Virus record (IMG/VR): IMGVR_UViG_3300047272_000070 | Location: 1-28,411 of that record | Direction: 5' to 3' (one strand) | Length of the DNA stretch: 28,411 bases | Source: a virus | Lineage: Duplodnaviria > Caudoviricetes | Shown here: piece after piece, positions 1-28,411 of the stretch | How positions within the stretch are numbered: the first letter of the stretch is position 1 | How the letters are laid out: the number at the start of each line of letters is the position of its first letter | Translations under genes and position numbers: made by a program | The notes under the pieces: model-generated | What the model was told of the DNA's origin: nothing | Databases searched by the model: none | What the model saw: only the letters and a program-made list of their open reading frames with translations

Positions 1-726
1 GACAAAATCTATAAGTTAAAAGGAGAAGCTGCTCCATTATCTTATACGTTACCATCAAGAAATACAAGAAGATATCCTCTTCTATACTTTGATGAAGAAA
101 ACAATGTAAACAGACCTCTGAGATATGCTATCAACCAGAGGACACCATTTGAAGATGAGCAAGATGGTAATGCCATCGTTGAGCCAGTAATCTTCGAGAA
201 TGGATTTTTAAGTGTACCAAAAAATAACCCAGTTCTACAGCAATTCTTACACTACCATCCACTTAATGGTAGAGCCTTTATTGAGGTTGACAATGAGAAG
301 GATGCTGCTACTGAGGTAGAGAGACTTACATCTGAGGTCGATGCATTGATTGAAGCAAGACAGCTTAGCATTGACCAGCTTGAGGTGGTATCAAGAGTAC
401 TGTTCAACAAGGATCCAAATAGATTTACAACTGCTGAATTGAAGCGTGATGTATTGATTTATGCCAAGAGAGATCCAAGAGGTTTCCTAAACTTGCTTAA
501 TGATCCAATGCTTAAGTTGCAATCAAACGTGCACGTATTCTTCGAGAATAAGTTGTTGACATTCAGAAATGGTAACAAGGAAGTCTGGTTTAATACTGGG
601 TCTAATAAGAGAAAGATGTTAACTGTTCCTTTCGGTGAAGACCCATACTTCTGTGTTGCTGAATATTTAAAGACAGATGAAGGAATTACTATTTTGAAAA
701 TGTTAGAAAATAATTTAGATTTGTAA
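1..726 (+). CDS. Conserved phage protein, 5'-truncated by the window edge (resembles the gene following the major capsid gene in crAss-like phages)
   Basis: The frame is open from base 1 (DKIYKLKGEAAPLSYTLPSRNTRRYPLLYFDEE...LRYAINQRTPFEDEQ...IFENGFLSVPKNNPVLQQFLHYHP...), so the track's start at 346 is internal. Family call is from recall and position. Confidence 0.75.
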   Translation, partial: DKIYKLKGEAAPLSYTLPSRNTRRYPLLYFDEENNVNRPLRYAINQRTPFEDEQDGNAIVEPVIFENGFLSVPKNNPVLQQFLHYHPLNGRAFIEVDNEKDAATEVERLTSEVDALIEARQLSIDQLEVVSRVLFNKDPNRFTTAELKRDVLIYAKRDPRGFLNLLNDPMLKLQSNVHVFFENKLLTFRNGNKEVWFNTGSNKRKMLTVPFGEDPYFCVAEYLKTDEGITILKMLENNLDL

Positions 727-758
727 TGTTAATTTTTCATAGATAGATGATCAAAAAT

Positions 759-787
759 GGGGGTGTAATAACACCCTCTTTTTTTTT
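759..787 (+). terminator. Rho-independent terminator
   Basis: GGGGGTGT-AATA-ACACCCTC stem followed by T9, 33 nt after the stop at 726. Confidence 0.85.
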
Positions 788-790
788 GTT

Positions 791-798
791 TATATTTG
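791..798 (+). promoter_or_regulatory. Bacteroidota sigma-A -7 promoter box (TAnnTTTG)
   Basis: TATATTTG directly after the terminator and 13 nt before the ATG at 812. No clear -33 TTTG. Confidence 0.55.
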
Positions 799-811
799 TA
801 AAAAGACTAGT

Positions 812-1555
812 ATGATCAACTCAGTTAGAAATACCGTATTGGCAATTCTGAACAAGAATAATTACGGGTACATCTCACCTTCTGACTTCAACCTGTTTGC
901 CAAGCAGGCACAGCTAGAAATATTTGAAGAGTATTTTTCTGGGTACAATGACTTGATTAACAAGGAGAATGCTCGTCAATCTGGTACAGACTATGCTAAT
1001 CAGAAGAAAGCTTTAGAAGAAGCGATTGAACTATTCGCTATTACATCTACGCTCACTCAGTTTGCTTCGGCTTCAAATAGATATTATCTGCCATCATTAA
1101 CAACGACTGGCTTTGATTACTTCATGGTCAATAAGATTCTTGTATATGATGCGTCTGGTGCTACTAGAGTATTCAAGGGTGAGGCTGAGAAGGTTACTCA
1201 TGGTAAGATTACTATGTTGATTAACTCTAACTTAACTGCTCCAACTGAAAACTTCCCAGCCTATACTCAGGAGGGTAGCGTACTTACTGTATACCCATCA
1301 ACTATTAATCAGGCTAACGAGGTGGATGCCAGTTACTTTAGATATCCTAAGGATCCTAAGTGGACATTCACTACTTTGACTAATGGCGAGCCTGTGTTCA
1401 ATCAGGCTCCTGGTTTAGGATACCAAGACTTTGAGGTGCCTATTGAGGATGAGATAAAATTAGTTTCAAAAATTCTTCAGTACGCTGGCATGTCTATTCG
1501 TGAGATTGAGGTAGCCCAGTTCGGTGGTCTTGAAGAACAAAAACAATCTGTATAA
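812..1555 (+). CDS. Virion structural protein, probable tail ring/tubular (head-tail adaptor) protein
   Basis: 247 aa. The N-terminal 'NSVRNTVLAILNKNNYGYISPSDFNLFAKQAQLEIF' and 'YFRYPKDPKW' motifs are typical of crAss-like ring proteins. Lies upstream of the stabilisation protein. Confidence 0.7.
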   Translation: MINSVRNTVLAILNKNNYGYISPSDFNLFAKQAQLEIFEEYFSGYNDLINKENARQSGTDYANQKKALEEAIELFAITSTLTQFASASNRYYLPSLTTTGFDYFMVNKILVYDASGATRVFKGEAEKVTHGKITMLINSNLTAPTENFPAYTQEGSVLTVYPSTINQANEVDASYFRYPKDPKWTFTTLTNGEPVFNQAPGLGYQDFEVPIEDEIKLVSKILQYAGMSIREIEVAQFGGLEEQKQSV

Positions 1556-1557
1556 TC

Positions 1558-2484
1558 ATGGCATACATTACTCAAGAAAAATATTACGAAAATAATGGGG
1601 TGACTCCTAAAGATGCAAACTGGGGGTCATATCAGTATGTTAGTTTACAGGACATTGTCAACAACTTTATGTTGATGTACGCTGGCAACCACTCTTTGAT
1701 AAATAACGAAGAGCGATATAAAATTTTGTTTCATGCTAAGAGAGCAATACAAGAACTAAACTATGATGCGTTTAAGCAAATAAAAGTTCTTGAGCTAACT
1801 GTCGATGATACGCTTAAATACATTCTACCATCAGACTATGTCAACTGGGTTAGAGTAAACCTATACAAGGATGGGTACTTGAGGCCACTTACTGAGAACA
1901 TTCAGGTGCTTTCTGCTAAGGCTTACTTGCAGGACCAAACTGGTAAGATTCTTTTTGATCAGCAGGGCAATGCATTGTCTCCTGAGTATTCAGAGATTGA
2001 TTTGCAGAGACTAGCAGGAACCAAGAAGAGTATTTACTTGAACCCAGACAGCAGATATGATGGTGAAGAAGGATGGGATTTGGGTAATGGTCAGTGGTGC
2101 TTTGAGTATGGATTGGGCCAGAGATATGGTCTTAATACTGAGACTGCTAACTTCAACCCTACGTTTAATGTAGATGCCAAGAGTGGTGTAATTAACTTTA
2201 ACTCAGACATGTATGGTCAGTCAGTAATCCTAGAGTACATATCAGATGGTATGGAGAATGGGGATGACTCACTAATAAGTGTAAATAAATTGTTTGAAAA
2301 GTTTATTTATGCGTACATTATGTACGAAATTCTAAGCACTAAACTTGGTGTCCAAGAATACATTGTTGCTCGTGCAAGAAAGGAGAAAACCTCTCTTATG
2401 AGAAACTCTAAAATCAGATTAAGCAATATCCATCCGGGCAGATTGTTAATGAACCTACGTGGCTTGGACAAGTGGTTGAAATAA
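1558..2484 (+). CDS. Virion structural protein, second ring/tail-tubular-like protein
   Basis: 308 aa; 'FHAKRAIQELNYD', 'LPSDYVNWVRV', 'VILEYISDG'. Tightly coupled between the ring and muzzle genes. Confidence 0.65.
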   Translation: MAYITQEKYYENNGVTPKDANWGSYQYVSLQDIVNNFMLMYAGNHSLINNEERYKILFHAKRAIQELNYDAFKQIKVLELTVDDTLKYILPSDYVNWVRVNLYKDGYLRPLTENIQVLSAKAYLQDQTGKILFDQQGNALSPEYSEIDLQRLAGTKKSIYLNPDSRYDGEEGWDLGNGQWCFEYGLGQRYGLNTETANFNPTFNVDAKSGVINFNSDMYGQSVILEYISDGMENGDDSLISVNKLFEKFIYAYIMYEILSTKLGVQEYIVARARKEKTSLMRNSKIRLSNIHPGRLLMNLRGLDKWLK

Positions 2485-2485
2485 T

Positions 2486-5400
2486 ATGGCGAATTTTACA
2501 AGAAATTTCATAGCTGGCAGAATGAATAAAGTCGTTGATGAACGACTTATTCCTGATGGAGAGTATATAGATGCTCTTAATGTTCGCATGGGTTCTACAG
2601 AAAGATCTGAGATTGGAGTAATTGAAAATACAAAAGGTAATAACAAGCTTACTACAATAAAGTACATTAATGGAACCGCTCTTAGTGCTTCAGCAAAATG
2701 CATAGGAACCATTACTGACAATACAAGCGAGACTATCTATTGGTTTATCCATGACTCTAACTTTGGAGTTGGTGCTACTGGTAAGCTAGACATGATTGTT
2801 TCTTTTAACGTGTACAATAATATACTTACGTACCACGTTATTAGTATCAATGATGGAGGTGGTACAAACACTACGTTGAACTTTGACCCTGAGTATCTCA
2901 TTACTGGGGTAAACATTATAGATGATCTTTTATTTTTTACTGATGATTATAACCCACCTAGGGTTATCAATAGGTTTAAAAATTATCCAGACCCAGTTGC
3001 TAACATAGACCAATTTAGTGCTGAGTCTATTCTTGTTATAAAAAAACCTCCAGTGGAGTCTCCAAGTATTCAGCTTATAAATACTGGAGATGAAGAAAAT
3101 TACCTAGAAGGTAGATACATTTGCTTTGCATATCGATACTGGTATGAGGATGACGAGTACTCTGCTACTTCTCAGTGGTCAGATCCTGCATTCCAGCCAA
3201 AGCCTTTTGACTTCAGTTTAAATAGCTACCTAAATGAGGGTATGAAGAACCAGTTCAATACTGCTATTATAACCTACAATACTGGAGGTCCATTAGTAAA
3301 AGGTATTGATTTGTTGTTCAAAGAGATGGACAATAACACCATCAACGTAATTGAAAAACTAGATAAGTCTGACCTTGGGTTAGTTGACAATACTAACTAT
3401 ACGTTTACGTTTACAAACAGTAAGATATTTACCACATTGGATGAGCGTGAGTTGTTTAGACTTTACGACAACGTACCGTTGCTAGCCAAGGCCCAAACTA
3501 TTATGGGCAATAGGCTTATGTATGGTAACTATGTGGAGGGCTTTGACATGATTGACGATTTTGGTCAGCCAATTCAGTTAGATTATTCCACTTCATTAAT
3601 ATCAGAAGAGGTAGGCAACACAGAAATCATAGACTTCCTTAGCACAGGCACCTATAATTTTGGCTCTCCTCAAACGATCACAGACTCGGTAGTGTACTTA
3701 GACCTTAACGGATTTGAACTCGTTACAGGGGCCTCTATTACTGTCGAGATGTCTCTTGGTCATCAACAGTTTGCAGGTGATACTCCATTCCCTAATCAGA
3801 CCACTGAGGATGTATCTCTCACGTTTTCATTTGTGTTACCTAAGTCTTACAACTCCGTTTATGAGTTGGCAAGTAGTGCAGAGTTTCAGGAGGCCGTAGG
3901 TGTACCTCCGCTATCTCCTGTAGTTGACTCTTGCGATGGGACTACATTCACAGATCAATTCAACTGTGCTCTTCCAACTAACTTAACTAGACCTACACCA
4001 CTTACGCCTTTAACTAAATACCAAAGTGGCATCGGGTCTGCTGGTCAAGGTATTGGTATTATAACCACTCCTGCTAGCCAATTAATTGGGTTGCAGTTGC
4101 TTGCCATGAGATACGTTGACAACACGACTACGCCTACAGTAAGCGTGTACGAGTACTATTCTTATAGTTTCATTGAGGCATTCTATCAGAAGATTAATTC
4201 TCCTAGAAGTTTACATAGCAACAGAGGATATGAGATTGGTATTGTTTACATGGATGACTTTAACAGATCAACAACTGCTTTAGTTAGTTCGAATAATACG
4301 GTTCATGTACCATGCTCAGCATCAGATACTAAGAACTCTATTCAAGTAACTATACCAGTCGCACAACGTGTACCATACTGGGCTACTAGATATAAGTTTG
4401 TTATAAAGCCTGACGAAGAAGGATATGATACCATATTCAGTAATATTTTCTTTAATGACCCACTGACTAATAATGTTTACTTCTTACTTGAAGGAGAGAA
4501 CGCTAGGAAGGTCCAGCAAGGAGATAGACTTATTGTTAAGGCAGATACTAATGGGTCTACCAACAGATGTATCTATACTACTATTCTTGAGAAAGAGGCA
4601 AAACCTGAGGGATTTCTTGAGATCCCTAGCACAGCAGATCCAACGACTAACATATTAGTTCCTTCTGGATTGTACATTAAGATTAATCCAAACAACTTCT
4701 CTGTAGTTAAGAGTCAGGATTCAATTGTTACTCCAGGCACTGTAGATGTTGAGGAAAACAACGGTGGGGATTATCCTATCCTAGAGTATCCAATGAGTGT
4801 GTATAATGAGACTGACGAAATATGGGAGGACATTGACATACCTGCTGGCAGTAGGATAAAGATGAACATTAAGTTCCAGCGTAGAGGTACCGGTAAAGGA
4901 AACCGTAAATGCGGAACTAGAATATATACACTAGAGGAAACTCTTATTGCATCTGCTGATTATGAAAGCATGGATGATTGGTTTAATGGAGACAATGTAC
5001 AAGTAGTTTTAAATGAAGGAGTTAGTGATCTTGGTGCTGGTGAGTGCTCAATTAATAACGTATATATTCCTACTCCGGCAGCGAATAATCAAGACTTAGA
5101 CCCTGAGGTATGTACAAACTTTTACAGGTTCTATAGGTATCCAACTGTTGGAGGAGACCCTAATTCAAACAAGCTTGTTCTATTGATGTCTGGTACAGTT
5201 CGTTGTACTGGTACACTTGCTAAGGAGAAGAGACGTTCTAGTATAACGGCTACGTTTGAGATATTCAAAGCTGATACTACAATTATATTTGAGACTCAGC
5301 CATCTCCTGCTTTGCCTGATATATTCTTTGAGAATGAGTTATCATTCCCTATTGTTAATGGATTCCACACAGGAAATGTGCAGACTCAGACATCTTCACT

Positions 5401-6901
5401 GCCAGCAATTATTGATACAAAATTCTTCAATTGCTTCTGTTATGGTAACGGAGCGGAAAGTTATAAGATACTAGACTCTATTGTTGGTAGGCCACTCGCA
5501 TTAGGTAATAGAGTTACTGCAATTGCTGCTCAAGACTATAAGAGAACGAGACGATTTGCAGATATTACTTACAGTGGTATATACAACTTTGAGTCGAATG
5601 TAAATAAGCTGAATGAGTTTAACCTTGGCTTATCTAACTACAAGTACCTTGAAGTATCATTTGGACCAATCTATATTCTAGATGGTCGTGAGACTGATAT
5701 ACTTGTACTACAGGAGGACAAGATATCTTATGTGCTTTCTAGCAAGAACTTAATATCAGACTCTACTGGAGGAGGTGCTATTGCTTCTGTTCCACAAATA
5801 CTTGGTACACAGATAGCTAGGACTGAAGAGTTTGGTATTAGTTTTCATCCAGAGAGTTATGTGCAGTGGGGGCCTGATAGGTTCTTTACTGACGTTAAGC
5901 GTGGAGCTGTGCTCAATCTAAAGGGAGACCAACTTATTGTAATCTCCGACATGGGAATGAGATCTTGGTTTAGAGATGAGTTCATTCAGTCTTTCAATAC
6001 TCAGAAGCTTGGTGCTTATGACCCGTATCTAAATGAATACGTTCTAACTACTAACTCTCAGCAACTACCTAGGCCACTAGAGTGCTTGTCTTGTGGTATT
6101 GGACAGACGTTCACTATACCAACTGGTAACACACAAACATACTGCGTTGACTTAGGTCAGCCTGTTGGAATGGTTACTATACCATACACTGTGCCTGTTG
6201 GTTCTACAGCTAATTTTACCATATCTGTAACTTATGATGGCACTACTGTAACCTCTGGTCTTGTTTCTGTATCTGGAAGTATACAGTTTGAAAAGAATAA
6301 AAACAATGTAAATGTAGCTACTGTAACTATAGTGGCTAATAATCCTCTTGAAATTACCGTAACTCCTAGCTGTCCTGCTCAAGAGACTTTAACTATTGTT
6401 AGTGTGACATTGACTAGTGTAGTTGATGCAGGGAAAAATATTCATAATCAATACAGATATACTGCTGGTGCTTATGTATCTCCATTGCAATCTACATTTG
6501 TTACTTTTGCTACGGATGATTCAAGCCCTGTGGTATCTCAATATCAGTTAGTAACTGGTGCTCAAGGATTTGGAAGTATACCAACAGATGGGGCTAGCTT
6601 AAGGATGACATCTAATAAGATCGTTCCAGATACATTTGATTTTGTATTAGGGCAGGATAAGTTTAGGTATCTTCGCAGCAACACGTTGTATCCAAACACT
6701 TCAGTAGGAATTGCAAACTTACTTGCAGCCTCCACATTAGTGGCTCCAATAACAGGTTCCGCTGGAGTTTATTCAGGATCATTCATTGTTCCAAACACTG
6801 GACAGTATCTTTATTTAATTTGGGATTACAGAAATTCATTACCACTAGAGCTTTGCTATTCTGCGACAACTACTCAGGATGCATGCTGCGGATGCGATTA
6901 A
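2486..6901 (+). CDS. Tail stabilisation/muzzle protein (P22 gp10-like role), N-terminal part with C-terminal beta-rich extension
   Basis: 1471 aa; N-terminal 'GRMNKVVDERLIPDGEYIDALNVR', 'DDLLFFTDDYNPPRVIN', 'NRLMYGNYVEG', 'EEFGISFHPES', 'FFTDVKRGAVL', 'LGAYDPYLNEYVLT', as seen in crAss-like stabilisation proteins. Confidence 0.75.
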   Translation: MANFTRNFIAGRMNKVVDERLIPDGEYIDALNVRMGSTERSEIGVIENTKGNNKLTTIKYINGTALSASAKCIGTITDNTSETIYWFIHDSNFGVGATGKLDMIVSFNVYNNILTYHVISINDGGGTNTTLNFDPEYLITGVNIIDDLLFFTDDYNPPRVINRFKNYPDPVANIDQFSAESILVIKKPPVESPSIQLINTGDEENYLEGRYICFAYRYWYEDDEYSATSQWSDPAFQPKPFDFSLNSYLNEGMKNQFNTAIITYNTGGPLVKGIDLLFKEMDNNTINVIEKLDKSDLGLVDNTNYTFTFTNSKIFTTLDERELFRLYDNVPLLAKAQTIMGNRLMYGNYVEGFDMIDDFGQPIQLDYSTSLISEEVGNTEIIDFLSTGTYNFGSPQTITDSVVYLDLNGFELVTGASITVEMSLGHQQFAGDTPFPNQTTEDVSLTFSFVLPKSYNSVYELASSAEFQEAVGVPPLSPVVDSCDGTTFTDQFNCALPTNLTRPTPLTPLTKYQSGIGSAGQGIGIITTPASQLIGLQLLAMRYVDNTTTPTVSVYEYYSYSFIEAFYQKINSPRSLHSNRGYEIGIVYMDDFNRSTTALVSSNNTVHVPCSASDTKNSIQVTIPVAQRVPYWATRYKFVIKPDEEGYDTIFSNIFFNDPLTNNVYFLLEGENARKVQQGDRLIVKADTNGSTNRCIYTTILEKEAKPEGFLEIPSTADPTTNILVPSGLYIKINPNNFSVVKSQDSIVTPGTVDVEENNGGDYPILEYPMSVYNETDEIWEDIDIPAGSRIKMNIKFQRRGTGKGNRKCGTRIYTLEETLIASADYESMDDWFNGDNVQVVLNEGVSDLGAGECSINNVYIPTPAANNQDLDPEVCTNFYRFYRYPTVGGDPNSNKLVLLMSGTVRCTGTLAKEKRRSSITATFEIFKADTTIIFETQPSPALPDIFFENELSFPIVNGFHTGNVQTQTSSLPAIIDTKFFNCFCYGNGAESYKILDSIVGRPLALGNRVTAIAAQDYKRTRRFADITYSGIYNFESNVNKLNEFNLGLSNYKYLEVSFGPIYILDGRETDILVLQEDKISYVLSSKNLISDSTGGGAIASVPQILGTQIARTEEFGISFHPESYVQWGPDRFFTDVKRGAVLNLKGDQLIVISDMGMRSWFRDEFIQSFNTQKLGAYDPYLNEYVLTTNSQQLPRPLECLSCGIGQTFTIPTGNTQTYCVDLGQPVGMVTIPYTVPVGSTANFTISVTYDGTTVTSGLVSVSGSIQFEKNKNNVNVATVTIVANNPLEITVTPSCPAQETLTIVSVTLTSVVDAGKNIHNQYRYTAGAYVSPLQSTFVTFATDDSSPVVSQYQLVTGAQGFGSIPTDGASLRMTSNKIVPDTFDFVLGQDKFRYLRSNTLYPNTSVGIANLLAASTLVAPITGSAGVYSGSFIVPNTGQYLYLIWDYRNSLPLELCYSATTTQDACCGCD

Positions 6902-6902
6902 T

Positions 6903-8111
6903 ATGGCAACATCAGGAACATTTTATTTAGACGCACCATCACTTAGTACCGCTACGGTGGTATACTCAAATGCAGCACTGACAACAGTTGCTGCTAATGG
7001 GTATTATTCTGATGGATCAATATCAAGACAGCAAGTAAGTGGAGTATTGTTACCACCTGTCATTTGTCCTTCTTGTGCTATACCTTGTGGAGGAACGATT
7101 AGTGCTAGTGGAAATCAGGGTATATATTATTTGAACACAGACCTAGGCAGTTCTTTAGGGGCTGTGGTAATTAGGTTTAATCCATTGAGTGTACCAGATG
7201 GGATACTAGCGGTATATAACAGTACTATATACAACGGGGTATCTTCTCCATCTTATGGATGGTTACAAGGAACAGCTGGACTACCTACTTATATAGGTGC
7301 CAGTGGATCTGACTGCGGTATAGTTGCTAACTCTCCATATACTCTTAATGAATTTGAGTACAATGGGACTACATTTACTCCTTTGGGTACAACCACTAGC
7401 GTATCAGTATTGTCTGGACAGATGAAGTTAACTGCTGCTTCTCCGGGTAATACTGTTATGGTTATACCAAAGACTGCTGCTTCCCCATCGGTGATGAACC
7501 TTAGTTTTATTGGTCCATGTTCTGGCACTGTGTTCTCAATTAATGTGTCATGTCCAGCTGCTTTACCATCATTTGCTTCTAGTACAGTAAATGCAGGAAG
7601 TGCTACAGCATGTGCTGATGCTATTGACCAAACGTATTATGTTGCTTATGTCAATGGAGCATCTGGAGTTCTTGGCTTGTATGATTTAGTGTTTAGTGAT
7701 GCCAATGGTGAGTTTAAATTAGCCGCAGGATACTATAAGACTACGGCTGCTGGAGCAAACAATTGGTTTCAAGTGGATGCCAATGGTGTTATAGTTGCAT
7801 TTGGTAATTGCACATCTAATACATTCACTGTATACTTTGACTCATCAACTACACCTAACACGTATGGATGGGGTAGCTCATCTGCTGCTTGTGCAGGTAC
7901 TGGTACACCTTTAACAGTGTACATTACTGGGACAGAACCATCACTATATGATGTGTTTCTTGCAGGTAAGGTTCTATACACAAACGTAGGTCTTACTACA
8001 CCATTGAATGGTAACAATACACACTATAAGACTGTATCTGCTCCTGCTTCAGGACAGACATTATTAATTTCTGGAAGTGGTGTAATTTCAACTTTTGGAG
8101 GATCTTGTTAA
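6903..8111 (+). CDS. Cys/Gly/Ser/Thr-rich tail decoration protein with three internal repeat modules
   Basis: The ATG at 6903 sits just after the upstream stop and is preferred over the track's 6879. Beta-strand-rich, with a repeated V[YF][ST][ND]...[GH]Y...GV[IL]...C module. Confidence 0.65.
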   Translation: MATSGTFYLDAPSLSTATVVYSNAALTTVAANGYYSDGSISRQQVSGVLLPPVICPSCAIPCGGTISASGNQGIYYLNTDLGSSLGAVVIRFNPLSVPDGILAVYNSTIYNGVSSPSYGWLQGTAGLPTYIGASGSDCGIVANSPYTLNEFEYNGTTFTPLGTTTSVSVLSGQMKLTAASPGNTVMVIPKTAASPSVMNLSFIGPCSGTVFSINVSCPAALPSFASSTVNAGSATACADAIDQTYYVAYVNGASGVLGLYDLVFSDANGEFKLAAGYYKTTAAGANNWFQVDANGVIVAFGNCTSNTFTVYFDSSTTPNTYGWGSSSAACAGTGTPLTVYITGTEPSLYDVFLAGKVLYTNVGLTTPLNGNNTHYKTVSAPASGQTLLISGSGVISTFGGSC

Positions 8112-8114
8112 ACT

Positions 8115-8921
8115 ATGGCAAACTACACATTATCATATAGCGAATCATCACAGGGGTGGCCATCGTTCTACTCCTTCAATCCAGACTACATGATTGGGAT
8201 GAACAACTACTTCTATACCTTTAAGGGTGGAAACTTGTATCGTCACAATGTGAATGAGACCAGAAATAATTTCTACGGAGTTCAGTACAACTCAAAAATT
8301 ACAAGTGTCTTTAACATGTCAGCCCTTGAGAACAAAATATTTAAGACTCTTAACTTAGAGGGAAACAGTGGATGGGCTACGTTAATGGAGACTGATATAC
8401 AAACTTCTGGATTCATTGAGGCTGCTTGGTATGAGAAGAAGGAAGGATCTTACTTTGCTTTCGTTAGAAATGCAGGGACCATCCCGGCTAATCCATCTGA
8501 GTATGCTCTTAGATCAGTCAATGGTATTGGCTTAAGTCAGAACGTAACAGGATCTGCATCAGCATTGAACGTATCGTTTCCTATTAGTCCAAACCTAACT
8601 GAGATTGGAAGCATTGTAAGTGTTGGAGACTACTTGTACTACAGCTTGCCACCTAGTTACAGTACGCCAATATTGTGTGGTCAGATTACTAGCATTGTAG
8701 TTGATTATCCAGCAGGCAATAACAGAATTGTAGTTAATGCGTCAATAGCTGGAGGTGGTATCCCACCTATAACTACCCCATTCTTTATGTATATTAAGGG
8801 ATCGGTAGCGGAGTCGCATGGAGTTCTTGGACACTATTGTATATTTACATTAGAGAACAATAGTACTACTAAGGTAGAGCTATTTGCAGTGGAGTCTGAA
8901 GTAATGAAAAGTTATCCTTAA
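8115..8921 (+). CDS. Structural protein resembling the C-terminal part of the muzzle/stabilisation protein
   Basis: 268 aa; 'TLSYSESSQGWPSFYSFNPD', 'NNFYGVQY', 'KIFKTLNLEG', 'KKEGSYFA', 'VELFAVESE'. Confidence 0.65.
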   Translation: MANYTLSYSESSQGWPSFYSFNPDYMIGMNNYFYTFKGGNLYRHNVNETRNNFYGVQYNSKITSVFNMSALENKIFKTLNLEGNSGWATLMETDIQTSGFIEAAWYEKKEGSYFAFVRNAGTIPANPSEYALRSVNGIGLSQNVTGSASALNVSFPISPNLTEIGSIVSVGDYLYYSLPPSYSTPILCGQITSIVVDYPAGNNRIVVNASIAGGGIPPITTPFFMYIKGSVAESHGVLGHYCIFTLENNSTTKVELFAVESEVMKSYP

Positions 8922-8926
8922 ATTTG
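8919..8926 (+). promoter_or_regulatory. Possible Bacteroidota -7 promoter box
   Basis: TAAATTTG overlaps the upstream stop codon, 5 nt before the ATG at 8932. Confidence 0.4.
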
Positions 8927-8931
8927 CATAT

Positions 8932-9342
8932 ATGGCAATATCAATTAGACCAATTACAGCAAGTGATTACGATAATATCCTATTGAAATGGTGGAATGAC
9001 TGGGAGTGGGTGGCACCTCATAAAGATTTCTTACCGGCAGATGGAGAAGGTGGACTAATTGTTTTTGATGGTGACGAACCAGTATGTGCTGGTTACATGT
9101 ACACCACGAACTCAAAGGTTGCATGGGTTGACTGGATAATATCTAGTAAGACCTACAGAAAGAAACCAACAAGAAAGGAGTGTATAGATTTATTGATCTA
9201 CACGCTTACTAGTATTTGCAAAAGCACTGACCATAAGTACGTCTATGCTTTGATAAAGAACAGAAACCTTATAGGTACATACCAAAAATTTGGGTACATA
9301 CAAGGAGATTCATACACAGGTGAAATGATAAAAGTATTATAA
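8932..9342 (+). CDS. GNAT-fold acetyltransferase-like protein
   Basis: 136 aa; 'ISIRPITASDY' start, central beta strands and a 'LIGTYQKFGY' GNAT motif-B-like end. Its position before the ejection proteins is typical of podoviruses. Confidence 0.6.
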   Translation: MAISIRPITASDYDNILLKWWNDWEWVAPHKDFLPADGEGGLIVFDGDEPVCAGYMYTTNSKVAWVDWIISSKTYRKKPTRKECIDLLIYTLTSICKSTDHKYVYALIKNRNLIGTYQKFGYIQGDSYTGEMIKVL

Positions 9343-9343
9343 C

Positions 9344-10189
9344 ATGGCCCCATTTACTACAATCGCAGCAGGAGTCGGACTAGCTACCTCTTTAGGTACA
9401 GCAGGTGCATCTTTTGGCAATGCAAGAAAAATGATGAGAGAGAATAAGAAGGCTAACGAAGCAGCCGCCAGATCTCTTGCTGAAGCAAAAAAGAAAATGA
9501 ATGTCAACTATTATGAACAACTTGGTATACAGACCGGTGTTTATGAGACAGCTGCTAGACAAGCAAAAAGCACAGCTGCTGATTTGATTAGGGCAGCACA
9601 GCAGGGTGAAGGCCGTGGCGTAGGAGCTGCTGCTGGACAAATATATGCTGCTGGATTAGAAGGACAAGAGAATGTAAGGGCTAGCATGGCTGAGGATCTT
9701 ATGGGTCTAGATAAACTAGTTGCTGCTGAGGATTCTAGAATTGCCGGTGCATTAGCAGGTCTTGATTTGCAAGCGGCTGAAGGTGCACAACTTGCTGCTC
9801 GTGATGCTCAAAGAGCTGCGGCATCTGCAACAACAGAAGGAATGCAGTCACTACAAAGTGGTGCTCAACAACTTTATGAAGCAGCTCCATTGTTTGATAA
9901 GTCTCAAGGTATGAGACAGTTTGAAAAACTCAAGGGGTTAGCAGCAAAGGAAGGACTTAGTCAGGAGCAACTTCAAAATAGATTGGTAGAATTTGGAAAA
10001 CTTAACCCACAGTTTGGACAATTGTCTGGGGTTGGATACACCGCTACAGGATTAGATGCTCAAGGCAAACCTATTCAAGGACTAATGACTCCTTTTGCAT
10101 TTCAAGATTACTATGCTACTCAGGGCAAGAAGTTTGGTAAGTCATTGCTTGATCCGTTTAGTTTATTTTTACAGAATTATCCTAAATAA
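9344..10189 (+). CDS. Probable internal virion/ejection protein
   Basis: 281 aa; hydrophobic Gly/Ala N-terminus followed by Ala/Gln-rich coiled coil. Confidence 0.6.
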   Translation: MAPFTTIAAGVGLATSLGTAGASFGNARKMMRENKKANEAAARSLAEAKKKMNVNYYEQLGIQTGVYETAARQAKSTAADLIRAAQQGEGRGVGAAAGQIYAAGLEGQENVRASMAEDLMGLDKLVAAEDSRIAGALAGLDLQAAEGAQLAARDAQRAAASATTEGMQSLQSGAQQLYEAAPLFDKSQGMRQFEKLKGLAAKEGLSQEQLQNRLVEFGKLNPQFGQLSGVGYTATGLDAQGKPIQGLMTPFAFQDYYATQGKKFGKSLLDPFSLFLQNYPK

Positions 10190-10191
10190 TA

Positions 10192-11919
10192 ATGGCAACA
10201 TATTATAAATACGCTGAGAGGCAGGCTGATAGTTTCGTAAACTGGGCAGAGATTGGTAAGGATATTACCGACATGCTCAAGACCGAAACAAATCTTCGAG
10301 AACAAAAGAAGGCGGCCATTGATAAGGCCTCAAGAGATTTCGGAGAACAGCTAGCAAATGCCCCTACTGGAGAGCATACTGGTATAAATGCGTGGACACT
10401 AAACTATGCAAGTGATGCACAGCAGGCTAGACTACTTCAGGACAGACTATTAAAGTCTGGTGGCCTTAGCGTGAAGGATTACACCATCATGCGTCAAAAC
10501 ATAAATGATGGTACCGCTCAGTTGTTTGCCCTTTCTAAGGAATACCAAGAGGAGTTCAAGGTAAAGATGGAGCGTATGAAAAGTGCTGACCCAGCAACTA
10601 GATCTCAGGAGATGGAAACATTTCTTATGGAGACAGTTGAAGGTTTTGCTAACTTCTCGAAGTCTAAGCCTTTGATTAATCCTACTGACTTTACTGTTAG
10701 TGTTGGTATCATGGAGTCAGACCCTAACAACCAAGGGGTATTAAGACTTACTGATCAGGTAGAGACTGTTAACTATTTACGAAACAGAATCAAGGGTAAG
10801 TATGATTACTTTGATTCAAATGCAGCGACAGATACCATAGCTAAAAGTCTTGGTCAATATATTAAAGCAGAAAAGGATGCTGATGCTTTGAATGGTATTA
10901 TTACCACCACTGCTGATGCTACAGCTAGACCGGGATTTAGTAAGTACTTAGAGGACAAAGTGAAATCATATTTAGAGAATCCATACAACGTGAGTTCTGT
11001 ACTTACCGATGACATTGGTGGATTTACTTTTTCTTTTACTGATAAGTCTGGAGGAAATGTTATATTTTTAGAGCGAGATCCACAGTCTGGAATGGTCAAG
11101 CCTGTATTTACTGATGATCAGAAAAAAGCGGCATCTGACTTCCTGATTGGAGAATCAAAACAGAAGATTGATTACGAACAGAAATTGAATCCATACACTC
11201 TTCAGCAACGTCAAGTAGTAGCAAGCAGTGGAGGCGGAGGAGGAAGAACTCAGGCCAATGCTGTTTCATTGTGGATGGATGTTTATTCTGCTGCTAACTT
11301 AACTGACAAGACCACAGCAAAAAGTGCATTGCTTTCTACCGAGGCAGCAAAAGATAATGGTGTGATTGATATTAAGTTTGCTAAAGATGAAGCAGGTAAT
11401 CAAACAATTCAATTTGTAAATTCAGATCCAGCATTTACAACAAACCCAGTTATATTTAGATATGCTAATGGTACAGCAATATCTCCAGATGCATGGGCAG
11501 CTATTGGGGCTGAGGTTACAGGAGAGACTGATAAGAGAAAATTACAGCAAGCCGCTTCTAATAAAACATTCTTTGACATAGGTGACTGGTCTACACAAAT
11601 TGGCACTACATATCAAGGAGAGGAAGACTTCATACCAAAAGCTACTGAGGCATTGAATGCAGGCATAACTTCTGGATTATTTGCTCAAAGCTCAGCGAAG
11701 ACTGCTTCTTCCCTTCAGGCTATATTGGGTAAGGCTGGGTTTACTGTAACAGATACTGGGGGTTCTACTGGTAACTCAATGGAAGTATTAGCTCCTGGAG
11801 AAACAGTTCCTTTATTAATCAATAGTAGAGAACCAGCAGATAGACAAAAACTTATTGATTGGGTAACTGCAAAGTTAACTCAGTCTAGAGCACAGAAATT
11901 AGCAGCACCAGTTAGTTAA
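10192..11919 (+). CDS. Probable internal virion/ejection protein
   Basis: 575 aa; helical N-terminal half and a GGGGG linker. Lies between the small ejection-like protein and the giant protein. Confidence 0.55.
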   Translation: MATYYKYAERQADSFVNWAEIGKDITDMLKTETNLREQKKAAIDKASRDFGEQLANAPTGEHTGINAWTLNYASDAQQARLLQDRLLKSGGLSVKDYTIMRQNINDGTAQLFALSKEYQEEFKVKMERMKSADPATRSQEMETFLMETVEGFANFSKSKPLINPTDFTVSVGIMESDPNNQGVLRLTDQVETVNYLRNRIKGKYDYFDSNAATDTIAKSLGQYIKAEKDADALNGIITTTADATARPGFSKYLEDKVKSYLENPYNVSSVLTDDIGGFTFSFTDKSGGNVIFLERDPQSGMVKPVFTDDQKKAASDFLIGESKQKIDYEQKLNPYTLQQRQVVASSGGGGGRTQANAVSLWMDVYSAANLTDKTTAKSALLSTEAAKDNGVIDIKFAKDEAGNQTIQFVNSDPAFTTNPVIFRYANGTAISPDAWAAIGAEVTGETDKRKLQQAASNKTFFDIGDWSTQIGTTYQGEEDFIPKATEALNAGITSGLFAQSSAKTASSLQAILGKAGFTVTDTGGSTGNSMEVLAPGETVPLLINSREPADRQKLIDWVTAKLTQSRAQKLAAPVS

Positions 11920-11929
11920 ATAATAGAAA

Positions 11930-14900
11930 ATGGACGAGAAATATTTACAAGACCTGTACGGAGTAGTATTAAAAAATGATCCTTCTTACCGGCAGAAAGT
12001 TTCTTTTGATTTATTCAGAAGCAAGATGCAGGATCAGGACTATGCAGGTAGATTAACTGATTGGGTTTCTAGTGTAGACAGTACATTTAAGTCTAAGTCT
12101 TCACAGCCTGTAGTCCCTTTTAAAAAAAAAGAAGATACGGTATCGTCTTCGGTACTTGGTTCTTCGGCATCTGGGAGATTTGACCCCAGAACTGGTAAGT
12201 TAAATCAAGAGCAGCCACAGTTTCAAAGACCTCAGGACAGAGACTTCAGTGGCCTTGCTGTTGATGTAGATCCACAACTAATAACTAAGAAGCCTAGGGA
12301 AGATAGACCTGTGGTTTCTCAGGATGTTACTGCTGTAGCTAGGCTACCTAAGACTCAAACTCTTGAGGTAGAAGAGAATAAGAAGTACATAAAAGAGACT
12401 GAGAGACTAAAGAATGAGGCTCAGAATCTAGAGAAACTTAAGGAAGCTGAACAGCAAGATCTATTAAAACAGCAAAATGTTCTTGCGATTCAGGACCCAG
12501 AGTTTGGATCTCTTATTACACAGATTAATAAAGACCTCATAAACAATGAGGAGAAAGATGTAACTGACTTTTTAAATAAGCAGTTCTCAAAGTATGGTTT
12601 CCACTTTGAGTCTACTGGTGTTGGCGATGCTGTAATAGCACGAACAATTGATGGTAAAGAATTTATTGAGATTGACCTAGACCCATTCCTTGAGTCAACA
12701 GAGATTGAGGAATCAGAGAAGCTTAGAAAGTTTATCTCTAAAAATGCTCAGCCTGTATACAACTACAAAGACGAGGACTACATTACCAAGGCAGTAAGGG
12801 CTCAAAGCCTACGTGACATTGGTATGAAGAACGAAGATGGTACTGAGTCTACTGTGAAATTCACTTCATTTGAACAGGATGGTAAGCACTTTGTAATACC
12901 AACTTTGTTCCCTAAGAATACACTTAACTATACCTCAGATAAAAAAGACTGGCTTGAGTTCCCATTTGAGCAAGCCCTAAAGGAGGCAAGGTCTCGTGGT
13001 GAAGTGTTTGAGTTTGACAACGAGGCAGATGCTAAGAGATTCGCTGAAGGAGACTGGAAGAATGTAAATGCATTTGACTTAGAAGGACAAAAGCTATACA
13101 AGGAGAAAGGTCTTGACTACTATACAGAGAAGAAGAAGTTTGAGAACTACACTGCATTGCAGGATGAGGTTGAGTTGCTAGATAGGATTCTTGATAGAGA
13201 CTATATTGCTCCAGAAGAAAAGTTAAAGTACCCTCAATATTTCGCTAATGATGGTAGACCACTTTACAGCGAGAAGGAGATTGAGTCAAGGCTAGACAAA
13301 ACTGTAAAGCAGAAGGACCAATTATTGGAGCAGGTATTCGATGTTGAATTCCTAGGGATAAACGATGGGCCAGTACAGAAGACACGTGAAGAGTTTGACA
13401 TAGTACTTAGCAAGAAGCAGAAAGAGATTGAGGGTCAGGCTATCAAGCAGAACAATCAGGTGAATACTGAGCTTCAGCAGGTTAACCTTATGTCCATGAA
13501 CTTGTATGGTGTACCTATTGAGAAACTTTACACGGTAGTACCAAAGACCACTGAGGATGAGAAGACAATAAACGATCTAGTCCTTAAGACCAAGGAGTTA
13601 ATTGCTCTGAGTAAGGATGCTGCTAACAAGTTTCAGTTAGCCAATACCTACTACGATGCAAAGTGGAACAAGGCTGCCACTGAGGAGTACGAGGAGAACC
13701 TATCAGGATTCAACACAGCATTAGCGGATGCATGGCAAAATGGAAAGGCTGCTGAGCAAATATTGTTAGCTACTCTTGGCATTAAAGATGTAGATTCTAC
13801 TGCCGACAGAAAAGATATTGCAATGAAAATTGCAGAGGCATCTAGTAATCTTAGTGGTAAGCAGTCACGTGTACTTACAAGGCTAAACCTATCTAGAGAT
13901 GGTGAGTTCTTTAAGACATTCATGTCTGATCCATTGGAGGCAATGTCCACATTTGCTGCTTCTTCATTTACTCAGATACTTCCATACGGCAGTTATCTTA
14001 TCCCATCAATTGTAGGGTCAAGTGTTGCGGCAGGGGCTGCCATAGGCGGATCAGCAGCAGGTGCACCGGGTGCACTAGCAGGTGCTACCACTGGTTTAGG
14101 CTATGGTGTTAGGTCAGGTATGGCCGCATCATTCTTTGCTCTTGAATATACTAATGCCATACTTGATGTAATGAAGGAGAAGGGATATAATATCACCGAC
14201 CCACTTCAGGTTGAGAAAGGATTGATGGACGAATCAGTATGGTCTGAGGGTAGTGAGCGTGGTGTTAAGAGAGGTATACCTATTGCCCTTGTAGATTACT
14301 TGGGGGCTGGCCTAACAGGTAAAGTATTTAAGGTAAGTAAGATTGCTCCAATAGCAACAAGAGTTGGTGCACTTACTGCTGAACGTCTTGTAGTCGATCC
14401 AGCATTTGAGATGGGAGGAGAACTTGCTGCTCAGGTGTCAGCAGGTCAAGAGATTAACATGAAGGAGATTGCATACGAAGGTATGGGTGGTGTTGGTACC
14501 AATACATCTATGATGGGTATGAACATGTACATAGAATCTCGTAACCAGACTAGTGCACAGTTGGCTCTGGAGCTTACAGATATCAACGCTATGGCATCTC
14601 AAAGAGTTAGCGATGAGAGGATATCTAACTGGGCTAACAACATGCAGAAGCTTGGTAAGATTGATGCTGATGTTAACCAGAGAATCCAGCAGAATGTTGG
14701 TCTAAGAAGAGAGGCCAGAGATCTATTGTCAGTTGGTGCGGTAAGCAGACTTACTGGTAATACATCAAAGTCTGAGGCCAGAGTGATGGAGCTTCTTGCT
14801 GCTAGACAGGAGTTGACTTCTACTCAAAACAGAAGAGAGGTTAACTCAGATAAGATTAAGGCTATCAATCAGGAGCTAGCTGAATTGTCCGAGACCAAGA

Positions 14901-17900
14901 AGGTAAAGCCTAAAGAGGAGCAAGTAAACCTTGACTTAATCTTGGGTACAAAAAGAGAGGGTGTGTCTGTGTACCGCATTGGTGGTAAGACCATGACAAA
15001 GGAGCAGTTCCTGAAGGAGATTGAGAAGATGAGTACTCGTAGTTTGCTTAGGTCTAAGATCGTAGTAGACAACGATGATGAAACACAAATAGAAATACTA
15101 AACAAACAACTAGATGCCATTCAAAAGCAAACAGCAGGTCAAGTACCTGTACAGCCAGGAACCAGAGATCGCCAAGAGATGGCGCAAGGAGAACCCCAAG
15201 CAGAACCTCAAGGCATTGCCCAAGAAGGTCAAGTCCAAGAAGTAACTCAGCCTATTTTAAATAAGGACATAGAGGTAAAAGATAGTGAAGGGCAGAAAGG
15301 ATTAGTTCCTATTACTGAATTAGAAGAATTTATAGGTGAAGATAGATTAGGTGAAGCACAGATGCCTACATCTAGAGCTACTATAGATAGGTTAAAAGAA
15401 GATATCTCTAAGAATGGTTTTAAGGAACCTATTGTGCTTGTTTATGACAGGTCTAGTGGAGAAGGTGAGGCCACAATTATAGAAGGCAATCATAGAATTA
15501 TAGCTGCCAAAGAATTAGGACTTAAAGAGATACCTGTAATATTCGAGAAGGGAACAATTAGAAGCGATGAAAGCAGAGCTAAGGATAATATGTTTCCAAT
15601 TAAAAGAAAAACTGTTGGTAGTATAGATGATAGATTTGGTGTTAGAGGTTCTGATTTAGGATTAACAGTTAGACAACCTGTAGATTCAGACTTTGTAAAA
15701 GAAGGTCAAGTAGAAGTATCAACTGTATCTCCTGCTGTATCTCCAGCTGTATCTCCTACTCAGCAGTTAGACTTAGAAGGAGAGGTATCCTTACTTGAGC
15801 AGTTACTTACAGGTAATCAGCAACCAGAGCCAAGAGCAAGACTTTCAGCTGGAGTAGAAGCTCAAGATACAAGAACCAATGAAGCTGATGTTGTGTCAGA
15901 GATAAATCAAATGGCTGTTCAATCTCCAGAAGAAGCTGCTTTTGAAGGGGCTAAACCAACTGGTCAGGTTGAGGCTGGCCAAGTGGTTTCTGATAATCCA
16001 ACACCAGATAATATTAAAAAGCCATTCTTAAAAAGAATACTTAATAAGTTAGGATTTACAAAAGAAAGTCAGCTATACAGAAGGATAGAAGAATTTTCTA
16101 ACATTCCAATGATGATAGGAATATCTGATTCACTTGGAAGTGGAACTTATAAGGATGCTGCTGGTAATGATATGGAAATTGATGGAGGTTTGATGTTCAA
16201 CTTCTTTAGAAATCCTGGACTTGCATGGGCTAATGTTGATAAGAAGTTAGCTCAAAATATTGTTAACCAAGCAAAGCAAGTATACACTGCAAACAAAGAA
16301 CTGTTTGATAGATTATGGAAGGAAGGTGCACTACCTGATGGTCATATCCCATATTCAATTGTAAGGATGGGTGATGATGCCTTGTATTCAAATGAAGCAA
16401 TATTCAGATACCTATCTCCTTGGATTAAAACACTTCCTTTAGAAAATAGAAAGGCTGCTCTTGAAGTTTATAAGCAAGATTTAATGAAAGCCGCAAAGGG
16501 GCAATCTTCTAGTTCTTGGATATTTGATCTTCAGGATAATATTGACAATGGAAATATAACTGACTTCAAAGGAATTATAGATTATCTTGAGAGCCTTAAG
16601 AATTCAGATGTACCTGTAGCAACAAAAGATGCTATACAGTCATTAGAGAATAAGCTAAACAAAATAAAAGGAGAGGAAAAGTTCTCTGACTCTATTGAAG
16701 CTATTGATGAGATACTTTCAAAAAAGGCCCCTATAAGAATACTTAACTTTATAGAGGAGAAAAATATCACGACAGTAGATGGTCTTTTTGATGCAATTGT
16801 AGATGATGCTATAAGCCGAGCTAAGGGTGAACCTAGTATGCTTAGCTTACCAGTTAGAGCCATAATATCCACTAAGCTATTATCTTTAACTCCTCTTAAA
16901 AAAGATGCTCCAACAACTGAGTTTAATAAAGCTCTGCTTGGAAGAGAAAAGAATCCTCTATGGAACGATGCTAAAAAGCTAACTCTTCCATTCATTAAGG
17001 ATCAAATAAGTGAACCTGCTATGCTAAAGGCTAGGCAGGGAGACATCGTTGCTGTGATGGGTATAGATGTACGTGAAGGTTCATCAGGTGTAGAGAAGGC
17101 TCAGCATAATAATTATGGGTATGGACCTAAAGGTATGCTTATATCTTACATCAGTAATCCAACAAGAGCATTTGATGTATTTGCAGAGCTACAAGCAAAA
17201 GCACCTCGCCTACTTAAGAAAAACAAAAGTGGTATCTATCCTACAGCTGACTCTATTGTTAGACAAGCTGGTGGTACAGCATTTATAGATGTTGCTTTTA
17301 GAGGTGCTAAGATTAAACCACAAGGGCTGACTGACATTGATATTATTGTTGGAAAACTTAGAACTGCATTCCCCGATGTATCTGTATTTGATACTAAGGA
17401 AGAGTTTGATAATTTCTTACAACAAGAAGGAATAAGATCAAGAGCAGATGCCAATGGAAATGTAATCTATGGTATCACAAAAGATGGAAAGATATTTATA
17501 AACCCTGATAACTTATCATTAAGAACTCCTATACACGAGTTCGGACATATATGGGTTGATTACTTAAAATCAAAAGCATCTGGTAATAAAGGGACTGCAT
17601 TACTAAATCGTGGTCTTCAGCTTGTTGATGGTACACCAGAATACAAAGAGGCTTTAGCTAAGTATGGTCAGAGAGACATTGCCCTAGAAGAAGCATTGGT
17701 TGAGTTGATTGCAACTAAAGGGGAGACCATAGTTAATGCATCAAAGAAGAGTGAGTTTAAAAACTGGCTTAATGCATTCTTTAAGTACATCAAGGAAAAG
17801 TTTGTTACAACAAAAGAGCTATTCAAAGATAAAGACTTTGTATCTAGAATAGAGAAAATGACCTTAGATGAATTTATTAATTCATCCCTTGCTGATTTAT

Positions 17901-20900
17901 TTGGAATGGCTCAGGTCAATAGAAAGTTCAAGGCATCTGAAGCAATGGCAGCATCTAGAGCTAGGCTTGGAGAAAGTGATATTAATAACATTGTCCAGGT
18001 TGGACTTGCTAATGGAATTTCTGAGACAGCTATTCGTGAACTACTTAATAAAATAGGCTTTACTCAAGAAGCCATTGATGCTGCATTAGGTAAGGAACCA
18101 AAGGCTCCAGAGATTGAGGTACGTGAAGAAAGAGCACAGCCAGCCAGAGGTAAGTCTGAGATAGACAAGATTATATCTAAGGCAATCAAGGATGCAGGTG
18201 CTGATTTGAATGCTAAGCGAAAGGCTATTGCTGATGCAGTAAAAGGTATGTCGAAGAATGGTGGTAAGATTAATGCCAAGACTGTTGAAGCAATCATCAA
18301 GAGGGCGGAGATGGTAAACCTAAACAATCAGACTGCTGTAGATAAATTCATCTCCTATGCTGGTAAGATATTTAAAGATGCTGAGTACGGTAAGAAACTT
18401 AACGATGCAAAGGCTAAGAGAAAAACGATAAGAAGAGGAGCCAAGAGTAAAGAGGTTGCTTCAAACCTTCGTGACCTTGCCAAGCTGTTCTCAGTTATTG
18501 ATCCATCGATGGTGGAGGATATCGATAAGTACAATCAGATTGCTGATAAAATATCTGAAGCAGTAGTGGGTTCAAGTTTAAGAGGCAAGGATGGCACATT
18601 CGCTAAGATAATAAAAACAGAAGGTCTTACTGATTACATTAACGAGAATATAGAGAAGCAGCAAAAGCAAATTCTAAAAGACAAGATTGCCAGAATGAGT
18701 GAGGTTGTTGGCAAGAACTTGACTGAGGAAGAATACTTTGAAGTACTGGAATCCAGAAACAAGGATGCTAAAGTTAGCAAGGAACTGAAGTCTGCTAAGG
18801 TAAAAGAGAATGCAATAAAAGAAGTTAACATGTACAAGAGTATCGTAAGAGAGATTCTTGACAAAGATGTTAACCCTATTTCTGGAGAAGATGTAACTGT
18901 GAGTAATGCCAAGAAAAAGGTAGTTGAGAAATTCATGAGCATGGACTTGAACTTGCTTGATGTCAATGAGCTTCTTGATATGTTTGACTCACTACAAAAC
19001 TTTATTGAGAATGGGTCCACTGCAAAGATGGAATCTATTTACAGTTCTTATGTAGGCAAAGTCAATGCTACCAAAGCAAAGGGAATTGTTTCTCAAAAGA
19101 TTAAGAAGTACTTCAATGAAACTGTAGGCGAGTTCTTACTTGAGCAGTTCACATCTTTGGACCTTCTATTCGAAAGAATGTTCAAGGGATTTGAGAGAGG
19201 TGGAAAAATGATGTCTCTTGCTGGTGTGTCTGCCATAAAGAAAGGGAAGTCAACAGCTAAGGCGTTGAGTGATGCCATCGTTGATCAATACTTCAATAAG
19301 TTCTACAAGCTAACTCCAAACGGTCAGGCATTCAATACCATGTACAATACAGTTGAGCGTGGTATGCTTGCGTACATGATGCGAAATGTTATTGGTACTG
19401 AAGAGCAGGTGCAGGCTGAGTTTGATAGAAGGAAGCAACTAATTGTTGATTCAATTAAAGTCCTTGAGAAGGGTGACAAGAACCATAGACAGTTGTCTGT
19501 TGAGTATGCTAAGGCTTTCAACAAGATACTTCAAGACTCTAACACCTCAGAAGAAGTTGTTAATAAGGCTGCCCAAATCAACGTAGATGCTGTTAAGTTC
19601 TGGCAAACACAATGGGGTGATAAGTATGATCAACTCGCTGACTTGTCTGAAAACATATACAACCAGACTCTAGGTAAGGATGTGAACTATACTCCAGACC
19701 GTGTGTCTAGTATAGAAAAAGAGTCTGTATCATCTGAGACAGGTGATGAGATGGACTCACACTTGATGACGTTCCATGCCAACAACAAGACTCCTTACCA
19801 GAGAAAGACAGGTGTATTGATGACTCCTGTTATGGATGATACTCTTCCTAAGAAGTCTTACATAAACTTGTCTTTTGATTCTAACAATGCCAACTCAATG
19901 TATGATGCATTGGTCGACTTGAATACTGCTGGCCCTATACGACAGGTGTCTGCGTTCTTTAACTCTCCTGAGTTTGATCAGATTGTTCCTGACCTTACTG
20001 ACAGAAAGATTCTAAGATCAAGAGTAAACTTGTTTATTCGAAATATTCGAAACAAGAATCCTTATGAGAACGATAGTTTTGCTAAGGCGATTAGAGCACT
20101 CCAGAATGTTGCGGCATTGGGTACCGGTCAAATACTTGCAGGCCCTACTCAGATACCAAAGCAAACTATCCCAGTTATTATAAATACCATCATCAATGCT
20201 GGTGGCATAGACTTGGCTGCTCCTTTCAATGAGGATAAGAACAACTTCATGAACAGGTCTGGTTACTCAATAGCCTACCGTAGTGCGGCAAGCCAGAACC
20301 AAATCGCTACGCTTAATAAGATTTCTACTAGAGCGGAGACTGGTCCTGTAGGTAAAGTTGGTGATGCAATCTTTGCATTGAACGACCTTCAGTTGAAGTA
20401 CTTCTTACAGAAGCCAGATGCCTACGTTGCACGTGCATCTTGGATGTCATACTATGAGAAGTCTTTAAAGAAGCAAGGTATTGACCCTAAGACTATAGAC
20501 TACGCTACTCATGAAGTGAATGATACGGCTGCTGATTACGCTCAAAGAATGGTGGACAGACAGCAGAACATATCTGACATGGACTTGGCTGGTAAGTTTA
20601 TATCATCTAAGAACCCTGCTAACCAACTTGTAAACAAGTTGTTGTTGCCGTTCGCAAGCTTTAGAATCAACCAGTCTGCAAGACTTGGATCCGACTGGGC
20701 TACGCTAACTTCTAAGGTATCAACCAAGGAAGACAAGGCGATTGCTGCGAGATCTTTGGGTGGATTCTTTAGTGAACTAGTAACATTCAGAGCAGTATCT
20801 ATTGGTGTTACCACATTGCTTAGCTCGATGGCCTTGTCTATTGCAGGTAAGAGAGATGACGAAGAGGACCGTGAAAGAAAGAGGTCTACAGTTATGAAAG

Positions 20901-21580
20901 GTGCAACCACCTCTACGATTGTGGATACATTCTCCTTACTTCCAGCATTAGATCCCATCTTCCAATCTGGTGTAGCATTCGGACTAGATGTTGTTCAGGA
21001 CTTTTTTAAGGTATCAGAGAAGAACAGAATTCCTTTCTACGATGCAAAAGAAAAAGACTTTATTGAGCAAGCAGGTACTCTTGGAATCAGTATTGGTAAG
21101 GCTAAGCAGTTCTTTGAGTTGGTATCTCTTGCCTATACTGGACAATACACAGACGAGTACAGCGGTAAGACTAAGTACATTAAGTCCAGAGATGCAAATT
21201 CACTGAAGATGTTTGTGGTTCCTTTCTTATTGTCTCACCTTGGCATATTGCCTGGAGCACCTGAGATTGGTACAATGACTAGAATAATAATGAAGGACGT
21301 TAAGAAGGATTCTTCTACTACTCCTGGAGGGTACAAGGCTGACGAGATGACCATGGAGGATATGAAAAAGTATTTCCCCGAGGAGTATGAGAACCAATAC
21401 GGAGAAGGTAGTCCATACCGTGAGGCTAAGGAACTTGAAAAAGAAGCCAACGAAGAAAAGAAAAAGGAGGAAGAGGAATTGAAAGAGGCAATGTATGGTA
21501 AGCCTGCATCCAAGGGACGAGGAAAGGGTAGAGGACAATCAACTAGAGGGTCATCTAGAAGAAGAGAGGGAAGGCGTTAA
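11930..21580 (+). CDS. Giant polyvalent (probably virion-ejected) protein with ParB/Srx-like and zincin metallopeptidase domains
   Basis: 3216 aa. Gly/Ala hydrophobic segment near 13990-14140. ParB-like 'LKEDISKNGFKEPIVL...IIEGNHRIIAAKELGLKEIPV' near 15390-15540. 'TPIHEFGHIW...EEALVELI' metallopeptidase near 17525-17710. Long helical C-terminal region and a basic RG-rich tail. Confidence 0.8.
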   Translation: MDEKYLQDLYGVVLKNDPSYRQKVSFDLFRSKMQDQDYAGRLTDWVSSVDSTFKSKSSQPVVPFKKKEDTVSSSVLGSSASGRFDPRTGKLNQEQPQFQRPQDRDFSGLAVDVDPQLITKKPREDRPVVSQDVTAVARLPKTQTLEVEENKKYIKETERLKNEAQNLEKLKEAEQQDLLKQQNVLAIQDPEFGSLITQINKDLINNEEKDVTDFLNKQFSKYGFHFESTGVGDAVIARTIDGKEFIEIDLDPFLESTEIEESEKLRKFISKNAQPVYNYKDEDYITKAVRAQSLRDIGMKNEDGTESTVKFTSFEQDGKHFVIPTLFPKNTLNYTSDKKDWLEFPFEQALKEARSRGEVFEFDNEADAKRFAEGDWKNVNAFDLEGQKLYKEKGLDYYTEKKKFENYTALQDEVELLDRILDRDYIAPEEKLKYPQYFANDGRPLYSEKEIESRLDKTVKQKDQLLEQVFDVEFLGINDGPVQKTREEFDIVLSKKQKEIEGQAIKQNNQVNTELQQVNLMSMNLYGVPIEKLYTVVPKTTEDEKTINDLVLKTKELIALSKDAANKFQLANTYYDAKWNKAATEEYEENLSGFNTALADAWQNGKAAEQILLATLGIKDVDSTADRKDIAMKIAEASSNLSGKQSRVLTRLNLSRDGEFFKTFMSDPLEAMSTFAASSFTQILPYGSYLIPSIVGSSVAAGAAIGGSAAGAPGALAGATTGLGYGVRSGMAASFFALEYTNAILDVMKEKGYNITDPLQVEKGLMDESVWSEGSERGVKRGIPIALVDYLGAGLTGKVFKVSKIAPIATRVGALTAERLVVDPAFEMGGELAAQVSAGQEINMKEIAYEGMGGVGTNTSMMGMNMYIESRNQTSAQLALELTDINAMASQRVSDERISNWANNMQKLGKIDADVNQRIQQNVGLRREARDLLSVGAVSRLTGNTSKSEARVMELLAARQELTSTQNRREVNSDKIKAINQELAELSETKKVKPKEEQVNLDLILGTKREGVSVYRIGGKTMTKEQFLKEIEKMSTRSLLRSKIVVDNDDETQIEILNKQLDAIQKQTAGQVPVQPGTRDRQEMAQGEPQAEPQGIAQEGQVQEVTQPILNKDIEVKDSEGQKGLVPITELEEFIGEDRLGEAQMPTSRATIDRLKEDISKNGFKEPIVLVYDRSSGEGEATIIEGNHRIIAAKELGLKEIPVIFEKGTIRSDESRAKDNMFPIKRKTVGSIDDRFGVRGSDLGLTVRQPVDSDFVKEGQVEVSTVSPAVSPAVSPTQQLDLEGEVSLLEQLLTGNQQPEPRARLSAGVEAQDTRTNEADVVSEINQMAVQSPEEAAFEGAKPTGQVEAGQVVSDNPTPDNIKKPFLKRILNKLGFTKESQLYRRIEEFSNIPMMIGISDSLGSGTYKDAAGNDMEIDGGLMFNFFRNPGLAWANVDKKLAQNIVNQAKQVYTANKELFDRLWKEGALPDGHIPYSIVRMGDDALYSNEAIFRYLSPWIKTLPLENRKAALEVYKQDLMKAAKGQSSSSWIFDLQDNIDNGNITDFKGIIDYLESLKNSDVPVATKDAIQSLENKLNKIKGEEKFSDSIEAIDEILSKKAPIRILNFIEEKNITTVDGLFDAIVDDAISRAKGEPSMLSLPVRAIISTKLLSLTPLKKDAPTTEFNKALLGREKNPLWNDAKKLTLPFIKDQISEPAMLKARQGDIVAVMGIDVREGSSGVEKAQHNNYGYGPKGMLISYISNPTRAFDVFAELQAKAPRLLKKNKSGIYPTADSIVRQAGGTAFIDVAFRGAKIKPQGLTDIDIIVGKLRTAFPDVSVFDTKEEFDNFLQQEGIRSRADANGNVIYGITKDGKIFINPDNLSLRTPIHEFGHIWVDYLKSKASGNKGTALLNRGLQLVDGTPEYKEALAKYGQRDIALEEALVELIATKGETIVNASKKSEFKNWLNAFFKYIKEKFVTTKELFKDKDFVSRIEKMTLDEFINSSLADLFGMAQVNRKFKASEAMAASRARLGESDINNIVQVGLANGISETAIRELLNKIGFTQEAIDAALGKEPKAPEIEVREERAQPARGKSEIDKIISKAIKDAGADLNAKRKAIADAVKGMSKNGGKINAKTVEAIIKRAEMVNLNNQTAVDKFISYAGKIFKDAEYGKKLNDAKAKRKTIRRGAKSKEVASNLRDLAKLFSVIDPSMVEDIDKYNQIADKISEAVVGSSLRGKDGTFAKIIKTEGLTDYINENIEKQQKQILKDKIARMSEVVGKNLTEEEYFEVLESRNKDAKVSKELKSAKVKENAIKEVNMYKSIVREILDKDVNPISGEDVTVSNAKKKVVEKFMSMDLNLLDVNELLDMFDSLQNFIENGSTAKMESIYSSYVGKVNATKAKGIVSQKIKKYFNETVGEFLLEQFTSLDLLFERMFKGFERGGKMMSLAGVSAIKKGKSTAKALSDAIVDQYFNKFYKLTPNGQAFNTMYNTVERGMLAYMMRNVIGTEEQVQAEFDRRKQLIVDSIKVLEKGDKNHRQLSVEYAKAFNKILQDSNTSEEVVNKAAQINVDAVKFWQTQWGDKYDQLADLSENIYNQTLGKDVNYTPDRVSSIEKESVSSETGDEMDSHLMTFHANNKTPYQRKTGVLMTPVMDDTLPKKSYINLSFDSNNANSMYDALVDLNTAGPIRQVSAFFNSPEFDQIVPDLTDRKILRSRVNLFIRNIRNKNPYENDSFAKAIRALQNVAALGTGQILAGPTQIPKQTIPVIINTIINAGGIDLAAPFNEDKNNFMNRSGYSIAYRSAASQNQIATLNKISTRAETGPVGKVGDAIFALNDLQLKYFLQKPDAYVARASWMSYYEKSLKKQGIDPKTIDYATHEVNDTAADYAQRMVDRQQNISDMDLAGKFISSKNPANQLVNKLLLPFASFRINQSARLGSDWATLTSKVSTKEDKAIAARSLGGFFSELVTFRAVSIGVTTLLSSMALSIAGKRDDEEDRERKRSTVMKGATTSTIVDTFSLLPALDPIFQSGVAFGLDVVQDFFKVSEKNRIPFYDAKEKDFIEQAGTLGISIGKAKQFFELVSLAYTGQYTDEYSGKTKYIKSRDANSLKMFVVPFLLSHLGILPGAPEIGTMTRIIMKDVKKDSSTTPGGYKADEMTMEDMKKYFPEEYENQYGEGSPYREAKELEKEANEEKKKEEEELKEAMYGKPASKGRGKGRGQSTRGSSRRREGRR
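12118..12183 (+). promoter_or_regulatory. Candidate -1 frameshift/transcriptional slippage site (T4A9 plus hairpin) opening a short -1-frame tail
   Basis: In-frame A AAA AAA heptamer, then hairpin GTATCG-TCTT-CGGTAC at 12140-12155. The -1 frame reads RRYGIVFGTWFFGIWEI-stop (TGA 12181-12183). Confidence 0.55.
15114..15245 (+). CDS. Nested 43-aa basic protein in the +1 frame of the giant gene (MPFKS-type small phage protein)
   Basis: ATG..TAA encoding MPFKSKQQVKYLYSQEPEIAKRWRKENPKQNLKALPKKVKSKK. 36 of 43 codons end in G/C and none in T. A-rich leader. Confidence 0.75.
   Translation: MPFKSKQQVKYLYSQEPEIAKRWRKENPKQNLKALPKKVKSKK
15222..15711 (+). repeat. 13-bp direct repeats flanking the ParB-like domain
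   Basis: AAGAAGGTCAAGT at 15222-15234 and 15699-15711, 477 nt (159 codons) apart. Confidence 0.7.
15723..15758 (+). repeat. 3 x 12-bp tandem repeat encoding a (T/A)VSP linker
   Basis: CTGTATCTCCTG / CTGTATCTCCAG / CTGTATCTCCTA. Confidence 0.9.
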
Positions 21581-21774
21581 AAGTCTTCCTCGTACTCTAT
21601 TGTCTTGATGATGTCTCTCAAATCTTTTATCAAGGACTTAACATCCTCCTTAACTGATTCGTACTCTCTGTCCACGAGTTTCTCGTATATCATAGCAACG
21701 CTGGCATGGAAGCCTTCTGTAGTGAAGGCTATCCTTGCAGCTCTGTCTCTTTCCTGTTGGAGTCTTGCATCCAT
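21577..21774 (-). CDS. Hypothetical small helical protein
   Basis: 65 aa; last gene of the - strand operon. Its stop overlaps the giant gene's stop (TTAA). Confidence 0.65.
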   Translation of the reverse strand: MDARLQQERDRAARIAFTTEGFHASVAMIYEKLVDREYESVKEDVKSLIKDLRDIIKTIEYEEDF

Positions 21775-22190
21775 TCTTTCTCGGTTATAAAATTGTATAC
21801 TGGCTTCATTCTGTCTTTTAGTAATCTAAGTTCCTGCTTAAGTGCCTCATTCTCTTGCACTAATCTACCAACAATATTGTAGGAATCAACAGGCTCTTCT
21901 CTAAATTTATTCATAATGACCATTTCTTTGCACTTCAGATATAAACTTCTGAAGTTTGAATCGAGTTCAAGTAGGTCATTAATCTTGCTTAGATAGTAGT
22001 CAGCAGAGTACCTGCTCTTCTTCATGCTTAGTGCAATGCTTCCGGGGTGCATGCCTGCATCTTTGAGTATTGAAGCGAATATCATTCTGGCTTCGACCTC
22101 CCCTCGATACCTTGTTACTGACAGGATTCGTTCTCCTGTTACCATCTCAACTATGTTGCGTATGTTTTCAATCTTCTTTCTCTCTTCCAT
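21729..22190 (-). CDS. DnaA domain IV-like helix-turn-helix protein with C-terminal coiled coil
   Basis: 'SVTRYRGEVEARMIFASILKDAG...SIALSMKKSRYS' resembles the DnaA C-terminal 'R.R.VV.AR.IAMYL' pattern. Start uncertain (22190 or 22214). Confidence 0.55.
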   Translation of the reverse strand: MEERKKIENIRNIVEMVTGERILSVTRYRGEVEARMIFASILKDAGMHPGSIALSMKKSRYSADYYLSKINDLLELDSNFRSLYLKCKEMVIMNKFREEPVDSYNIVGRLVQENEALKQELRLLKDRMKPVYNFITEKEWMQDSNRKETELQG

Positions 22191-22422
22191 AAAAGAGTTC
22201 TGCTTTGATTCCATGATTTTGTAGTTCTTTGATTCTATATTTCTGTAGTTCACTTGGCCTACCTGTCGCTCGCTTCACCTCATAGAACTCAACATCAGAG
22301 TTCTTAGGTATGGCGATAAGGTCTGGGATACCATTCTTGTTGGTCTTGATTAGCTTGATGACGTAGTATCCCTTATCCTCAAGGTCCTTCATCAACTTAG
22401 TCTGTACCTGCTGCTCTGTCAT
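22168..22422 (-). CDS. VRR-NUC family PD-(D/E)xK nuclease (probable Holliday junction resolvase)
   Basis: 84 aa; 'E..VQ...KGYYVIKL...NGIPDLIAI...FYEVK...GRPSELQKYRIKEL...G'. Confidence 0.85.
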   Translation of the reverse strand: MTEQQVQTKLMKDLEDKGYYVIKLIKTNKNGIPDLIAIPKNSDVEFYEVKRATGRPSELQKYRIKELQNHGIKAELFYGREKED

Positions 22423-22463
22423 CTTACCTTTTTCTTTACCTTTCTTACCTCGCTTCTTACATT

Positions 22464-22529
22464 TTTATACCCTAAACGTACCCTATTTATACCCTAAACA
22501 TACCCTATTTATACCCTAAACATACCCTA
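22464..22529. repeat. 3 x 22-bp tandem repeat containing six TACCCTA motifs at 11-bp spacing
   Basis: Unit TTTATACCCTAAAC(G/A)TACCCTA. TACCCTA starts at 22468, 22479, 22490, 22501, 22512 and 22523. Confidence 0.95.
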
Positions 22530-22727
22530 TTTGTATGGCCTAAAGTTTTTCTTTGCTGTCTGTAATGCTTCTGACTCAGTGTCAGCAACACCTGTGTCGT
22601 ATGTAAAGCCATCGCTGAACCAGTATAACCAATCACCACCTATTGATTGGAACACACCTATTGATCCTACAGGAACCTCTCTCATGTAGAATAACTTCTT
22701 TGCTTGGTCTCCTAGATAGATTGTCAT
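22527..22727 (-). CDS. Hypothetical protein (66 aa)
   Basis: The start at 22727 (MTIYLGDQ...) gives ATGA coupling with the upstream gene's stop. Confidence 0.6.
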   Translation of the reverse strand: MTIYLGDQAKKLFYMREVPVGSIGVFQSIGGDWLYWFSDGFTYDTGVADTESEALQTAKKNFRPYK

Positions 22728-22918
22728 TTCATTATATCTTTTAGTTGATTCCAAATTTCATGCTGTGTATCACCCCAGTACATTTCACATTTATCATCCT
22801 TAAATGGTGGCTCCATAAAATAGGATTGCCTAAACTCATTTGGAGTTGCTGTGAACCTGTAGCATGATTCTTTGTAGGGACAGTTTGTCCCCTTGCACAT
22901 TGTTATGTCTGGGCTCAT
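22724..22918 (-). CDS. Small Cys-rich phage protein (possible metal binder)
   Basis: 64 aa; 'DITMC.G..CP.K..CYR.TA.P....QSYF..PP....C..YW' with four Cys. Confidence 0.7.
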   Translation of the reverse strand: MSPDITMCKGTNCPYKESCYRFTATPNEFRQSYFMEPPFKDDKCEMYWGDTQHEIWNQLKDIMK

Positions 22919-23142
22919 TAGAATTCTTCTTCTGTTTCTTTAAAGTATTCTGAAAACATGTCTAAATCACTATAGTGAAAATAATTTTCATTTTGTTCGT
23001 TAAATCTCATCCAATTATAGAAGTTAATAGTCTGTTCTTTCTCCATTTCTATCGCTTCTAAAAGTAAACTTCCTAATGCTGATTTATTTTCAGGCTTAAG
23101 AAATTCATCAAATAGCCACTGAACTGATGTTTTTTGTTTCAT
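22918..23142 (-). CDS. Small protein, TAV.W / EMEK paralog family
   Basis: MKQKTSVQWL...EAIEMEKEQ...EYFKET. Confidence 0.7.
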   Translation of the reverse strand: MKQKTSVQWLFDEFLKPENKSALGSLLLEAIEMEKEQTINFYNWMRFNEQNENYFHYSDLDMFSEYFKETEEEF

Positions 23143-23147
23143 TTTAT

Positions 23148-23375
23148 TTATAAGTTAAAGGTTTCGTTGTAGTATTCTTCTGATAATTTTTTATTTATGT
23201 CTTCTAATCCTTTTATATCCCACTCAGATTGTCCGTTTAAATGGGCAATTTTAATCTGTTCCTTCTCCATCTCCTTGGCTTCTTCAAGCCATCCTATAAA
23301 CTCAAAGACTTCTTTTGGATTCATTTTTAGGTACATCAACTTTAATGCGAACCAATCTACTGCTGTCTTTTTCAT
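23148..23375 (-). CDS. Small protein, TAV.W / EMEK paralog family
   Basis: The likely start is 23375 (ATGA overlap): MKKTAVDWF...EAKEMEKEQI...EYYNETF. Confidence 0.75.
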   Translation of the reverse strand: MKKTAVDWFALKLMYLKMNPKEVFEFIGWLEEAKEMEKEQIKIAHLNGQSEWDIKGLEDINKKLSEEYYNETFNL

Positions 23376-23602
23376 ATAAATTTTGAAATTAATATTCCTA
23401 AAATATTTGAGATTAATATTCCTAAAATAGCTGATGATAGTCCAACCACCAGACCATTTGTAAAACATTTAGCACCATAACGAAGAAGATTTGATTTCTC
23501 CATTTCCTTAGCATCCATTAAAATTCCGTACCAAGTCCACTTATCCTTTGTTTCATCCCAAAGTTTTTGATATAAATAATCTACTGCTGTCTGCTTTTTC
23601 AT
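23372..23602 (-). CDS. Small protein, TAV.W / EMEK paralog family, with hydrophobic C-terminus
   Basis: MKKQTAVDYL...DAKEMEKSN...GLVVGLSSAILGILISNILGILISKFI. Confidence 0.7.
   Translation of the reverse strand: MKKQTAVDYLYQKLWDETKDKWTWYGILMDAKEMEKSNLLRYGAKCFTNGLVVGLSSAILGILISNILGILISKFI
23382..23429. repeat. 24-bp tandem duplication (ILGILIS x2)
   Basis: TTTGAAATTAATATTCCTAAAATA / TTTGAGATTAATATTCCTAAAATA, one mismatch. Confidence 0.9.
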
Positions 23603-23751
23603 AGTTTATTAATTAGATTGTTTATGTTCTCATCTGATAGGAAGTTATCCTTGTCATTACTCCAATAATCTAGGTACCTATCCCTGTGTACAGCGTACCA
23701 CTTCTGTGTGTATTCATTCCAATGAAATACGTAGTTCCAAATCTTTTCCAT
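23599..23751 (-). CDS. Small aromatic-rich hypothetical protein (50 aa; not in the ORF track)
   Basis: MEKIWNYVFHWNEYTQKWYAVHRDRYLDYWSNDKDNFLSDENINNLINKL. A-rich leader and ATGA coupling to the next gene. Confidence 0.7.
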   Translation of the reverse strand: MEKIWNYVFHWNEYTQKWYAVHRDRYLDYWSNDKDNFLSDENINNLINKL

Positions 23752-23769
23752 GTTGTTTATTTTAATGTG

Positions 23770-23878
23770 TAGTCAGGACAGGATTCGAACCTGTATTTAT
23801 ACCACCATACAACTCTCTTTATGGTTGGGCTGTACACACCCTTCGTTGTATGTGCGTTACCAATTCCGCCACCTGACT
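23770..23878 (-). ncRNA. tRNA-like RNA A (Leu-like scaffold, expanded anticodon domain)
   Basis: Acceptor AGTCAGG/CCTGACT, D arm GCG-GAATTGGTAA-CGC, T arm ACAGG-TTCGAAT-CCTGT. An 8-bp CATACAAC/GTTGTATG stem closes 31 nt in place of a 7-nt loop. Confidence 0.75.
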
Positions 23879-23888
23879 AGGTTATTTG

Positions 23889-23970
23889 TGGCTAGTGCAG
23901 GTACTGCCCCTGCTGCTTGGTCTTTTGCATTTTCAGCGTCACCCATGATTTACTTTTAATCTAACTAGCC
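23889..23970 (-). ncRNA. tRNA-like RNA B (degenerate; non-canonical T loop)
   Basis: Acceptor GGCTAGT/ACTAGCC, D stem GATT/AATC, T arm GCAGG-GGCAGTA-CCTGC. Irregular anticodon arm containing CTGAAAA. Confidence 0.6.
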
Positions 23971-23973
23971 TGT

Positions 23974-24084
23974 ACGGGTCTCTCCCCGTTAGTCACCACT
24001 CGCATTTTGCGCATCAATTAGAAGTCGCTTCCAAAAAGCATCTTCGCTTATCTATTATAGCTGCGACCGAGGTTCTCACTACTC
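23974..24084 (-). ncRNA. Candidate structured RNA between the tRNA-like elements
   Basis: Stems GTCGC/GCGAC, CGCA-AAA-TGCG and ACGGG-GAGAGA-CCCGT; no convincing ORF. Confidence 0.3.
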
Positions 24085-24085
24085 G

Positions 24086-24232
24086 TAGTCAGGACAGGAT
24101 TCGAACCTGTATGGTAGGCTTATCTAGAAAGCCGTTTGAAGTACCTATTTCAAAGGTATTACGGAGCTTTACACCGACTGATTACGGACACCAACCTTTG
24201 ATTTTAGCGTTTACCAATTCCGCCACCTGACT
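24086..24232 (-). ncRNA. tRNA-like RNA C (same scaffold as A, different and larger insert)
   Basis: Acceptor and T arms identical to RNA A; D loop differs by one A. An 8-bp TCAAAGGT/ACCTTTGA stem closes 36 nt. Variable-arm hairpin GGCTT-TCTAGAT-AAGCC. Confidence 0.75.
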
Positions 24233-24273
24233 AAGTTTGCTACTGTTGGTAGGCACTAGCGACCCGAGTCTAT

Positions 24274-24621
24274 CTATGTATTAAGTTTTTTACTGGCCTC
24301 TATTATATCATTGTACTTATCCAATAATATGTCTGGTATCTCATCATAAATTATACACGTATTAATCCCAGCATCTAATATCCCTGACTTGGTACCCGGT
24401 AATGTAACTAACTTTGCATTGAATTCAATCCATACATTTAAGTACTCTCCATTTAATAATGGAACATCATGTAATGCAAATGCTCCATAGAAGAAAGGGT
24501 TAAAAGTTTTTTTCTTCTCAACATCTTCTTGAATCTCAATAGAAATTTTTCTATAAAACTCACTTATAACTTCTTCACTGAAAAAATCTTCTTCAGTTCC
24601 TTGTTCTATAATCTTGTACAT
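24274..24621 (-). CDS. Hypothetical acidic protein
   Basis: 115 aa, AT-rich, 4 nt downstream of the helicase stop. Confidence 0.6.
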   Translation of the reverse strand: MYKIIEQGTEEDFFSEEVISEFYRKISIEIQEDVEKKKTFNPFFYGAFALHDVPLLNGEYLNVWIEFNAKLVTLPGTKSGILDAGINTCIIYDEIPDILLDKYNDIIEASKKLNT

Positions 24622-24625
24622 AGGT

Positions 24626-26008
24626 TTAAATATTTATTTTTTTGAAATGATTAACTGTGTAGTCCTTCTTCTTTATCACTGTCTTGTAGATGTCATGCTC
24701 AATGCCTCCCTTACTGAAGACCCAGTACACATGGTTGAATGATCGCTCCTTGGTTGTCATCCTGTCCCTGCTCTGCCAGTAACTGGTAGCACTGAAGTCA
24801 ATGTTGTAGTACACCAACGCTACTGCATTGCGTAGGCTGATGCCCTCCCTACCACTTACAATCTGCAATGCTATGCTCTTGTCGGTCTTGTCGAACACAT
24901 CAAGGTCAGTAGTCAACTCATCACCATATACCTGCTTGAGTGCAGACAACTCCTCCTTGAACTTGTAAAAGATACCTATCTTTTGGGTGCAGAAGTTGTC
25001 ATAAATGTACTGAGCTTTTGTGGTATCTAGAACCATGCTGTTGCCACTCTCAAACTTAATCGTGCCACTGCATAGTTGGTGTACCTTCATCATCAACTTT
25101 ACTGGTGTGTCCGCCAGTATCACCTCAGTCTTACCCTCAATGACCAAGTCCCTCTCAAGTTTCTTGATTAACTTTATTGTAGACTCCTTCATCTCCACCT
25201 CAAGGACCTCCTCAGTAACTGACGATACGAACCCTGCTTCCTTCTGGGAGAAGCTTATCATGTATGGCTTCATAGCCTCGATGATGCTGTCCAAGCCATG
25301 GCTGTAGTCATTGATGAATAGGCCATTGATGTTTTTCTGCTTGACCTTTACGTACACATCAGCGAACCTGTAGAAGTTAGCGAACTGCCGGAAAGGATTG
25401 TTTGGTATGCCGTACACCTGATGGTACATCTGAGAGTAGCTCTCAGGAGTTGGTGTGCCAGACAGAAGTATCACCTTAGACTTGTGCTTAGAGATAGCGT
25501 GTCGAATCATTACAGCCCGATTGCTGGGCTTTGGGAATGCACCTATGCTATGAGACTCATCGATTATAATTAGGTCAAATTTGAGGCTATCTACCACGTG
25601 GTGGAGGCTCTCGTAGTTGACCACCTTCATAGCGTATCTAGGCTTTAGGGTATCGTAGTCCTTCTCGATACTACCTATGGCCTTCTTCTTGGTAACGAAC
25701 AGCACTGACTCGGCACCGCATTCATTTGCAATCCCTAGACTGGTCAGTGTCTTGCCTGTCCGTACCTCCATGGCTAGGAATACAAAGCCATGCTTACTCA
25801 GGATCTCTGACCCTTGGTTAATTATGTCTTGTTGGTATGGTCTAAACTCCATGTTCTTTGATCCGTAGTGAGTGAAGCTGTTCTTTATTCTATCCAGTGC
25901 ATCATCATCTGAGTACTTACTCTTTGACAACACATCGTAAAGCATACCGCAGTACTCCAACATCTGCCTGTCAGAGTACGCTGGTATCCTCTCAACTATC
26001 TTGCTCAT
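24626..26008 (-). CDS. Superfamily 2 (SNF2-like, DExH) helicase
   Basis: Q motif 'FRPYQ', Walker A 'EVRTGKT', 'IIIDESH', motif III 'LSGTP', 'GREGISL', motif VI 'QSRDR'. Alternative start at 25852. Confidence 0.88.
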   Translation of the reverse strand: MSKIVERIPAYSDRQMLEYCGMLYDVLSKSKYSDDDALDRIKNSFTHYGSKNMEFRPYQQDIINQGSEILSKHGFVFLAMEVRTGKTLTSLGIANECGAESVLFVTKKKAIGSIEKDYDTLKPRYAMKVVNYESLHHVVDSLKFDLIIIDESHSIGAFPKPSNRAVMIRHAISKHKSKVILLSGTPTPESYSQMYHQVYGIPNNPFRQFANFYRFADVYVKVKQKNINGLFINDYSHGLDSIIEAMKPYMISFSQKEAGFVSSVTEEVLEVEMKESTIKLIKKLERDLVIEGKTEVILADTPVKLMMKVHQLCSGTIKFESGNSMVLDTTKAQYIYDNFCTQKIGIFYKFKEELSALKQVYGDELTTDLDVFDKTDKSIALQIVSGREGISLRNAVALVYYNIDFSATSYWQSRDRMTTKERSFNHVYWVFSKGGIEHDIYKTVIKKKDYTVNHFKKINI

Positions 26009-28385
26009 GAATAATAATCCATCTGCCCATCATGTCTCGTCCCTCCTCAGGAGCAACGCCATACTTGAATAGACCATAAGATATCAACCACTTGTAGAAC
26101 TTGGTCCTGCTGATTGTCATCTTAGACTTTGGTCCATAGTCAGGGTACTCATTCACGAAGTCATTGTACAAATCATTCTTGTACAGTCTTATCTCTGGCT
26201 CAAGCGTGTTGTTCTTAGGCTGACCTTCAACCAATCCACACCACTCAATGAAGTCATGAGATGTCTCGGCAGATAGCTGTCTGATTTTTAGGTTGACAAA
26301 CTTACTTCTAACCAGACCTGTGTTCAGGTAAGACTTAAGACATCCAATCATGTAGTTGTCAAACTCGCACCAGTCATCGTCATTCCAGTCCCCGAACATC
26401 AACTTTCCGAACTCATCCAATGGAGTAAAGGCTTTAGTGTAGTACTGGTGTAACTCCAGCTCCCACTTACGTCTAGCGAATGAGTTGCCTGACCCCTTGA
26501 TTGCATAGTTGGTAGTGATGGCAATCTTTGGGGACTTGCTGAATGGTATCTTGATAGCATCCTTGTTCTTCTTCTCTAGCGTTAGGCCCTCAGTTACCAC
26601 ACTGAATAGTCTCTCGAAGTCGAAGTACTTCTTCACGTCATCGAACACTAGTATCTGGGTGTCAGCAGAGACAAGTTGGTAGGCGAAACTTCGCTCAAAT
26701 GTGAAGGACTTTCCATCGATAGTCACAACCTTCTTCATCTTTGCTAGTGCGTTCATGAACAGGCCCTTGCCTGTGCCACCCTCAGGGTTGTCGCTTATCA
26801 CCTCATCGTTCAGGATGACAGCAGGGCAGAAGCTCAGGTTTTTGTAGCCATGTAGCAGGAATCCAATGGTACTCTCCATAGCCTCGACCCTGCCATCGTC
26901 ATCTCCGCAGATGTTACGAATGAACTTCTTATAGTTACATGCATCAGTCACATCACACATGGTGAAGTTACGGTCAATCACATGGTCCTTCCACACGTAT
27001 CCACCTAGGTCTAGGTAATCGATTGGCTTCACCCCATTCTTTGTCACCTGCACAGCACAGTTCCTGTAGTACAGGTACGATGCATCCTTGGTATCCTCAA
27101 TGAATAAGATGTCAATCGTAGATATCATTGACAGGAACTCCTCCTTGAAGAATCGAGTGTTGTCAGCGAAGTAATTGTACACCGCAATGTCATCCAGCTC
27201 CAGCAGGTGAGTAAGTATGAAGTCCTTTATCTCCTTCTCTGATGTATGGTCGATTAGGTTGTTGGTTACCTTGACGAAGATGTAGTTCTTCCCACCCTCA
27301 GGGCAGTACTTGTAGAAGCCTTTGTCCTCAAGGAACTGCTTGAATAGAATGTGTACGATGCGGATGACTCCCTTCTCGTTCTTGTTCCAAAATGTTTGCT
27401 TGGAGTTCTCCTCCTCCACCTTGTTCAAGACCGCTTCGATAGTATCCGTATCCAGTTGAGAGTCCTGTAGCTGAATACGTATTTCTTTTTTTGATACACC
27501 CCTCCTGAGCTTGGCTTTGATGGAGTTGATTCGCTCCTCGTCCTCGTAATACTTGGTTCCAAAGTTGGCAGTGTGCCGGTACGCTGAGTCAATAGTTTGA
27601 GCAATCTCCTTCACTGTAAAGTCCTCAGATGCATACTGGTTCAGCACATAGGATGCAAGGCTTTTGTTGATACCGAAGTCATTGAACGCCATGGCTAGGA
27701 TGTACACGTTTTGGTTCCGCTGTCCCTCCATCATTGGATACTTCTTGGTCCACCACTTGACAAGGATTTCAACCACCTTGTTCTCATCAGTGATAGGTAT
27801 GGTGGGGCTGTCCTTAATCTTGCTTATCTCTGTGTACTCTGGCTCCTCAATCTTGTCCCAGACAGATGAGTTCTCGTTCACATAAATCAATGCATCGTAT
27901 GACTCGTAGCATACACGTGATACGTTCTTGCTTGTCTTATCAAAGTACTGACTGTTGAAGTACTTCTCTAGACTGTTGAAGTAGTTGATGTGATTCTCAG
28001 GGTCAGCTGGAATCTTTACCAGAACCTTAAGCCCATTACCTGATGGGGATACGAATACAGAGTACACAAACTTATTCTTTGATAGGTTCTCCTTGTCTTC
28101 TAACAAGTCCTTGTTCTTGGCATAGCCATCAAAGTCTAGGCATATCAGACCACTGTGTTCTTTTAAGTAGGCATCCCCTCTCTTTGGAAAAATCCCACTG
28201 AAACATATCGCTGGTAACTTTTTCTTTAATTCATTACGCTCAGCCTTTGTCTTCTCTGCCCTAATCTTTTTTACCAGTTCTTTGGAAGAACCTTCCTTAA
28301 TTCTGTTGAGAATAACACCAACATTCCTGTAGAATGGGGTGCTAGTCTCCTTGATATCCTGAAATATCGTCACTTGATGTACCAT
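25992..28385 (-). CDS. Primase-helicase: BT4734/VirE-N-like AEP primase domain, PriCT, and SF3/D5-like helicase
   Basis: 'KKKLPAICFSG', 'CLDFD', 'FVSPSGNGLK', 'SRVCYESYD', PriCT 'GQRNQNVYILA', Walker A 'GGTGKGL', Walker B 'LVFDD', motif C 'ITTN'. Confidence 0.88.
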   Translation of the reverse strand: MVHQVTIFQDIKETSTPFYRNVGVILNRIKEGSSKELVKKIRAEKTKAERNELKKKLPAICFSGIFPKRGDAYLKEHSGLICLDFDGYAKNKDLLEDKENLSKNKFVYSVFVSPSGNGLKVLVKIPADPENHINYFNSLEKYFNSQYFDKTSKNVSRVCYESYDALIYVNENSSVWDKIEEPEYTEISKIKDSPTIPITDENKVVEILVKWWTKKYPMMEGQRNQNVYILAMAFNDFGINKSLASYVLNQYASEDFTVKEIAQTIDSAYRHTANFGTKYYEDEERINSIKAKLRRGVSKKEIRIQLQDSQLDTDTIEAVLNKVEEENSKQTFWNKNEKGVIRIVHILFKQFLEDKGFYKYCPEGGKNYIFVKVTNNLIDHTSEKEIKDFILTHLLELDDIAVYNYFADNTRFFKEEFLSMISTIDILFIEDTKDASYLYYRNCAVQVTKNGVKPIDYLDLGGYVWKDHVIDRNFTMCDVTDACNYKKFIRNICGDDDGRVEAMESTIGFLLHGYKNLSFCPAVILNDEVISDNPEGGTGKGLFMNALAKMKKVVTIDGKSFTFERSFAYQLVSADTQILVFDDVKKYFDFERLFSVVTEGLTLEKKNKDAIKIPFSKSPKIAITTNYAIKGSGNSFARRKWELELHQYYTKAFTPLDEFGKLMFGDWNDDDWCEFDNYMIGCLKSYLNTGLVRSKFVNLKIRQLSAETSHDFIEWCGLVEGQPKNNTLEPEIRLYKNDLYNDFVNEYPDYGPKSKMTISRTKFYKWLISYGLFKYGVAPEEGRDMMGRWIIIHEQDS
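27447..27492 (-). promoter_or_regulatory. Candidate -1 ribosomal frameshift signal within the primase-helicase
   Basis: In-frame A AAA AAA, 6-nt spacer GAAATA, 9-bp stem CGTATTCAG/CTGGATACG (one G-U) with a 15-nt loop. Confidence 0.5.
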
Positions 28386-28411
28386 AAATGTCGTAAATAT
28401 GTCGTGTAACT

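Follow-up and report, generated by a model that had tools for sequence, protein, structure and literature searches.

The locus examined here poses the question of whether a phage gene of 3216 codons also specifies a second, very short protein, reached through a run of adenines near the start of the gene. The gene (11930–21580, + strand) lies in IMGVR_UViG_3300047272_000070, a linear virus record of 28,411 nt that is 47% complete and that is referred to below, over its whole length, as the window. The initial annotation described a slippery T4A9 stretch in it, and the sequence is indeed CCT TTT AAA AAA AAA GAA, with T4 at 12118–12121 and A9 at 12122–12130 (+ strand; codons 65–67). The run contains an in-phase A_AAA_AAA (12124–12130) and is the sole run of at least eight A's on the + strand of the window. 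Among the lysine codons of the giant gene, AAG outnumbers AAA about two to one (200 vs 101), and of its four KKK triplets only the one at the slip site is written entirely with AAA.

Past the run, the −1 frame encodes a short hidden tail. This frame is shut upstream by TAA at 12121–12123 and has no ATG, GTG, or TTG start; it continues for 17 codons to a TGA at 12181–12183 (12130–12183 with the stop, + strand), reads RRYGIVFGTWFFGIWEI, and has its core, YGxxFGxWFFG, at 12136–12171. A shift within the run would fuse these 17 residues to the first 67 residues of the giant (11930–12130, + strand), a small helical domain followed by a linker with a KKK end, and would give an 84-residue product, as the initial annotation had read it. 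The third (+1) frame past the run is also open, for 23 codons (12132–12203, + strand); its translation is basic and rich in Leu and Arg, and it is free of stops across the A-run homologs.

The giant gene is the last of a virion operon that occupies bases 1–21580 and consists of structural genes, a muzzle-like tail protein, and then genes of 136, 281, 575, and 3216 aa, the last in the position of a third ejection or cargo protein. The muzzle-like protein (2486–6901, + strand; Pfam crAss_MUZ, E 1e-5, below the cut-off; PHROG 14478) serves as a marker of the phage group. It is 32–35% identical to its counterparts in cultured Flavobacteriia podophages, whose gene order is the same; these are Cellulophaga phages phi13:2, phi18:3, phi19:3, phi46:3, phi38:1, and Calle_1, the Flavobacterium elemo phages, Gundel_1, and Panino. 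In a one-gene muzzle tree, this 47%-complete record groups with members of Pachyviridae, Pervagoviridae, and Elemovirus (SH-aLRT 94). Among the three genes immediately upstream of the giant (8932–11919, + strand), those of 136 and 575 aa provided independent anchors for homolog collection. The 136-aa gene (8932–9342) stands ahead of the ejection genes, and a relative's copy is annotated as an acetyltransferase-like subunit.

From its gene position and the crassvirus model (described in part of PMC10172136), we infer that the giant is an ejection (cargo) protein, and the record annotation of its phi18:3 counterpart states that the protein was detected in virions by MS/MS. The giant carries a ParB-like domain at residues 1149–1206 (15374–15547, + strand; Pfam PF02195, E 1.6e-4 with the whole protein and 7.5e-6 on part of it) and a HExxH motif, HEFGH (17534–17548, + strand), of the type that polyvalent proteins have in their metallopeptidase domains; it is a motif alone, with no profile match. 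Of the features of polyvalent proteins, the giant shows only this weak ParB match and the HExxH motif. The giants of relatives contain Kinase-PolyVal, ART-PolyVal, and LPD23; PolyVal domains were present in all three that were scanned, two of them below the cut-off. A motif scan of the 3216-aa giant revealed no RNA-polymerase DxDxD motif, and no relative of the giant with a solved structure was found.

The first line of evidence that the run matters is its conservation. The initial annotation had named breakage of the run in homologs, or loss of the −1 peptide, as observations that would tell against a slip site; the outcome was the reverse. Homologs were sampled blind to the site, as the best 80 of 491 matches to the 136-aa upstream gene, of which 66 reach the giant gene and 58 are distinct. 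In this sample, a run of A9–A11 is present at giant codons 59–93 in 55 of the 58 genes (A9 in 17, A10 in 36, and A11 in 2), and gene starts hold 56 runs of at least nine A's in 26 kb, vs 4 in 567 kb elsewhere. At the protein level, KKK is found near the start of 84 of 93 giant homologs, and a protein regular expression matched 50 of the 93. Four close relatives retain both A9 and the tail.

The second line of evidence is that the hidden peptide is retained as well, while the first 60 residues of the giants share a median identity of just 25% (66% for the 136-aa marker gene). In the same sample of the best 80 of 491 matches, the motif YG[IF]x[FI]GxW[FW][FI]G scores at least 8 of 10 in the −1 frame of 51 of the 55 A-run genes, and it never scores above 6 of 10 in frames 0 and +1; since the score was set post hoc, after the tails had been viewed, its weight rests on the comparison of frames and not on the absolute value. 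A strict count of W[FWY]FG gives 27 of 58 genes in the −1 frame and 0 in each of the other two. Across 46 distinct homologous blocks, nucleotide entropies at the three −1 codon positions are 0.83, 0.50, and 1.28; i.e., the second position is the most conserved and the third the least. The last Gly of the tail is present in all 46 blocks and is spelled by four different codons. In relative L004, six substitutions alter 1 of 17 tail residues vs 4 residues of the zero frame. A looser pattern run against GTDB genomes gave 19 matches, about ten of which are giant-gene starts on MAG contigs, the others being ordinary genes or unclear.

It should be noted that conservation of the site has exceptions, which count against it. 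The run is missing from 3 of the 58 genes (L169, L180, and L201, the first of which holds a decaying motif); 4 of the 55 A-run genes (L172, L173, L196, and L202) keep A10 but follow it with a different aromatic −1 tail; three near-identical proteins (P0025–P0027) lack KKK; and the cultured phages, which have A9–A10 at codons 33–66, carry aromatic, Gly-rich tails that score 5–7 of 10. Nevertheless, the comparative sequence evidence leads us to conclude that the A9 run is a real and widely conserved recoding site that precedes a conserved hidden reading frame, and the giant gene is likely to make, in addition, an unannotated mini-protein, predicted to be of 84 residues. Some relatives (L168, at giant codons 61–145; L174; L175; and L225, Panino) have two copies of the tail motif in the −1 frame, which suggests a block duplication.

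The third line of evidence comes from loci that combine the same peptide with another signal. A pattern specifying the peptide only, with no A run in it, matched 119 loci (100 distinct), 68 of which have A8–A13 upstream; the spacer between run and tail motif varies from 2 to 68 nt and is always in frame. Among the 31 loci with upstream sequence but without A8–A13, G_GGA_AAN is found in phase in 22 and out of phase in none, compared with one match per 4833 control codons. When the search was extended to any spacing of 41–68 nt, 70 loci were recovered, all 70 with G_GGA_AAG in phase, and the −1 frame was open in all 60 distinct ones. G_GGA_AAG is also the heptamer of lambda gpG/gpGT. Nine of the 31 loci (e.g., L022, L060, L094, and L102) have the motif but neither G_GGA_AAN nor a long A run, and several of them carry just A_AAG-type tetramers or other heptamers.

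A strong stem begins 3–10 nt past the heptamer in 46 of 60 sites vs 6 of 60 controls. In one structural subfamily of 26 of the 60 loci, chosen by regular expression, a selection that favors the result, 22 loci were aligned, 4 with different spacing being left out; the 22 share, 7 nt downstream of the heptamer, an H-type pseudoknot in which stem 2 is 100% paired and three pairs are changed on both sides, and its covariation score was matched by none of 500 shuffles. Minimum-energy folding did not separate heptamer sites from A-run sites (z −0.7 and −1.0), whereas the stem score did, and a scan of six heptamer loci returned no Rfam family. By every sequence criterion, then, the heptamer class is read here as using a ribosomal −1 signal.

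The heptamer phages are more distant relatives of the window's phage. A muzzle homolog was found in all 30 heptamer-class records tested, and in the 10 that were checked it lies 7–13 kb upstream on the same strand; the 136-aa marker is present in 6 of the 30 and is thus not usable for a joint tree. In a quick, unrooted muzzle tree, a single branch (SH-aLRT 94) parts 7 A-run phages from 30 heptamer phages, so a single switch of signal suffices. The two classes differ in three respects, in that the A-run class has no run shorter than nine, lacks a stem, and keeps its third frame open; because class coincides with clade, this contrast amounts to one evolutionary comparison.

For the A-run sites, we lean towards slippage of RNA polymerase over a ribosomal shift. 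The polymerase would slip on A9, the majority of transcripts encoding the 3216-aa virion protein, those with one extra A the 84-aa isoform with its aromatic, Gly-rich tail, and those that lose one A or gain two a third product of roughly 90 aa. None of the 55 A-run genes (from the best 80 of 491 matches) has a run shorter than nine, and a tandem ribosomal shift needs just seven. Passages of PMC5009743 give nine A/T as the length for efficient slippage in vivo, and describe Thermus thermophilus dnaX transcripts with one or several extra A's.

The state of the third frame bears on the same point. As a null, each −1 peptide was held fixed and its codons were resampled, zero-frame preferences lying outside the null. 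The A-run loci (n = 96) contain 5 stops in the +1 frame vs 56 expected; after de-replication, the values are 4 vs 33 for 52 loci of <70% identity and 1 vs 10 for 18 loci of <60% identity. No such depletion is seen at the heptamer sites (87 observed vs 88 expected). A stop-free third frame at the A-run sites suggests that both other frames are translated, as if the polymerase adds and drops A's. The simplest guess from the sequences is that the third frame is kept open for a functional product that would be basic and rich in Leu and Arg.

Our leaning towards polymerase slippage is a guarded one on account of rival signals and the mixed evidence of the tails described above. The in-phase A_AAA_AAA is a valid ribosomal heptamer, a ribosomal −1 or −2 slip would enter both frames too, and the E. 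coli polymerase, according to part of PMC6260861, is far less prone to slippage than that of T7 and slips preferentially on T runs. A less probable but serious rival is that the shift, by −1 and occasionally by −2, is made by the ribosome on the AAA lysine codons of the run, giving the same products with no need of an RNA structure. This would agree with the in-phase heptamer, with the position of the run's end, which for runs of at least seven coincides with a codon boundary at 66 of the 73 pattern loci, and with the clear ribosomal signal of the relatives, in phase in 70 of 70 and with a stem 2 that holds three compensatory pairs. Against it stand the absence of runs shorter than nine in the 55 A-run genes and the A-site codon, which is AAA here vs AAG in 18 of the 22 heptamer-class sites. 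Moreover, no stimulator is apparent at the A-run sites, strong stems following 11 of 49 sites and 11 of 49 controls. Ribosome sliding in vitro, as reported in part of PMC4363877, requires A11 and yields little product at A9 and A10; the A9 considered here falls short of the minimum of eleven, and A11 occurs in 2 of the 55 A-run genes.

The initial annotation had also drawn a hairpin at 12139–12156 (+ strand) as part of the signal. The hairpin is foldable here, with z-scores of −0.74 for 12136–12190 and −2.3 for 12131–12200, but it is not a conserved stimulator: among 46 distinct homologous blocks, a single one has all six of its pairs, and most have three. A stimulatory role for this hairpin was rejected on these grounds, its folding being no better than chance.

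Run-length variation in public records raises the further idea that the run is a phase-variation switch at the DNA level, replication slips generating sub-populations with the mini-protein in frame. In the records of phi13:2, phi18:3, phi19:3, and phi46:3 (L137, L219, L220, and L221) and of Panino (L225), the run is one A short and the annotated giant is split or truncated. In an independent phi18:3-like contig (L350), the run is A10 and the giant is a single intact ORF, which points to sequencing error in these five records, whose giant-gene splits the A run seems to explain. The notion that in the four Baltivirus records (phi13:2, phi18:3, phi19:3, and phi46:3) the giant depends on frameshifting to be made at all was dropped on the evidence of this contig; four IMG/VR matches to the Baltivirus records are the same isolates. 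The giant of phi46:3 has a second break besides the run. Opposite or other shifts occur in 2 of 82 pattern loci (L017 and L114), which have the tail in frame, and in small database proteins ending in the −1 tail (P0094–P0096, P0098, and P0105) or the +1 tail (P0097 and P0099); contigs of the L017/L114 type may be either sequencing errors or real variants. These variants, together with an extra A in one low-depth contig of a close strain, are what a switch would lead one to expect. We nevertheless consider a switch very unlikely: the giant is out of frame at the run in none of 66 genes (from the best 80 of 491 matches), the variants are of the kind usual for homopolymer sequencing error, as the A10 of the phi18:3-like contig vs A9 in four GenBank records illustrates, and such a switch would be unworkable for the pseudoknot class.

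Similarly improbable is the view that a nucleic-acid element or the giant's acidic linker is what is conserved and that the −1 peptide is a shadow never made, since, although silent changes in 41 close block pairs are just modestly in excess in the −1 frame (58 vs 41 in frame 0) and C-ending codons are partly due to the Ser/Thr/Pro-rich zero frame, a shadow does not fit the third-position wobble of the −1 codons, a spacer that varies from 2 to 68 nt yet holds frame, two unrelated slip signals leading to one peptide, and the decay of the motif where the run is broken (L169).

What the mini-protein would look like can be judged in part from a natural in-frame mini ORF of 98 aa (L017). AlphaFold predicts four helices, with pLDDT of 78–86 at residues 1–60; the tail has pLDDT <50, linker and tail being unmodelled. 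A PDB search with this mini ORF returned no fold match, and its Atlas matches were all below 0.8. The tail pattern, Y-G-I-x-F-G-x-W-F-F-G-F, is symmetric around a central Gly-x, and from this pattern the tail is probably a short β-hairpin. The initial annotation had called the tail membrane-anchor-like, and its last 15 residues are hydrophobic (GRAVY 1.17). The idea of a spanning helix, in contrast, was abandoned: the core comprises 12 residues, which appears too short for crossing a membrane, and has Arg or Lys at its middle in 20 of 46 distinct blocks.

A fixed tail on a variable N-terminal domain probably means that the tail binds a conserved partner. The N-terminal domain, common to both products, would bind the giant or a neighboring ejection protein, the tail would dock on the conserved partner as the giant is loaded or ejected, and the slip rate would set the ratio of mini-protein to giant. 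In this working model, the mini-protein might be an adaptor that helps the giant to be loaded or ejected, a role to which we give a little less than even credence; a small packaged component and a peripheral membrane anchor are alternative candidates. More tentative still is the general picture that the sequences could support: in a large group of muzzle-tailed podophages from aquatic settings, the gene of the giant would also specify a conserved mini-protein required for loading or ejection of the giant, and in one lineage, including all cultured members examined, an A run acting through polymerase slippage would have replaced the heptamer and pseudoknot and brought with it a third product, for three functional proteins per gene.

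The closest known parallel is dnaX, whose tau and gamma products arise by a ribosomal −1 shift in E. coli and by polymerase slippage on a 9-nt run in T. thermophilus (as set out in part of PMC5009743). As proposed here, a long frame-0 product is accompanied by a short recoded one, which related lineages reach through a ribosomal signal in some cases and a 9-nt homopolymer in others. In T. thermophilus dnaX, according to the same passages, stop codons close both other frames within a short distance and the short form is simply truncated, whereas the present site has a conserved 17-residue tail, both other frames open, and a location 2% into a 3216-aa virion protein.

The initial annotation had pointed to lambda G/GT. 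That analogy holds for a pair of products that share their N-terminus and come from an operon for virion assembly (described in part of PMC5009743, which also names G_GGA_AAG, the heptamer used by the heptamer class, as highly shift-prone) but not further: lambda gpG and gpGT act as chaperones in long-tailed phages without being part of the virion, and shifting yields the longer of the two, whereas here the gene belongs to a podovirus-type ejection (cargo) module, the predicted shifted product is the short one, and the balance of evidence at A-run sites favors polymerase slippage. Judged by gene order and product sizes, the lambda layout, a small gene between the major tail and tape-measure genes, does not apply here.

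For another podovirus, Alteromonas virus vB_AspP-H4/4, a −1 frameshift has been proposed at the 5′ terminus of the gene for an internal virion protein (genes 39/40; part of PMC5658483). There, the short form is a frame-0 endolysin, the shift would yield the virion protein, no aromatic tail is involved, and the case is one of prediction alone. Polyvalent proteins (PMC5512222) and crassvirus cargo proteins (PMC10172136) resemble the giant in size, probable packaging, ParB-like and HExxH features, and a muzzle-type module upstream. The word "frameshift" is absent from the main texts of PMC5512222 (polyvalent proteins), PMC10172136 (crassvirus structure), PMC8776804 (flavophage taxonomy), and PMC13288928 (phi38:1 proteomics), and a literature search, conducted mostly outside subscription papers, found no paper on the slip site. 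Recoding of this kind is known; the notable features here are, in our opinion, the two interchangeable signals and the possible third product.

If the proposal is correct, a missing protein would be added to the particle or assembly pathway of widespread Bacteroidota phages, and a clue would be gained to how cargo proteins of several thousand residues are loaded and ejected. It would also be a second natural case, after dnaX, in which one product is reached by ribosomal frameshifting or by polymerase slippage, depending on the lineage. The cultured phages phi38:1, Calle_1, and Gundel_1 and the elemo phages carry the site, which makes RNA and peptide work direct.

Two further features of the window deserve mention. 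A T9 run at 779–787 lies just past the first ORF, in the gap ahead of the ring-protein genes, a terminator-like position. On the − strand, two tRNA-like elements (23770–23878 and 24086–24232) have near-identical acceptor, D, and T arms, with inserts of 48 and 77 nt replacing the anticodon arm; they score 46.3 and 37.5 bits against the Rfam tRNA family, ARAGORN reports none, and the longer one folds with a z-score of −2.9.

Follow-up and report, generated by a model that had tools for sequence, protein, structure and literature searches.

The open reading frame (ORF) of 43 codons found at positions 15114 to 15245, inside a very large virion gene, is almost certainly a real gene, and the best explanation overall, which we favour slightly, is that it is a conserved small gene with its own start that encodes a basic nucleic acid-binding head protein. 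The window (the whole stretch of DNA analysed, 28,411 nucleotides) is a podovirus-like phage fragment, and its closest cultured relatives infect Flavobacteriia (Elemovirus, Pachyviridae and Pervagoviridae). The relevant features of the window are:

8115..8921, + strand: structural gene, Muzzle C-terminal-like (crAss_MUZ_C), an independent anchor
8932..9342, + strand: gene for a 136-aa protein (phrog_17252), an independent anchor
9344..11919, + strand: the two genes before the giant gene, encoding 281 aa (phrog_13764, virion structural) and 575 aa (phrog_35506)
11930..21580, + strand: giant gene encoding 3216 aa, mosaic, the terminal gene of the virion operon
15085..15113, + strand: leader of the nested gene, A-rich, G-poor, unstructured and without a Shine-Dalgarno (SD) sequence; a TAG in the small frame abuts the ATG
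15113..15247, + strand: Q/E/G/P/A linker, the giant-frame reading of this segment (residues 1062–1106)
15114..15245, + strand: nested basic gene of the MPFKS family (weak phrog_1375), in the +1 frame of the giant gene
15374..15583, + strand: ParB-like domain of the giant protein, directly after the linker; below the Pfam cut-off and present in few relatives
18410..21304, + strand: C-terminal region of the giant protein, common to many relatives including the giant of locus L232

The positional counterparts of the window giant are gp123 of phi18:3, which is annotated as structural on the basis of MS/MS, and gp88 of elemoF. A homologue of the 136-aa protein carries an acetyltransferase-like label in GenBank, and the two genes that follow lie where internal or ejection proteins would usually be encoded. 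Right after the nested gene, the GC3 of the giant gene is 0.17–0.25 compared with 0.3–0.5 elsewhere, and the region involved (15230–18000), which includes the ParB-like domain and a HEFGH motif near residue 1870, is common to few relatives, suggesting that it is an exchanged module. In two relatives (L066, coordinates 10587–11087; L036, coordinates 10811–11311), the giant gene is split in two with a 166-aa gene (phrog_16594) in between, and the nested gene is found near the end of the first of the two giant genes.

The nested ORF extends from the ATG at 15114 to the TAA at 15245 on the + strand and encodes MPFKSKQQVKYLYSQEPEIAKRWRKENPKQNLKALPKKVKSKK, a peptide with a pI of 10.4 and 14 K/R versus 3 D/E residues, in which Cys and a hydrophobic stretch are both absent. 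It is offset by +1 relative to the 3216-aa ORF (11930–21580) at giant residue 1062, where the same DNA in the giant frame reads DAIQKQTAGQVPVQP.... The coordinates, the 43-aa product and the quoted leader are all as described in an earlier note on this DNA, and a recount agrees with its statement that 36 of the 43 codons end in G or C and none in T (20 G, 16 C and 7 A). As 11 ORFs of at least 30 aa with an ATG start are present in the +1 frame inside the giant gene, the size of the nested ORF alone is not beyond chance, and it is conservation, not length, that sets it apart from the others.

The earlier note considered this codon usage to match that of the replication genes. However, the bias of the nested ORF is stronger than that of the replication genes (GC3 0.59–0.60, T3 0.21–0.23) and is better explained by the overlap, as 12 of 20 synonymous T-ending choices in the window would stop the giant frame and T-ending codons are common in AT-rich free copies of the gene. 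T3 is 0.04 in giant-nested copies and 0.07 in copies nested in a scaffold-position gene, versus 0.31 in AT-rich free copies, for which GC3 is also 0.31. The preference for G/C-ending codons is therefore mostly the price of overlap. Free homologues contain 2–10 stops in the frame one base back, the equivalent of the host frame. As the codon AAG, read one base back after a G, becomes GAA, the basic peptide and the acidic linker go together.

Searches with the peptide found matches to 22 proteins among 30 candidates, and 103 cluster representatives. An alignment scan of IMG/VR gave an estimated ~2600 matching stretches, and of the best 80, which were examined, 79 are nested at a +1 offset in an open host frame and one is free. 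This set was chosen by the peptide, and the test was repeated with two neighbouring genes as bait, using bait alignments built from peptide-positive loci and, per bait, the best 80 loci closest to the window. The 153 bait loci formed 111 clusters at 95% identity, 40 of which were dropped because less than 1200 aa of the giant was covered (5 of the 40 already show the nested ORF). In the 71 clusters retained, the nested ORF is intact in 59, decayed in one (L115), free in one (L232, 2 nt past the giant stop) and not found in the giant gene in 10. The loss of the ATG or the +1-frame stops that would have told against the earlier note are not seen in 59 of the 71. Whole records were searched for nine of the 10 giant-negative clusters, and a free copy was found 12 nt behind the giant gene in two, while no copy was found in the other seven, two of which are complete records. 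The nested ORF was also present in 4/4 loci found via the upstream flank of the giant gene, and in 2/2 loci covering the site that were found via the giant C-terminal region.

A single match was found in 48 of 50 whole records, the exceptions being one partial tandem duplicate and one weak second match. Among the cultured Flavobacterium phages of the elemo group, all 68 matching records carry the nested gene, unannotated, under a CDS labelled 'structural protein'. No MPFKS match was found in the whole records of phi19:3, phi18:3, phi38:1 and Gundel_1. As some relatives are without it, the gene is probably accessory, and its absence from these four phages and from 2/2 complete giant-negative IMG/VR records indicates that it does not encode an essential part of the capsid.

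Several variants were observed. A different short basic +1 ORF of 29–31 aa with an MPKQ start is present in the cultured Cellulophaga phages phi19:3 (gp129; L376:32060) and phi18:3 (gp123; L380:22317), with an A-rich leader and within an acidic linker of the giant gene, and may be a diverged or analogous nested gene. L384 (G018:C1:15800-16600) carries a second copy of the 3' half of the nested gene, ~260 nt further downstream within the giant gene, and the elemoF giant gene (L377:26984) has a second copy, truncated to 10 codons and preceded by the same leader, 396 nt upstream of the complete one. One nested subtype (L163, L098, L377 and others) includes two conserved cysteines at residues 12 and ~21 that replace the usual hydrophobic residues, and is found in giant and scaffold hosts alike. 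In-frame deletions in the otherwise fixed N-terminus, with loss of Pro2 or of four residues, occur in L038, L045 and L079, and both frames stay open. The MPFKS motif also forms the N-terminus of longer proteins (P0051, P0031, P0089, P0094, P0104 and P0124), followed by DUF5661 in one and by a ParB-like domain in one.

Substitutions spare the small frame and not the giant frame. For 36 sequences of the window subtype, which were picked by peptide pattern and are hence biased towards the small frame, the small frame has a pN/pS of 0.17, against 2.58 for the giant frame. This frame-specific comparison had been proposed in the earlier note, and its result agrees with the claim made there that the 'DAIQ.Q' linker is a by-product of the hidden gene. 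Three pairs that were retrieved independently of the peptide show the same pattern, the share of differences that fall at host third positions being 20/36 upstream versus 1/18 inside the ORF (L084), 27/65 versus 5/35 (L086) and 21/37 versus 0/8 (L388). Amino acid change in the giant-frame linker is faster than synonymous change. The host codon that includes the AT of the nested ATG encodes Asp in 42, Asn in 17 and Tyr in 6 cases (64 relatives and the window), and it ends in T in 65/65 against a background of 62%. Contigs of relatives from four public runs, including one from an RNA library that is a relative's and may be DNA, match the window only at ~15112–15242 and diverge on both sides. L115 provides a natural control, as the second codon of its small frame has changed and an early stop is present; the host third positions have drifted, and the giant still reads DAVQ despite the decayed small frame.

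The sequence data make it very probable that the nested gene has a start of its own. Synonymous sites of the giant gene preserve a leader that is A-rich and unstructured. Over the eight host codons 5' of the ATG, the third position is A in 382 cases where 227 are expected and G in 10 where 125 are expected, the expectation being drawn from each giant gene's own codon use. The mean folding energy of the leader is -0.8 versus -4.5 kcal/mol, and an SD-like word is present in 3/65 nested leaders. In Flavobacterium johnsoniae, A at -3, -6, -12 and -13 is reported to raise initiation (PMC6847099), and at least three of these four are found at 54/64 nested starts, 894/5767 other +1 ATGs and 195/483 real starts. 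The window leader has A at -6, -12 and -13, and T at -3. When scored with a matrix derived from real starts, the window ATG ranks 12 of 208 internal ATGs, and no other ATG in this set has a leader both nearly devoid of G and unfolded. An own start signal is thus seen at the level of the family, with the window lacking A-3. The description in the earlier note of an A-rich, SD-less leader of Bacteroidota type is borne out by the A excess and by the count among nested starts, but the T at -3 and the rank of the ATG in the window fit it less well. The TAG in the small frame immediately 5' of the window ATG excludes entry by an upstream +1 shift. No promoter-like site was found near the ORF, and scans for promoters and terminators were at chance level. 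TAnnTTTG, the Bacteroidetes-type promoter motif, is found upstream in 2/65 nested loci.

The placement of the gene was examined in an IMG/VR census with a DNA pattern for one N-terminal subtype (120 loci from 7 of 64 parts). The 115 distinct loci include 69 free copies, 45 copies nested in the +1 frame, of which three high-GC cases are doubtful, and one chance +2 call. Free-standing homologues, to which the earlier note had likened the peptide, do exist. Nested copies are found in Bacteroidota-type giants, in a scaffold-position gene between the portal and major capsid genes (40–70 codons in), and in DarB-like giants (phrog_10089) of another phage group, and every identifiable class of nested host sits in the virion operon. 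GGAG precedes the nested ATG in L083, L370 and L310 (DarB-like) and in L080 (same upstream gene family), the four loci to which this count is limited, and the neighbouring genes have SD-like leaders; the 8/8 Shine-Dalgarno count is partly circular, as five loci were grouped after the leader was seen. The L083 giant has no BLAST match to the window giant, with remote homology possible. In L302, the MPFKS gene overlaps just the end of a 130-aa gene. The scaffold-nested G043 carries its own 2856-aa giant gene without a copy, and most scaffold-nested records are short.

Free copies are present in the cultured phages Vorvolakos of Streptomyces (gp48), S-CBS2 and P-RSP2 (the last two unannotated), and members of the family occur in phages of Bacteroidota, cyanobacteria and Streptomyces, whose capsid proteins differ greatly. 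Of the 163 ORFs close to 45 free loci, 110 were scanned for context. At 18 of the 45 loci the nearest ORFs include a portal, terminase, capsid, scaffold or minor head gene, and the remainder have tail fibre (3), giant (1) or other families (7), or no match (16). Structural or packaging neighbours were identified for 22 of the 29 free loci with any annotated neighbour, and no structural neighbour was seen at 23 of the 45. The gene is also nested in genes at the scaffold position and stands free next to portal, terminase and capsid genes, which weakens the suggestion in the earlier note that the peptide is a partner of the giant protein. The small gene is likely to be a portable gene for head assembly, and larger genes would read through it as a flexible linker.

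The earlier note also described the small gene as overprinted on the giant gene, which appears to be backwards. The wider spread of two overlapping frames is usually taken to mark the older (PMC8227390). The small frame is far more widely distributed, being free in 69/115 loci and present in unrelated phages, and a host reading of the segment exists just where the gene is nested; by the usual criterion the small gene is therefore the older frame and the giant linker the newer. Birth of the small gene de novo in the giant linker, with later escape to free positions, was also considered. In trees of capsid proteins, scaffold-nested phages form one clade (SH-aLRT 96 and 98) and the elemo outgroup is giant-nested, so that nested states occur in the outgroup and in both sister clades, and in one quick tree the pair with a free copy behind the giant gene falls deep inside the nested clade. 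However, the second tree places this pair in a basal polytomy (partial sequences of less than 280 aa, which make up 40 of the 64 rows for the second tree, were left out), the peptide tree (40 columns) gave no resolved branching, and the host reading, which is narrower in distribution than the nested frame, shows no constraint of its own. De novo origin is hence improbable, and as it concerns origin alone it is compatible with the proposed head function. A giant gene engulfing a downstream gene by read-through was considered and dropped, as the L232 giant, with its free copy, shares the C-terminal region of the window giant. At least one move between host genes, or independent nestings, is needed.

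The main rival to a head role, and itself unlikely, is that the product of a real, independently started gene hits the host machinery late (ribosome, RNA polymerase or a defence protein). A family that spans such different capsid proteins would more easily have nucleic acid or a host complex as its partner, the gene is dispensable in some lineages, and the extreme N-terminus of the peptide is nearly invariant. However, placement of the gene tracks head and ejection genes at 22 of the 29 annotated free loci and not early or host-takeover regions, and the identified nested hosts are all virion operon genes. Appreciably less probable is a role as a chaperone or partner dedicated to the giant ejection protein, with nesting coupling the synthesis of the two. 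The position of the gene in the window lineage, inside the giant gene or 2–12 nt behind it, and its presence in DarB-like giants would suit such a role, but the sister clade nests it in a scaffold-position gene, leaving the G043 giant without a copy, free copies are usually found by portal, terminase or capsid genes, and the peptide is conserved among giants that can barely be aligned with one another.

Two further explanations dispense with an independent gene. The small frame could be reached by a +1 frameshift that places a basic C-terminal tail on a truncated giant, as in the database protein P0024 (1075 aa), which corresponds to the N-terminal part of a giant and ends in the MPFKS peptide, and the leader does contain A runs. 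This is very improbable. P0024 is a single record that an indel error may explain, the ATG is immediately preceded by a stop in the window and in two others of the 65, the median number of open codons upstream of the ATG is 5 or less, the ATG is kept, and free homologues begin at the same Met. The least credible explanation is that there is no second protein, and that the segment is a conserved motif of the giant protein or an RNA or DNA element. In BLAST comparisons of loci that were chosen by the peptide, no part of the giant proteins is shared more widely than this segment, but variation is concentrated at host first positions (entropy 0.81 versus 0.20 at host third positions), indels in the nested ORF come in multiples of three, and the host-equivalent frame of free homologues is interrupted by stops.

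The preferred explanation, a small basic head protein, is consistent with the predicted structure of the peptide. AlphaFold2 predicts helices at residues 6–15 and 17–26 (pLDDT 87.6), after which a conserved Leu-Pro and a Lys-rich tail follow. Aromatic positions, Pro17, Trp23 and the Leu-Pro are conserved across free and nested copies, the search pattern itself partly determining the first eight positions of the peptide, and the classes have median net charges of +5.5 to +11. Trypsin would leave one usable peptide, YLYSQEPEIAK in the window and ACYSQDNPK in elemoF. Searches of Pfam, NCBIfam and PHROG gave no named function, with no Pfam match at E <= 1 among 30 members, and no characterised relative was found by sequence or fold. 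Sequence searches of the PDB gave summed weak matches to beta-propeller repeats, which were discarded. Fold searches gave nothing informative (best PDB E 5.9; best Z 2.3 in a wide search) and the viral fold library returned uncharacterised family members alone; at 43 residues, absence of a fold match says nothing on fold novelty. A complex predicted for the peptide of a relative and the major capsid protein of that same relative scored 0.00, which is no verdict, and it is not counted as evidence. DUF3008 (PF11450) was a feature neighbour in the ESM Atlas at 0.83–0.85, below the 0.9 mark, and is carried by 10–15% of the members of those clusters. It is only a lead, and no Pfam match to DUF3008 above the cut-off was found. 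phrog_1375, for which no function is assigned, was matched by 16 of 38 members at E <= 0.01 (best 7e-7, profile positions ~17–47), the window peptide matching weakly (E 0.065), and nesting is absent from its description.

The product is small, strongly basic and encoded with head genes, as seen for small basic virion nucleic acid-binding proteins. The J protein of phiX174 is a small basic virion DNA-binding protein. By analogy, the MPFKS peptide resembles it in size, strong positive charge, aromatic residues and location in a late structural operon; no sequence or fold match of this kind came up in the searches, and the analogy is only for a possible mode of action. Judged from the sequence data, there is about an even chance that the product has a head or DNA role as a late accessory nucleic acid-binding protein.

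On the late structural mRNA, the nested gene would have a start of its own, with ribosomes initiating at the internal ATG via the A-rich leader in Bacteroidota-type phages and via GGAG in DarB-like giants, and the giant protein would pass through the segment as an acidic or polar linker. The genetic code would ease this, as Lys AAG reads as Glu GAA one base back and T is avoided. Once stop-free in the host frame, the gene could act as a cassette that fits any flexible linker. The two-helix core and Lys-rich tail may then be packaged and bind DNA or an acidic head protein, a guess from context and charge. Tentatively, the gene may be a dual-coding mobile cassette that has moved between the linkers of unrelated virion genes, namely the giant ejection gene of Bacteroidota phages, the scaffold gene and DarB-like giants, its product being a common and overlooked head component of tailed phages. 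The gene would once have been recoded to be stop-free one base back and would have donated an acidic linker to its host proteins, each move taking on the start signal of the local host group, with one copy per genome.

To our knowledge, spanins, whose two products are partners, supply most of the known embedded genes of tailed phages. As in the embedded spanins Rz/Rz1 of lambda, the small MPFKS gene lies wholly in a larger one in the +1 frame, and in both cases the DNA is shared with a flexible linker of the host protein and the small gene is often unannotated (PMC6139136). In contrast to Rz1, the MPFKS gene is not a lipoprotein or lysis gene and its host gene is not a fixed partner. An Rz1-like o-spanin was rejected, as the peptide has no Cys/lipobox and no hydrophobic stretch and the host is a 3216-aa virion gene. 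The spanin survey reports no family whose members include embedded as well as separated or overlapped genes (PMC6139136), whereas MPFKS genes occur free, overlapping the end of another gene (L302) and inside host genes of at least three kinds. For hepatitis B virus, the polymerase spacer over pre-S has been proposed to be a new linker frame over an older small gene (PMC8227390). That is one fixed overlap in one virus family as described there, whereas the MPFKS gene is portable and also free. GndA of Escherichia coli, nested in gnd, is a same-strand frameshifted microprotein inside a coding sequence (PMC11230408), and out-of-frame remodelled genes are reported to have gained parts from an alternative frame of another gene (PMC8788219). 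The host enzyme of GndA is the established gene, whereas for MPFKS it is the nested frame that selection favours, with the host reading as its by-product. No description of the MPFKS family or of its overlap was found in the accessible literature.

What sets MPFKS apart is a single family that is free, end-overlapping and embedded in different hosts, with selection on the hidden frame, and the 'DAIQ.Q' likeness between giant proteins is a shadow of the nested gene. Together, L115 (decayed), L302 (partial overlap) and G018 (partial duplicate) provide a natural series for the birth, movement and decay of an overlap. A common gene of aquatic phages has been missed, being unannotated in the 68 elemo records, MW202828, S-CBS2 and P-RSP2, and the cultured elemo phage-host pair makes its expression and function directly testable.

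Follow-up and report, generated by a model that had tools for sequence, protein, structure and literature searches.

A Leu-type tRNA frame around unlike centres in a crAss-like phage and other phage contigs, a probable carrier of folded RNA modules

The window analyzed here is the whole 28.4-kb contig of a crAss-like phage. Two of its elements, E1 and E2, carry the same tRNA-type arms around unrelated centres. The sequence-only reading had proposed non-decoding tRNA scaffolds with swappable structured cargo, and this proposal is supported: an anticodon arm is absent, mosaic loci are found and inserts are structured. The explanation that we favor, at a probability of about 60%, is a non-decoding Leu-type tRNA chassis, probably processed and protected by the host, which carries exchangeable folded RNA modules that would bind host proteins. 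A natural carrier is likely because the same frame is present in hundreds of contigs around more than 200 inserts that have been swapped between genomes.

Three elements in a leftward phage operon

The contig encodes virion proteins, and a Pfam search of the window detects the muzzle domain of crassviruses, with PF25729 passing its cut-off and PF25731 falling short of it. E1, E2 and a third member, E3, all lie within a leftward (minus-strand) operon. The upstream part of the operon has a primase/helicase gene with a BT4734-like N-terminal domain (25992-28385, minus strand; PF08800, E 2e-18; phrog_28855, phrog_18375). An SNF2-type helicase gene, co-oriented with the elements (24626-26008, minus strand; phrog_62, E 3e-57; PF00176, PF04851), and one 115-aa ORF precede the elements, and a run of small ORFs follows. 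A 50-aa ORF (23599-23751, minus strand) starts 18 nt after E1 and matched no PHROG or Pfam family. Phage protein families, the Bacteroidota labels of 5 of the 14 GTDB matches described below and the genes of a Chitinophagia contig (214 kb, with Mu-like gp36 and portal genes adjoining a family member) point to a Bacteroidota host, and the phage would be of an aquatic or freshwater type. Elsewhere in the window a 22-nt unit is found in three tandem intergenic copies (22464-22535), possibly an origin or a protein-binding array. A 3,216-aa protein encoded on the plus strand (11930-21580), probably a large virion cargo protein, displays a weak ParB-like stretch at residues ~1150-1218.

E1 (23770-23878, minus strand, 109 nt) and E2 (24086-24232, minus strand, 147 nt) score as Rfam tRNA with 46.3 and 37.5 bits (gathering cut-off 29), in agreement with the acceptor, Leu-like D and canonical T arms first read from the letters. 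The 28-nt blocks (23769-23796 and 24085-24112) and 23-nt blocks (23857-23879 and 24211-24233) said to be shared are indeed exact matches. In E1 the 5′ arm (23878-23854) is followed by a 59-nt centre (23853-23795) and by the T arm, 3′ acceptor strand and A73 (23794-23770); the corresponding parts of E2 are at 24232-24207, 24206-24111 (a centre of 96 nt) and 24110-24086, and its fold has a z of -3.2. These centres, measured from the end of the D stem to the start of the T stem, had been given as 57 and 94 nt, which is the same figure less the 2 bases that they share. Both elements show a 7-bp acceptor, a 5-bp T stem and the U54-U55-C56-A58 loop as in tRNA-Leu, and, as had been noted, discriminator A73 and no encoded CCA.

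An 8-bp stem had been placed at the anticodon-stem position of each element. Both stems are present, closing 31 and 36 nt, but only that of E1 (23852-23845 with 23813-23806) occupies this position, beginning at position 27, whereas that of E2 (24201-24194 with 24157-24150) begins 5 nt further on, with a second hairpin domain of 39 nt behind it. Nor is a stem at the anticodon position a rule of the family: 64 of 205 centre types have one of at least 6 bp there, compared with 42 for shuffled sequences (maximum 51). The E1 stem encloses an inner hairpin, and a predicted pseudoknot of 3-4 bp, which rests on near-invariant pairs, involves the 11-nt tail.

E3 (23889-23970, minus strand, 82 nt) lies between E1 and E2 and had been missed. 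It is a divergent member, with another but fully paired acceptor, a D loop without GG and GGCAGUA as T loop; its internal frame is conserved and its insert short and variable. The E3 subfamily consists of 22 distinct variants, mostly on the family acceptor and otherwise on compensated acceptors, with D and T loops of their own; the inserts vary from 10 to 39 nt and the internal frame is conserved.

Directly 3′ of E2 is a spacer of 115 nt (23971-24085, minus strand), found with 99% identity in locus L141. A relative with 77% identity (L094, 348-440) is again directly 3′ of a family member. The spacer did not match Rfam at E<=1; it has a predicted multi-hairpin fold and is probably a separate folded RNA module. 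Theta ribozymes are described from gut phages in the available text of PMC10879173, and such a ribozyme was considered for the spacer and rejected, as no HDV-like first stem was seen on inspection.

A frame under selection as RNA, without an anticodon arm

A metagenome search with the constant blocks, as suggested by the sequence-only reading, brought out the family in hundreds of phage contigs, with many unlike centres. The exact 25-base 3′ arm is estimated to be present in ~1,100 IMG/VR stretches and the 21-base 5′ arm in ~540, and at least 129 and at least 122 of these loci, respectively, were examined. Pooling of the loci gave 300 distinct members of 66-191 nt; membership requires an acceptor close to AGTCAGG, and the constancy of the acceptor is therefore partly built in. 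Parsing of 282 members (18 were dropped) gave 229 centre types of 7 to 140 nt, 199 of them singletons, and the two largest centre clusters are inflated by targeted scans. The carriers are contigs from a few kb to ~300 kb. Five or six different members can be found side by side within single genomes, and in L132 a tandem run of six members leads straight into nine ordinary tRNAs; such tRNAs are absent from the array of the window. A blastn search of the region against 50,697 annotated phage records gave one match, annotated only as protein, and no cultured carrier. ARAGORN puts scattered tRNA labels on 55 family-like sequences, and such labels on members would distort analyses of phage codon supply.

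The frame is under selection as RNA. With one representative per centre type, A15-U48 is found in 177/195, and G15 goes with C48 in 4/5 against 4/190 (Fisher p 6e-6, kinship not corrected). G13.A22 is present in 141/208 and G21 in 143/208. Of the members, 101 were chosen by the 5′ arm only, and all of these have U55, C56 and A58; changes in their T stems are mostly paired. The whole acceptor has been replaced with its pairing kept in L136/L137 and in E3-type members; in L136 the acceptor that goes with the E1 centre differs in five pairs, each changed on both sides. The scaffold proposal had been made to depend on covariation and transcription, of which the former is found and the latter is hinted at by the RNA-library contigs described below.

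The Leu-type D arm could suggest leucine tRNAs decayed to pseudogenes, or remnants of a host tRNA in an attP, and some copies are broken. Among 119 copies selected by the 5′ arm, 26 failed a strict 3′-arm parse, some with a broken acceptor end or missing 3′ half and others being harmless variants or contig ends. This origin is, however, largely refuted by the tertiary and stem covariation and by the distribution of the exact 3′ arm, which in 185,579 GTDB genomes is found in only 14 stretches. All 14 are on MAG contigs of mixed taxa and all parse as family members, and thus a host tRNA or attP is not the source of the arm. L307 and L357 have the 5′ arm but no 3′ half, and AT-rich gene sequence comes after the arm; these are apparent remnants of recombination inside the arm.

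The ends of the members resemble those of ordinary tRNAs at the same loci. U-1 is found in 248/300 members (49/69 ordinary tRNAs), C74 in 89/93 (69/69) and an encoded CCA in 8/300 (5/69), and the strand is the same in 132/132 pairs, from 35 of 268 loci. The motif TAnnTTTG, which we take to be the Bacteroidota -7 promoter element, occurs within 20 nt upstream of 20/295 members where ~2.2 are expected, and 13 of the 20 are at 11-12 nt; this enrichment may stem from a few related phages. In the window the motif is at background level (31 against 26.8 shuffled), none lies just upstream of E2 on its strand, and the window's elements are without it; a sigma-70 scan of the window gave 9 sites against 15 in shuffles. 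Some of the window's relatives (L160-L167, L181) have TAnnTTTG just upstream of a conserved leader, which in the window precedes E2 (24234-24272, minus strand). An ORF begins within 45 nt downstream of 96/273 members compared with 17/270 in the control, and a role in mRNA processing fits this proximity as well.

E1- and E2-type centres and other members are present in RNA-library contigs X2, X3 and X13 (study P2) and X7 (study P6), and in some RNA-library contigs a member is joined with a second one or with an ordinary tRNA. X3 and X13 also contain primase and helicase sequence of the relatives, and the contigs carry neither ends nor levels; these contigs thus indicate presence only, and DNA carry-over is possible. 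X15 and X16 cover the neighboring ORF or primase sequence and not the elements, and X1 is probably DNA. None of the 23 runs listed, all of assembled contigs, had half of the query words.

A canonical anticodon arm (5-bp stem and 7-nt Y32-U33-NNN-R37 loop) is found in 12/300 members, against 9.1 in shuffled sequences (maximum 18), and in 67/70 of the ordinary tRNAs of the same loci. The normal variable-arm hairpin is likewise absent, its place being taken by 11 unpaired nt in E1 and by the 39-nt domain in E2. Judged from the sequence, the elements do not decode. A decoy for anticodon nucleases, one of the roles first suggested, was dropped, as there is no anticodon loop to imitate.

Ordinary tRNA genes with spliced introns would also look oversized, and putative tRNA introns have been reported from Lak megaphages (10.1101/356790, from the portion available). 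ARAGORN reports no gene in E1 or E2 by default, where pseudo or undetermined calls had been expected, but its intron option (-i) returns Ser(cga) with a 30-nt intron for E1 and Pro(agg) with a 53-nt intron for E2. These calls lack U33 or have the wrong identity, Ser or Pro not fitting a Leu-type D arm with A73, and relatives of E1 differ in the triplet that is taken for the anticodon. No cut in the anticodon loop restores a canonical arm in E1 or E2, and in the family one was found in 2/184 against 1.3 shuffled; a model with the intron at 37/38 gave 6/205 against 2.2 (maximum 7), and U33 is present in only 66/205 centre types. Group I introns are larger than 140 nt, the upper limit of the centres, and neither group I nor group II introns were matched by Rfam in the elements and relatives scanned. 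The possibility of spliced inserts, raised by the sequence-only reading against itself, is very improbable.

Inserts as modules and their exchange

The E1 insert is, from its sequence variants, a module in its own right. It is known in 22 distinct variants, of which 19 lie in a frame and 3 are free-standing, and compensatory pairs occur among them. In the free-standing copies the inner hairpin, linker and UGG tail recur, but an altogether different stem closes them. At the second pair of the inner hairpin, 15 variants have A-U and 7 have G-C, and the UGG tail is retained in 19/22. A second centre is found free-standing in L008. The E2 centre occurs with 95-99% identity in 5 other phage contigs. 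Of the 8 pairs of its stem, 8, 7, 7, 7 and 6 are kept in 5 relatives, and its outer stem changes without compensation. Constraint is shown for few centres, as 199 of the 229 types are singletons.

Across 205 of the 229 types (odd D arms and short centres were dropped), folding is modest, with a median z of -0.71, 13% below -2 and 21% above 0. GNRA-capped hairpins are found in 43/205 centres, compared with 21 shuffled (maximum 32). T-loop-like hairpins (13/205 against 7.6, maximum 14) and UNCG loops are not enriched. Scans of the elements and of modules of relatives revealed no Rfam family other than tRNA; the sequence-only reading had named a match to a known family as grounds for refuting it. 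One centre, which to us resembles a c-di-AMP riboswitch, was considered as such and set aside, the resemblance being without Rfam support. A larger non-tRNA RNA motif containing the free-standing E1 module is found in L361, L362, L364, L366 and L368 (~200-330) and is often directly followed by an E3-type or other family member.

These data bear on whether the centre does anything. The frame alone may work, with the centre as filler that needs only to fold; the frame could be a sink that draws off host enzymes attacking the elbow or the ends of tRNAs, or a mark for RNase P and 3′ processing that stabilizes downstream mRNA. This would account for a strongly constrained frame around 229 types of centre of such unequal length, for the weak average folding signal and for the 96/273 members close to a downstream ORF. 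Defense systems do cut tRNAs outside the anticodon, as Septu does in tRNA-Tyr's variable loop (PMC13096335, from the text accessible). However, the E1 module retains unpaired motifs and exists outside the frame, the 22 E3-type variants keep an internal frame along with a D and T loop pair of their own, and five or six different members coexist in single genomes. We judge filler centres unlikely, although they are the chief alternative to the preferred reading. The high diversity of inserts would also suit a carrier of guide or antisense RNAs, the other cargo first suggested, or decoys for anticodon nucleases. The E1 insert, however, evolves as structure, by compensatory pairing, and complements of the E1 and E2 centres within the window are limited to chance matches of 9-14 nt, nothing better than E ~1. 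With no common neighboring effector gene and no anticodon loop as bait, guides and decoys are both highly improbable. The carrier of folded modules remains the preferred reading.

Exchange can be followed at the window's own site, which is marked on the left by the SNF2-type helicase gene and, in close relatives, on the right by the 50-aa ORF. Close relatives have this site empty (L163-L169) or filled by a 70-nt element (L160, L161) or E2 (L162, L181), and L173, L177 and L178 have another centre with a degenerate T loop. L160 and L181 are alike in both flanks and unrelated in their centres, and the sequence of L181 is that of the window with all that separates the two 3′ arms taken out. L141 matches E2, spacer and E3 at ~99% and then shows a different centre just behind the shared 5′ arm; L141 and L210 are one contig, whose helicase is 64% identical to that of the window. 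The leader of ~34 nt (31-35 nt at 97-100% in 9 loci) is kept in relatives whether they have a tRNA-frame element or not, including the empty L163-L165 and L167. As the junctions fall within the arms, the mosaics suggest exchange by homologous recombination. A 28-nt hairpin is inserted in the D loop of L133, L141 and L142, with both E1 and E2 centres, and a conserved motif of ~55 nt, a stem enclosing an apparent H-type pseudoknot, is found just 3′ of a member in L177 and L178 and in L141 (740-805); it had no Rfam match in L178 or L141.

Patchiness may also be expected of selfish or near-neutral cassettes, similar to MITEs or SINEs, that are harmlessly removed by tRNA processing. The members end in TA...TA with a short inverted repeat, decayed copies occur, contigs of very different size are carriers, and among 80 related loci anchored by the helicase a member was found within the fetched flanks in 16. 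Against such cassettes, inspection of empty beside filled sites did not bear out a TA target duplication, and orientation is fixed, both with ordinary tRNAs (132/132) and with the helicase (16/16). Moreover, other sequence can take the place of the terminal repeat without loss of pairing, and no common gene neighbors the members: 162 of 248 distinct flanking ORFs, which were clustered and not annotated, are unique, and the largest cluster has 9. We consider mobile cassettes improbable, and the exchangeable modules of the preferred reading are discussed further below.

A carrier of RNA modules and its known counterparts

In the mechanism proposed, the elements would be transcribed as part of phage operons or of tRNA clusters, or else from a promoter at the 5′ end, as orientation and motifs suggest. 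RNase P would then cut before A1, followed by 3′ trimming and CCA addition, given the end signals held in common with neighboring tRNAs. The product would fold into an L-shaped core, as supported by covariation, and could be leucylated by the host LeuRS. It would not decode, as the anticodon arm is absent. Modules would be exchanged, gained and lost through the 23-28 bp of identical arms, for which the mosaics are evidence. Taken jointly, we consider these steps likely. The weakest step comes last: the insert may be the working part, an aptamer-like decoy against host defense or translation factors. That the insert works by binding host proteins we put at slightly short of an even chance.

Leucylation may be considered at about even odds. 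Available portions of PMC2377443 show that LeuRS needs A73 and the D/T core, and that in Aquifex deletion of the anticodon arm leaves 0.45 relative activity. The core determinants A73, U8-A14, A15-U48 and G18/G19 are present in the family, with the exception of E3, which is without G18G19. In the same source, changes to or deletion of the variable arm reduce LeuRS activity to 0.02-0.08, so that charging of members with altered centres is doubtful. Compared with class II tRNA-Leu (RF00005), the family has the 7-bp acceptor, U8/A14, A15-U48, G13.A22, G18G19, G21, T arm and A73 in common, but not the anticodon arm, a Leu anticodon or the standard variable arm; its first pair is A1-U72, whereas G is the first base of the ordinary Leu tRNAs at these loci.

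The architecture is not new, as judged by record annotation, since RNA1 and RNA2 of phage T5 (NC_005859, misc_RNA T5s03 and T5s06; 'tRNA-like stable RNA with unknown functions') have the same build: an insert occupies the anticodon arm of a tRNA frame. Some other members of the family lie inside phage tRNA clusters, which is a further likeness. RNA1 has a Leu-type D loop, a U before the T arm and a long anticodon-arm insert, as here; the T arm of RNA2 is one base from that of the family, and its insert has a T-loop hairpin as in member L077. T5 stable RNAs closed only by a terminal stem resemble the free-standing modules. However, the acceptor stems of RNA1 and RNA2 differ on inspection and blastn gave no T5 match, so that they are not members by sequence. 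T5 has two fixed coliphage genes, whereas the family combines a near-constant frame with at least 229 types of centre, shuffled and with several to a genome.

Engineered tRNA scaffolds (Ponchon and Dardel; PMC3753655, as far as its text is available) likewise keep the acceptor, D and T arms and replace the anticodon arm by a folded RNA; those of like design are processed and protected in E. coli, and they rely on the host for this. These are laboratory constructs, whereas the family is natural, its processing is deduced from end signals, and it replaces the variable arm as well. In the accessible part of 10.1101/356790, the 'enigmatic' tRNA introns of Lak megaphages are also oversized pseudo-tRNAs with conserved inserts in phages of Bacteroidota; they differ in belonging to tRNAs of assignable type with intron-less counterparts, whereas no removal gives a canonical tRNA here. 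The tRNA-like domain of tmRNA, YrlA and the allo-tRNA polycistrons covered by the available text of PMC5389517 are non-decoding or irregular tRNA mimics, some of them phage-borne. Unlike tmRNA and YrlA, neither of which was matched by Rfam on the elements (E<=1), the family has a full D stem and a 7/5 acceptor branch and mostly no room for a tag frame.

No published description of the tRNA-frame family was found in the literature searched, which is thin on subscription and older work, including the primary T5 papers. The available portions of a viral RNA screen (PMC10690425), the 224-motif paper (PMC5737381), a review of non-canonical tRNAs (PMC7609411) and 10.1101/356790, PMC5389517, PMC3753655, PMC10879173 and PMC13096335 do not mention it, and the arms had no match in 6 supplement files of PMC10690425. 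New here are the tests across the whole family, the swaps seen at a single site, the subfamily around E3 and the modules that stand free of a frame.

Should the carrier reading be true, the puzzle of T5 RNA1 and RNA2 becomes testable, with a constant frame, hundreds of inserts, clean swaps and frameless inserts at hand; the laboratory tRNA scaffold would have a natural counterpart, and candidate RNA effectors of phages would become available in large number. A broader view is that aquatic Bacteroidota phages maintain a natural tRNA-scaffold platform, a single standard Leu-type chassis, its arms serving as recombination handles for hundreds of captured structured RNA effectors, each freed with precise ends by the tRNA enzymes of the host and directed against a host protein. 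We regard this as tentative, with the odds rather against it; if true, it would be an RNA counterpart of the accessory anti-defense genes of phages.

Other RNA motifs were noted near members. Phage tmRNA genes are in the same RNA arrays in L059 (941-1327), L136 (359-707) and L008 (1-148). An Rfam freshwater-1 RNA (75.9 bits) is located in L397 (172-233), ~25 nt upstream of an E3-type member. A recurrent hairpin with the core GGAAAGAC is found in L028, L033, L058, L077 and L120, where it ends a few bases upstream of members.
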